Shown: one piece after another, positions 1-39,970 of the stretch
Position numbering within the stretch: the stretch's first letter is position 1
How the letters are laid out: every line of letters starts with the position of its first letter
Virus genome (UHGV): UHGV-0404708
Reading direction: 5' to 3' (one strand)
DNA: 39,970 nt
Source of the DNA: a virus
The notes under the pieces: generated by a model
Database searches by the model: none
What the model was told of the DNA's origin: nothing
What the model saw: the letters and a program-made list of their open reading frames with translations, nothing else
Translations under genes and position numbers: made by a program

Positions 1-148
1 AGAATATCTGAACACCACCGGGCTGGGTAATCACCCTGATCTGGTCAAAACGTTCGTGAAAATCGGAAAGGCGATGTCTGAAGATGGCATGGTCACCGGT
101 GGTAATGAAGGCCAGCGTAGTGCGGCCGAAGTGCTCTATGGCAAATAA
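1..148 (+). CDS. scaffolding protein, 3' portion (ORF enters from window start)
   Basis: Open frame from nt 2 to TAA 146-148 with no start in window; sits immediately 5' of the capsid gene; in frame with the ORF that runs off the window end (2 nt + 1 nt = codon AAA). Confidence 0.6.
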   Translation, partial: EYLNTTGLGNHPDLVKTFVKIGKAMSEDGMVTGGNEGQRSAAEVLYGK

Positions 149-162
149 GAGAGGAAATGACA

Positions 163-1149
163 ATGGCTGTTAAAGGCTTAACTGCGCTAACGCTGGCTGA
201 CTGGGGTAAGCGCGTCGATCCAAACGGGAAAGTCGATAAGATTATCGAGCTTCTCAGTCAAACCAACCCAATCCTTCAGGATATGCCTTTTGTTGAAGGA
301 AACCTTCCTACCGGACACCGAACCACCATTCGTTCTGGTTTGCCTTCCGCTACTTGGCGTTTGCTGAACTATGGCGTACAACCGAGCAAATCAACAACGG
401 TGCAGGTCACTGATTCCATTGGCATGCTGGAAACCTATGCTGAAGTCGATAAGTCTCTGGCTGATCTGAACGGTAATACTGCCGAATTCCGCCTGTCTGA
501 AGACCGAGCATTTATTGAAGCGATGAATCAGGCGATGGCGCAGACGCTGTTTTACGGTGATTCCAGCGTTAACCCTCAGCAGTTTATGGGACTGTCCTCC
601 CGCTATTCCAGCCTGTCTGCGGGTAATGCTCAGAACATCATTGATGCTGGTGGCACGGGTACAGATAACACTTCAATCTGGTTAGTGGTGTGGGGCGAAA
701 ACACCGTGCATGGCATCTTCCCGAAAGGGCAGAAGGCTGGCATCCAGATGGAAGATAAAGGCCAGGTGACACTGGAAGATGCTAATGGCGGCAAGTACGA
801 AGGCTACCGTACCCATTACAAATGGGACAACGGACTTGCTCTGCGTGACTGGCGTTATGTTGTTCGCATTGCAAACATCGATGTCAGCAATCTTTCAGAA
901 CCTTCCTCTGCCGCAAATATTGCGAAGTTGATGGTTAAAGCACTGCATCGCATTCCAAATCGTGGCATGGGTCGCCCGGTGTTCTACATGAACCGCACTG
1001 TAGGCCAGGCTCTTGATCTGCAATCTCTGGAGAAAACATCTCTGGCGATCAGCGTAAAAGAGACAGAAGGCGAGTGGTGGACTTCATTCCGTGGTGTACC
1101 AATCCGTGAAACTGATGCGCTTCTGGAAACAGAAGCCCGCGTGGTGTAA
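163..1149 (+). CDS. major capsid protein
   Basis: Track ORF 157..1149; ATG 163 preferred for spacing from SD GAGAGG (149-154); size and position (after scaffold, before tail genes) typical of podovirus major capsid; family call from memory only. Confidence 0.75.
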   Translation: MAVKGLTALTLADWGKRVDPNGKVDKIIELLSQTNPILQDMPFVEGNLPTGHRTTIRSGLPSATWRLLNYGVQPSKSTTVQVTDSIGMLETYAEVDKSLADLNGNTAEFRLSEDRAFIEAMNQAMAQTLFYGDSSVNPQQFMGLSSRYSSLSAGNAQNIIDAGGTGTDNTSIWLVVWGENTVHGIFPKGQKAGIQMEDKGQVTLEDANGGKYEGYRTHYKWDNGLALRDWRYVVRIANIDVSNLSEPSSAANIAKLMVKALHRIPNRGMGRPVFYMNRTVGQALDLQSLEKTSLAISVKETEGEWWTSFRGVPIRETDALLETEARVV

Positions 1150-1200
1150 CGCCTGTTATTAACCTGTGGGTCGTAACAGACCCACTAATGGAGAAAGAAG

Positions 1201-1638
1201 ATGATCACCGACAAACTGTTGATGTTCTCCGAAGCTCAGGCGGTTACGAATACCGCGGCTTCTACTGACGTAATCGATCTCGGTCCAATTGATGGAAACC
1301 GTCGCGATATCGGCGTGGGTTATCCGCTTGAGTTTTGGGTGCTGGTTAACGAAGCCGCCACGGCAAGTGGTGAGGCAACTGTAAACATCCAGTTGCAGAC
1401 GAGTGAGAATAACAGCTCATGGTCCACTATTTATGATAGTGGCGCACTGGCAAAGGCCACCCTGACAGCAGGTAAGCGAGTTGTTTCTGCAAAGGTGCCA
1501 GCCGGTGTTCAGCGATATCTGCGTGTTAACTACTCCGTCGCAACTGGCCCACTAACGGCTGGAAAATTCACTGCGGGTATCAGTCTGGATGTTGATGCCA
1601 ATACGCCGTACCCGATCCGCTCAAAAGTAACTGGTTAA
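1201..1638 (+). CDS. hypothetical virion protein (possible capsid decoration)
   Basis: 145-aa ORF with SD-like GGAGAAAG before ATG; Thr/Ala/Gly/Val-rich; directly after capsid gene. Confidence 0.6.
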   Translation: MITDKLLMFSEAQAVTNTAASTDVIDLGPIDGNRRDIGVGYPLEFWVLVNEAATASGEATVNIQLQTSENNSSWSTIYDSGALAKATLTAGKRVVSAKVPAGVQRYLRVNYSVATGPLTAGKFTAGISLDVDANTPYPIRSKVTG

Positions 1639-1648
1639 GGTGATATCG

Positions 1649-1984
1649 ATGTCAGGTGAGAAACCAAGATACCGCGTTCTGCGCCTCTCTCATATCCATA
1701 ACACACTGTGGCCTGAGGGGGCAGAAATCGAATACGAAGGTGAGCCTGGTAGCGCACTGGAACCTGTTAACGATGCAGCCAGACAGGCAAAAGCAAAGGT
1801 AGCAGGAAAGGTGTCTATGGCAGCAACCAGCACCAAAATCATCAACGATATGTCAGATGATGGTGAACTGCATAGGCTCCGTGAAGAGTACGAATTGCTC
1901 TTTAACGAGAAGCCACACCATAACGCCAAAGCCGAAACGCTCCGCGAGAAGATCGCACATAAGCGTAAAGAACTGGGCGTGTAA
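1649..1984 (+). CDS. hypothetical head-associated protein
   Basis: Track ORF 1640..1984; ATG 1649 preferred (SD AAGGTGA); followed by a terminator. Confidence 0.55.
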   Translation: MSGEKPRYRVLRLSHIHNTLWPEGAEIEYEGEPGSALEPVNDAARQAKAKVAGKVSMAATSTKIINDMSDDGELHRLREEYELLFNEKPHHNAKAETLREKIAHKRKELGV

Positions 1985-2001
1985 GCCTCGCGAATCAGAC
2001 A

Positions 2002-2022
2002 AGGGGCTTCGGCCCCTTTATT
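2002..2022 (+). terminator. rho-independent terminator after capsid block
   Basis: GGGGC-TTCG-GCCCC stem-loop followed by TTTATT. Confidence 0.65.
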
Positions 2023-2034
2023 GCAGGAGTGTAT

Positions 2035-2358
2035 ATGGAACTCGTAAACCTCAAAACCGGCACTGACAGCTACCAGGATGAGAGCGGAGAAACCAGAACT
2101 CGCGATGAATACCCGTGGGGGCTGTGCATCACTCTTAATAACGACACATTGAATAAGCTGAAGGCGCAACCTCAGGGCGTCGGAACAGAAGTGATGATAA
2201 CTGCAAAGGCTGTTATTCGAGGCCTGTCTGCCAGAGAAACTGACGATGGTGTTAATCGCAGCGCCGATCTGCAGATCACTGATATGGCGATCGCTCCTGT
2301 TTCCGGGGATGTAGAAAAATCAGCGGCTGAAACTCTGTACGGCAATGGGGGGGAGTAA
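2035..2358 (+). CDS. hypothetical structural protein
   Basis: Track ORF 2029..2358 (GTG); ATG 2035 preceded by AGGAG; stop overlaps next start (TAATG). Confidence 0.55.
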   Translation: MELVNLKTGTDSYQDESGETRTRDEYPWGLCITLNNDTLNKLKAQPQGVGTEVMITAKAVIRGLSARETDDGVNRSADLQITDMAIAPVSGDVEKSAAETLYGNGGE

Positions 2359-2963
2359 TGGCCTCTGTAGTAGAGATCTGCAATCGTGCGCTGTCCAATA
2401 TTGGCAACAGCCGCAGCATTAACAGCCTGACGGAAGCCAGCAAGGAAGCGGGGGAATGTTCGCTGCACTTTGAGGCCTGCCGTGATGCTGTTCTTTCTGA
2501 TTTTGACTGGAACTTTGCTACCAAACGCGTGGCGCTTGCAGATACGAGCAATCCACCGCCTGACTGGGAATATGCGTACCAGTACCCGTCCGATTGTCTG
2601 CGCATTACTGAAATTATGCTTCCTGGCGTACGCAATCCAACAGCAGCAATGCGCGTTCAGTACGAAGTTGGTGCAGACACCAACGGAACAGGAAAATTGA
2701 TCTACACAGACCAGCCTCAGGCATGGCTCAAGTATGTCTCTCGCGTTACAGATGTAAACATGTTTGATGCCATTTTTATGGAGGCGCTGGCCTGGCGTCT
2801 TGCGGCAGCCATTAACATGGCGCTGACTGGAAATGCGGATCTCGGTACATTTGCTCTCAATATGTACAATCGCGTGATTCTTAGTGCTGGCTCGCATAGC
2901 CAGAATGAATCACAGGAACCACAGCCACCGGTTGACGAGTTTACCATTGCGAGGTTGTCCTGA
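2358..2963 (+). CDS. tail tubular protein A-like (gatekeeper/adaptor)
   Basis: 201 aa; N-terminal pattern resembles T7 gp11-type proteins; immediately upstream of the 823-aa tube B-like gene. Confidence 0.6.
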   Translation: MASVVEICNRALSNIGNSRSINSLTEASKEAGECSLHFEACRDAVLSDFDWNFATKRVALADTSNPPPDWEYAYQYPSDCLRITEIMLPGVRNPTAAMRVQYEVGADTNGTGKLIYTDQPQAWLKYVSRVTDVNMFDAIFMEALAWRLAAAINMALTGNADLGTFALNMYNRVILSAGSHSQNESQEPQPPVDEFTIARLS

Positions 2964-5434
2964 TGGCTATCAGTTGGATCCAGCCCAGCTTTGCCGGTGG
3001 TGAGATTGGACCGTCGTTGTACGGTCGTATCGACATGGCGAAGTACCAGGTGGCATTGCGCAAGTGCGATAACTTTATCGTGCGGCAGTATGGGGGTGTT
3101 GAGAATCGACCAGGTACGCGTTTTGTCGGTGCCGCCAAATACCCAAATCGGAAATGCCGCCTGATCCCGTTCCAGTTCTCGACGGTTCAGACTTATGCTC
3201 TGGAGTTCGGACACCAGTACATGCGCGTTATCAAAGATGGTGCGTTGGTGCTGAACAGCAGCAATGTTATTTATGAAATTGCCACGCCATATACTGAAGC
3301 CGATCTGTTCCGAATTAAATTCACGCAAAGCGCAGACGTGCTTACGCTTGTTCATCCGGCATACCCGCCGAAAGAGTTGCGTCGCTATGCGCATGACAAC
3401 TGGCAACTGGTTGATGTGGTAACGAAGAACGGACCATTTGAAGATATCAATATTGACGAGTCAGTGACGGTTTATGCCAGCGCCAGCACCGGGACAATTA
3501 CGTTAACGGCAAGCGCCTCTATTTTTGGCGCGGAGCAGGTAGGCAAATTGTTCTATCTGGAACAGCCTGCTGTGGATTCTGTGCCGGTATGGGAAACCAG
3601 TAAGAGTACGTCGATTGGCGATATTCGCCGTGCAGACAGTAACTACTATCGCGCCGTTACAGCAGGCAAAACAGGCACTTTGCGCCCTTCGCATACAGAA
3701 GGCACATCATGGGATGGCTGGGGCGGCTCCGGTGATGATGATACTGGCATTGAGTGGGAGTATCTGCACAGTGGTTTTGGCATTGCCCGTATAACTGCTG
3801 TAAATGGCACCTCAGCAACTGCCGAGGTGATTTCCTATATCCCTTCGCAGGTAGTTGGCGAGGATAATGCCAGCTATAAATGGGCTAAATATGCCTGGAA
3901 CAGTATTAACGGTTATCCTGGCACTGTTGTTTATTATCAACAACGTCTTTACTTCGCCGCATCGACTGCGTTCCCTCAGACTATCTGGGCCAGCCGTACT
4001 GGGGATTATAAGGATTTTGGCAAAAGCAATCCTACGCAGGATGACGACAGAATTATCTACACCTATGCCGGGCGTCAGGTTAATGAGATCCGCCACCTGA
4101 TTGATGTTGGTTCGCTGGTAGCGCTGACTTCCGGAGGTGAGTACGTCATCACCGGCGACCAGAACAAAGTATTAACCCCATCATCATTTGCATTCAGCTC
4201 TCAGGGATCAAATGGCTCGAGCAATGTCCCACCAATTGCCGTGGCGAATATTGCTCTGTTCGTCCAGGAGAAAGGCAGTGTTGTCCGTGATCTGGCCTAC
4301 TCATTCGATGTTGACGGCTATCAGGGGAACGACCTGACCATCCTTGCCAATCATCTTTTTCAGAAGCACAGCATTGTTGACTGGTGCTTCTCTATTGTCC
4401 CTTACTCCAGCGCCTTCTGCATTCGTGATGACGGTAAATTACTGGTGATGACCTATTTGCGTGATCAGCAGGTTTTTGCATGGGCACCACAATCCAGTAC
4501 CGGAAAATATGAAAGCACATGCAGTATCAGCGAAGGCAATGAAGATGCGGTGTATTTCGTCGTTAACCGAACCGTTAACGGGCAAACAGTGAGATACATC
4601 GAGCGGCTGTCCAGCCGTTTATTTACCAGCGATGAAGATGCTTTCTTTGTTGATTCTGGCCTTAGCTATGATGGAAGAAATACGTCTGACAGAACGATGA
4701 CCATCACTGGTGGTTCTGGTGAATGGGATTACCGTGCGGAATATACAATCAGTGTTTCTGGTGGTGCGTACTTCACCAGTAGTGATGTCGGTGCGCAACT
4801 ACAGTTCCCTTATACCGGAACTGATCCTGATACTGGCGATGAAGTGTCAAAAGAATTACGTTGCGACATTATTTCTGTAACCAGCAATACCGCTGTAGTG
4901 GTTCGTCCTAACAGGAACGTCCCGCCATCCCTCAGGAATGTGGCCACCACGAACTGGCAGATGGCGCGCCGGACATTTGGCGGCTTGTCTCATCTTGAAG
5001 GTCAGACCGTAAACATCCTCTCTGATGCGAACGTGGAACCACAGAAAGTAGTTTCCGGAGGTGCCGTCACGCTGGAATCTCCGGGGGCTGTAGTGCACAT
5101 CGGCCTGCCAATAACTGCTGAATTCGAAACACTGGATATCAACATTAACGGACAGGAAACGCTGCTGGACAAAAAACAGGTGATCCCGTCAGTTACTCTG
5201 GTTGTGAATGCCAGTCGCGGCATCTGGGCGACTACGCCCGGCGGTAAATGGTACGAATATCCACAGCGTGAATTCGAGTTCTACGATGATCCTGTTGATG
5301 ATGCTACCGGAAAAGTAGAAGTGAAGCTGGACAGTAACTGGGGCAAAAACGGACGTGTAAAAATCCGTCAGCTTGACCCGTTGCCGCTGTCTGTTCTTGC
5401 CGTTATTCCTCGCCTTACTGTTGGGGGATTCTGA
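2963..5434 (+). CDS. tail tubular protein B-like (nozzle)
   Basis: 823 aa; size, position and N-terminus (MA-IS...GGE) consistent with T7 gp12-type proteins; not searched. Confidence 0.55.
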   Translation: MAISWIQPSFAGGEIGPSLYGRIDMAKYQVALRKCDNFIVRQYGGVENRPGTRFVGAAKYPNRKCRLIPFQFSTVQTYALEFGHQYMRVIKDGALVLNSSNVIYEIATPYTEADLFRIKFTQSADVLTLVHPAYPPKELRRYAHDNWQLVDVVTKNGPFEDINIDESVTVYASASTGTITLTASASIFGAEQVGKLFYLEQPAVDSVPVWETSKSTSIGDIRRADSNYYRAVTAGKTGTLRPSHTEGTSWDGWGGSGDDDTGIEWEYLHSGFGIARITAVNGTSATAEVISYIPSQVVGEDNASYKWAKYAWNSINGYPGTVVYYQQRLYFAASTAFPQTIWASRTGDYKDFGKSNPTQDDDRIIYTYAGRQVNEIRHLIDVGSLVALTSGGEYVITGDQNKVLTPSSFAFSSQGSNGSSNVPPIAVANIALFVQEKGSVVRDLAYSFDVDGYQGNDLTILANHLFQKHSIVDWCFSIVPYSSAFCIRDDGKLLVMTYLRDQQVFAWAPQSSTGKYESTCSISEGNEDAVYFVVNRTVNGQTVRYIERLSSRLFTSDEDAFFVDSGLSYDGRNTSDRTMTITGGSGEWDYRAEYTISVSGGAYFTSSDVGAQLQFPYTGTDPDTGDEVSKELRCDIISVTSNTAVVVRPNRNVPPSLRNVATTNWQMARRTFGGLSHLEGQTVNILSDANVEPQKVVSGGAVTLESPGAVVHIGLPITAEFETLDININGQETLLDKKQVIPSVTLVVNASRGIWATTPGGKWYEYPQREFEFYDDPVDDATGKVEVKLDSNWGKNGRVKIRQLDPLPLSVLAVIPRLTVGGF

Positions 5435-5898
5435 TGATCTATGTTCAAATTATTCCCGCAACCGAAGAGCATCTTCAGATGATTTTGCCGGATGTTCGTC
5501 AGGCTGATATTGACGAACTGTATGCGGTATCACTGATGACTACCGAAGATGCGCTGCGTGTTGGTCTGCGTACTGCGACTATGGCCTGGTCAGGATTTGC
5601 GAACGGAGAACTGGTAACCATGTTTGGCGTATCTCCGGCGTCAATGATCGGTGGCAATGGTACGCCATGGCTGGTCGGAACCAGCCGTATTGAAAAATAT
5701 CAGAAGACATTTCTTCGCCACTGCCGACCTGTATTGCAGCAGATGCTGGCAGTTTATCCGCGCCTGGAAAACTACGTCGACGAGCGAAACCATGTTGCCA
5801 AAGCATGGCTGCACTGGCTTGGATTCAGGCTTGAAGAAGCCGCGCCTTATGGTGCTCTTGGTCTTAATTTCCACAGATTTCACATGGAGAGAAAATAA
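5434..5898 (+). CDS. hypothetical virion/assembly protein
   Basis: 154-aa ORF; TGATG overlap with upstream stop. Confidence 0.6.
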   Translation: MIYVQIIPATEEHLQMILPDVRQADIDELYAVSLMTTEDALRVGLRTATMAWSGFANGELVTMFGVSPASMIGGNGTPWLVGTSRIEKYQKTFLRHCRPVLQQMLAVYPRLENYVDERNHVAKAWLHWLGFRLEEAAPYGALGLNFHRFHMERK

Positions 5899-6443
5899 TG
5901 TGCGATCCGGTTATTGCTGGTGGCGCAATGCTCGCCATGAGTGGCATTCAGGCATACACCCAGTACCAACAGGGAAAGTATGCCTCGAAGGTTGCAGAAG
6001 CGAACGCAGATATAGCCACAGCTCAGGCAAATGATGCAATAAACAGAGGTAACGCTGAAGCTGAGCAACGGCGCAGAGAGACCCGACAGCGGCTTGGTAC
6101 ACAGGCGGCGACAATGGGGGCTACCGGCGCTGATTTATCTACAGGTAACGCGCTGGATATATTTGGCGACACTGCCCAGTTTGGCGCTCTTGATTCGCTG
6201 ACGACGGTGAATAACGCGCAACGCGAGGCTTACGGTTATCAGGTTCAGGCTGCTAACTATAAAGCAGAAGCCAGTTCAGCCCGTAAACAGGGGAATGTGG
6301 GAGCAGCAACAACATTGCTCACTGCTCCTCTGAAGGCATACGGTGCGTACCAGATGTTTGGTGGGACGTGGAGTCCGTTTACTCAAAGCACTCCTGCGCC
6401 AATCGGGGCAGCAGCAGGAACCAGATTACCCGGAGGATTATAA
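5898..6443 (+). CDS. internal virion protein (gp14-like position)
   Basis: 181 aa, Ala/Gly/Gln-rich; TAATG overlap with upstream gene. Confidence 0.55.
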   Translation: MCDPVIAGGAMLAMSGIQAYTQYQQGKYASKVAEANADIATAQANDAINRGNAEAEQRRRETRQRLGTQAATMGATGADLSTGNALDIFGDTAQFGALDSLTTVNNAQREAYGYQVQAANYKAEASSARKQGNVGAATTLLTAPLKAYGAYQMFGGTWSPFTQSTPAPIGAAAGTRLPGGL

Positions 6444-8956
6444 TGCCAGTCGTACCAACAGTATCCGGACGCCAGGTTGAGAGCCGTGGAGTTCAGTCAG
6501 CAGGCTTGCAGACGTTTTCTCAGCCAGGTATTGGTGATGCTTTTGTTCGGGCAGGGACAGAGGCAATTGATGTTTTGGGGCAGGCAAAACAGCGTGCCAA
6601 TATCGCTCTGGCTCAGGAGGCATCTCTTAACCTCAGTCAGATAAGCAGTGATCTGCTGAATAACCCTGAAACAGGTTTGCTTAACCTGAAAGGGAAAAAT
6701 GCTATTGGAAAAGGTCAGGAGTATACGCAGCAGTTTGATGCTCAGGTCGAACAACTGGCTATGTCGCTGCCGGATGAACAGGCTCGTAATGCTTTCATGC
6801 AGCAGGCGCAGCAGCAGCGCATTCAGTTCACTACGCAGGCCGGGCGGCACGAGATAGGGCAAATAAATGCCTACGAAGAAGGCCAGTTTCAGGCGACACT
6901 GCTGAACAATGGTAAAAATGCCGCAGCATTGTATGGCGACAACGCCGCATATGTATTGGCTAATAAGCAAACTTTCCAGCAAATTGAGGATTACGGCATT
7001 GCACATGGCTGGAGTGACGAGCAAATCCAGGCCAAGAAAATCGAGTTTAAAGAAGCAACAGCAAAAGCAACTGCTCAAAATGCTATTGGAGCAAACTATC
7101 TTCAGGTAAGACAGCAAAACGGCGAGTTAAGCGATACTGCTGCTGGATCTCGCCGTGCTGTAGCAGATAGTGGATCTTCCGATCGTACCCGCGGTATACG
7201 CAACAATAACCCCGGAAATCTTGAATACAGCAAAACTAATCCGTGGGTTGGGCAGACTGGTGATGATGGTCGCTTTGCCAAATTCGAAACCCCTGAACAC
7301 GGTATTCGTGCATTAGGGCGGAACCTGATGTCGTATCAGCGGCAGGGTATTGATACCGTCAGTGAGATAATTAATCGCTGGGCACCGCCCACTGATAAAA
7401 ATGACACAATGTCGTATATCAAAGCAGTGTGCGAACAACTTGGCGTTTCTGCTGATGAGCCTCTCGATGCATCTAATCCGGATACCCTGAAGGCGCTTTG
7501 TGCAGCCATTATCCATCATGAAAACGGTAGCCAGCCATACAGTGATCAGCAGTTAACTGCTGGTGTTAGTGCCGCGCTGGGGCTTTCTCAGCTACCGACA
7601 AAAAATAAACGTTATACCGGTGTAGCCTGGTTCGATGCTTTAAGTGAATCAGATCAGGCCAGCGTGTTGCGACAGACTGATGCACTAGCCAGACAACAGC
7701 AGGCTGAATATAAAACGATGCTCGACAGCCGGGTTCGCGATGCGACGGCTGCGTATATGCGTGGCGTTGAATTTCCTAACCCACCTGGTGAGGATGATTT
7801 TATTGCAGCTTATGGAGTCAGAGAAGGAAACCTGCGATATACCGAGTTTAAGAATACGCAGATCGCCGGACAGTATATAGGCTCTTTCCGCAACATGCCG
7901 ACAAGCAGCATTACAGCATATGTTGAGCAATTACGCCCGGATACTGGTGATACAGGGGATGGGTATGCGGCACGCGCAGCTCTTTATGACAACGTTGTTT
8001 CGGCTGCAAATCAGGTGATAAAGCAGCGGCAGTCGGATCCTGTGCAGTTCTCTCTTGCCTCCGGACAGGCAAAGCCTATCGACATGAGCAATAAGGATAA
8101 CTTTGGACAGAGCGTTGCCTTGCGTGCCGCTCAGGTCAGTGACCTTGCTAAGTCATATGGCACTCCACTGACGTTCTTTTCCAAAGACGAGGCCAATCAG
8201 ATCGGTGTTTTCTTTCGTGATGCTCCAGTTTCCCAACAGGCAGCATATCTCGACACCATCAGGCAGAGCACTGGTGGTGGGCAGGTGTATATGTCAGCAC
8301 TACAGCAGATCAGTGCCAACGCTCCATCTGCTGCCGTTGCCGGGATACTGATGGATAAGCCTGGTGGTATTTTGGCAGAAAAAAACTGGTTTAATCCGGA
8401 TGTTTCCGTGTCTCCTGAAACCGCTGCGCAGACAATTCTTGCTGGCGCGGCGGCTCGTAAAGGTGCTGATGATGCGAAAGGTATTCCGATGCCTAAAGAT
8501 GCTGATCTTCGCCTTGAGTTTTCTGACATGGTGAAGGATGCATTTGCTGGTGACGCTCATGGGGCATCAATGGCATACGAGATCGCAAAGGATTATTACG
8601 CTGGTGTGATGGCGAAAAAAGGCGTGGTATCAGGAGAAATTGACAATGATGTCTGGAAACAGGCTGTTAACGTAGCTACAGGTGGCGTGCATGACTATAA
8701 CGGAATGGGGAATGTCCTTTTGCCGTGGGGAATGTCTGCAGAGCAATTCGATAAGCAGGTTAATCAGGCTTGGAATGAACAAGTTGTCGGCTCCGGGATA
8801 AAAACACCGCCTGGTCAGTATGGTTTGCAAAGTTACGGCGATAGTCAGTACCTGGTGAAACTTGGTACTGGTTATCTGCTGAAAGATGATGGTTCTCCCG
8901 TTGTTCTTAATCTGACACAGAAGCGTCAGAGATTCTCCGGAGATATTCCGCAATGA
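6443..8956 (+). CDS. internal virion/core protein with possible cell-wall hydrolase domain
   Basis: Track ORF 6368..8956; ATG 6443 overlaps upstream stop (TAATG); central block with NNPGNL...WAPP motifs (about nt 7180-7560). Confidence 0.55.
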   Translation: MPVVPTVSGRQVESRGVQSAGLQTFSQPGIGDAFVRAGTEAIDVLGQAKQRANIALAQEASLNLSQISSDLLNNPETGLLNLKGKNAIGKGQEYTQQFDAQVEQLAMSLPDEQARNAFMQQAQQQRIQFTTQAGRHEIGQINAYEEGQFQATLLNNGKNAAALYGDNAAYVLANKQTFQQIEDYGIAHGWSDEQIQAKKIEFKEATAKATAQNAIGANYLQVRQQNGELSDTAAGSRRAVADSGSSDRTRGIRNNNPGNLEYSKTNPWVGQTGDDGRFAKFETPEHGIRALGRNLMSYQRQGIDTVSEIINRWAPPTDKNDTMSYIKAVCEQLGVSADEPLDASNPDTLKALCAAIIHHENGSQPYSDQQLTAGVSAALGLSQLPTKNKRYTGVAWFDALSESDQASVLRQTDALARQQQAEYKTMLDSRVRDATAAYMRGVEFPNPPGEDDFIAAYGVREGNLRYTEFKNTQIAGQYIGSFRNMPTSSITAYVEQLRPDTGDTGDGYAARAALYDNVVSAANQVIKQRQSDPVQFSLASGQAKPIDMSNKDNFGQSVALRAAQVSDLAKSYGTPLTFFSKDEANQIGVFFRDAPVSQQAAYLDTIRQSTGGGQVYMSALQQISANAPSAAVAGILMDKPGGILAEKNWFNPDVSVSPETAAQTILAGAAARKGADDAKGIPMPKDADLRLEFSDMVKDAFAGDAHGASMAYEIAKDYYAGVMAKKGVVSGEIDNDVWKQAVNVATGGVHDYNGMGNVLLPWGMSAEQFDKQVNQAWNEQVVGSGIKTPPGQYGLQSYGDSQYLVKLGTGYLLKDDGSPVVLNLTQKRQRFSGDIPQ

Positions 8957-10755
8957 GTTACTTTGGCCTTAATCCAGTAAACCAGAATCAGCAGCTTGAC
9001 GAAGCAGCATCAAATCCAGCTGGCTTTAACAGCGATGTTGGTTTTTTCGACAATGCTGTAGGAGCGGCATTGTCTGGTTTGTACTCCGGGCTGGTGGCAA
9101 AGCCAGATCAGTTGCTATGGGCAGGAATGGATAAAATCGTATCCCCGATTGCTCAGTTTGTTAACGAAAACACCTCGCTCAATGACACTTCAGTTTCATA
9201 CATTGCTGAGCAGAGAAAACTAGCAGAGCAGCAGGTTAAGCGGCTGACGCCTGATGCCGCGACAACCGGAACCGCCGGGCAGGTCCTTTATGGGTTGTTC
9301 GATATGGGCGGGCAGGCTGTTGTCGGTACAACGCTCGGTGGTCCGGTCGGAGGTGCTGCGGCGGTAACTTCTCTACAGGGTTTTTCTGAGTTTGAACGGC
9401 TGACAGCACAGGGTGTTGATTTCAGGACGGCGCAGGAAGCAGGATTAGTGCAGGGTATTACTGCTGGTGCCGGAACACTGATCCCAATGAGCCTCGGGTT
9501 ACGTGCTGGCGGTGCGCTGGCGGAAGGTGTGGCGGCTCAGCTTGCGCGGACGGGTGAAAGTTCAGTGCGACGCGCCGCAGCAACAGCAGTACGTGCAACG
9601 CCAGATATTGCCTATGCCGCAGGTACAAATATTGCGTTCGGTATGGCACAGCGTGGGCTTACTGCAAAAACGCTTCGTGATGGTGGCTATAGCGAAATGG
9701 CTAACCAGTATGATGTGTTGGATCGACAGGCAATTGCTATTGATGCTGTTCTTGGGGTGGCGTTTGGTGGTGTCGGCAGATTTATTAACTCTCGCAGCGA
9801 GTCTACAAGCGCACCAAATTTTTCACCAGTTGATATCGATGCTGCACTGGCGGCGAATGCCTCTCATCATGCTGAAATTGATATTGCTCCCGGCGTTCCG
9901 ATCAACGTGCTTTCGCGTAATTCGCACATTCAGGCTCTGCGAAAAGCCATGTCTGATGTTAGCCAGGGGAGACCTGTAGACGTTGCCAGCATTGTTGAGT
10001 CTGCATCTTTCAGTGAAATTCCTGGGCGCAAGAGTCTGCTGTCTCAGGCAGTTAATGAGGCTCTGTCATCTGTAGATGATGGAGTAACGGCGCGCGCTAT
10101 AGAAAATCGGTTGCTTGAAGAACAGGCCGCGCAGCTTTTGCCGCGTGGAGATAGACAGGTTTACCAGTCTGAAATCGCTAATAGCCAACGAATTATTGAA
10201 AATTTCACTGAACAGCGTGCACAAATTCTTGCAGAAGAGCCAACCGGTAGCGGTAAAGCTTTGTCTCGTGCTCGATCAGATAAACAGGCCAGACTTCGCG
10301 ATATTGATCAACGAATCCGGCAGGCACAAGAACGCCTGGAATTTTCCCGTAACGCGTTGGCACCGCACGAGCCTGGCGGTCAGTTTTTTGAAGCTCGAGC
10401 AGAACTGGCTCGGAGACAGCAGGCAGAAAGTGAACTTAATGCTCAGGCTGTTTCATTCTATAAAACAGCAGAGGTCAGGACGCCAGACGAAGTAGCTCCT
10501 TTTGAGCCTGATAAAATATTGCAACAGGCAGAACAAAAAATGATGTCAGATCAGGCAGGAGATATTGATCTGCGCATAGCTGAAGACTCGCTGCTTGAAT
10601 CACCTGACATGATAATCACCGTGCTGGATGATGATGGTAATCCACAATCGCGCAGTGCGCGTGAAGTACTGGATGAAGCGAACAGGGAAAGTGAGCAGGC
10701 AATACAGGATTCCAGCCTGTTTGATGTCGCTGTGGCGTGTTTCTTGAGAGGTTAA
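8953..10755 (+). CDS. internal virion/core protein
   Basis: 600 aa; Gly/Ala-rich N-terminal half, coiled-coil-like C-terminal half; ATGA overlap with upstream stop. Confidence 0.55.
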   Translation: MSYFGLNPVNQNQQLDEAASNPAGFNSDVGFFDNAVGAALSGLYSGLVAKPDQLLWAGMDKIVSPIAQFVNENTSLNDTSVSYIAEQRKLAEQQVKRLTPDAATTGTAGQVLYGLFDMGGQAVVGTTLGGPVGGAAAVTSLQGFSEFERLTAQGVDFRTAQEAGLVQGITAGAGTLIPMSLGLRAGGALAEGVAAQLARTGESSVRRAAATAVRATPDIAYAAGTNIAFGMAQRGLTAKTLRDGGYSEMANQYDVLDRQAIAIDAVLGVAFGGVGRFINSRSESTSAPNFSPVDIDAALAANASHHAEIDIAPGVPINVLSRNSHIQALRKAMSDVSQGRPVDVASIVESASFSEIPGRKSLLSQAVNEALSSVDDGVTARAIENRLLEEQAAQLLPRGDRQVYQSEIANSQRIIENFTEQRAQILAEEPTGSGKALSRARSDKQARLRDIDQRIRQAQERLEFSRNALAPHEPGGQFFEARAELARRQQAESELNAQAVSFYKTAEVRTPDEVAPFEPDKILQQAEQKMMSDQAGDIDLRIAEDSLLESPDMIITVLDDDGNPQSRSAREVLDEANRESEQAIQDSSLFDVAVACFLRG

Positions 10756-10760
10756 ATTAA

Positions 10761-13235
10761 ATGAGACAGGAATGTATACAAGCGGTCCAGCAGGCGGCGC
10801 AGCGCACGTTAACGGCGCGAGAAATACAGAACATTGAAGACCGCATTTATCGAAATATGCGCTCCATTGCTCGTGATGACCCGATGTCGTGGCGACAACT
10901 TTCCGAATCAGAGCGGCTATATCGTGCAGCACAATTGGCATCTGAAGAATTACAGCGAGAAGCGGCATTAAAGAAACGTCGTGTGGCCCTCACTATAGCC
11001 GCACGTCAGAGATTGGATAAATTTATCAATAGCTATCAAGGGTCTGATGGGAAACTTGGCGCTCTTAACCGTACTATTGCTTTTAATGCAGACGGTAAAT
11101 CGAATTTCCTCTCTGTTGAGTCCAGAACAAAAGCCACTCGTGATTATGCATTGAGTCAATTGCAAGAGGCATTTGAAGCAGTTGATCCTCGCTTTTTTGG
11201 CCTGTTTGAAGATGAAGCGGGCGTACGTGACCTGGTATATGAAATGCGGGGGCAAAATACTGGCAATGCTAAAGCAAGAAAAGGTGCTAAGGCGTGGAGA
11301 GAAGTTACAGAGCTGCTGCGCCGCCGGTTTAATGATGCTGGTGGGGACATTGGCTATCTCGAAAACTGGGGGATCCCTCAACATCATTCTATGGAAAAGG
11401 TTGGTGCGGTATCAAAAGATAAATGGGTTAGCGATGTTATAGGTAAGCTGGATCGCAAATATTATACCCGAGCCGATGGACAACTGATGAACGATGACGA
11501 GTTGTCTGCATTTCTTGGAGAGGCTTATAACACGATCGCTACAGGTGGGCTGAATAAGCTTACTGATACCGGAATGCGAATTTCCGGCGCACGTGCTAAC
11601 CGTGGTAATGCATCACGACAGATACATTTCAAAGATGCAGATTCCTATCTGCAATATCAGCAACTTTATGGCGATCGCTCTCTATGGGAAATCATGGTCG
11701 GTCACCTGGAAGGTATCAGTAAAGATATTGCACTGGTGGAAACATATGGCCCAAACCCCGATCATGTTTTCCGCTCTCTTCTTGATCAGGTGAAGGCAGA
11801 AACGGCAACAGCTAACCCGAGTAAAACCGGTAAAGTCGAGCGGCTGGCGAACAACACAGAGAATCTGTACAACTTTATTTCCGGAAAGACACAGCCTGTA
11901 GCAAATCCGCACATCGCGCGATGGTCTGACAATATCCGCAACTGGCTGGTTGCCAGCAGACTCGGATCCGCGTTGCTGTCATCGTTCTCTGATCTTGGAA
12001 CCATGTATCTGTCTGCGAAGGTGACCAACCTTCCAATGAACCAGTTATTCCGCAACCAGCTTGAAGCTATGGACCCAACGAACCGTACTGAGCTTGCGCG
12101 GGCGCGCCGCGCTGGTCTGGCGATGGGATCTCTACTTGGCAGCGTTAACCGCTGGGCGATGGATAATATGGGGCCGTCAGTGTCTCGTTGGGCGGCAACG
12201 GCGGTAATGCGTGCCAGTGGGCTTACAGCATGGTCAGATGCGCACAAGCGCGCCTATGGCGTAACCATGATGGGAAGCATGGGAGAAGTAGTGTCACGGA
12301 CACCAGACCTTCGTAGCCTCGATGACTCTGATTTTCGTATCCTGAAAAGCAAAGGGATTACTGACACAGACTGGAGCGTATGGAAGCTGGCGCAACAGGA
12401 GGACTGGGGGAACGGTAATAATACGATGCTGACACCGGAAAGCATTATGCGTATCCCTGATTCAGTAGTTAAACATCTTGGTGAGCCTGAACGCGTGAAA
12501 TTTGAGGCAATGCGTAAACTGCTCGGTGCCGTAACTGAAGAAGTTGATATGGCTGTTATTACACCGGGAGCACGTGAGCAACTGATAACCGGTTCTGGTA
12601 TTCAGCGTGGAACATGGAAAGGTGAATTAACGAGAAGTGTTTTCCTGTTTAAATCGTTCCCTATCTCGGTTGTTATGCGTCACTGGTCACGCGCTATGGG
12701 TATGCCGTCTGCTGGTGGGCGTGCGGCATATATTGCGACGTTTATTGCCAGTACGACCATTCTTGGCGCTTTGTCGCAGCAACTTAACGACCTTGCGTCT
12801 GGTCGTAATCCTCGAGAGATGACAGGAGAAGATGCCGCAAAATTCTGGCTTGGTGCTCTACTGAAAGGTGGTGGTCTTGGTCTTTACGGTGACTTTTTAT
12901 TGTCAGATCACACTAGGTACGGAAGCGGCGCGCTGGCGTCGATGCTTGGCCCGGTAGCTGGTCTGGTTGATGACGTGGTGAAGATTGCTCAGGGCATACC
13001 GTTAAATGCTGTGGAAGGGAAGAGTGAGCAGACTGGTGGTGATCTGGTGAAGCTGGGGAAAGGTTTGATGCCTGGTGCGAATCTCTGGTATTTGAAGGCG
13101 GCTCTCGATCACATGATCTTTAACCAGATGCAGGAGTATTTTTCACCAGGCTATTTGCGTAAAATGGAGCAACGTTCGAAGAAAGAGTTTAACCAGACAT
13201 ACTGGTGGCGACCTCAGGATGTCACTCCGCAATAA
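10761..13235 (+). CDS. large internal virion/core protein (gp16-like position)
   Basis: 824 aa; SD GAGAGG upstream; last gene of the co-oriented virion block. Confidence 0.55.
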   Translation: MRQECIQAVQQAAQRTLTAREIQNIEDRIYRNMRSIARDDPMSWRQLSESERLYRAAQLASEELQREAALKKRRVALTIAARQRLDKFINSYQGSDGKLGALNRTIAFNADGKSNFLSVESRTKATRDYALSQLQEAFEAVDPRFFGLFEDEAGVRDLVYEMRGQNTGNAKARKGAKAWREVTELLRRRFNDAGGDIGYLENWGIPQHHSMEKVGAVSKDKWVSDVIGKLDRKYYTRADGQLMNDDELSAFLGEAYNTIATGGLNKLTDTGMRISGARANRGNASRQIHFKDADSYLQYQQLYGDRSLWEIMVGHLEGISKDIALVETYGPNPDHVFRSLLDQVKAETATANPSKTGKVERLANNTENLYNFISGKTQPVANPHIARWSDNIRNWLVASRLGSALLSSFSDLGTMYLSAKVTNLPMNQLFRNQLEAMDPTNRTELARARRAGLAMGSLLGSVNRWAMDNMGPSVSRWAATAVMRASGLTAWSDAHKRAYGVTMMGSMGEVVSRTPDLRSLDDSDFRILKSKGITDTDWSVWKLAQQEDWGNGNNTMLTPESIMRIPDSVVKHLGEPERVKFEAMRKLLGAVTEEVDMAVITPGAREQLITGSGIQRGTWKGELTRSVFLFKSFPISVVMRHWSRAMGMPSAGGRAAYIATFIASTTILGALSQQLNDLASGRNPREMTGEDAAKFWLGALLKGGGLGLYGDFLLSDHTRYGSGALASMLGPVAGLVDDVVKIAQGIPLNAVEGKSEQTGGDLVKLGKGLMPGANLWYLKAALDHMIFNQMQEYFSPGYLRKMEQRSKKEFNQTYWWRPQDVTPQ

Positions 13236-13430
13236 GGAAGTGTTGTGTTTTTAATTATTTTGAGTGTGATAATTTCTGGTGGATTGTTATTTATTGACCG
13301 CTACAAATATTTTCTTAACCCTCAGACTCAAGCTATTTGCTGGTTCATCTTTGTTGTGCAGGGAGTAGTTCTTGTTGCAAGCCTTATTGAGGGGAGGCCT
13401 CTTATTTTTACTGGGTAAATAGGTGACTAC

Positions 13431-13727
13431 ATGCAAGCTATAGGATTCATTGTTTATATCGTCGTTGGTCTTTTTCAGTTGGCAGCAATTATGGCTGGGC
13501 TTGAATCATGGTGGGGATTGCACTGGATAATTGCAGCCCCCATCGCTTTCATCGTGAGCTATATTCCATTTGTTGGAGCGATTGTTGGTATGGTTGGCGC
13601 TGTGGATGTATGGCGGTGGGAGTGGTGGCAGGCTGGCCTTCTCTTCTTTGGTGGGATCATCTTTGCTATTGTCTGCGGTGGAATGTCATCATTTTTCGAA
13701 CGGCTATCATTCAGAAAAGGAACGTGA
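13431..13727 (+). CDS. small integral membrane protein
   Basis: 98 aa with 3-4 hydrophobic helices; SD AGGTGA; stop codon lies inside a GTGACATGTCAC palindrome. Confidence 0.6.
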   Translation: MQAIGFIVYIVVGLFQLAAIMAGLESWWGLHWIIAAPIAFIVSYIPFVGAIVGMVGAVDVWRWEWWQAGLLFFGGIIFAIVCGGMSSFFERLSFRKGT

Positions 13728-13735
13728 CATGTCAC
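13724..13735. repeat. GTGACATGTCAC palindrome, copy 1
   Basis: Perfect 12-bp palindrome containing the TGA stop of 13431..13727; directly 5' of a terminator. Confidence 0.8.
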
Positions 13736-13736
13736 A

Positions 13737-13760
13737 GGCCGCTTTCGCGGCCTTGTTTTT
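13737..13760 (+). terminator. rho-independent terminator
   Basis: GGCCGC-TTTC-GCGGCC followed by TTGTTTTT. Confidence 0.7.
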
Positions 13761-13920
13761 AACGAATGCCACCGCCGCCAGGGCGGGAATCCGCAGAACG
13801 CCCACCGCAGCGGGAGCCGTCAGCGGCAGTATCGCTGTCGTGCTGACAACGACCGGCAAAGGCCTGAGTTGAAGCTACCAGAGACAACAAAACGAACAGT
13901 GCAGCAAATGCTTTTTTCAT
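13759..13920 (-). CDS. small secreted peptide (Sec-type signal peptide, 31-aa Gly/Arg/Ser-rich mature part with 2 Cys)
   Basis: ATG at 13920 (in frame within track ORF 13759..13944); n-region MKK, hydrophobic core, AFA cleavage-like motif; weak SD; higher GC than neighbours. Confidence 0.35.
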   Translation of the reverse strand: MKKAFAALFVLLSLVASTQAFAGRCQHDSDTAADGSRCGGRSADSRPGGGGIR

Positions 13921-13991
13921 TTGAAATTTCCATCTATAAGCCACCTCAATGTGGCGTCAATGAGTGTAGCACTGACTTTTGTTTCATCCAC

Positions 13992-14012
13992 AAAAAAGCC
14001 CGCGCTGCGGGC
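13992..14012 (-). terminator. rho-independent terminator ending the minus-strand accessory operon
   Basis: Minus sense: GCCCGC-AGC-GCGGGC followed by TTTTTT; a few nt 3' of the stop of 14018..14650. Confidence 0.65.
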
Positions 14013-14017
14013 TTCTA

Positions 14018-14650
14018 TTAATGCAGTTTATCTTTGCTTATAACCAGTAGTCTGTGGGTATGCACATCTTTATCACTGCCCCAACAGAAATCAGCCCACT
14101 GGCTATAGAAATCATCCCATGATGTCATGAAGCTAAGAGGTCTATCTTCTTCAGAGCCATCTGAAACGTATACATTATATCCTGGGGTGTTTATAGCCCA
14201 AGAAATCATTCTTTCCCAGAATCTTCTCCCATCGATTGTTTGTTGCTCATCAGATACAACGATCGCATATTGCTCTAGGAAGAACTGAAAAAAAATCTGA
14301 GGCAAACCATGAACAGCACGGTCATGAATAACATTAGGCGTACGCCATACCATGATCTGCGTACATGTTCTTTTGGCTTCGACGATATCTTCCCGAAAGA
14401 TTAACTTAACCGCATACACCGTTTCTGGAGTATCGCTGGTAGTAATCATTCTGTAATGATCGCCATTACAAGATTTTACAAGGCGATAACCATAAGGTGT
14501 TGTGAATCCCGGAAGAACGAAATCAACCACACCTTTCGCTAAGTAGCTTTCGGTGTGACTAGTGTTCTTCTCAGACATGTTCAGTTTTCTATCGAAATCT
14601 GCTTCTGGGATAATGTATGGCATCGCTTTTCTTGTTGTATTTGTTCTCAT
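14018..14650 (-). CDS. hypothetical protein (unrecognised, accessory)
   Basis: Track ORF 14018..14662; ATG 14650 preferred (SD GGAGGA 5 nt upstream); AT-rich; own operator-like site upstream. Confidence 0.7.
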   Translation of the reverse strand: MRTNTTRKAMPYIIPEADFDRKLNMSEKNTSHTESYLAKGVVDFVLPGFTTPYGYRLVKSCNGDHYRMITTSDTPETVYAVKLIFREDIVEAKRTCTQIMVWRTPNVIHDRAVHGLPQIFFQFFLEQYAIVVSDEQQTIDGRRFWERMISWAINTPGYNVYVSDGSEEDRPLSFMTSWDDFYSQWADFCWGSDKDVHTHRLLVISKDKLH

Positions 14651-14708
14651 TTCGTCCTCCATGTTTGGCTACAGGACGCGTTTTGAAGGGAAGATTAAAA
14701 ATGCTTTC

Positions 14709-14723
14709 TTACCCTTGAGGTAA
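14709..14723. promoter_or_regulatory. operator-like palindrome TTACC-N5-GGTAA
   Basis: TTACCCTTGAGGTAA, exact; upstream of 14018..14650. Confidence 0.5.
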
Positions 14724-14760
14724 TAGTACGCTATTCACCCCCAGTCTGCAATCTGTACAG

Positions 14761-14787
14761 AATTATTTAAAGGCACATCCCTGTGCC
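14761..14787 (-). terminator. possible weak terminator between accessory genes
   Basis: Minus sense GGCACA-GGGA-TGTGCC followed by TTTAAATAATT; interrupted T-run. Confidence 0.35.
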
Positions 14788-14795
14788 GCCGCCCG

Positions 14796-15515
14796 TCAGA
14801 AGAACCCTGCCTTGTCGTTGATGTACTCCGCGTGCGTCTGGATATCACGCAGGCATTTGCTCACACCGACGATGTAGCAGAACATGGTGGTCAGCTCCGC
14901 CGCCGCGCCCGATACGTCGTGCCCGTCGTCCTGTAACTGGTTCAGCAGATTCATCAGCAGTGAGTTCTCAGTCAGGCCGAGAACACCAGACGGGGAATGA
15001 ATCAGGCTGCGGTAGCCGGGCTTCAGCGGGGCACTGTATTCTTTTTTGTCTTCCAGCTTGATCGCCTCCATAATGGCGGGCATGAATTTTTCAATTACCT
15101 GAGTGGCCTTTGATAAATCAGCTCCACCTGAGAGACGAACATCTCCACTGACATTTGCGGGTTTTCTGTCGAAGTAGCAATCTTCCAGTTTTTCGAAGAC
15201 CTCCCACGCTTTTTCAGTCTCAAGAATTTTCGCATGTCGTGCTGCACCGCGAGCGGTCCATAAGAAAAGATGACTTACTTTTGGTGCAATATTAAGCAAA
15301 CCTCTTTGAGAGGACTCGTTCTTAAATGCTCGTAATTCTTCGCCTGTCAGCTTGAAACAATGTTTTCCCTCAATGAATCGATCTGCATTTCGTTGATAGT
15401 TTTGACGAATCAGTTTGGGTTCTGTGTCATACAAATCAGCAAGCATTTCTGTAGTCATTACAGGGATGTTGCAATGAGTTGTTATCGGCAACTTATCAAT
15501 AGCTATATTACGCAT
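14796..15515 (-). CDS. ORF6N-domain protein with C-terminal domain paralogous to 16329..16586 (antirepressor-like)
   Basis: Track ORF 14796..15530; ATG 15515 preferred (SD GGAGG, 8-nt overlap with upstream stop); N-terminus fits the ORF6N/KilA-N-type DNA-binding pattern; C-terminal ~60 aa align with the 85-aa protein. Confidence 0.65.
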   Translation of the reverse strand: MRNIAIDKLPITTHCNIPVMTTEMLADLYDTEPKLIRQNYQRNADRFIEGKHCFKLTGEELRAFKNESSQRGLLNIAPKVSHLFLWTARGAARHAKILETEKAWEVFEKLEDCYFDRKPANVSGDVRLSGGADLSKATQVIEKFMPAIMEAIKLEDKKEYSAPLKPGYRSLIHSPSGVLGLTENSLLMNLLNQLQDDGHDVSGAAAELTTMFCYIVGVSKCLRDIQTHAEYINDKAGFF

Positions 15516-16014
15516 TTTCATTGCCTCCATCTTTCACGACGAAATAGCAATTATCTTTATAATCTAACTGGATGAACTTTATGTTTTCAGGGAGTTTTAC
15601 AGAAAGAGTTTTTGCACAAGCAAAACCAAAATCTGCGCCAGAAGCATCCATATACCTTAATAATTGTTTTAATGCTGAAGGAGAAAAAGTATCTACCTTC
15701 ACCTCAACAGGGTAACCATCTTTTGTTTTTAGGTCTGGTTGACCTGGTCCACCAAGTATTTCAGCGTTAAGGTATTTTGCTATTTCTGGATAAGCGTTGT
15801 ATTCAGAGCGTAGTTTTGCCTTGTTATCGACTGCTAGTTGCATAAGATGATCAAACAAATTGGTATCTAAATCTGCCCCTTCATCCCACATTCTATTTCT
15901 ACAGCTAATCAATTCACTGACCAGAGGTGCACTTTCTTGCCTTAGCATAAGAAGGAGTGGAGAATTAGAAATTAACCAATACAGATCGTCGTTTGAGATT
16001 TTTTGGCCTGGCAT
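15508..16014 (-). CDS. hypothetical protein, possible PD-(D/E)xK-like motif
   Basis: 168 aa; SD AGAGGT 7 nt before ATG; segment GQPDL...YPVEVK resembles a D...E-x-K nuclease motif (weak); translationally coupled to next gene. Confidence 0.6.
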   Translation of the reverse strand: MPGQKISNDDLYWLISNSPLLLMLRQESAPLVSELISCRNRMWDEGADLDTNLFDHLMQLAVDNKAKLRSEYNAYPEIAKYLNAEILGGPGQPDLKTKDGYPVEVKVDTFSPSALKQLLRYMDASGADFGFACAKTLSVKLPENIKFIQLDYKDNCYFVVKDGGNENA

Positions 16015-16328
16015 AGCGATACCTCTACTAGTAAGTTACCCACCACCGCAACGCCAATTGCTGGTGGTGAACTGGACAAGGTTGGCGTACCGGCCTAGTA
16101 GGTACCGGCGCACCTTTCGGTGCCCCTGCCCAGCCCACCATAATTCGGATATGACTGTGCTATACGCATAAAAAAACCACGTCTGGCGTGGTATGCGCCT
16201 ACTAGTAATCCGGGACGCCAATCCCGGCACTGGATTTTGCCAGTGCCCGATTACTATGGCACAAGAGGAGTGCGATGTAAATTTACCGCAAAGGTAAATA
16301 TAAGCACTCCACTTGGTAATTGCAAACC
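16015..16328 (-). ncRNA. heavily structured intergenic element (candidate ncRNA or cis-regulatory leader)
   Basis: 314 nt without convincing ORF between two minus-strand genes; at least five stem-loops, two with identical hexaloop, one GNRA-type loop, an internal hairpin plus T7 run, 8-bp direct repeat GTACCGGC x2. Confidence 0.35.
16170..16192 (-). terminator. intrinsic terminator-like hairpin inside the structured element
   Basis: Minus sense ACCACG-CCAGA-CGTGGT followed by TTTTTTT; T-tract itself flanked by complementary CGCATA/TATGCG. Confidence 0.4.
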
Positions 16329-16586
16329 TTATATGGTTTGTTTTCGTAATTGTTCGGCACAATAGTCGAGATGTGTTTGCAGATCCCGCATAGACATCTG
16401 TGAGCTGGTGACGTAGTTAATCAGTGCAGTCAGTTCGGCAAGTGGGCCATCGACATTAAATCCATCCTTATCGAGATCCCGGAGTAATTTCATCAAGTGC
16501 GATCCCTCCACCAGTGACCTGACGCCTCCCGGCGTGTGAATCCTTTCGGTAAATCCGTCTTCCAGTGGATAGTGATACCGCTGCAT
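16329..16586 (-). CDS. small protein (85 aa), paralog of the C-terminal domain of 14796..15515; LexA-controlled
   Basis: Track ORF 16329..16604 (TTG); ATG 16586 with SD GGAG 8 nt upstream; LexA box and sigma70-like promoter immediately upstream. Confidence 0.65.
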   Translation of the reverse strand: MQRYHYPLEDGFTERIHTPGGVRSLVEGSHLMKLLRDLDKDGFNVDGPLAELTALINYVTSSQMSMRDLQTHLDYCAEQLRKQTI

Positions 16587-16607
16587 CTTATCATCTCCAT
16601 GCAATAA

Positions 16608-16623
16608 CTGTATAAATATACAG
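16608..16623. promoter_or_regulatory. LexA (SOS) box
   Basis: CTGTATAAATATACAG; 20-mer AACTGTATAAATATACAGTA matches the E. coli consensus TACTGTATATATATACAGTA at 18/20. Confidence 0.8.
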
Positions 16624-16632
16624 TACCAAATA

Positions 16633-16661
16633 ATTTATTGTCTATCCAGCACGTTTTGCAA
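16633..16661 (-). promoter_or_regulatory. sigma70-like promoter upstream of the LexA box
   Basis: Minus sense -35 TTGCAA (16656-16661), 17-nt spacer, -10 ATAAAT (16633-16638); LexA box starts about 9 nt downstream of -10. Confidence 0.5.
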
Positions 16662-16662
16662 A

Positions 16663-16677
16663 TCACCTGAAAGGTAA
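16663..16677. promoter_or_regulatory. operator-like palindrome (one mismatch)
   Basis: TCACCTGAAAGGTAA; abuts the -35 of the LexA-controlled promoter. Confidence 0.4.
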
Positions 16678-16705
16678 TATCTATTCGTGTCCATGCTGTT
16701 TTTAC

Positions 16706-16715
16706 CCATATATGG
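16706..16715. promoter_or_regulatory. CCATATATGG palindrome (CCAYATRTGG family)
   Basis: Perfect 10-bp palindrome with T-rich flank, about 65 bp upstream of tail fiber ATG. Confidence 0.35.
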
Positions 16716-16781
16716 TTTTTCAGGTAATAAAATAACCCAGCATGCGGCGCAACGGGTGCTGCGACTATCTGGAGATTTAAA

Positions 16782-18803
16782 ATGACGGTCTCAACCGAAG
16801 TTGGCCACAACGAATACACTGGTAACGGCGTTACGACTACATTCCCTTATACATTCAGGGTTTTCGATAAATCTGATCTGGTAGTGCAGATAGTTGACCT
16901 TGAAGAGAATATCACTGTCCTGGTTCTTGATACCGATTACTCAGTAACCGGGGTGGGGGGATACAATGGTGGCAATGTAATGCTGAGGACAGCGTTAACT
17001 TCTGGTTATCGTATTTTTGTATCGCGTGAGCTGCCTGTTACGCAGGAAACAGATCTGCGCAATCAGGGAAAGTTTCTGGCAGAGGTGCATGAGGATGCAT
17101 TTGATAAGCTGACGATGCTTATTCAGCAAGTATTTTATAACCTGAGCAAGGTAATAAAAGTTCCTGAATCAGGGAACTGGTTGGTTCCAACAATTAGGTT
17201 AAGAAAGAATAAAATCTTTGCATGGGACGAAGAGGGAAATCCAATTGCTGTATCACCTGAATCAGGTAGTGCCTCCGATGTAATGATTGAGCTGGCAAAA
17301 TCATCCGGGGCTGGGTTGATTGGCACAACGTCGGGGGGGACCGTTCAATCAGTGCTGGATGACTGTCATGCAAGGCTCATCACATGTGAGCGCAACAGCC
17401 GGGTGGAAAATTTTTACACGCTGGCGGAAACCTGCACAGCGGAGCTTTTATCGCTGAATGCCCCGGAGGCATATGACAAATCCATTACGCTGACGGTCAA
17501 TGAGGAACTGACCACAGACTATACCGGTCCGGTCACAGGTCATTGCAGCATCGGTAATCCGCAGAACTACACCATTGCGATGTGTACGAGCACAACTCTG
17601 GAATATCAGGTTTCCTCGGTGGTACTGGAGAGTGACGGCACGTTCAGTTTCGCCAGAAGCTGGACGGGGGCTAAGTCTTTTAAACTGTATCGTACATCAA
17701 ATAACGGTCTGGTAACCGTCTGGGAAGATCCGCTGTGTATACGTTCTTACCGGATGCCATCGGATGCCGGAGACGAAACGGTAAGGGTAATGAAAGACCG
17801 TACGTACACCTACGACCAGGCGGTGTCGGCCATTGCCCTGATGGCGCAGGGGCACAGTCAGACTGAGCGTTTTGTTCGCGGGTTGTGTGCGATTGTGGGT
17901 AGTGGTGGTAGCGAGGGGAGTGTGCCTTTTTTCGTGAACCGCATGTCAGCGCAGACATCGTCACAGTATTACCGGACGGGAAACGCAGCGTGGGTGGCGT
18001 ATGCGCTGGCGTATTATCTGCTGAAATATCCGGACGGTGAAATGGCCGTTGTTGCCCGGGATAAACTGACGCAGTGCGCAGAATGGATTGAAACGTTCAG
18101 AGTGGCAGACAACGGAGATATTCGTTATGGGTTGTATACATCCGGTAGCGGACGGTATCTGGATGGCGTCTTTTACCCTGATTTTAAAGCAGACTGGTGC
18201 ACATCGGAGCACCAGTTTGATTTGTGGTTTCTGTTTGACCTGATGGGGCGGGTGGGCTTCACCGGCTACGCTGAAAAGGCGAAAGCCCTGGCGGATGCCA
18301 TTATGGAAAAGCTGTGGGTGGAGGATGAAGGGCGATTTTATGCCGGGATGCGAACCACCGGGCCTGACAAGGCCTCACCACTGGACTGTGCAAGCTGGGG
18401 CGGGCTGTTTGTGTCCAATATCGATATGGAAAAAGCCCGGCGGTGTTTTACTTACCTGGACAGATTCTGGTACGCCACGCACGATGCGACAGGGTACACG
18501 CCTTATCATCCGGAATATGGCTACCCGAATAAACAGCGGGGAGTCTGGGTGGAGGGCAGTGCAGGCGTGGCATTGCTGGCCCGTAGACTGGGAGATGATG
18601 CCACCGCGATGGATATTCTGGCGAGGCTGGCACCACTGCGCACACGTTATGGTTACATTGATTCAAGCGATTATCCAGATAATGATGACATGCCGCCGTG
18701 GCCCTCTTCCTGCAACACGGCCTGGATGATACTGGCATGCGATCCGCAGGGGTTCTGGAACGTTGGGGTAAGTAGTCTGTCTGGACGTTATTATAGGTAT
18801 TGA
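16782..18803 (+). CDS. tail fiber/tailspike with T7-type N-terminal attachment domain and a distinct C-terminal domain
   Basis: 673 aa; N-terminus (YTGNGVTTTFPYTF...DTDY) follows the T7 gp17 N-domain pattern; C-terminal ~380 aa Trp/Tyr-rich. Confidence 0.75.
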   Translation: MTVSTEVGHNEYTGNGVTTTFPYTFRVFDKSDLVVQIVDLEENITVLVLDTDYSVTGVGGYNGGNVMLRTALTSGYRIFVSRELPVTQETDLRNQGKFLAEVHEDAFDKLTMLIQQVFYNLSKVIKVPESGNWLVPTIRLRKNKIFAWDEEGNPIAVSPESGSASDVMIELAKSSGAGLIGTTSGGTVQSVLDDCHARLITCERNSRVENFYTLAETCTAELLSLNAPEAYDKSITLTVNEELTTDYTGPVTGHCSIGNPQNYTIAMCTSTTLEYQVSSVVLESDGTFSFARSWTGAKSFKLYRTSNNGLVTVWEDPLCIRSYRMPSDAGDETVRVMKDRTYTYDQAVSAIALMAQGHSQTERFVRGLCAIVGSGGSEGSVPFFVNRMSAQTSSQYYRTGNAAWVAYALAYYLLKYPDGEMAVVARDKLTQCAEWIETFRVADNGDIRYGLYTSGSGRYLDGVFYPDFKADWCTSEHQFDLWFLFDLMGRVGFTGYAEKAKALADAIMEKLWVEDEGRFYAGMRTTGPDKASPLDCASWGGLFVSNIDMEKARRCFTYLDRFWYATHDATGYTPYHPEYGYPNKQRGVWVEGSAGVALLARRLGDDATAMDILARLAPLRTRYGYIDSSDYPDNDDMPPWPSSCNTAWMILACDPQGFWNVGVSSLSGRYYRY

Positions 18804-18826
18804 TTCCTGATAAAGTAATAATTTAA

Positions 18827-18836
18827 CCACATATGG
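18827..18836. promoter_or_regulatory. CCACATATGG motif (CCAYATRTGG family)
   Basis: Within a ~25-bp block nearly identical, in inverted orientation, to 37171-37200; upstream of lysis genes. Confidence 0.35.
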
Positions 18837-18899
18837 TTTATTGTGTATGATGAACTCATCAATAAGTGGGTTCTTCATGCACATTAAACGGTGGTTTTT

Positions 18900-19304
18900 A
18901 TGTCAGTTCAGCTAACCAGTGAGTCTTTAAATCAGTGGCTTAGTGCGAGTTCTCTTGTTGCGGTGATAGCAGGGGTTCCTCCAGAGGTGGCTTTGGGAGC
19001 TTTGGCTGGGGCGGTAATTTTTGTTACCTCAGCCATCGAGTATCCCATTCATCGCCGGGTTCTCCTGTCTATGCTCAGCTTCCTCTGCGGCCTTCTCTTT
19101 TACAAACCTACAGCATCCATCCTTATCGGTGTAGCCAGCCTGATCCCTACCATCACGCATGACTCTTTCGAGAAAGGGATCGTCTTCTCTGCTGGCGCAT
19201 TTGTGTCGTCAATTGTCGCCGTGCGAATTGGTATATGGCTTTATCACCGTTCCGATAATCCACGAGAGTTAATTCCGGGGAGAAAAGACGATGGTAACGC
19301 ATGA
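18900..19304 (+). CDS. holin-like multi-pass membrane protein
   Basis: Track ORF 18891..19304 (GTG); ATG 18900 preferred; 3-4 hydrophobic helices; first gene of lysis cassette. Confidence 0.5.
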   Translation: MSVQLTSESLNQWLSASSLVAVIAGVPPEVALGALAGAVIFVTSAIEYPIHRRVLLSMLSFLCGLLFYKPTASILIGVASLIPTITHDSFEKGIVFSAGAFVSSIVAVRIGIWLYHRSDNPRELIPGRKDDGNA

Positions 19305-19599
19305 CCTTTTTTTACTTATCACCAATGCAGTTATTTGTACTGGCATAGCAATTCGCGTTGTCACATTCCGGCGTAACGGCTCTCAACATCGAAGATGGGG
19401 AGGGTGGCTTGCTTATTTCCTTATTGTTGCTGCGGCCAGTATTCCTGTTCGTGTCGTCTATGCAATCTGGTTACGCACGCCAATGGCTGTGGATTTATCT
19501 GAGGTCATTATCAACGCTGTCATGCTTGCTGCGGTTATTAAAACGCGCGGTAACGTCGTTCAGATTTTCAAAATAACGAGGTCTAAACATGGAGATTAA
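19291..19599 (+). CDS. holin/antiholin-like membrane protein
   Basis: 102 aa, three hydrophobic segments; between membrane protein and endolysin. Confidence 0.5.
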
Positions 19600-20218
19600 A
19601 CAATTCCAGCGAGCTGCTGGTATTAGCGAGGCGCTGGCCGCTCGCTGGTTCTCGCATATAACTTCTGCGATGAAAGAGTTTGGTATCAGCAAAGCAGAAG
19701 ATCAGGCAATGTTTATTGCTCAAGTCGGGCATGAGTCTGGGGGCTTCACCCGGTTGCAGGAAAATTTCAACTACAGCGTCAGCGGACTGGCTAACTTCGT
19801 TCGGGCTGGGCGTCTCACTCAGGGACAGGCTAATGCACTTGGTCGCCGTGCTGGTGAATCACCATTGCCACTCGAGCGCCAGAGAGCGATCGCCAATCTG
19901 GTGTACAGCAAACGCATGGGGAACAATGCCTCTGGTGATGGCTGGAATTACCGTGGCCGCGGACTTATCCAGATTACCGGTTTGAATAACTATCGTGATT
20001 GCGGAAACGGCCTGAAAGTGGACCTGCTGGAGAATCCTGAACTGCTGGCGCAGGACGAATATGCGGCTCGTAGCGCGGCGTGGTTTTTCTCCAGCAAAGG
20101 CTGCATGAAGTATTCCGGAGATATTGTACGTGTAACTCTGATTATCAATGGTGGCAGGAACGGCATCGACGACCGGCGCGCGCGTTACATCACTGCCAGT
20201 AAGGTGCTGGCGGTATGA
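19589..20218 (+). CDS. endolysin, glycoside hydrolase family 19 (chitinase-like) type
   Basis: Motifs [12 protein letters not shown] and [11 protein letters not shown] typical of GH19-type phage endolysins. Confidence 0.85.
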
Positions 20219-20697
20219 TCTGGGCATTCGTAAAAGCATACTGGAAACAGTTGGTTATCATAGCGATCCTTGCTGTTCTGGTCATGTCAGGAGTTGTAGC
20301 CTGGAATGCACACGGCAGTCGTCAGTACGACGCCGGGTATGCGCAGGCGAAAGAAGACCGCAAAGCCGAAGAAGAAAAAGTTCGTCAGCACTACGAACAG
20401 GAGAAAGCGACTAATGAACGTGAAGCGCAGCAGAGGATCGATCAGGCGCGCAGCGATGCTCTTGATGCTGCCGCTCGCGCTGGCAGGTTGCAGCAACAGC
20501 TCGTTGCCATCCGTGAGCAGCTCAGGCAGTATAACGCCATTGTCGGCGCTGGGGCGTCAGCCGCAGATACCGGAGTTTTGCTTGCCGACGTGTTCAGCAA
20601 ATCTCTCGAGAGAAATAGACAACTGGCAGAGTATGCTGACCGGGCAGCCGAAGCCGGAAGAGTCTGCGAAAAACAGTACGACACCCTGACCAGATAG
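20215..20697 (+). CDS. i-spanin (Rz-like)
   Basis: 160 aa; N-terminal TM helix then charged coiled-coil region; ATGA overlap with endolysin stop. Confidence 0.7.
20414..20689 (+). CDS. o-spanin (Rz1-like lipoprotein) embedded in the +1 frame of the i-spanin gene
   Basis: In track ORF 20306..20689; ATG 20414 (alt 20456) gives signal peptide with lipobox LAGC, then Pro/Ser-rich short mature protein. Confidence 0.65.
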   Translation: MNVKRSRGSIRRAAMLLMLPLALAGCSNSSLPSVSSSGSITPLSALGRQPQIPEFCLPTCSANLSREIDNWQSMLTGQPKPEESAKNSTTP

Positions 20698-20870
20698 CAT
20701 GGCATTTTTCATGGTACTGATTTTCGGTGACGGTATATAAAACGGTATGGTGAAAATCAAGTTGCGGAAAGTTGTTATCAGTCAATTGGTTATGTATGTC
20801 GTAAATAATTGAGTGGGAATGATTAACAGCTAACTCATAGCAAATCATTCCTATTCAGATGCCAACTCAA

Positions 20871-20900
20871 CCCTCTGTTTTTGCAGAGGGTTTTTGTTTT
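20871..20900 (+). terminator. rho-independent terminator after lysis cassette
   Basis: CCCTCTG-loop-CAGAGGG followed by TTTTTGTTTT. Confidence 0.75.
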
Positions 20901-20957
20901 TATGTATTCATTTCTATTCACTCTACACCATATTTTTCGGCGGTACAGGTGACGGTA

Positions 20958-20972
20958 TTACCTTAAAGGTAT
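20958..20972. promoter_or_regulatory. operator-like palindrome (one mismatch)
   Basis: TTACCTTAAAGGTAT, about 45 bp upstream of integrase start. Confidence 0.4.
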
Positions 20973-21014
20973 ACTCTCATACCGTCATGAAAATGGTTTC
21001 TATACGGGTGAATT

Positions 21015-22271
21015 GTGCTTACCGATACAAAATTAAAGAACCTCAAGCCACAGGACAAACTGTACAAAGTTTCCGATCGTGACGGGCTGTATGTAGCTGT
21101 GCTTACGTCAGGTACGGTCTCGTTTCGCTATGACTACCGTATCAACGGTCGCCGCGAAACACTGGTAATTGGGCAGTATGGGCGTGACGGTATCAGCCTG
21201 GCAGAAGCGCGAGAAGAACTGATTGCTGCAAAGAAGCTGCTTAAAGCAGGCCAGTCACCGGCTGCGGCTAAACGTGACGGTATCAAAAAGATTCGTGGTG
21301 CCGAGACGTTTGCGGTACATACCGACAGTTATATGAAACACGTCATCCTGGCTGAAAGTACCCGCGCAATGAAGCTGGCAGTGATCGACCGTGACATACT
21401 TCCTGTTCTTGGCAACAAAATGATGGCTGAAATTACCACATCGATGGTTCGTGATTTGTGTGACAGGATTGTCGAACGCGGTGGTCGGGCAACAGCAGTG
21501 CAGGCCAGGGAGATCATCAGCAGCGTATACCGTCACGCCAATGACCGTGGTCATGGTTTGTTTAATCCTGCGGCTGACATTAAACCTTCGTCTATCGCCA
21601 TATTTAAACCACGAGAGCGAACACTGACACCAGAAGAAATTGGCCTGTTCTTCCGCACGCTGGATGCCATTGGTGCTATGGGCACTATGAAAATGGCTTT
21701 AAAGCTGGTGCTTATCACTATGGTTCGTAAAGGCGAATTCACCAATGCAACGTGGGATGAAATAGATTTTAAAAAATGGACATGGACAATTCCTTCAGAC
21801 CGCATGAAGGGAAGCCGGGCGCACGTTATTTACCTGCCTAAACAGGCACAGGATATATTGGTTGGGTTGCAGATGTGCGCTGGTGGAAGTGAATATCTGG
21901 TTCCTGGTCGTTACAATTTCCGGAAGCCATTATCTAATGCCGCGCTGAACTCTCTGATCGACAGAACGGTGAAAATAATAAATGAAGATGGTGAGCATAT
22001 TCAGGACTTCACCGTACACGATATGCGCCGTACAGCAAGTACGTTGTTGCATGAGGCTGGTTATCCTTCAGACTGGATTGAAAAGGCTCTGGCACATGAG
22101 CAGAAAGGTGTGCGCGCCGTATATAACAAAGCGGAATACGCCAGACAGCGCGCCTACATGTTGCAGCAGTGGGCCGATATGATTGATTCCTGGATTAACG
22201 GGGAGCATACGGATCTGATTCCGTTCTCCCCGTCGAAGTTTGAGAAGTGGATGGAAGACAGTAATAAATAA
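21015..22271 (+). CDS. int: tyrosine integrase, P4-type
   Basis: 418 aa, GTG start; N-terminus MLTDTKLKNLKP... typical of P4-family integrases; recombinase-like C-terminal half. Confidence 0.9.
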   Translation: MLTDTKLKNLKPQDKLYKVSDRDGLYVAVLTSGTVSFRYDYRINGRRETLVIGQYGRDGISLAEAREELIAAKKLLKAGQSPAAAKRDGIKKIRGAETFAVHTDSYMKHVILAESTRAMKLAVIDRDILPVLGNKMMAEITTSMVRDLCDRIVERGGRATAVQAREIISSVYRHANDRGHGLFNPAADIKPSSIAIFKPRERTLTPEEIGLFFRTLDAIGAMGTMKMALKLVLITMVRKGEFTNATWDEIDFKKWTWTIPSDRMKGSRAHVIYLPKQAQDILVGLQMCAGGSEYLVPGRYNFRKPLSNAALNSLIDRTVKIINEDGEHIQDFTVHDMRRTASTLLHEAGYPSDWIEKALAHEQKGVRAVYNKAEYARQRAYMLQQWADMIDSWINGEHTDLIPFSPSKFEKWMEDSNK

Positions 22272-22273
22272 TT

Positions 22274-22933
22274 CTATCCTTCCTGGACTTTGGTAAGCGT
22301 CAGATTTCCGCAGAACACTGCTCCGGTGTCGATGTACATCTGGTTTGCATACACCAGTGGGTGATGTGCTGGCGTATGACCGAAGATGAACAAATCGGCA
22401 CCGGTTATCTCCGAGACAATACCGTCCTGCGCGTCGCTAACCCGTTCACGATTCCATATCACCATTTCTTCTGGTACTGGCTTATCGAATGCGTATTCGT
22501 TGTGCGGGTAGTCTGCGTGACAGATGACGACCTTCTTATTGCCGGTAACCAGTTCGATAATCATCGGGAGGTTGGTAATCTTTGGCAGAAGGTATTTGAG
22601 TTGCACATCCTGCTCAGAATCAAGTTGGTGCCACCATCCACCGCCGTTTGACATCCAATGTCCGAAACTTCCGCCGTTGACCAGTGCATCCAGCATCATC
22701 TGCTCATGGTTGCCACGAACAGCTCGGAACCACGGCATAGTAATCAAATCCAGGCATTCGACGTTTTCAGCGCCGCGGTCAACAAGGTCACCAACGGAAA
22801 TAAGTAAATCGCGCGCCGGGTCGAATGAAACTTTGTCGAGTTCGTTCATCAGCAGCGTGTAGCACCCATGCAGATCGCCGACGACGAAGATATTGCACCA
22901 GTCAGCGCCATTGATGCGTTGATATAGGTTCAT
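22274..22933 (-). CDS. serine/threonine protein phosphatase (calcineurin-like metallophosphatase)
   Basis: Track ORF 22274..23053; ATG 22933 (ATGA overlap); motifs GDLHG, GDLVDRG, GNHE. Confidence 0.85.
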
Positions 22934-23580
22934 GCTGCACGCTCCCGCCCCTGGTTGTCTATTGGTGACACCGGAGCATTGCTGAATGCATTTGTTAATC
23001 CGCCAATATCCAACGCGTATCCAGGGTGTAGTTGCACTGCCGGGTCTTCGCACTGATTACCCCAAACATCGAAGCCATGAGACGTCTGGCGGGCGAACAG
23101 TTCAATGCGAGAAACATCGCCTAACAATTGCACAAGTTTTTCACGAACGACATCTGGTTTTCTTGAATGCTCAAGCCGCGGTGCGGTAAATGACTGAACG
23201 ATCCCTGCATTAATGCGTGGAGGTAGTTTTCCCTTTACTGCAAACAGGCAATCTTCACTATTGGCGCGAGTCATGTGTCCCATACCCATAACCAGTTTAT
23301 CTGGTTGTCGACTACCACATTTTATCCACGTGAAGCCCTTCATGGTCATCAGACGGAATCCCCAGGCTTCAATAACTTTTAGTGCTTCGAGTGGTTGTGT
23401 TGGCACCCACCACATGGCCAACAGACAGTTTTCATCGGCCAAATCCCACACAGGAAGGCGGCAGATATCCAGCACACTCATAACCGGATATTTAAAACCG
23501 GCACCGCGATTACCATCTGCGGCTTTGTCCCGGTATACCCAGGGTGGATCTGCATAGATTAGTGTGTATTTCTTAGTCAT
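22930..23580 (-). CDS. DNA N6-adenine methyltransferase, MT-A70 family
   Basis: Track ORF 22930..23592 (GTG); ATG 23580; catalytic DPPW motif (IYADPPWVY). Confidence 0.8.
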
Positions 23581-23872
23581 AAACCACCCCACAACATCCT
23601 ATGCCGCTATAGTCGCCACGGCGAAGGCCGTTACCTTTTGTGATACATTGGTCCCTGCGAACCGCGATCCTTGCACGTTCAACATCACCAGAAGCAACAT
23701 CCATACACTGAAGCCAAAGGTGAGCGGCAATGCGGAACTGCCCTTTTTTTTCTCTTTCAATCGCGCGTTTTTCGATCTCTATCGCCGCAGGAGTAACGGC
23801 GACAATCTTTGACGGACTGCGCATTGAAACCTTATTCATGTGATATTTTTCAAGTCGGCTTAACTTTCTCAC
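23573..23872 (-). CDS. hypothetical protein
   Basis: 99-aa ORF, GTG start per track; within leftward early operon. Confidence 0.5.
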   Translation of the reverse strand: MRKLSRLEKYHMNKVSMRSPSKIVAVTPAAIEIEKRAIEREKKGQFRIAAHLWLQCMDVASGDVERARIAVRRDQCITKGNGLRRGDYSGIGCCGVVYD

Positions 23873-23981
23873 TTAATCCAACCCTCTCTGAAAATTAATG
23901 CCAGCAGATAAAGCCATGCTGAAACAGAGGCCAGGAATAAGTACCATCCTGACCATTTGCTCCAGTGCCTTAGCAGCGCAC

Positions 23982-24230
23982 TCATGCAGCGTTGCTCACG
24001 GGACGATATACACGTTGCTGAACAGGAGGTTTTTTACCCTGGAACTCTGCTGGGCTTGCTGCCTGACGTTCATCAAGCCAACGTTCAACTTCATCACGGT
24101 TCCATGCGCAGCGTTTATCGGTGATATACCAGCGTTTGGGAAATTCCCCTGCGCGCTCCATACGGTCGATAGTGCTCCATGACAGTGGCACCACCGCCAG
24201 GAGTTCCTTCTTACCTAATGCACCTTTCAT
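23982..24230 (-). CDS. AlpA-family DNA-binding protein (possible excisionase/regulator)
   Basis: Track ORF 23982..24251 (TTG); ATG 24230 with SD GAGAGG; LSWSTIDRMERAGEFPKR...W pattern like AlpA/Xis-type proteins. Confidence 0.55.
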   Translation of the reverse strand: MKGALGKKELLAVVPLSWSTIDRMERAGEFPKRWYITDKRCAWNRDEVERWLDERQAASPAEFQGKKPPVQQRVYRPVSNAA

Positions 24231-24279
24231 AAATACCTCTCTTGGTTGCAATGCGGCGCGCGTGGCGCCGCGGTGGTGG

Positions 24280-25197
24280 TTACATAGATGTTTCGTTTAA
24301 TTCTTCCCGGCGAACGCTGTAAACGTCGGTAGCTTTTGCCAGCAGTTCGTCATCATCTGAAAGTTTTTGTGCAATGTATTTGTAAGCCTTATCTAGTTCG
24401 GAGACAGTGCTGTAATTCATCGCTGCGCTGGTAAAGGCCATCAGCATTTCTTCTGGATCACGGCTATCCGCTTTACGCGTTTGCTCATCAGGCTTTTTCA
24501 CTGTTTTAGCGTTGATCAGACTGTTCATGCTGGATGCTGTGCCGTGCTTTGCCTGACTTCTTGGAGTTACGTCACGTTCAATAATGTCAGGTGAGTCGAT
24601 ATATTTACCTTCCATTTCCTCAGCTGTGGCTTGTTGACCAATCTCCGGCCATGCTTTACGTAATGCCTGTGCCTCTGCGCATTTTGCCAACTGCGCATAA
24701 GGGCGCTTTTTCCACATGGCATTTGGTGCCGATGTGTCACGCCCCCCAGTTGCATAGTTCTCAATCCAGTATTCTTTGGCGCTAAACTCTACGATTTCCC
24801 CGCTTGCCATTCGCTTGCTGACGGTGTACTTACACCACTGAGGGAAGGTAACCTCTACGCCTGAAAGCGTTTGTGTTACATCTGGACCGAACTCAGGTTC
24901 ATTAGCGCCTGCGTAATCGCCGGAACGGTAGGCCTGAATGCGATAAAGTCCAATGCCAGGCATGACCACGTCGCGCCATTCATTCTTTCCACTCTTCGAG
25001 TCTTTAACACTCATTGGTACCAGGTGTACCGGCTTAAGAAGAGGATCGAGTTGACGCGCCCGGCAGTAATCGACTGCCATCATTACCGATTCATCTTTTG
25101 CCCCAGGGTAAATACTGTTTTTCAGAGCGCTCCATGTAACTTCATCGATTCCCCGAATAGCCAACACATCATTGGTGATTGCAATTTCGTTGCTCAT
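24280..25197 (-). CDS. recT: RecT-family single-strand annealing protein
   Basis: Track ORF 24280..25224; ATG 25197 (ATGA overlap with upstream exonuclease stop); RecT-like central region. Confidence 0.7.
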   Translation of the reverse strand: MSNEIAITNDVLAIRGIDEVTWSALKNSIYPGAKDESVMMAVDYCRARQLDPLLKPVHLVPMSVKDSKSGKNEWRDVVMPGIGLYRIQAYRSGDYAGANEPEFGPDVTQTLSGVEVTFPQWCKYTVSKRMASGEIVEFSAKEYWIENYATGGRDTSAPNAMWKKRPYAQLAKCAEAQALRKAWPEIGQQATAEEMEGKYIDSPDIIERDVTPRSQAKHGTASSMNSLINAKTVKKPDEQTRKADSRDPEEMLMAFTSAAMNYSTVSELDKAYKYIAQKLSDDDELLAKATDVYSVRREELNETSM

Positions 25198-26015
25198 ACA
25201 TACATATCCTGTTTGCGTGCCCACTCAGGGCGTTTAATAATTTCCACGCCGCCCCATTCATCGCTGATGCGGCATTCGTGATAGGTATTCAGATCCCGGC
25301 GGAACAGAGCGTGCCCGGCATCGACATCCGGCGCATCCAGCTCGAACACGCGTACCGGATACCGACCACAATCAATGCTTTCGCTCACGGCAAGAAAGAA
25401 AAAACCATGCGGCTGACCAGTAACCCTCATTGCGCCTTCGCGGTACATTGCGTCCTGCACGTGGTAGCGGAATTCCTCGATGTGGCGTGCAAAACGGTCC
25501 ATATCTGCAACCTTTTTCACGTCGACGATCACGTTGTGCTCGTTCAGCCATTTGTCTGGACGAATTCGGCACAACTCACCCGTCTCTTCATCGTTCCAGT
25601 ACATTGATGCTTCGCAGTAACCAGGTGCTTCCAACATCCAGCGCGCCGCCGGATGAGCCATTGCGCTATCACGCATCAGCTCCAGTTTTCGCCACTGCTC
25701 GACATCAAGTACCGTAATACCCATATCCGCCACATCACGAAGAAATGCTTCTTCGTGAGCTTTACCTTGTTTTGTCCGACGATCGAATTTCGGTGAAACA
25801 ATGAAGCGTTTGTCGAACTCTCCAGGCTCCAGAAGCAGACAGTGCAATGCGGTTCCCATATCTAGTGCAGACTTTTTCTCTTCGTCTTCTGGTGCTGCCT
25901 GAACCCATTTAAGAAGCGCCGGATTCTTGGCTACCATGTCCAGTTGCGACTTACTCACGCCGTCACCGGCGTGGTAGTCTTCGTTGCTGATGTCGAAATA
26001 AATTCCCGGTTTCAT
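25194..26015 (-). CDS. recombination exonuclease (RecE/YqaJ-like), partner of RecT
   Basis: 273 aa; nuclease-like N-terminal region; immediately upstream of and coupled to RecT. Confidence 0.6.
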   Translation of the reverse strand: MKPGIYFDISNEDYHAGDGVSKSQLDMVAKNPALLKWVQAAPEDEEKKSALDMGTALHCLLLEPGEFDKRFIVSPKFDRRTKQGKAHEEAFLRDVADMGITVLDVEQWRKLELMRDSAMAHPAARWMLEAPGYCEASMYWNDEETGELCRIRPDKWLNEHNVIVDVKKVADMDRFARHIEEFRYHVQDAMYREGAMRVTGQPHGFFFLAVSESIDCGRYPVRVFELDAPDVDAGHALFRRDLNTYHECRISDEWGGVEIIKRPEWARKQDMYV

Positions 26016-26311
26016 GCCGCGTCCCTCTGTCCATCAAGCTGATCCGCCAGATCCCAGCGGGCGATAATTACCATTGCCTCGCGCCGGTAGGCATCCATTA
26101 GTTCTTCGAACTCAGGGCTGTCTTTAGCGGCCTCCAGTACTTCCTGGCGAACGCCTTTAACTGTTACAACGTCAAAAGTTGATGCCAGTTGATGAAGCCG
26201 GATACTCTCAATCAGTTCAACTTGTCGGTCATATAGCTGTTCTGACAGGCGGTAGTCCTTGTCGAATGCCAGCATGATTTTTTGAAGATTTTTCTGCTGA
26301 TTAACGTTCAT
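26012..26311 (-). CDS. hypothetical early protein
   Basis: Track ORF 26012..26326; ATG 26311 preferred (SD GGGAGGG); ATGA overlap with next gene. Confidence 0.55.
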   Translation of the reverse strand: MNVNQQKNLQKIMLAFDKDYRLSEQLYDRQVELIESIRLHQLASTFDVVTVKGVRQEVLEAAKDSPEFEELMDAYRREAMVIIARWDLADQLDGQRDAA

Positions 26312-26313
26312 TA

Positions 26314-26466
26314 TCAGCCCTCCCATATCTCGTTATCGTTGGCCACATCGCGAGCTTCTTTGCTGACGAAAGCCCACTTGATGCCTTCCTGTAAGGTGCG
26401 GAACTTCCAGCTCATGAATCCGCATGCAGTAACGCAGTACCAACCGTTGATGATTTTCCACTGCAT
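26314..26466 (-). CDS. small hypothetical protein (50 aa), first gene of leftward early operon
   Basis: Not in track (under 60 aa); ATG 26466 with SD GAGGT 8 nt upstream, immediately downstream of promoter/operator; translation MQWKIINGWYCVTACGF... Confidence 0.4.
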   Translation of the reverse strand: MQWKIINGWYCVTACGFMSWKFRTLQEGIKWAFVSKEARDVANDNEIWEG

Positions 26467-26485
26467 AACTTGTTACCTCGGTCTG

Positions 26486-26500
26486 TTACCGTTGAGGTAA
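26486..26500. promoter_or_regulatory. operator (OL-like), TTACC-N5-GGTAA
   Basis: TTACCGTTGAGGTAA exact; overlaps predicted start region of leftward promoter. Confidence 0.6.
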
Positions 26501-26501
26501 T

Positions 26502-26528
26502 AATTATGCGTATCTGGTTTGATGTCAA
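26502..26528 (-). promoter_or_regulatory. leftward early promoter (PL-like)
   Basis: Minus sense -35 TTGACA (26523-26528), 15-17-nt spacer, -10 ATAATT/TAATTA (26502-26508); flanked by two operators. Confidence 0.55.
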
Positions 26529-26547
26529 TAGATATGAGTTAAAAAAA

Positions 26548-26562
26548 TTACCCGTCAGGTAA
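26548..26562. promoter_or_regulatory. operator (OL-like), TTACC-N5-GGTAA
   Basis: TTACCCGTCAGGTAA exact; about 20 bp upstream of the -35. Confidence 0.6.
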
Positions 26563-26573
26563 TCAATCTGGCA

Positions 26574-26598
26574 ATAAAAAAGCCGCCAGAAGGCGGCT
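26574..26598 (-). terminator. rho-independent terminator after repressor gene
   Basis: Minus sense GCCGCC-TTCT-GGCGGC followed by TTTTTT. Confidence 0.7.
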
Positions 26599-26619
26599 TA
26601 CTTGCTGAAAACTATAGTT

Positions 26620-27204
26620 TTATTGTTTGCTTTTTTCGTTCTGGTTGATGACAAATTCAATGTAACTTTCGATCTTTGCTTTCTCGGTTTCGGGTAACAA
26701 TGCGTAGCGCGAGCGGTCATAGTTGATGGTCGCAGGGTCGTGCGGGTGAATCAGTAATTCATAGCCGTGACGCCCGAATGCGGATGCAACATTCTCCAGG
26801 GTGGAAATGGAAACGCTGACCTCATTGTTTAACAGGCGGCTGATTGTCACCTGGGCGACGCCGGATGCGCGGTGAAGTTTTCCCTGCGTTGAAAGGTCGC
26901 GGCTTTCGCTCATCCAGCGTTCCAGGTTGTGAGCCGCCAGCTGACCAATGTCGCTTGGGCCGACAGGCTGAAAACCTTCCTGAGAAAGCGAGCGATCGAT
27001 ATCAAGCCAGTTACGGGGTTTATTGGCGGCAGCTTCAATTTTTCGTGCAACCTGGTCGCCGATAACCTTCTTGCCAAGAGCCCAGCGGTTTACCAGATTT
27101 GCCTGAGTTCCAAGTTTTTCTGCCATCCGCGTCTGAACACCATTGAATTCACGGTCGATCAAGTCGTTGAGATTTTGCCTGCGGACGTCCTGGATACTTT
27201 TCAT
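26620..27204 (-). CDS. immunity repressor with two HTH-type segments, no autopeptidase domain
   Basis: 194 aa; HTH-like segments near aa 24-46 and 120-155; divergent from Cro-like gene across operator region; no Ala-Gly...Ser...Lys LexA-type cleavage module. Confidence 0.7.
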   Translation of the reverse strand: MKSIQDVRRQNLNDLIDREFNGVQTRMAEKLGTQANLVNRWALGKKVIGDQVARKIEAAANKPRNWLDIDRSLSQEGFQPVGPSDIGQLAAHNLERWMSESRDLSTQGKLHRASGVAQVTISRLLNNEVSVSISTLENVASAFGRHGYELLIHPHDPATINYDRSRYALLPETEKAKIESYIEFVINQNEKSKQ

Positions 27205-27259
27205 TTTCTGGAAAATCGCCTCATATATGAATCAGTAGATGATTCAATTTAAAGCAATA

Positions 27260-27274
27260 TTACCCAACAGGTAA
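27260..27274. promoter_or_regulatory. operator O1 (OR-like)
   Basis: TTACCCAACAGGTAA exact. Confidence 0.6.
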
Positions 27275-27276
27275 AT

Positions 27277-27291
27277 GCACCTCATGGGTAA
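27277..27291. promoter_or_regulatory. operator O2 (OR-like, one mismatch)
   Basis: GCACCTCATGGGTAA; centre 17 bp from O1. Confidence 0.5.
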
Positions 27292-27307
27292 CTATTCTTG
27301 ATTTTTG

Positions 27308-27322
27308 TTACCTTATGGGTGA
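27308..27322. promoter_or_regulatory. operator O3 (OR-like, one mismatch)
   Basis: TTACCTTATGGGTGA; in spacer of the predicted rightward promoter (-35 TTGTTA 27305-27310, -10 TATTAT 27328-27333). Confidence 0.5.
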
Positions 27323-27358
27323 ATATTTATTATCTGAAATAAATATCAGGCAATAGCT

Positions 27359-27589
27359 ATGAGCGATAACGGACATTTCGATTTCAAAAAGCACTGGCTT
27401 GCACTTACTCCGGATGAGCGTGAAGCCTTCGCACAGGAAGCCGGAACGACGAGTCACTATATCCAGACTCACTTAACAGGTAAGCGCAAAATGCCAGGTA
27501 AAGTATTGATGAATGGGCTTTTTAAAGCCTGTAAAACAAGACAATGGCTGCGCTCAAAAGCAGAACTGGCATACTTCTTCTACTCATGA
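27359..27589 (+). CDS. Cro/YdaS-like small DNA-binding protein
   Basis: 76 aa, divergent from repressor across tripartite operator; followed by terminator. Confidence 0.6.
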   Translation: MSDNGHFDFKKHWLALTPDEREAFAQEAGTTSHYIQTHLTGKRKMPGKVLMNGLFKACKTRQWLRSKAELAYFFYS

Positions 27590-27610
27590 TATCCAGCTAC
27601 AACCCTCTGT

Positions 27611-27634
27611 AGACCGCCACCCGGCGGTCTTTTC
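27611..27634 (+). terminator. rho-independent terminator (tR1-like)
   Basis: AGACCGCC-ACCC-GGCGGTCT followed by TTTT. Confidence 0.7.
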
Positions 27635-27644
27635 ATATCTATTC

Positions 27645-27659
27645 GTACCTCAAAGGTAA
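27645..27659. promoter_or_regulatory. operator-like palindrome (one mismatch)
   Basis: GTACCTCAAAGGTAA just after the terminator. Confidence 0.4.
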
Positions 27660-27739
27660 TAAAAAACCAAATCTGGTTGATCTTTTTTTTGTGTCAGCAC
27701 AAAATGACCGTAATCCCAATACTAATAACAGGGCTTACC

Positions 27740-27940
27740 ATGGAAATCATTACACGTATTGATGCCGCAAAGCGCGGACTTAAACGCTACTACACCGGAA
27801 AACCATGTAAGCATGGACATGACAGTGAACGCTGGGTTTACAACGGACACTGTGTTGAGTGCACCATGGAATCAAACCGTCGCATCAGGGCAGAGATTAA
27901 GCAGATCATGATTAATTCCTCCCCACAACACTCAAGCTGA
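27740..27940 (+). CDS. small Cys/His-rich protein (possible zinc-binding regulator)
   Basis: Track ORF 27677..27940 (TTG); ATG 27740; CKHGH...CVEC cluster. Confidence 0.45.
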   Translation: MEIITRIDAAKRGLKRYYTGKPCKHGHDSERWVYNGHCVECTMESNRRIRAEIKQIMINSSPQHSS

Positions 27941-27955
27941 TAGCGGAGATTAATC

Positions 27956-28789
27956 ATGAGCAGACATGCAACAGATTGGGCCTGGGAGACAGATCCAGGT
28001 AGCTCATCATTAAAGCTCATACTGCTCTCGATGGCTGACAGAGCCGATGAATATAACCTCTGCTACCCCAGCATAGAACGCCTCGTTAAAGACACTTGCC
28101 TGAATAAAAAAACCGTGCAGGCCGGGCTTATATCGCTCATGAAAATGGGGCTTATTTCAGATACCGGAGAGAGAAAGGGAGCGACAAAAAGAGTGCGGGT
28201 TTTCTCTCTTAATATAACCAAAAACGGGAACATTAAAGGCAACCTGGAGGGGGGCAATGAACCCGAAAACGGTAATGTTACCGAAAACGGGAATATACCC
28301 AAAAACGGGATGTTGAATGATCCCAAAAACGGGATGTTGAATGATCCCAAAAACGGGATCCAGAACCAGTCATATAACCAGTCATTTAACCAAGAGAGGG
28401 AGAGCAGGACAAAAACCGGGGATTCTGTTCCTCATGACCCCGGCGCAAACAACGCCGTGATGAATAACTTTGTTCCTCCTGGTTGGCCAGGGCAATTAGG
28501 CAAATTTGTCATGCATGAACAATGGCAGCCATCAGATGACTTTCTTCGGAAAAGCTCATTGCAGGGAATCTACCTGGACAGTCTGCCAACGGCACAGGAA
28601 CTTGCAGAGTTCAGAATTTACTGGATGGCTGAGGGTAAGGCATACCATCAGGCACAGTGGGAGCAGAAGCTGGCAAGGCGCATCCAGTTCTGTAGACAGA
28701 AATCAGGTGAAGTCAGAAAGAGCCTTGACTGGCATAACACTGACTGGATAGATGAGGTGTGGGATGAAATCAACTCCAGAACTTCTTAA
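27956..28789 (+). CDS. replication initiator/replisome organizer (O-like) with internal iteron-encoded repeats
   Basis: 277 aa; N-terminal HTH-like region; central tandem PKNGMLND repeats; C-terminal F..WQP-type segment; directly precedes P-like gene. Confidence 0.6.
   Translation: MSRHATDWAWETDPGSSSLKLILLSMADRADEYNLCYPSIERLVKDTCLNKKTVQAGLISLMKMGLISDTGERKGATKRVRVFSLNITKNGNIKGNLEGGNEPENGNVTENGNIPKNGMLNDPKNGMLNDPKNGIQNQSYNQSFNQERESRTKTGDSVPHDPGANNAVMNNFVPPGWPGQLGKFVMHEQWQPSDDFLRKSSLQGIYLDSLPTAQELAEFRIYWMAEGKAYHQAQWEQKLARRIQFCRQKSGEVRKSLDWHNTDWIDEVWDEINSRTS
28217..28360. repeat. iteron array (candidate origin of replication) inside initiator gene
   Basis: Six copies of AAAACGG(G/T) core starting 28221, 28266, 28284, 28302, 28326, 28350 (spacings 45, 18, 18, 24, 24), two forming an exact 24-bp tandem. 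Confidence 0.55.
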
Positions 28790-29546
28790 TGAGTACGATC
28801 GCTTTCGTGGTGGGCATGACCACTCGACGGCGGTTGCTTCTGCTGACGATGAAAGGGCAAAGAAGGAGCAGGTTGCAAGAATTTTCAACGAAATGTTTGT
28901 CCAGTTACAGGCTGCATTTCCAGGCAGCATCGCTGCTATCAGCGAGCAAGGAAAGCTAAACGAATTTCGAAAACAATGGATTCTTGCGTTTCTGGAGAAT
29001 GGGATCACAACAATGGAACAGGTTAACGCTGGTATGCGCCACGCCCGCGCCAGTGAATCTCCGTTCTGGCCGTCGCCAGGGCAATTCATCAAGTGGTGTA
29101 AAGACAGCAAGATGGTTCTTGGCGTCACCATTGACGATGTGATGGCGGAGTTTCACCGGTACAGCAAGGAAAAAAGTTTATATCCTGGTGGTCCAGAAAG
29201 ATTCCCGTGGCGACATCCGGTTATGTACTGGGTTGTATGTGATACCCGCCGCGCAATGTATCAGCGCCAGCTTAGCGAGATTGAGGTTGAGAAACACGCG
29301 CGCAGGCTGCTCGATGATTGGGCTAAAAAGGTGGCTTCCGGACAGCAGATACCCGATCCGGTGATCAGCATACAGGCAAAGCCAGAGCCCATGAGTACAC
29401 CTCCGGACACAGGGAGAGACGTTTACCATCCACCAGGGCGAAGTTTCGGGTGCATGCCTAACGCCGCCACCCTCGGGGGAATAACACCGGCGCAGTGGCT
29501 GATGGAGGAATACAGGCGGGGAAAGGCGGCAGGATTTATCAAGTAA
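28764..29546 (+). CDS. replication protein P-like (helicase loader)
   Basis: Track ORF 28752..29546; ATG 28764; central block WILAFLENGITTMEQVNAGMRHAR...SPGQFIKWC closely matches the lambda P pattern as I recall it. Confidence 0.75.
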   Translation: MKSTPELLNEYDRFRGGHDHSTAVASADDERAKKEQVARIFNEMFVQLQAAFPGSIAAISEQGKLNEFRKQWILAFLENGITTMEQVNAGMRHARASESPFWPSPGQFIKWCKDSKMVLGVTIDDVMAEFHRYSKEKSLYPGGPERFPWRHPVMYWVVCDTRRAMYQRQLSEIEVEKHARRLLDDWAKKVASGQQIPDPVISIQAKPEPMSTPPDTGRDVYHPPGRSFGCMPNAATLGGITPAQWLMEEYRRGKAAGFIK

Positions 29547-29583
29547 TACCAGCGCGATAGCGCATTTTTTTACGCCTCAACAA

Positions 29584-29598
29584 TTACCTATAAGGTAA
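29584..29598. promoter_or_regulatory. operator-like palindrome
   Basis: TTACCTATAAGGTAA exact. Confidence 0.5.
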
Positions 29599-29645
29599 CA
29601 AAATATTCTAAACTCTATTGATTTCGTGTCTTATGTGGTTTTTAA

Positions 29646-29660
29646 TTACCTTAGAGGTAA
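29646..29660. promoter_or_regulatory. operator-like palindrome overlapping the SD of 29664..30008
   Basis: TTACCTTAGAGGTAA exact; right half-site doubles as GAGGT Shine-Dalgarno 3 nt before ATG. Confidence 0.45.
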
Positions 29661-29663
29661 ATC

Positions 29664-30008
29664 ATGAGAAAACAGATACAGGCTCTTGGTCGACTCAAAA
29701 CAGGCCAGATGAACAAAACAGAATCTGCGTATTGCCAGCACCTTGAGCTGCGTAAACGTGCAGGGGAAATCGCCTGGTATCGATTCGAGGGTATCAAGCT
29801 GCGGTTGGCTGACAACACGTTCTATACGCCCGATTTCGCTGTGATGCTCGCCACCGGCGAGATGGAACTGCACGAAGTGAAAGGTTTCTGGACCGACGAC
29901 GCCAGGGTGAAAACCAAAGTCGCAGCAGACCAGTACCCGTTTCGCATCATCGGGGTAACGGTTAAGACAAAGAAAGCGGGTGGTGGGTGGAGCATCGAAG
30001 AGTTCTGA
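29664..30008 (+). CDS. DUF1064-like small nuclease-fold protein
   Basis: 114 aa; YRFEGIKLRL...FYTPDF...HEVKG pattern as in lambdoid DUF1064 proteins. Confidence 0.55.
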   Translation: MRKQIQALGRLKTGQMNKTESAYCQHLELRKRAGEIAWYRFEGIKLRLADNTFYTPDFAVMLATGEMELHEVKGFWTDDARVKTKVAADQYPFRIIGVTVKTKKAGGGWSIEEF

Positions 30009-30069
30009 ATCGACGATCTTTTTAGTTATCAATGTAATCAATAAGTTATGTGGATAAGCGAGGGTAAAG

Positions 30070-30630
30070 ATGGAAAGTAATATCAAAGGGTTAGTTGCCG
30101 CCGGGTATGAGATGGCTTCGGAACTGAAAGCAGAATGTGGTGCCGTTGATATGCGTAGTGTGGCAAAGCTGATCAGCGATTTGGCAACGCAACTGGAAGT
30201 GCAACTGGTGCGTGCTAATGCGCTGGCAGAAGACCACCAGAAAGCGATTGAGTCAATTAAGCAGGCTGATGCAGCTGTTAAGTTGGCACACGAGAAGTTT
30301 TCGACGCTGGCGGCGGAGAATGCAGCCCTGAAAGAATCTGAGCGAGCATTCGATGAGATGTGTGCCGAGGAACACGGAGATAATTGGGTTAGCGAATTAA
30401 CGGAGACTCCAGCCACCGACGCTTTCCTGGCTGAAGTACGGGCGCAGGGGGTGGATGCTGCTATAGACGCTGCAAAAAATCTGGTGGCTCAGGAATATGA
30501 GTATAAGGATTTCAAAGCGGCGCAGAGTGATTGCTGTATGTTTCCTGGTTCAGACCTGGTAGGGAAGGTTGAAATGACCGAGTGGTTAGTTGACTTTGCC
30601 GCAGAGCTTCGCAAAGGAGGCAACCAGTGA
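30070..30630 (+). CDS. hypothetical protein (coiled-coil, ea/nin-type accessory)
   Basis: 186-aa ORF with SD GAGGG; stop overlaps next start. Confidence 0.55.
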   Translation: MESNIKGLVAAGYEMASELKAECGAVDMRSVAKLISDLATQLEVQLVRANALAEDHQKAIESIKQADAAVKLAHEKFSTLAAENAALKESERAFDEMCAEEHGDNWVSELTETPATDAFLAEVRAQGVDAAIDAAKNLVAQEYEYKDFKAAQSDCCMFPGSDLVGKVEMTEWLVDFAAELRKGGNQ

Positions 30631-31259
30631 ACAAGATTGACTATCAGGCACTGCGTGAGGCGGCAGAGCGTGCAATTCCGGCAATGGAACGCCTGTTAAT
30701 GTTGCCAGTTGATGATGATCTGATAAGCGAGCAGGAACTTAAAGATAGCGGTGTTGATATTGATGCGCTCAACGCCTTCAAAATTCTGGCCGGACCAGAA
30801 ACCGTGCTGGCGCTACTGGATGAACGGGAAAGAAACCAGCAATACATCAAATCTCGCGACCAGGAGAACGATGATATTGCGCTAACGGTAGGGAAGCTGT
30901 TAATCGAAAACGGTCAGCTTGTTGCCGATACGCTACGCCACTTAGCTGATAACGAAATCGACTCTGATTATTTTGCTATCACCTCAACTAATGAGAACGG
31001 TACTGAAATTGATCATGAGATGTCTATTACCGATTACGCACTGCAAGCTGCCGGAACTGTAGACGAATTGGTTGCGGCGCTGGAATCCGCAGAGAAGCGC
31101 ATTGCAGAACTGGAAGCGCGGGAAATACTGCTCCCGGTACGTAGCAGCATGCTTCATCGAACAGATTTTCACGATGATTACCAAACGGTAATGGCATACA
31201 AAGTTTCTGAAGTCATCGATGCAATCCGCGCTACTGGCATTCGCATCAAAGGAGAGTGA
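30627..31259 (+). CDS. hypothetical protein ending in junction motif GIRIKGE
   Basis: 210 aa; C-terminus encoded by repeated junction sequence. Confidence 0.55.
   Translation: MNKIDYQALREAAERAIPAMERLLMLPVDDDLISEQELKDSGVDIDALNAFKILAGPETVLALLDERERNQQYIKSRDQENDDIALTVGKLLIENGQLVADTLRHLADNEIDSDYFAITSTNENGTEIDHEMSITDYALQAAGTVDELVAALESAEKRIAELEAREILLPVRSSMLHRTDFHDDYQTVMAYKVSEVIDAIRATGIRIKGE
31236..31259. repeat. module-junction repeat, copy 1
   Basis: GGCATTCGCATCAAAGGAGAGTGA: last codons plus stop of upstream gene and SD of next. Confidence 0.8.
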
Positions 31260-31264
31260 GTGAT

Positions 31265-31462
31265 ATGGATAAAAACACCACTGCTTACTGGAATCTGTCA
31301 CTTGATACCGAATGCCCCAAATGTGGTCACAATTTCGATCTGCTCTGTGATGCTGATTTCTGGGAGTTTTCTGGAGCAAAACAGGCATGTGAAGAAATAA
31401 AAGGTTACGAAACATGCTGCCCAGAATGTAACCATGAATTTAAAACAGATTTTGTGTATTGA
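31265..31462 (+). CDS. small zinc-ribbon protein
   Basis: Track ORF 31256..31462 (GTG); ATG 31265; two CxxC pairs (CPKCGH...CCPECNH). Confidence 0.5.
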   Translation: MDKNTTAYWNLSLDTECPKCGHNFDLLCDADFWEFSGAKQACEEIKGYETCCPECNHEFKTDFVY

Positions 31463-31472
31463 GGCATAACGA

Positions 31473-31943
31473 ATGACCACTTTTACTAAAGAACAATTAA
31501 TTGATCATATTAATGATCGCAAAGATGTCCGTCAGAGAATGTTGGAAACTGCGACGATTTCTTCTGGATTCAGAGAATATCTTGAAAGAGAGCTTGCTAC
31601 CGATCAGATTGCCCTAGCTTCGCTGGAAGCAGAACCGATGGCATGGCGATATCGCTACGTGAAAAAAAGCATTACGGACTCACAGGGGGAGCCGTGGGTT
31701 GGTGACTGGAAATATGTACCGACAAAAGAGGATTGCAACGACAGACCGAACTATGAAATTCAGGCGTTATTCACTGCCCCGCCTGTGCCACTGACACCAG
31801 AAGGATTGATTAAAGCAGTGCGCTTCTATGAACAGGTTAAGCGTGAAAATCCGCCAGTCGAAACCGGAGTATGGAAAGACGCTGTTGACTGGGTGCTCAA
31901 AGAGGCTTGCCAGGCTGTAAACATTGGCATCAAAGGAGAGTGA
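31473..31943 (+). CDS. hypothetical protein, N-terminal paralog of 32592..33176
   Basis: 156 aa; shares MTT(F/I)TK start and IALASLEA(E/K)P motif with 32592..33176; ends in junction motif. Confidence 0.55.
   Translation: MTTFTKEQLIDHINDRKDVRQRMLETATISSGFREYLERELATDQIALASLEAEPMAWRYRYVKKSITDSQGEPWVGDWKYVPTKEDCNDRPNYEIQALFTAPPVPLTPEGLIKAVRFYEQVKRENPPVETGVWKDAVDWVLKEACQAVNIGIKGE
31922..31943. repeat. module-junction repeat, copy 2
   Basis: CATTGGCATCAAAGGAGAGTGA, 21/22 identical to copies 1 and 3. Confidence 0.8.
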
Positions 31944-31945
31944 GA

Positions 31946-32437
31946 GTGCAGATTTCACCGGTTACTCTTCGTGTTGCGAAGGCGTTTATATCCAGACATC
32001 ACCGACACAATAAACCCCCGGTGGGGCATAAATTCAGCATTGGTCTGAGAAATGATGCCGGAGAATTGATAGGTGTGGCGACAGCCGGTAGACCTGTTGC
32101 ACGACATTTGGACGATGGATTAACGCTTGAAGTAAATCGCACATGTACCACAGGAGAACGCAACGCTAACAGCGCGCTTTATGGTGCTGTCTGGCGGGCA
32201 GCAAAAGCTATGGGTTATCAACGTTGTATTACGTACACCCAGGCAGATGAATCAGGAGCATCTCTTCGCGCAGCTGGTTTTGTTCGTGTGAAAGAGCTTC
32301 CTCCAAGAAAAAGCTGGGCGGAATCAAGCGTCGCCTTGCGGAGTAAACGCGATCCGGTCGGAAACGGTGGTGTTCCTCGTGTGCTCTGGGAAATCAGGAG
32401 AATGAGTACCACTGGCATTCGCATCAAAGGAGAGTGA
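31946..32437 (+). CDS. hypothetical protein (possible acyltransferase-like), ends in junction motif
   Basis: Track ORF 31907..32437 overlaps upstream gene; GTG 31946 just after the upstream stop with junction SD 7 nt before. Confidence 0.5.
   Translation: MQISPVTLRVAKAFISRHHRHNKPPVGHKFSIGLRNDAGELIGVATAGRPVARHLDDGLTLEVNRTCTTGERNANSALYGAVWRAAKAMGYQRCITYTQADESGASLRAAGFVRVKELPPRKSWAESSVALRSKRDPVGNGGVPRVLWEIRRMSTTGIRIKGE
32414..32437. repeat. module-junction repeat, copy 3
   Basis: GGCATTCGCATCAAAGGAGAGTGA identical to copy 1. Confidence 0.8.
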
Positions 32438-32438
32438 T

Positions 32439-32588
32439 ATGGCTAAGTACATCGTGACTATCGAAGGATTTAATGATTGCAAGGTTGTTGAGTTTGAAGC
32501 AGACACGCCAGAGGATGCCGAAGAAATAGGCAGAGACATATTCTATGAAGAATGCAACTACGGCGTATCACCTGCTACAGAGGACTAA
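32439..32588 (+). CDS. small hypothetical protein (49 aa)
   Basis: Not in track; ATG 32439 with junction-repeat SD GGAGAG 6 nt upstream; translation MAKYIVTIEGFNDCKVVEF... Confidence 0.4.
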   Translation: MAKYIVTIEGFNDCKVVEFEADTPEDAEEIGRDIFYEECNYGVSPATED

Positions 32589-32591
32589 CAC

Positions 32592-33176
32592 ATGACCACT
32601 ATTACCAAAGGGCGACTGCTGACAATCAAGCAGTGGCGCGAAACATACGGACCGGGTAGCAACGTTGTACTGCCAGCAGAAGAAGCGGAAGAACTGGCAC
32701 GAATTGCTCTGGCATCGCTCGAAGCAAAACCAATAGGTGCATTCCACATTGCAGAACAGCAAGTTGACGGCACAAGTGACTACCTCAAGGATGGAGAATG
32801 GCCTATTGATAATGGGACAATTGAAGTATACGCCGCCCCTCCAGTGCCAGTAGTACCGGAAGAAAAACCAATGCCTAATCCTCTTAGCATGTACGCGGTT
32901 GATGCTGTTGCCGCTATTGCAGAGGTGAGAGGCTGGAACGCCTGTCGTGCCGCTATGCTTCAGAGTCAAGGTAATTGCATTAAGGATGGTTGGATAAGCT
33001 GTAGTGAGCGAATGCCCGCTCAAGATGATTGGATTTTAATTTATTCAAAGCACGGTGAGTATATGGCAGGACAGGTGCAAGGGGAATACGTGGAGTTGAG
33101 CGATGGCACTTTATCGTGGTTAGGGAACGCCTTGTTCTGGATGCAGCTACCAGAACCGCCGCAGGAGGTGAAGTGA
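32592..33176 (+). CDS. hypothetical protein with DUF551-like C-terminal domain
   Basis: 194 aa; N-terminus paralogous to 31473..31943; C-terminus W..CSERMP...WMQLPEPP pattern. Confidence 0.55.
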   Translation: MTTITKGRLLTIKQWRETYGPGSNVVLPAEEAEELARIALASLEAKPIGAFHIAEQQVDGTSDYLKDGEWPIDNGTIEVYAAPPVPVVPEEKPMPNPLSMYAVDAVAAIAEVRGWNACRAAMLQSQGNCIKDGWISCSERMPAQDDWILIYSKHGEYMAGQVQGEYVELSDGTLSWLGNALFWMQLPEPPQEVK

Positions 33177-33544
33177 TGGACTATTCACAGTTAAGTGATT
33201 TTGAAATTAACAGAATGGTAGGAGACATAATTTTTAAAGGCCTTTGGGCGTGTAAACCGGAAACATCAGGGAATAACACCAACAAATGGTATTACGGAAA
33301 TACTGATACAACTTTTGAGCCATTAAACCCTTTACCTGACTACTGCAATGATCCGAGAGCTGCATGGCCTGTAATCGCAAAACATCAGATCAGCATATGT
33401 GCATACGAAAGAAATAATCATGGAATGAAGAATGAATATTGGTGGGAGGCGGATAGATTTTGTGAATTTATTACCATAGACAATAACCCACTACGCGCCG
33501 CCATGATTGTCTTTCTCATGATGCAGGAAAATCAGAATGGCTAA
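33176..33544 (+). CDS. hypothetical protein
   Basis: Track ORF 33116..33544; ATG 33176 overlaps upstream stop (TGATG). Confidence 0.5.
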   Translation: MDYSQLSDFEINRMVGDIIFKGLWACKPETSGNNTNKWYYGNTDTTFEPLNPLPDYCNDPRAAWPVIAKHQISICAYERNNHGMKNEYWWEADRFCEFITIDNNPLRAAMIVFLMMQENQNG

Positions 33545-33875
33545 ATCAGCAGCAGAGCGCAAAGCCGCTCAGAGAGCCAGACAAGCTGCATCTGGTGTGC
33601 GTAAGCTGGAGATTGTGCTTGATGCTCAGGAAATTGAAATGCTGGAGCGTAACTGTGCCACGCGTCGCCCCGGGCGTGCGCCTTACGAATTTGGTGAGTA
33701 TATAGCGTTACTGATCCGCCAGGATGATGCACGCGTGCACGGGCGTATAAAATCTATCAGCAGAAAACGTTGCGGTAAGTGTGGCGAGAGAGTTCCAGTT
33801 AATTCATGTCCGTGTAATGGTGACTCACAATGCTGGGTGACTAAAGGCTGGCATGAAACGAAATTAATAGTGTGA
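33537..33875 (+). CDS. Arg-rich, Cys-cluster protein (candidate late-gene regulator)
   Basis: 112 aa; basic N-terminus, C-terminal CGKCGERVPVNSCPCNG; last gene before terminase operon; stop codon inside GTGACATGTCAC palindrome. Confidence 0.45.
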   Translation: MAKSAAERKAAQRARQAASGVRKLEIVLDAQEIEMLERNCATRRPGRAPYEFGEYIALLIRQDDARVHGRIKSISRKRCGKCGERVPVNSCPCNGDSQCWVTKGWHETKLIV

Positions 33876-33883
33876 CATGTCAC
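33872..33883. repeat. GTGACATGTCAC palindrome, copy 2
   Basis: Perfect 12-bp palindrome containing the TGA stop of 33537..33875, same register as copy 1. Confidence 0.8.
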
Positions 33884-33924
33884 GAGTAGATTATGCATGA
33901 TGAATTTGATGGGTTTTGAATACT

Positions 33925-33950
33925 GCCGCCAACTATGGCGGCTTTATTTT
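33925..33950 (+). terminator. rho-independent terminator before terminase operon
   Basis: GCCGCC-AACTAT-GGCGGC followed by TTTATTTT. Confidence 0.7.
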
Positions 33951-33961
33951 GCATGGTACTA

Positions 33962-33976
33962 TTACCACAACGGTAA
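33962..33976. promoter_or_regulatory. operator-like palindrome upstream of terminase genes
   Basis: TTACCACAACGGTAA exact; a weaker copy TTACCACGGTGGTTA follows at 33980-33994. Confidence 0.5.
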
Positions 33977-33993
33977 CTATTACCACGGTGGTT

Positions 33994-34590
33994 ATGATGC
34001 CTGCTGAACCTAAAACCTATAAACGCAAATCAACGCAATTTAAGCCACTAACAGCAATGCAGGAGGCTTATTGCCAGTCATACATCAAAACGCCTGAAAA
34101 CCAGACTCAGGCAGCGATTAACGCAGGATTTTCCCCAAATACAGCGGCAGTTAAAGCCAGTGTCATGATGCGCGATGAACGCATTCAAAAACGGATTGCC
34201 GAGTTGATGGAGGAGCGCAACAAACGAATACGCGTCAGTGCTGATTACGTTCTCATGCGGCTGGTGGAGATCGACCAGATGGACGTGATTGATATCCTCA
34301 ACGACGATGGGAGCCTTAAGCCAATCCGCGAGTGGCCGAAAATCTGGCGCACTACGCTTAGCGGCTTTGATCTGTCATCGACCATCATGAACATGAACGA
34401 GGATTCGATAGAGACAATCCTCAAAAAAATTAAATGGCCTGACAAGGTGAAGAACCTCGAACTGATTGGTAAGCACGTCGACGTCAACGCATTCAAAGAA
34501 CGCCTAGATGTTAATGTGAATGTGACAATTGCTGATCGCATAGCAGCAGCCAGGAAGCGACTCAAAGAACGTCAGGATGGTAATCAGTGA
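33994..34590 (+). CDS. terS: terminase small subunit
   Basis: Track ORF 33916..34590; ATG 33994/33997; small-terminase-like composition; stop overlaps terL start. Confidence 0.7.
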   Translation: MMPAEPKTYKRKSTQFKPLTAMQEAYCQSYIKTPENQTQAAINAGFSPNTAAVKASVMMRDERIQKRIAELMEERNKRIRVSADYVLMRLVEIDQMDVIDILNDDGSLKPIREWPKIWRTTLSGFDLSSTIMNMNEDSIETILKKIKWPDKVKNLELIGKHVDVNAFKERLDVNVNVTIADRIAAARKRLKERQDGNQ

Positions 34591-36062
34591 CAGATACAGT
34601 GTTATCTCCTGAAGAGCAGTTGATCGAGGATATTGCAGGGTTTACTCACGATCCGCTTGGTTATGCCATCTATGCGTTCCCGTGGGGGGAAGAGGGGACT
34701 GAACTGGCACATGCTACTGGCCCACGTCAGTGGCAGGCTGATGCGTTCCGAGAGATACGTGATCACCTGCAGAATCCAGAGACGCGCTATCAGCCGCTTA
34801 TGCTGGCACGCGCTTCTGGTCACGGTATTGGTAAATCCGCATTCATTTCAATGCTGATCAACTGGGGCATGTCCACTTGCGAGGATTGTAAGGTCGTGGT
34901 GACCGCCAACACCGACAACCAGCTACGAACGAAGACCTGGCCGGAAATTATCAAGTGGTCGAACCTTGCTATCACGAAAGACTGGTTTACCTGTACCGCT
35001 ACCGCGATGTACAGCAATGACCCTGGGCACGACAAGCGGTGGCGAGCTGACGCAATCCCCTGGTCTGAGCACAACACTGAGGCATTCGCCGGACTACACA
35101 ACGAGCGCAAACGCATCATCGTGGTATTCGATGAAGCGTCGAACATTGCGGATCTGGTGTGGGAAGTTGCTGAGGGGGCGCTTACGGACGAAGACACTGA
35201 GATTATCTGGGTGGCGTTCGGAAACCCTACACGTAACACCGGACGTTTCCGCGAATGTTTCCGCAAATATAAACACCGCTGGAAAACTGCGCAGATTGAC
35301 AGCCGAACGGTGGAAGGCACTAACAAACAGCAGTTGCAGAAATGGGTTGATGACTACGGGGAAGACAGCGACTTCGTTAAAATCCGTGTGCGCGGCATAT
35401 TCCCTGATGCATCTGAATTGCAGTTTATCCCTACCGGTCTTACTGATGAGGCAATGAAACGGGTGGTAACCGCTGCGCAGGTGGCGCATGCTCCGGTGAT
35501 AATCGGCGTTGACCCGGCATACTCCGGCGTTGATGACGCTGTGATATACCTGCGGCAGGGGCTGCACAGTAAGGTGCTATGGACTGGCAACAAGACCACT
35601 GACGATCTGATTATGGCGAAGCGTATCGCTGACTTTGAAGACCAGTACCAGGCTGACGCGGTGTTCATCGACTTCGGTTACGGAACCGGTCTGAAGTCAA
35701 TCGGTGACGGATGGGGTCGTACATGGCAACTTGTTCCGTTCGGTGGCGCGTCTACTGACCCGCAGATGCTCAACAAGCGTGGGGAGATGTTCAATTCATG
35801 CAAGACATGGCTGAGGCTGGGCGGCATGCTGGATGACCAGGAAACAGCAGACGACCTGTCGGCGGCAGAGTACAAAGTTCGAGTGGATGGTAAAATCGTT
35901 ATCGAACCGAAGGAAGATATCAAGGAGCGGCTTGGGCGTTCGCCGGGTAAAGGCGATGCGCTACTGCTGACGTTTGCGTTCCCTGTGTCTAAGCGTCTGC
36001 GAATTCCCGGGCAGCAGAACCAGCAAGGCAAGGCCATCACAGATTACGATCCCTATGCTTAA
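34587..36062 (+). CDS. terL: terminase large subunit
   Basis: 491 aa, GTG start overlapping terS stop; Walker A-like GHGIGKS; nuclease-type C-terminal half. Confidence 0.9.
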   Translation: MTDTVLSPEEQLIEDIAGFTHDPLGYAIYAFPWGEEGTELAHATGPRQWQADAFREIRDHLQNPETRYQPLMLARASGHGIGKSAFISMLINWGMSTCEDCKVVVTANTDNQLRTKTWPEIIKWSNLAITKDWFTCTATAMYSNDPGHDKRWRADAIPWSEHNTEAFAGLHNERKRIIVVFDEASNIADLVWEVAEGALTDEDTEIIWVAFGNPTRNTGRFRECFRKYKHRWKTAQIDSRTVEGTNKQQLQKWVDDYGEDSDFVKIRVRGIFPDASELQFIPTGLTDEAMKRVVTAAQVAHAPVIIGVDPAYSGVDDAVIYLRQGLHSKVLWTGNKTTDDLIMAKRIADFEDQYQADAVFIDFGYGTGLKSIGDGWGRTWQLVPFGGASTDPQMLNKRGEMFNSCKTWLRLGGMLDDQETADDLSAAEYKVRVDGKIVIEPKEDIKERLGRSPGKGDALLLTFAFPVSKRLRIPGQQNQQGKAITDYDPYA

Positions 36063-36112
36063 TCCGCTGGTTGGGATAATGTCGTTGATATCCTCTGATG
36101 AGGATAAAACAA

Positions 36113-36139
36113 AGCCAGCTCATCGGCTGGCTGTTTGTG
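36113..36139. terminator. bidirectional terminator-like hairpin
   Basis: AGCCAGC-loop-GCTGGCT with GTTTGTG on plus side and TTGTTTTA on minus side; between convergent terL and 36153..36524. Confidence 0.5.
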
Positions 36140-36148
36140 ACATGTCAC
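36137..36148. repeat. GTGACATGTCAC palindrome, copy 3
   Basis: Perfect 12-bp palindrome 5 nt beyond the stop of minus-strand gene 36153..36524, adjacent to terminator hairpin. Confidence 0.8.
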
Positions 36149-36152
36149 GGTG

Positions 36153-36524
36153 TTATTGCTCGCTTAGCTTCTGCTTCAGCAAGTAACCTTCGAGCATCCA
36201 GATTTTGTTTACAGCATTCTGCCGGGCAATCTTCCGACCAATTTCTGCATCAAAGTTTTCCGGGCTTGCACAGGCGCTCTCTCCGGTGACGGTGAAGCCG
36301 TTGCGCAGCACCAGGACGCAGAACGTCAGCAGAGAAAGTGATTCGTGCGGCTGGTAGTTTACCTCCCCGCCAGTATGTTTCGCTTTTATGGCTTTGCCAA
36401 AGGCACCATCTTCTGCTGTGAAATATGCCTCCTGAGCAATAATGCCTTCGATATGGTCTGGCGTAACGCGCGGTGCCGTTTTGCCTTTCTCAACGATTTC
36501 TTTTTCGATTTGCTGGTCGTTCAT
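36153..36524 (-). CDS. hypothetical protein (N4 Gp49/Sf6 gene 66-like small phage protein)
   Basis: 123 aa; SD AAGGTGAG before ATG; family call from memory, weak. Confidence 0.5.
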   Translation of the reverse strand: MNDQQIEKEIVEKGKTAPRVTPDHIEGIIAQEAYFTAEDGAFGKAIKAKHTGGEVNYQPHESLSLLTFCVLVLRNGFTVTGESACASPENFDAEIGRKIARQNAVNKIWMLEGYLLKQKLSEQ

Positions 36525-36535
36525 AATCTCACCTT

Positions 36536-36559
36536 AAAAAAATGCCCGGCGAACCGGGC
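36536..36559 (-). terminator. rho-independent terminator downstream of tRNA
   Basis: Minus sense GCCCGG-TTCG-CCGGGC followed by T7-8. Confidence 0.7.
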
Positions 36560-36722
36560 GAACTGGAAGCAATGAGTTATGCCTTCCGTGGCTGTACTGG
36601 TTTACAGCATGAAGTCATCGCAATGGCGTCCTGCTGTAAAAAGGGTGGTGGTAGTCCTTCAAGGGAAACCATCACCGCCAAGCCCCTGGAACTTCTGGCA
36701 TCACGGTCCTTAGGCGTGATTC

Positions 36723-36799
36723 TGGCGTGGCATGCAGGATTCGAACCTGCGACCAACCGCTTAGAAGGCGGTTGCTCTGTCTAACTGAGCTAATGCCAC
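36723..36799 (-). tRNA. tRNA-Arg (anticodon UCU)
   Basis: Minus-strand read GTGGCATTAGCTCAGTTAGACAGAGCAACCGCCTTCTAAGCGGTTGGTCGCAGGTTCGAATCCTGCATGCCACGCCA folds as cloverleaf: 7-bp acceptor, GCTC/GAGC D-stem, ACCGC/GCGGT anticodon stem with loop CU-UCU-AA, GCAGG/CCUGC T-stem with TTCGAAT loop, encoded CCA. Confidence 0.9.
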
Positions 36800-37121
36800 A
36801 ACGCTGAGAGCACTTAGCCTGTTAAGGCGCCACACTTTGTCGCGGCTCCATAAATGCTCTCATCGTTGTACCCTCGTCTCTTCCGAGGCGTCACACCGAA
36901 TCGCCGGGATGGTGAATCCCCGTGCGCGGAATAAAACCGCTCGACTTGCACATTCCGGCTACCTGGTTCGTTTGCCCGAGAAAGGGAGGGTGCCCCTTAA
37001 ACGTATCCAGACCGCTATCGGCGCATGTGCCATACGCCGTACTGCTCAAAATAAAAGCTCACTCCACCTGTTCAATTTAACGACAAGCCAGTCAGGTTAG
37101 TAACCGGAATGAGCTCCTTAG

Positions 37122-37136
37122 TTACCTGAAAGGTAA
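37122..37136. promoter_or_regulatory. operator-like palindrome
   Basis: TTACCTGAAAGGTAA exact; intergenic between tRNA and portal operon. Confidence 0.5.
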
Positions 37137-37177
37137 TAATTCACGCGTTAAATGTCAACCGTCTACGATAAATAAAT

Positions 37178-37186
37178 CATATGTGG
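37178..37186. promoter_or_regulatory. CATATGTGG motif (CCAYATRTGG family)
   Basis: Inside ~25-bp block (37171-37200) near-identical to reverse complement of 18815-18840; about 45 bp upstream of 37227 gene. Confidence 0.35.
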
Positions 37187-37226
37187 TTAAATTGGTAATA
37201 ATTTAATTGCGTACGGAGTCATTGAT

Positions 37227-37433
37227 ATGTGCATGGGTAGCTCACCATCAGTGCCTGCAACACCAGAAGTTCAGGCAGCACCACAGGAGCAGGATGCCGC
37301 CGTTGTTGATGCCCGCGACGAAGAAACTCGTCGCCGTCGCGCTGCTGCTGGTCGTAGTTCTACGCTGCTTACCGGTTCTCATGGCGACACATCAACCGCT
37401 AATACCAGCGGTAAAACGCTGCTTGGTCAGTAA
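37227..37433 (+). CDS. small hypothetical protein preceding portal
   Basis: 68 aa; SD GGAG in context GGAGTCATTGATATG, repeated before portal start. Confidence 0.5.
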   Translation: MCMGSSPSVPATPEVQAAPQEQDAAVVDARDEETRRRRAAAGRSSTLLTGSHGDTSTANTSGKTLLGQ

Positions 37434-37447
37434 CCGGAGTCATTGAA

Positions 37448-39127
37448 ATGGCGGAAACAACTAAAGAGCGATTGAACAAACAGTTCGCACAACTTGAAAG
37501 CGAGCGTCAGTCGTTCGAGCCGCACTGGCGCGAGTTGAGTGATTACATCAACCCGCGTGGTTCCCGCTTTCTGACTTCTGAGGTCAACCGTAACGATCGA
37601 CGCAATACACGCATTATTGATTCGACCGGGACTATGGCGGCGCGCACTCTCGCCAGCGGCATGATGTCAGGCATCACAAGCCCCGCGCGTCCGTGGTTTC
37701 GCCTGGCTACGCCAGATCCTGAAATGATGGATTATGGCCCTGTTAAGTTGTGGCTTGAGGCGGTGCAGAACCGCATGAACGATATGTTCAATAAGTCGAA
37801 TCTCTACCAGTCGCTGCCGCAGTTATACGGAAGCCTCGGCACATACAGCACTGGTGCAATGGCGGTGCTGGAGGATGACGAGGACATCATTCGCACAATG
37901 CCATTCCCGATAGGCAGTTACTACCTGGCTAACTCACCTCGTGGCAGTGTTGACACCTGTTTTCGCAAGTTCTCTATGACTGTTCGTCAGCTTGTTCAGG
38001 AGTTCGGGCTAAATAACGTCAGCGAATACGTAAAAAGCATGTGGGAAAGCGGCACCTACGAGAAGTGGATCGAAGTGATGCATTCGGTTTACCCGAACAT
38101 TGACCGCGATACATCGAAGCTGGATAGCAAGAACAAGCCATTCAAATCGGTTTATTACGAGGTTGGCGGCGATAACGACAAGTTGTTGCGTGAGTCCGGA
38201 TTCGATGAGTTTCCAATTATGGCTCCGCGCTGGGAAGTTAACGGCGAGGATGTTTATGGATCATCATGCCCGGGTATGCTGGCGCTTGGACCTGTTAAGG
38301 CATTGCAGCTTCTCCAGAAGCGCAAGTCGCAGTTGATTGATAAAGCCACCAATCCGCCGATGGTTGCTCCGACTTCCCTCAAGAATCAGCGCGCCTCCCT
38401 TCTTCCTGGCGACATCACGTATATCGATCAGATTACTGGTCAGGATGGTTTCAGGCCTGCTTATCTGGTTAACCCCAGTACAGCAGATCTGGTAGCAGAC
38501 ATTCAGGACACCCGCCAAATCATTAACAGCGCCTACTTTGTCGATCTGTTCATGATGTTGCAGAACATCAATACCCGCTCGATGCCTGTTGAAGCAGTGA
38601 TCGAAATGAAAGAAGAAAAACTTCTGATGTTGGGGCCGGTTCTGGAGCGTCTGAACGACGAATGTCTTAATCCTCTCATTGACCGCGCTTTCTCGATGAT
38701 GGTGCGTAAAAACATGTTGCCGCCACCGCCTGACGCGATGGAAGGTATGCCACTGAAGGTCGAATACATTTCCGTCATGGCTCAGGCGCAGAAGTCTATC
38801 GGCTTGTCCAGTTTGGCGTCCACGGTCAACTTCATTGGTCAACTTGCGCAAGCGAAACCAGAAGCTCTCGACAAACTCAATGTTGATCAGGCGATTGATG
38901 CATTCGCTGATATGTCCGGAGTGTCTCCAACCGTCATTGTTCCGCAGGAACAGGTTGAGCAGGCACGCCAGCAACGGGCACAGCAGCAACAGCAGCAACA
39001 AATGATGGCGATGGGGATGGCGGCGGCACAGGGCGCCAAGACGCTAAGCGAAGCTAAAACTTCGGATCCGAGTGTGTTGTCAGCTATGGCGAATGCAGTT
39101 AGTGGTCAGGGTGGGCAATCACAATGA
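37448..39127 (+). CDS. portal (head-to-tail connector) protein, T7 gp8-like
   Basis: 559 aa; Gln-rich, Met/Ala-rich C-terminal tail as in T7-type connectors; followed by small ORF and scaffold. Confidence 0.8.
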   Translation: MAETTKERLNKQFAQLESERQSFEPHWRELSDYINPRGSRFLTSEVNRNDRRNTRIIDSTGTMAARTLASGMMSGITSPARPWFRLATPDPEMMDYGPVKLWLEAVQNRMNDMFNKSNLYQSLPQLYGSLGTYSTGAMAVLEDDEDIIRTMPFPIGSYYLANSPRGSVDTCFRKFSMTVRQLVQEFGLNNVSEYVKSMWESGTYEKWIEVMHSVYPNIDRDTSKLDSKNKPFKSVYYEVGGDNDKLLRESGFDEFPIMAPRWEVNGEDVYGSSCPGMLALGPVKALQLLQKRKSQLIDKATNPPMVAPTSLKNQRASLLPGDITYIDQITGQDGFRPAYLVNPSTADLVADIQDTRQIINSAYFVDLFMMLQNINTRSMPVEAVIEMKEEKLLMLGPVLERLNDECLNPLIDRAFSMMVRKNMLPPPPDAMEGMPLKVEYISVMAQAQKSIGLSSLASTVNFIGQLAQAKPEALDKLNVDQAIDAFADMSGVSPTVIVPQEQVEQARQQRAQQQQQQQMMAMGMAAAQGAKTLSEAKTSDPSVLSAMANAVSGQGGQSQ

Positions 39128-39420
39128 CAGATTACGAAGACGATCAACTGAAAGAAGAAAACGCCCGTAAGCAACGTGACATGGCACAGCGTGAAATTGA
39201 TGACATTCGCTTTGTCATGAGCAGTGAACAGGGGCGTCGCGTTGTCTGGTCGGTGCTGGAGAAAGGCCGTGTGTTTTCTGCTATCTCACCGATGGACGCT
39301 ATGGCTATGGCATTTAATGAGGGGCAACGCAATCTGGCGCTGGAACTGTTTCAGCGCGTTATGGCGCATTGCCCTGAACAGTATTTGAAGATGGCCAAAG
39401 AGGCCAGTGAACAGGAGTGA
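39124..39420 (+). CDS. hypothetical head-assembly protein
   Basis: 98-aa ORF with ATGA overlap to portal stop. Confidence 0.5.
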   Translation: MTDYEDDQLKEENARKQRDMAQREIDDIRFVMSSEQGRRVVWSVLEKGRVFSAISPMDAMAMAFNEGQRNLALELFQRVMAHCPEQYLKMAKEASEQE

Positions 39421-39422
39421 TC

Positions 39423-39970
39423 ATGAATTTATTTGAGCGTTTGCTGTATCGCCGTCTTTGCAATGAGCAACCAGTCGATGGTGGAGCAGCTCCAGCTGCG
39501 TCAGAACCGTCAGCGCCTGCAGGTGATAACCCTGCTCCAGTTGGTGATCCATCACAACAGGAAGGTGATAAGCCACAACCTGTTGCTGATGGCGATAAAC
39601 CTGCTGATGACAAAAAGCCTGAAAACGATAAGCAGGGTGAAAAAAAGGACGGCGATAAACCAGAGGGTGCGCCTGAGAAGTACGAGTTTCAGGCTGCCGA
39701 AGGCGTAGAGCTGGATACAGAAGCGTTGAAGGAATTCGAGCCGGTGGCGCGAGAACTTAACCTGACCAACGAGCAAGCGCAAAAGCTGGTTGATGCTTAT
39801 CCGAAGATTCTGGCAGGTGTTCAGCAGCGCCAGGCAGAAGCCTGGCAGAAAACAACCGAGCAGTGGGCTGCGGATGTAAAAGCTGACAAAGAAATCGGTG
39901 GCGACAAGTTGATTTCTAACCTTAGCGCCGCACAGCGTGCGCTTGACCAGTTCGGGACACCTGAACTCAA
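39423..39970 (+). CDS. scaffolding protein, 5' portion (ORF runs off window end)
   Basis: ATG 39423; 182 codons without stop to window end; acidic Asp/Glu/Lys/Pro-rich low-complexity N-terminus; in frame with 1..148. Confidence 0.6.
   Translation, partial: MNLFERLLYRRLCNEQPVDGGAAPAASEPSAPAGDNPAPVGDPSQQEGDKPQPVADGDKPADDKKPENDKQGEKKDGDKPEGAPEKYEFQAAEGVELDTEALKEFEPVARELNLTNEQAQKLVDAYPKILAGVQQRQAEAWQKTTEQWAADVKADKEIGGDKLISNLSAAQRALDQFGTPEL

Follow-up and report, generated by a model that had tools for sequence, protein, structure and literature searches.

The origin of phage mosaicism has been debated for decades, with homologous exchange at linkers set against random illegitimate joints followed by selection. 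The boundary-sequence concept derives from the modular theory of Susskind and Botstein (1978) and the analysis of phage HK620 by Clark et al. (2001), and is summarised in PMC3029335. Clear and abundant examples of linkers are rare because most mosaic boundaries lack a conserved sequence. Both traces of homologous recombination and a relaxed form of it, carried out by Rad52-like phage recombinases, have also been reported in phages (Martinsohn 2008, PMC2327257; De Paepe 2014, PMC3945230). The minimal segment for efficient pairing is 23 to 27 bp for Red-beta and 31 to 34 bp for RecA (PMC3945230).

Here, a short repeat is described from the accessory region of a 39,970-nt stretch of phage DNA (UHGV virus genome UHGV-0404708; “the window”). 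The general boundary-sequence idea was already known in 1978 and 2001, and the repeat is probably a clear natural example of it. No prior description of the exact linker was found in the searchable literature, which contained only the general concept and the mosaicism of Ea22 proteins; the linker may be among the boundary sequences of Clark et al. (2001). Searches for GIRIKGE, IRIKGE and IALASLEAEP returned no papers, and the epsilon34 paper does not mention ea genes.

Linker copies and gene context

The phage represented by the window is a phiV10-like (Uetakevirus-type) Escherichia coli phage. Exact copies of the 24-mer GGCATTCGCATCAAAGGAGAGTGA lie at 31236-31259 and 32414-32437, and a copy with three mismatches lies at 31920-31943, while 100 dinucleotide-preserving shuffles contained no match (0 expected). 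Copies 1 and 3 are identical over 27 nt (ACTGGCATTCGCATCAAAGGAGAGTGA; 31233-31259 = 32411-32437). The genes and linkers of the region are as follows.

30606-30630, plus strand: second junction linker, GCTTCGCAAAGGAGGCAACCAGTGA, encoding ...LRKGGNQ-stop with a GTGA start/stop overlap
30627-31259, plus strand: Ead/Ea22-like gene, its last eight codons being linker copy 1
31233-31267, plus strand: linker copy 1; the 27-nt exact repeat (31233-31259) encodes ...TGIRIKGE-stop of the Ea22-like gene; Shine-Dalgarno (SD) motif AAGGAG at 31249-31254, stop TGA at 31257-31259, extra GTGA at 31260-31263, next ATG at 31265
31265-31462, plus strand: cassette for a 65-aa zinc-ribbon protein (CxxC...CxxC; phrog_4173; right cluster R11), 3' of copy 1 and ending without a linker
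31473-31943, plus strand: phrog_660 gene with an EaA-type N-terminal module, MTTFTK...IALASLEAEP
31920-31948, plus strand: linker copy 2, variant AACATTGGCATCAAAGGAGAGTGA, encoding ...NIGIKGE-stop; SD at 31933-31938, stop at 31941-31943, next GTG at 31946
31946-32437, plus strand: Mom-like/XF1762-family cassette, ending in linker copy 3
32411-32441, plus strand: linker copy 3; 27 nt (32411-32437) that repeat copy 1 exactly and encode ...TTGIRIKGE-stop; SD at 32427-32432, stop at 32435-32437, next ATG at 32439
32439-32588, plus strand: cassette for a 49-aa protein (phrog_1997; right cluster R16), its start putatively served by linker copy 3
32592-33176, plus strand: EaA-like DUF551 gene with conserved islands at 32580-32613 and 32691-32739

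All three copies are in frame, each closing a real open reading frame with ...GI(R)IKGE-stop; the Arg codon is absent from copy 2. The initial annotation had described a repeat that ends three genes (stops at 31259, 31943 and 32437), and this was borne out by the two exact copies and the variant. The genes had been called consecutive; three genes do end in the linker, but the zinc-ribbon cassette intervenes after copy 1. The repeat had also been proposed as the source of the next gene's ribosome binding site, in agreement with the distance of 10, 7 and 6 nt between AAGGAG and the putative starts (ATG 31265, GTG 31946 and ATG 32439). The junctions have the geometry of SD-led, translationally coupled initiation, and the motifs would presumably be used as such in vivo. 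Relatives, e.g., L010, have ATG in place of the GTG at which the Mom-like gene starts. Structure in RNA or DNA was rejected as an explanation of the junctions: fold z-scores were -0.16, +0.29 and -0.02, indicating no stable hairpin, and no inverted repeats or palindromes were found at any of the three. A known RNA family was likewise rejected, as the Rfam scan gave no match at the linker and a single sub-threshold chance match outside the feature.

The genes around the linkers are themselves composite. The Ea22-like gene belongs to PF13935 (4.6e-25; 89.2 bits versus a Pfam cut-off of 27) and is internally mosaic, its islands lying at 30795-30899 and 31078-31127. The phrog_660 gene has a portable C-terminal module of 50 aa (31796-31943), with linker copy 2 as its last part. 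The N terminus of this gene product resembles that of the DUF551 gene, as noted in the initial annotation (BLASTP E = 4e-5, 29% identity over about 110 aa; also repeats D6 and D7 in the self-comparison), the conserved islands being MTT(F/I)TK, IALASLEA(E/K)P and APPVP. DUF551 itself (PF04448) covers residues 133-191 of the latter protein (41.2 bits versus a cut-off of 22). The gene at 31946-32437 scores 204.7 bits against NF045478 (cut-off, 50) and matches phrog_1384 (Mom-like) at 4e-42, whereas its score against the Pfam Mom family PF25680 (22.4 bits) is under the cut-off of 27.1; on these scores, it is therefore classed as an XF1762-family member that is only distantly Mom-like. The second junction linker also has diverse flanks and is probably related to the main one. 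About ten short conserved islands occur in the region as a whole, some of them intragenic, and the linker is the most promiscuous.

Distribution of the linker and reassortment of its flanks

The linker was found in E. coli at 1,559 sites and in 1,134 of 5,426 complete genomes (21%), and also in 106 phage records and 147 plasmids. At least five lineages are represented, with phiV10-like, P22-like, HK022, Stx, P1/P7-like and P2-like phages among the carriers. The initial annotation had referred to lambdoid accessory regions, but the host phage is not strictly lambdoid and the linker is spread over several lineages. The full conserved linker is about 27-37 nt long and has the form ...[CGCGCC]GCTGGCATTCGCATCAAAGGAGAGTGA-N-ATG. 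Between unrelated upstream genes, conservation starts about 15 nt 5' of the 17-mer used for searching and stops at the next ATG. In other phages and prophages, 127 of 130 linker instances close an open frame of 90 codons or more, and ATG follows 1-2 nt past TGA (TGA-N-ATG or TGA-NN-ATG) in about 90% of the 130.

Flanking genes have been extensively reassorted across this junction. The 130 instances, chosen by an exact 17-mer so that junctions having lost the linker are invisible, comprise 17 left and 24 right flank clusters in 66 combinations; near-identical prophages may inflate such counts, an effect mitigated by deduplication to 108 contexts. The clusters form 123 complete 2x2 squares, in each of which two upstream types and two downstream types are found in every one of their four pairings. 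Mutual information across the junction was 1.65 bits, compared with 1.35 ± 0.06 after label shuffling, and the entropies were 3.5-3.9 bits; the identities of left and right flanks are nearly independent, and almost no linkage remains between them. Homology blocks shared with 12 annotated phages stop at 31255-31264, 31943-31945 and 32441-32443. Pfam assigned no family to most of ten downstream cassettes examined, the matches being peptidase M15, a ClpX-type zinc finger and a weak zinc ribbon, and no functional theme among these ten was established.

Whole cassettes are also present or absent with precision. In two independent pairs of empty and occupied loci (L068 versus L010 and L069 versus L094), the exact difference is a unit of 494 bp, equivalent to 31944-32437 of the window, i.e., the Mom-like cassette plus one linker copy. 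The left and right HSPs of each pair overlap in the linker only, placing the crossover inside a shared 17-22 nt. Identity of the left flanks is only 88-90%, so the paired loci are not very recent relatives.

These comparisons suggest that the repeat is probably a conserved inter-cassette linker, or boundary sequence, of ea-type accessory arrays in enterobacterial temperate phages and that homologous exchange takes place there. The linker lies at a gene boundary, has alternative nonhomologous flanks and contains the switch in homology, as does a boundary sequence. The initial annotation had proposed a hotspot of cassette exchange, to be sought as shuffling among related genomes; shuffling proved abundant, block ends coincide with the repeat copies, and the flank combinations and precise Mom-like indel support that proposal, the mechanism being read from its products. 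Many breakpoints in the region are intragenic or at nonlinker junctions, and the linker is therefore not the sole route to mosaicism; some joints may have arisen by illegitimate recombination and subsequent selection.

Translation initiation and the peptide tail

The closest Mom-like homologue outside E. coli (ZF40, 73% identical) ends 11 residues sooner, at the aligned ...LWEVRR*, and lacks the last 11 codons of the window gene (MSTTGIRIKGE). By this comparison, the tail is a graft onto the Mom-like protein.

The linker could instead be kept only as a good region for translation initiation and coupling, with joints created by random illegitimate recombination and selection (a Hendrix-type model). 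The most invariant parts of the linker are indeed the SD sequence AAGGAG and the 1-2-nt spacing from stop to start, and a ribosome_binding_site is annotated under the match in one phage record (H76, H119). Furthermore, the absence of conserved sequences from most mosaic boundaries (PMC3029335) and the many intragenic breakpoints in this region accord with random joints. The need for an SD sequence nevertheless leaves a further 12-20 conserved upstream nucleotides (GCTGGCATTCGCATC) unexplained, and these are identical at synonymous sites in at least 14 unrelated genes. With random joints, one would expect neither the addition of the same 8-11 codons to a Mom-like protein whose homologue is shorter nor scar-free cassette indels with a copy at each boundary. 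Initiation as the only reason for conservation is consequently unlikely.

Selection on the peptide is a much less likely explanation. The GIRIKGE tail would then be a functional C terminus, such as a tag for degradation, localisation or partner binding, and conservation of the DNA would be a by-product. The tail is always in frame, terminates a long open reading frame in 127 of the 130 instances and retains K-G-E in its variants. The K-G-E codons are, however, the SD sequence itself (AAA GGA GAG), and the four codons before them have 4 synonymous and 9 nonsynonymous variants, with no bias to synonymous change and opposite to purifying selection on a peptide. In addition, the tail is borne by proteins of unrelated folds and sizes and is missing from the 73%-identical ZF40 protein. 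An inter-cassette linker accounts for a meaningless ...GIRIKGE tail common to many unrelated prophage proteins, which matters for annotation and domain definition.

Proposed mechanism of cassette exchange

As a boundary sequence, the linker would act as the translation initiation region of the downstream cassette, so that the upstream open reading frame would run through it and gain the ...GIRIKGE tail. With 1-2 nt between the upstream stop and the start, translation would be coupled. The presence of this sequence between many unrelated genes across phages and prophages would also make it a patch of perfect homology, in which recombination could join any upstream to any downstream module with neither gene harmed. 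A single crossover between collinear genomes would reassort the two arms, and whole cassettes would be gained or lost by unequal crossover, or by deletion, between direct copies of the same array. The most likely enzymes are phage annealing proteins of the RecT, Red-beta or Erf type, with RecA acting less efficiently. The pathway is one that we infer from extant sequences. The recombination genes of the window are as follows.

24280-26015, minus strand: RecT-family annealing protein (24280-25224) and PDDEXK exonuclease (25194-26015)
21015-22271: prophage integrase, the only integrase in the window

The RecT protein and exonuclease constitute the phage's own recombination system and may catalyse the exchange. 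At 27-37 nt, the linker matches the minimal pairing length of Red-beta-type recombinases; 27 nt lies at the lower limit for efficient recombination.

Movement of cassettes by a site-specific recombinase, with the repeat as an integron-like attC or homing site, is highly improbable. The arrangement looks like a cassette array with precise gain and loss, and one upstream module (L16) resembles, by eye, an AP2/HNH-type protein. Nevertheless, the junctions have neither palindromes nor stable hairpins and no Rfam match, no dedicated recombinase is tied to the arrays in the annotated phiV10-like, P22-like, P1-like and P2-like contexts, and the prophage integrase is 9 kb from the linkers. A local tandem gene duplication, of which the three copies would be remnants, can be dismissed as the least probable origin, despite direct repeats within 1.2 kb and an N-terminal module shared by two neighbouring genes, as the closest relatives of each linker-ended gene are in different phages and the Ea22-like, phrog_660 and XF1762 acyltransferase-like gene bodies are unrelated outside the linker.

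A broader, speculative and on balance doubtful extension of the boundary-sequence reading is that the linker is a maintained pan-lineage adapter. It might then permit recombinase-agnostic cassette exchange across phiV10-like, P22-like, lambda/Stx, P1/P7-like and P2-like phages and phage-plasmids, with foreign genes (XF1762/Mom-like) domesticated by grafting. Gene conversion might homogenise the linker, and second-order selection might favour fast turnover of accessory, possibly antidefence, genes.

Comparison with known systems

With a defined sequence of about 30 nt, thousands of natural sites, near-complete reassortment of modules and scar-free indels, the linker makes the linker hypothesis directly testable. 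Accessory cassettes might also be engineered into temperate phages with the linker as a natural landing pad.

Lambdoid boundary sequences share with the linker a short conserved sequence at a gene boundary, alternative nonhomologous modules, a proposed role as a focus of recombination and a location in the accessory (“metabolic domain”) regions of temperate enterobacterial phages. The linker differs in being partly coding, such that it adds a peptide tail, and in its occurrence in nonlambdoid lineages (phiV10-like, P1/P7-like and P2-like). Up to three copies occur per array, which would allow insertion and deletion of cassettes besides exchange of arms.

The studies of Rad52-like recombinases similarly describe mosaic segments with short flanking homology, and Red-beta, RecT and Erf handle short or diverged homology. 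The homology in those studies is residual and hundreds of base pairs long, whereas the homology here consists of one nearly invariant element, about 30 nt long, which recurs at many loci.

The mosaic Ea22 proteins of lambda and Stx phages (PMC10834534) belong to a gene family that is also present here, with a common N terminus and coiled coil, unrelated C-terminal domains and a location in the exo-xis or ea region. That description concerns mosaicism of proteins only, with no 3' nucleotide linker and no reuse by non-Ea22 genes.

Integron attC cassettes resemble the arrays in being promoterless single-gene units in one orientation, with a recurring short element and precise gain and loss. Unlike attC, the linker lacks both a hairpin-forming imperfect palindrome and a dedicated integrase; it consists of coding sequence and a ribosome binding site and would be exchanged by general homologous recombination. 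As a pan-lineage adapter, it would be a functional analogue of the integron driven by general or SSAP-type recombination.

Linker copies at gene junctions

Exact copies of the 24-mer GGCATTCGCATCAAAGGAGAGTGA lie at 31236-31259 and 32414-32437, and AACATTGGCATCAAAGGAGAGTGA at 31920-31943 is a copy of it with three mismatches, all on the + strand; no copies of the 24-mer arose in 100 dinucleotide-preserving shuffles of the sequence. Identity between copies 1 and 3 extends to 27 nt (31233-31259 and 32411-32437), and the Arg codon is absent from copy 2. The repeat described in the initial annotation was confirmed, with each copy forming the in-frame 3' end of an open reading frame:

30627-31259, + strand, Ead/Ea22-like gene ending in copy 1 (PF13935, 89 bits)
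31473-31943, + strand, phrog_660 gene ending in copy 2 (4e-54)
31946-32437, + strand, XF1762-family gene ending in copy 3 (204.7 bits; phrog_1384 “Mom-like,” 4e-42)

These three linker-ended genes had been called consecutive but are not strictly so, as a 65-aa zinc-ribbon gene without the linker (31265-31462) intervenes between the first and second. The K-G-E codons (AAA GGA GAG) double as a Shine-Dalgarno (SD) sequence, and AAGGAG lies 10, 7, and 6 nt ahead of the following starts (ATG 31265, GTG 31946, and ATG 32439), in agreement with the claim that each copy supplies the SD of the next gene. Copy 1 has an extra GTGA 3' of its stop (31260-31263, a 4-nt duplication; GAGTGAGTGATATG versus GAGTGATATG in copy 3), which increases SD-ATG spacing from 6 to 10 nt and adds an alternative overlapping GTG. 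The N-terminal module reported as common to 31473-31943 and 32592-33176 was also recovered, as similarity and as repeats D6 and D7.

Genome setting

The genome is essentially that of a phiV10-like (Uetakevirus-type) E. coli phage, with ~96% identity to phiV10 across structural and lysis genes. The linker copies lie within a one-strand array of small genes, flanked by the replication genes on one side and the small terminase (from 33916) on the other, and in relatives this region is matched only as 4 to 7 short pieces of 92-97% identity. The array genes are of the “ea” type (eae-like, Ea22/Ead-like, EaA/DUF551-like, and NinX-like), which in P22-like phages and HK022 occupy the early-left operon, adjoining xis and int. 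The neighboring replication genes and the recombination genes of the early-left operon are as follows:

24280-25224, - strand, RecT-family protein
25194-26015, - strand, PDDEXK exonuclease
27956-28789, DnaT-like replication gene
28752-29546, lambda-P-like replication gene
29664-30008, DUF1064 gene, grouped with the replication genes

The early-left operon (22274-26015, minus strand) also contains metallophosphatase (22274-23053) and MT-A70 DNA methyltransferase (22930-23592) genes. At 28210-28362, inside the DnaT/HTH replication-initiator gene, an 18-24-nt unit (core CCNAAAACGGGA) is directly repeated about seven times, and these repeats look like origin iterons within an initiator gene, as in lambda O.

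Flank shuffling among related phages

Comparison of 29600-34000 with 12 annotated phage loci (blastn) gave homology blocks of 30-150 bp, whose ends recur at 31255-31264, 31943-31945, and 32441-32443, the three linker copies. The motif is present in nearly all 12 phages, invariably on the coding strand and as ...KGE-stop after otherwise unrelated proteins. The 17-nt core common to all three copies was found in at least 120 IMG/VR stretches. Of 130 instances with full flanks, 127 have the linker at the end of a frame open for at least 90 codons, and ATG follows TGA after 1-2 nt in ~90% of the 130. Conservation across unrelated upstream genes starts ~15 nt 5' of the core (...CGCGCCGCTGGCATTC...) and ends at the next ATG, and the linker is thus ~27-37 nt long.

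When 150 nt on each side were clustered (80% identity over 90 nt), the 130 instances comprised 17 upstream and 24 downstream flank types in 66 combinations, and in 123 cases two upstream and two downstream types occurred in each of their four possible pairings. In 108 nonredundant contexts, the identities of the upstream and downstream sides shared 1.65 bits of mutual information (label-shuffled, 1.35 ± 0.06 bits; entropies, 3.5-3.9 bits), and 66 combinations were observed versus 77 expected under full independence. The two sides thus approach linkage equilibrium among these loci, which were chosen for an exact 17-mer and many of which are prophages of one species.

Presence and absence of the Mom-like cassette

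The Mom-like cassette (31944-32437, 494 bp with one linker) is bounded at each end by a linker copy, both in the window and in seven other linker-containing loci (L010, L013, L018, L019, L033, L039, and L094). In L068 and L069, the same upstream module (...NIGIKGE-stop) is joined directly to the postcassette genes of L010 and L094. Left and right homology blocks in both empty/occupied pairs overlap only in the shared 17-22 nt of the linker, and no scar is present. Such presence and absence is what direct-repeat recombination or unequal intergenome crossover would be expected to produce. Block ends at the three copies, the 66 flank combinations, and these scar-free indels inside the linker all support the initial proposal that it may be a hotspot of cassette exchange.

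The cassette gene (31946-32437) encodes a distantly Mom-like, acyltransferase-type protein that may have a DNA modification or antirestriction function. It behaves as a self-contained unit and has 100% protein identity in P2-like PhiR44_2 and Wanchaivirus PDP110P2. The C-terminal 50-aa module of phrog_660 (31796-31943; L010 2501-2646; ...PEGLIKAVRFYEQVKRENPPVETGVWKDAVDWVLKEACQAVNIGIKGE) moves with the cassette into P2-like phage and in other phages is fused to different N-terminal parts.

Origin of the shared tail and proposed mechanism of exchange

Outside E. coli, the Mom-like homologue closest to the window protein is that of Pectobacterium phage ZF40 (73% identity over 152 aa). It ends in ...LWEVRR-stop, aligned to ...LWEIRR in the window protein, which continues with MSTTGIRIKGE-stop; more distant homologues likewise align only to residues ~112-152. 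Conservation of translation signals alone, with illegitimate recombination, accounts for AAGGAG and the stop/start spacing but not for this grafted tail, the scar-free indels, or a further 12-20 nt conserved at synonymous positions in unrelated genes. A functional C-terminal tag is contradicted by the tailless ZF40 homologue and by the substitution pattern: GGCATTCGCATC is exact in 71 of 107 distinct sites (found without fixing upstream codons), and codon changes in near variants are 4 synonymous versus 9 nonsynonymous, indicating nucleotide identity through descent or conversion rather than peptide selection. The ...GIRIKGE tail thus appears to be a passenger. A site-specific, integron-like site is contradicted by the lack of a hairpin at the junctions (fold z of ~0), of an Rfam match, and of any recombinase linked to the linker in the annotated contexts examined, and local duplication of the three copies by their unrelated gene bodies.

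SD, stop, and start are combined in the linker, its flanks are combinatorial, breakpoints fall inside it, and the tail is grafted. Exchange would proceed by homologous recombination on its short perfect homology: one crossover between collinear genomes would reassort everything on either side, and several direct copies per genome would allow cassette insertion or deletion by unequal exchange, with predicted deletions in the window of 494 bp (copy 2 × copy 3) and 1,178 bp (copy 1 × copy 3). The linker size falls within the range of minimal efficient pairing segments reported for Red-beta (23-27 bp) and RecA (31-34 bp) (PMC3945230), and a pairing length of ~30 bp is given elsewhere (PMC2327257). 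[quoted passage not shown]

Other conserved islands in the array

About 10 conserved islands, several intragenic, occur in 30400-33182, and the linker is the most promiscuous. Diverse flanks are also found at two other junction islands. A second linker, GCTTCGCAAAGGAGGCAACCAGTGA (30606-30630), between the eae-like and Ea22-like genes (...LRKGGNQ-stop, GTGA start/stop overlap), resembles the KGE linker (...TTCGCA..AAAGGAG...) and has, among the loci compared, 14 upstream and 7 downstream types in 22 combinations, with four complete 2×2 squares. The junction after the DUF551 gene (33150-33179; ...PEPPQEVK-stop, ATGA overlap), conserved in 24 instances, has 9 × 7 flank clusters in 14 combinations and no 2×2 squares; here a further boundary island coincides with the end of a truly conserved domain. 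The intragenic islands (30400-30455, 30795-30899, 31078-31127, 32691-32739, and 32981-33016) recur in 35-79 of 132 loci, against only 1-20 for the stretches separating them; Ea22-like and EaA/DUF551-like proteins are therefore themselves built of modules joined at conserved 30-100-nt patches. Ea22 proteins are mosaic at the protein level (PMC10834534).

Distribution and relation to known boundary sequences

A linker 31-mer (at least 28 nt identical) matched 1,134 of 5,426 complete E. coli genomes (1,559 places, at most five per genome) and 106 phage records, including HK022, VT1-Sakai, VT2/933W-type Stx phages, P27, POCJ13, P7, and P22-like Salmonella phages. It was also found in P1-like RCS47, P2-like PhiR44_2, and 147 plasmids. 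The plasmids are mostly nonmobilizable replicons of ~95-110 kb (129 predicted to be nonmobilizable, many of ~92-110 kb), and some are from Klebsiella pneumoniae and Shigella (matches H126-H137), which suggests that P1/P7-like phage-plasmids have spread the linker beyond E. coli. Arrays with three copies in a 3-kb span are rare; of 135 sequences, only the window and L094 have one. Downstream cassettes (loci L016-L132) include genes for peptidase M15, for a ClpX-type zinc-finger protein, and for several 60-250-aa proteins without a Pfam family (e.g., MIHYHGGPITPDTC..., 251 aa, and MALTHRELCQIAYKF..., 171 aa); downstream flank types R6 and R19 have disrupted open reading frames.

The linker is present in the classic lambdoid phage HK022 and may therefore have been noticed earlier. 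No description of it or of the ...GIRIKGE tail was found in the searchable literature, to which Clark et al. 2001 did not belong. Short boundary or linker sequences have been proposed as foci of homologous recombination (Susskind and Botstein 1978; Clark et al. 2001, on HK620 [PMC3029335]); this is one of two competing models, and at most boundaries no such sequence can be identified (PMC3029335). The linker would be an unusually well-documented case of this known type, a clean and testable one from nature in which linker-mediated shuffling of cassettes spans several phage lineages.

Follow-up and report, generated by a model that had tools for sequence, protein, structure and literature searches.

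A tRNA-Arg(UCU) gene in the variable arm of a conserved, structured noncoding element of phiV10-type phages, behind a candidate repressor-controlled promoter

Setting and identity of the tRNA

Why does a phage hold a single tRNA gene between its large terminase and portal genes, on the strand opposite to both, and at which stage of infection would such a gene be read? The question is raised by virus genome UHGV-0404708, whose 39,970-nt sequence was analysed in full and is called the window throughout. The window is a phiV10/epsilon15-like podovirus of the genus Uetakevirus; it looks like a complete, circularly permuted genome of the phiV10 type, and the closest E. coli prophage is 99.3% identical. 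A first-pass annotation had described an intact tRNA-Arg with its own terminator inside the late region, followed by a small gene. Its placement of the tRNA between terminase and portal is borne out by the genes on either side, and the setting comprises the following features.

34587-36062, + strand: large terminase gene, neighbour of the tRNA locus
36113..36132, both strands: bidirectional terminator hairpin between the small gene p03 and the large terminase gene
36723..36799, - strand: tRNA-Arg(UCU), 77 nt, CCA encoded, with A20, discriminator G73 and a G18A change at 36782 (ARAGORN and Rfam)
37448-39127, + strand: portal gene (Pfam Head-tail_con)
21015-22271: integrase gene, 15 kb from the tRNA
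26620-27204: HTH_3 repressor gene, flanked by clusters of an operator palindrome

The hairpin at 36113..36132 is already labelled a terminator in the phiV10 record. ARAGORN accepts the fold of the tRNA and finds exactly one in the window, a tRNA-Arg with anticodon tct at position 35, and Rfam agrees (RF00005, 71.1 bits against a gathering score of 29, E 1e-13), so that the 77-nt, minus-strand molecule with anticodon UCU is real and apparently intact. Its D loop, AGUUAGACA, puts A at position 20, the main identity element for ArgRS, and this A20 is kept in all 27 tRNA copies compared; the 3' end reads GCCA and is encoded in the DNA, and acceptor-stem variants stay base-paired across the 27 relatives that have the tRNA. 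The word intact nevertheless needs a caveat. The D-loop stretch is GUUGGA or GUCGGA in every one of the 27 copies except that of the window, where A replaces the universal G at position 18; G18 is present in the 26 other copies and in the closest E. coli prophage, and the window tRNA alone thus departs from the invariant G18-G19 that joins the D loop to the T loop. Because G18 makes a universal tertiary contact, the window copy may be impaired, or A18 at 36782 may be a sequencing error.

The first-pass claim that the gene is no fragment of a host tRNA also stands, since over 71 nt it shares only 84.5% identity with argU. The anticodon loop CUUCUAA is that of argU and the D and T arms are near-identical to those of argU, but neither the acceptor stem nor the anticodon stem is the same. 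Genes for tRNAs, argU among them, serve many prophages as integration sites, and this common choice of integration site is what speaks for a host-derived fragment or att-site remnant. That reading is given almost no credence here and was rejected, as the tRNA is full-length, diverges from argU to the extent just given, lies 15 kb from the integrase gene and is found at this same internal site in the genomes of free phages; in ZX5, a sister phage, moreover, attP adjoins the integrase gene and attB is the 3' end of guaA (PMC9782041).

The region of the tRNA shares 96-98% identity with phage phiV10 of Escherichia and with other Uetakevirus members related to it. A tRNA-Arg is annotated in O157 typing phages 9 and 10, phiv142-3, SPN9TCW and SPC32H, one tRNA has been reported for ZX5 (PMC9782041), and the phiV10 RefSeq record has a hypothetical ORF on the opposite strand instead. 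As it is annotated in several relatives, the tRNA is already known, and in itself it is routine; what the literature searched does not describe is its context, namely a candidate promoter overlapped by a repressor operator and a conserved 5' domain. The tRNA is dispensable in the genus, as PAT1 and Tyrion hold other sequences in its place and epsilon15 has lost almost the whole element.

A conserved RNA domain 5' of the tRNA

The picture of a self-contained gene of the late region gives way once the upstream DNA is considered. The 245 nt directly upstream of the tRNA are a conserved structured RNA domain without a promoter, and because 36800-37044 is occupied by this domain no promoter is possible there. 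In a sensitive BLAST search, 36796-37040 proved 82% identical to unannotated DNA of lambdoid phages (cdtI, mEp460, Ayreon, 2H10 and Stx2c phages), and in the intergenic alignment conserved blocks alternate with arms that differ greatly in length, compensatory changes being visible. The core of the domain, about 170 nt, stands immediately 5' of the tRNA, within a noncoding unit about 590 nt long. The features upstream of the tRNA, all on the minus strand and given in the order in which the RNA would be read, are these.

37122..37158, - strand: candidate sigma-70 promoter TTGACA-17-TACCTT, from reading of the sequence, kept in aligned relatives
37053..37119, - strand: stem-loop SL0, loop motif UUGUCGUUAAAU; fold -28.2 kcal/mol, z = -3.0
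36864..37044, - strand: conserved 5' domain, P1-P5 plus a pseudoknot, from covariance model R1 and covariation; its parts follow
37019-37039, - strand: hairpin P1
within 36864..37044, - strand: P2, which encloses a variable arm
36945-36963, - strand: invariant 19-mer GGUAGCCGGAAUGUGCAAG
within 36864..37044, - strand: P3
36906-36921, - strand: P4, loop UCACC
36890-36898, - strand: GGUG, the pseudoknot partner of the P4 loop UCACC
36872-36888, - strand: P5, loop GAAGAGA

The structure is carried by covariation. R1 has a single match in the window, at 36864-37044 (152.7 bits, E ~1e-45). In an alignment of 16 sequences, 97.7% of the cells that the model pairs are paired and 15 pairs show compensatory changes, against 30-48% and 1-4 pairs in controls in which the structure was slid along the alignment, and none of 500 shuffles reached the observed values. 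The corresponding figures for 21 sequences are 97.5% and 12 compensatory pairs (slid controls, 29-48% and 0-3 pairs). For 69 distinct sequences aligned by the model they are 96.9% and 163 compensatory cells (slid controls, 30-45% and 3-30 cells), an alignment that, having been fitted to the model, leans its way. The two partners of the pseudoknot shift together, to UAACC and GGUU, in one lineage, and the stem of SL0 reads AGCUCA/UGAGCU in the window and GCGCGC/GUGCGC in PAT1 and Tyrion, a compensatory replacement; modules of the SL0 type occur at other loci as well (L076, L041, L120). The RNA has the sense of the tRNA, because the invariant G-U pairs fit the minus strand only. An alternative P2 proposed by RNAalifold, GCGGUCCGG:CCGGAAUGUGC, was rejected, since its columns are invariant and variants that covary in the P2 adopted here disrupt it.

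Short ORFs do overlap the block, and some records annotate hypothetical proteins in it, from which one might suppose that it is protein-coding or a site acting at the level of DNA. Such a reading is scarcely tenable in view of the compensatory changes in 12-15 pairs, the G-U pairs that fit one strand, the arm insertions of varying length and the variable columns, which have no 3-nt codon periodicity.

Searched against Rfam 15, the 5' domain matched no family at E<=10, whether in the region 36050-37300 or at seven homologous loci; within 36050-37300 the tRNA family was the sole hit at that threshold, chance-level matches aside. Literature searches by sequence string and by topic, whose coverage is incomplete, returned no description of the domain and no printed copy of the 19-mer. 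The domain core appears to be an RNA family so far undescribed, and the window copy has all the features by which the candidate family is defined (P1-P5, the pseudoknot and the 19-mer).

The domain reaches well beyond the genus. A scan of viral contigs for the 19-mer, GGTAGCCGGAATGTGCAAG, returned more than 120 loci, and an independent-motif scan of species-representative genomes yielded 23 true members, all in Enterobacterales, 22 of them with the exact 19-mer; 19 further matches of the genome pattern scan, outside Enterobacterales, were discarded as chance because they had neither the 19-mer nor a match to R1. The phiV10-type full version is present in about 502 of 5426 complete E. coli genomes (~9%), and among the matches listed the NCBI pipeline annotates the tRNA alone at the homologous E. 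coli loci. Phage records with the domain number 83, P1/P7, Stx2 phages and cdtI among them, and almost all leave it unannotated, so that a constrained RNA domain has gone without annotation in classic and medically important phages (P1, P7, Stx2a and Stx2c phages, cdtI).

Three genomic contexts can be told apart. In Uetakevirus the large terminase and portal genes flank the domain, which may or may not be accompanied by the tRNA. In lambdoid phages it stands directly after a promoter and operator beside cI, where lambda has PL and nutL, and precedes terminator hairpins and the early-left genes, with no N gene between. The third context is that of P1, P7, D6 and SJ46, in which only helices P1 to P5 are present, between trnI (tRNA-Ile2, CAU) and ban; the reference record of phage P1 has no annotation for this truncated form. 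The first genes after the element differ with the context and are of unknown function or ParB-like, none being N-like, and Pfam and PHROG searches found no conserved protein partner downstream of the element across these contexts.

The arm slot and the 3' side of the tRNA

How the tRNA is joined to this domain is apparent from the last helix, P6, whose closing pair uses the first nucleotide of the tRNA. It and the features that follow are listed below.

36799..36868, - strand: helix P6, CAACGAUGAGAGCA/UGCUCUCAGCGUUG, which closes a variable arm, its last pair using tRNA G1 (covariation)
36700..36720, - strand: hairpin H1, AUCACG-CCUAAGGAC-CGUGAU, directly 3' of the tRNA (alignment and fold)
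36638..36679, - strand: terminator-like hairpin T1, GGCGGUGAUGG...CUACCACCACC, then CUUUUU (covariation)
36603-36638, - strand: H3, in the Uetakevirus version only (fold and alignment)
36565-36587, - strand: H4, likewise in the Uetakevirus version only (fold and alignment)
36536..36559, - strand: strong intrinsic terminator T2, GCCCGG-UUCG-CCGGGC, a 6-bp all-GC hairpin, then seven U
36153..36524, - strand: cargo gene p03, 123 aa, N4 Gp49 / Sf6 gene 66 family (Pfam PF13876, E 9e-35)

P6 has 16 pairs, of which 5 show compensatory changes, and is 97.6% paired; it ends in CAGCGUUGUGG, and the arm that it closes ranges among homologues from about 40 to more than 250 nt. In 69 distinct copies without a tRNA, a GUUGUGG motif pairs with a downstream CCACAA(C/A) and the median arm is 108 nt; in 29 copies tRNA-Arg begins inside the same GUUGUGG motif, and the GUGG/CCAC of its acceptor stem aligns with the arm-closing helix of the tRNA-less copies. 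The arm starts with UGUGGUGAAU in 49 of 145 copies. One type of arm, from Phytobacter, is called a pseudo-tRNA by ARAGORN, with an acceptor stem UUGUGGCG/CGCCACAA followed by CCA, and other arms have T-arm-like hairpins (GGUUCGAUUCC). At one locus (L116) the arm and its terminator match STnc100 (RF02076) over its full length, with 45.8 bits against a gathering score of 47 and an E-value of 4e-7; the Rfam search found no STnc100 match at E<=10 in the window. Judging from these alignments, the tRNA, pseudo-tRNA and STnc100-like bodies would be interchangeable cargo of one slot, at whose 5' edge RNase P may cut.

Behind the slot, H1 is kept in Uetakevirus relatives both with and without the tRNA, and T1 is present at 114 of 153 loci. 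In T1, 84.8% of cells are paired and 28 cells are compensatory, where slid controls have 2-11, and it aligns and covaries with the terminators of loci bearing STnc100-like arms, by which evidence it is homologous to the STnc100 family terminator. The window's T1 is weakened, having two mismatches relative to phiV10 (36651 and 36646), one of them private to the window. An antiterminator pairing of the 19-mer with T1 was also considered and rejected, its mean z being 0 across 52 T1 variants and the pairing strong (-22 kcal/mol) only in cdtI-type phages.

The strong terminator that had been noted about 165 nt downstream is T2, a hairpin at 36544-36559 on the minus strand with seven T behind it, 164 nt past the 3' end of the tRNA. 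It is not the tRNA's own and single terminator, as had been supposed, because T1 intervenes as a second conserved hairpin. The small gene expected after it exists, as the 123-aa ORF p03 (PHROG 322, category function unknown), whose Shine-Dalgarno sequence and ATG follow T2 within 12 nt. T2 and the Shine-Dalgarno sequence are kept in all relatives and the gene behind them is swapped, with a mosaic boundary at about 36536; the position of p03 would accordingly be that of a cargo slot, to be reached by readthrough of T1 and T2 alone.

Expression, function and related systems

The first-pass annotation had not located a promoter with confidence, and directly upstream of the tRNA there is indeed none; a candidate does exist about 325 nt upstream. 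It has a -35 element TTGACA (37153-37158), a -10 element TACCTT (37130-37135) that matches 3 of 6 consensus positions, and a predicted start at about 37123. A consensus scan did not report it, and its activity is presumed from its sequence; the site (37130-37158) is the sole promoter-like one found on the minus strand of the locus, and it is kept in all Uetakevirus relatives aligned. An operator palindrome, TTACCTGAAAGGTAA (37122-37136), overlaps both the -10 element and the predicted start. The window has 15 palindromes of this form (TTACC-N5-GGTAA), where 0.7 would be expected, and the homologous site or sites are marked as repressor-binding in the epsilon15 record. Since the operator overlaps the promoter, and since in lambdoid phages the domain stands at the position of PL, transcription of the tRNA unit is most likely early and repressor-controlled, not late.

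Codon use points the same way. E. coli K-12 uses AGA about 2 times and AGG about once per 1000 codons. In the window, by crude ORF sets, the values are 8.1-8.5 for AGA and 5-6 for AGG, so that AGA is about four times as common as in K-12. The AGA-rich genes are the O-like/DnaT gene (8 of 15 Arg codons), the P-like gene, the Mom-like gene and an ORF of unknown function at 14018-14662 (10 of 14 Arg codons). A surplus of codons for the tRNA, which the first pass had proposed to look for in late genes, is thus real for AGA genome-wide but is absent from the late terminase and portal genes, which have zero AGA codons. Of just three genomes compared, the window has the highest AGA frequency (8.5 per 1000 codons); SPN1S, which has the tRNA, comes next with 5.9, and epsilon15, which does not, is lowest with 4.2. 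On this tiny sample, the pattern of AGA, with its excess concentrated in early replication genes, fits a supply of tRNA for early genes.

Taken as a whole, the locus probably gives rise to an early noncoding RNA, modular and structured, whose arm slot is filled by an accessory phage tRNA-Arg(UCU). Transcription would start at about 37123, and because the -10 element and start lie inside the repressor operator, the unit would be shut off in lysogens and expressed upon induction or infection. The RNA, whose structures are demonstrated by covariation, would fold in the order SL0, pseudoknotted 5' domain, P6, tRNA, H1 and T1, then H3, H4 and T2. By general tRNA biology, RNase P would cut 5' of G1 and 3' trimming would halt at the encoded CCA, and release of the tRNA would yield, as a by-product, an RNA of about 325 nt with the 5' domain (37123 to 36800). 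The tRNA would decode AGA, and AGG weakly, to the presumed benefit of the phage, and readthrough of T1 and T2 would express the swappable cargo p03. Against this account stand the poor -10 element (3/6) and the G18A change and weakened T1 of the window copy, which may mean impaired function or sequencing errors. The dispensability of the tRNA in the genus, the lack of AGA in the terminase and portal genes and the mere three genomes behind the AGA comparison also count against it.

A stand-alone tRNA moron with its own promoter and terminator, expressed with the late genes in the service of late translation, would suit the location between late genes and the strong terminator behind the tRNA. 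It is improbable, as the upstream 245 nt form a base-paired domain common to unrelated phages and free of promoter-like hexamers, the nearest promoter-like site bears a repressor operator, and the flanking terminase and portal genes have no AGA. It is harder to set aside the thought that the tRNA chiefly punctuates the transcript, offering a place where RNase P and 3' processing split the 5' domain RNA from the downstream RNA, with decoding secondary and perhaps lost in the G18A copy. The 69 tRNA-less copies, their arms closed by GUUGUGG/CCACAAC in homology to the acceptor stem and often followed by CCA or CAA, are in its favour, as are the pseudo-tRNA arm, the T-arm-like hairpins of others, the tRNA that P1 has directly 5' of the domain and the very persistence of the G18A copy. 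Yet all other canonical tRNA features, with A20, are kept in all 27 copies, the D and T arms are near-identical to those of argU, AGA usage is raised and the non-tRNA arms give no match to the Rfam tRNA model, and the punctuation reading is on balance unlikely.

Phage tRNAs play an anti-defence role in other systems, and the neighbouring cargo slot resembles an accessory-gene hotspot, so that the tRNA might be conceived as a replacement or decoy for a host tRNA-Arg that some anticodon nuclease or colicin D-type toxin cuts. However, its anticodon loop, CUUCUAA, is presumably that of argU and so has no escape change at the site that such nucleases usually read, and Pfam and PHROG searches identified no defence or counter-defence gene near the tRNA; this reading is distinctly improbable. 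The accessory tRNA in an early, repressor-gated transcript therefore remains the preferred reading, and with it this phage tRNA appears to call for re-reading, its AGA-rich clients being replication genes.

What the 5' domain does is a separate matter. It may, tentatively, be a stable RNA acting on a conserved host factor. A cis element governing readthrough of T1 and T2 is a less likely guess, and a folding or processing scaffold is one to be held with equal reserve. That the 19-mer is so extremely conserved in phages of unrelated types suggests a conserved host partner, and a domain kept to this degree by phages with unrelated virions is usually one that interacts with a host machine. It is a rather doubtful speculation that the domain is a new class of functional phage RNA, common to P1, Stx2 phages and phiV10, that acts on an enterobacterial host machine (RNA polymerase, Rho, the ribosome or RNase P), launching early accessory genes and delivering tRNA or sRNA cargo from one repressor-controlled transcript. 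One example would be an element like put, but unrelated to it, that controls readthrough of the terminators behind.

The put RNA of HK022 is a cis-acting antiterminator of about 70 nt with two stem-loops (PMC9378689). The lambdoid 5' domain resembles it in standing directly after PL with no N gene and with terminators behind, and by this analogy of position a put-like role in readthrough is attractive. The two differ in size and architecture, and the domain occurs once per phage, not as a left and right pair. Neither element motifs nor an R1 match were found in the HK022 immunity region, and identity with put was rejected because the two share no motif and no R1 match. Phage LLS has no N, and a put-type mechanism has been suggested for it (PMC12315714). 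LLS lacks the 5' domain but keeps the stem, arm and T1 modules, which weakens the case for the domain as a general substitute for N and, together with the single copy per phage, tells against a put-like role. In Uetakevirus, processive antitermination would also send antisense transcription into the terminase gene, which likewise counts against such a role.

The prophage sRNAs STnc100 and PasD bind Hfq, have no settled function and also occur alone, in the late regions of Stx phages (bioRxiv 10.64898/2026.05.13.724894; PMC12370729). The window resembles STnc100 in that its T1 aligns with the family terminator, as the arm and T1 of L116 match it, and differs in that a true tRNA replaces the STnc100 body. 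If the cargo of the slot is interchangeable, this suggests a route by which prophage sRNAs could arise from tRNAs, or be replaced by them.

Other known RNAs share single traits with the locus. GOLLD and ROOL are large phage-associated noncoding RNAs next to or around tRNAs, and the likeness would lie in a large structured prophage RNA physically coupled to tRNA genes; the present element has no Rfam match, is smaller and is confined to Enterobacterales. The C4 RNA of P1/P7, the CI RNA of P4 and MALAT1-mascRNA are RNAs punctuated by RNase P, in which a tRNA or tRNA-like module abuts a functional RNA whose end it could define, as it might here; processing at the phage locus is, in contrast, presumed.

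Among tRNA genes, argU and the annotated Uetakevirus copies have the same anticodon and an encoded CCA, and in the sister phages the gene has the same genomic location; argU differs in its acceptor stem and its anticodon stem, and A18 is found in the window copy alone. The ileZ-argN-argO genes of Stx phages, which belong to a late, Q-dependent unit, and trnI of P1 are likewise accessory tRNAs for the rare codons AGA, AGG and AUA. The trnI gene moreover adjoins the same 5' RNA domain, with the tRNA 5' of the domain in P1 and 3' of it here.

Copies of the 5' domain, stem modules and arm types

The pseudoknotted 5' domain that precedes the tRNA-Arg(UCU) arm in the window also occurs in phage P1, where it scores 140.7 bits with our covariance model and fills a stretch, flanked by trnI and ban, that carries no annotation; it is also found as two tandem copies, spaced by ~800 nt, on one viral contig (L026). 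In P1, a partial match resembling STnc100, the Hfq-bound prophage sRNA family, lies upstream of tciA.

5' domain and related matches outside the window
L131 1658-1844 (NC_005856 71019-71205): 5' domain in phage P1
L131 719-838: partial STnc100-like match in phage P1
L026 3992-4157 and 4799-4962: tandem 5' domain copies

A second recurring unit is a stem module of the form GAGYGCRC...GYGCRCUC, followed by CAG-N-GUUGUGG and often carrying the loop GUCGUUAAAU. Leaders hold one or several of these modules each, and in phage LLS the module is present without the 5' domain. The conserved GUUGUGG motif also builds the 8-bp acceptor stem, followed by CCA, of the arm that lies behind the 5' domain in Phytobacter ursingii (L136 and L171); ARAGORN calls this arm tRNA-Ile(AAU), and it is likely a pseudo-tRNA.

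Stem module occurrences
Window 37053-37119
L178 (phage LLS) 5800-6160
Loci L076, L041 and L120

T1, private changes and the cargo boundary

In the cdtI-type lambdoid phages (cdtI itself and mEp460), T1, the conserved terminator-like hairpin, has a loop and 3' strand (CUUGCUUCCGGCUGGUACC) with strong complementarity to the invariant 19-mer of the 5' domain, and the predicted duplex amounts to ~-22 kcal/mol. Comparable complementarity is absent from the other lineages compared, and the pairing may constitute a lineage-specific switch.

On its RNA strand the window itself shows G-to-A and U-to-C substitutions at 36782, 36646 and 36651 that are private to it or nearly so; they fall on G18 of the tRNA (36782) and on two T1 stem pairs (36646 and 36651). 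At 36782 and 36646, the canonical base is retained in every relative examined. The changes could reflect decay, sequencing error or adaptation.

Farther downstream, at the strong terminator T2 and the Shine-Dalgarno sequence, there is a sharp mosaic boundary, located at ~36536 in the window and at the homologous point in relatives. The gene behind T2 belongs to PF13876 in the window; in this position a Klebsiella phage has a gene for a DUF2829 protein, and SPN1S and E. coli JNE25-001 carry different small ORFs. A Stx2a phage shares the PF13876 gene by itself, at 97.6% identity. In phage Tyrion, an int-alpA RNA motif that scores 44 bits (gathering score 35.8) lies downstream of the element, between two cargo genes. 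The phiV10 RefSeq record omits the tRNA and annotates on the opposite strand PhiV10p04, which is probably a spurious ORF.

Neighboring annotations in relatives
L002 (phiV10 RefSeq) 2672-2923, strand opposite to the tRNA: PhiV10p04, hypothetical protein
L009 (phage Tyrion) 1004-1068, minus strand: int-alpA RNA motif

Immunity module, probable operator palindromes and an AGA-rich ORF

Rfam models identify in the window an adjacent pair of C4 antisense RNA (76.7 bits) and isrK RNA (68.1 bits), positioned on the minus strand just upstream of a gene for an ORF6N-domain protein. This arrangement gives the podovirus a P1-type c4/antirepressor immunity module, and the same C4/isrK pair is present in cdtI and mEp460.

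Immunity region of the window
16060-16246, minus strand: C4 antisense RNA and isrK RNA
14796-15530: ORF6N-domain gene

The palindrome TTACC-N5-GGTAA occurs 15 times in the window versus 0.7 expected, with sites on either side of the HTH repressor gene and others at several further intergenic positions (examples at 14709, 16283, 26486, 26548, 27260, 29584, 29646, 33962 and 37122). Together, the 15 sites, including those in front of late genes, probably form the operator set of this repressor.

Finally, 10 of the 14 arginine codons of a 214-aa ORF at 14018-14662 (minus strand), for which no Pfam family was found, are AGA, which marks the ORF either as the tRNA's strongest potential client or as a recent foreign acquisition.
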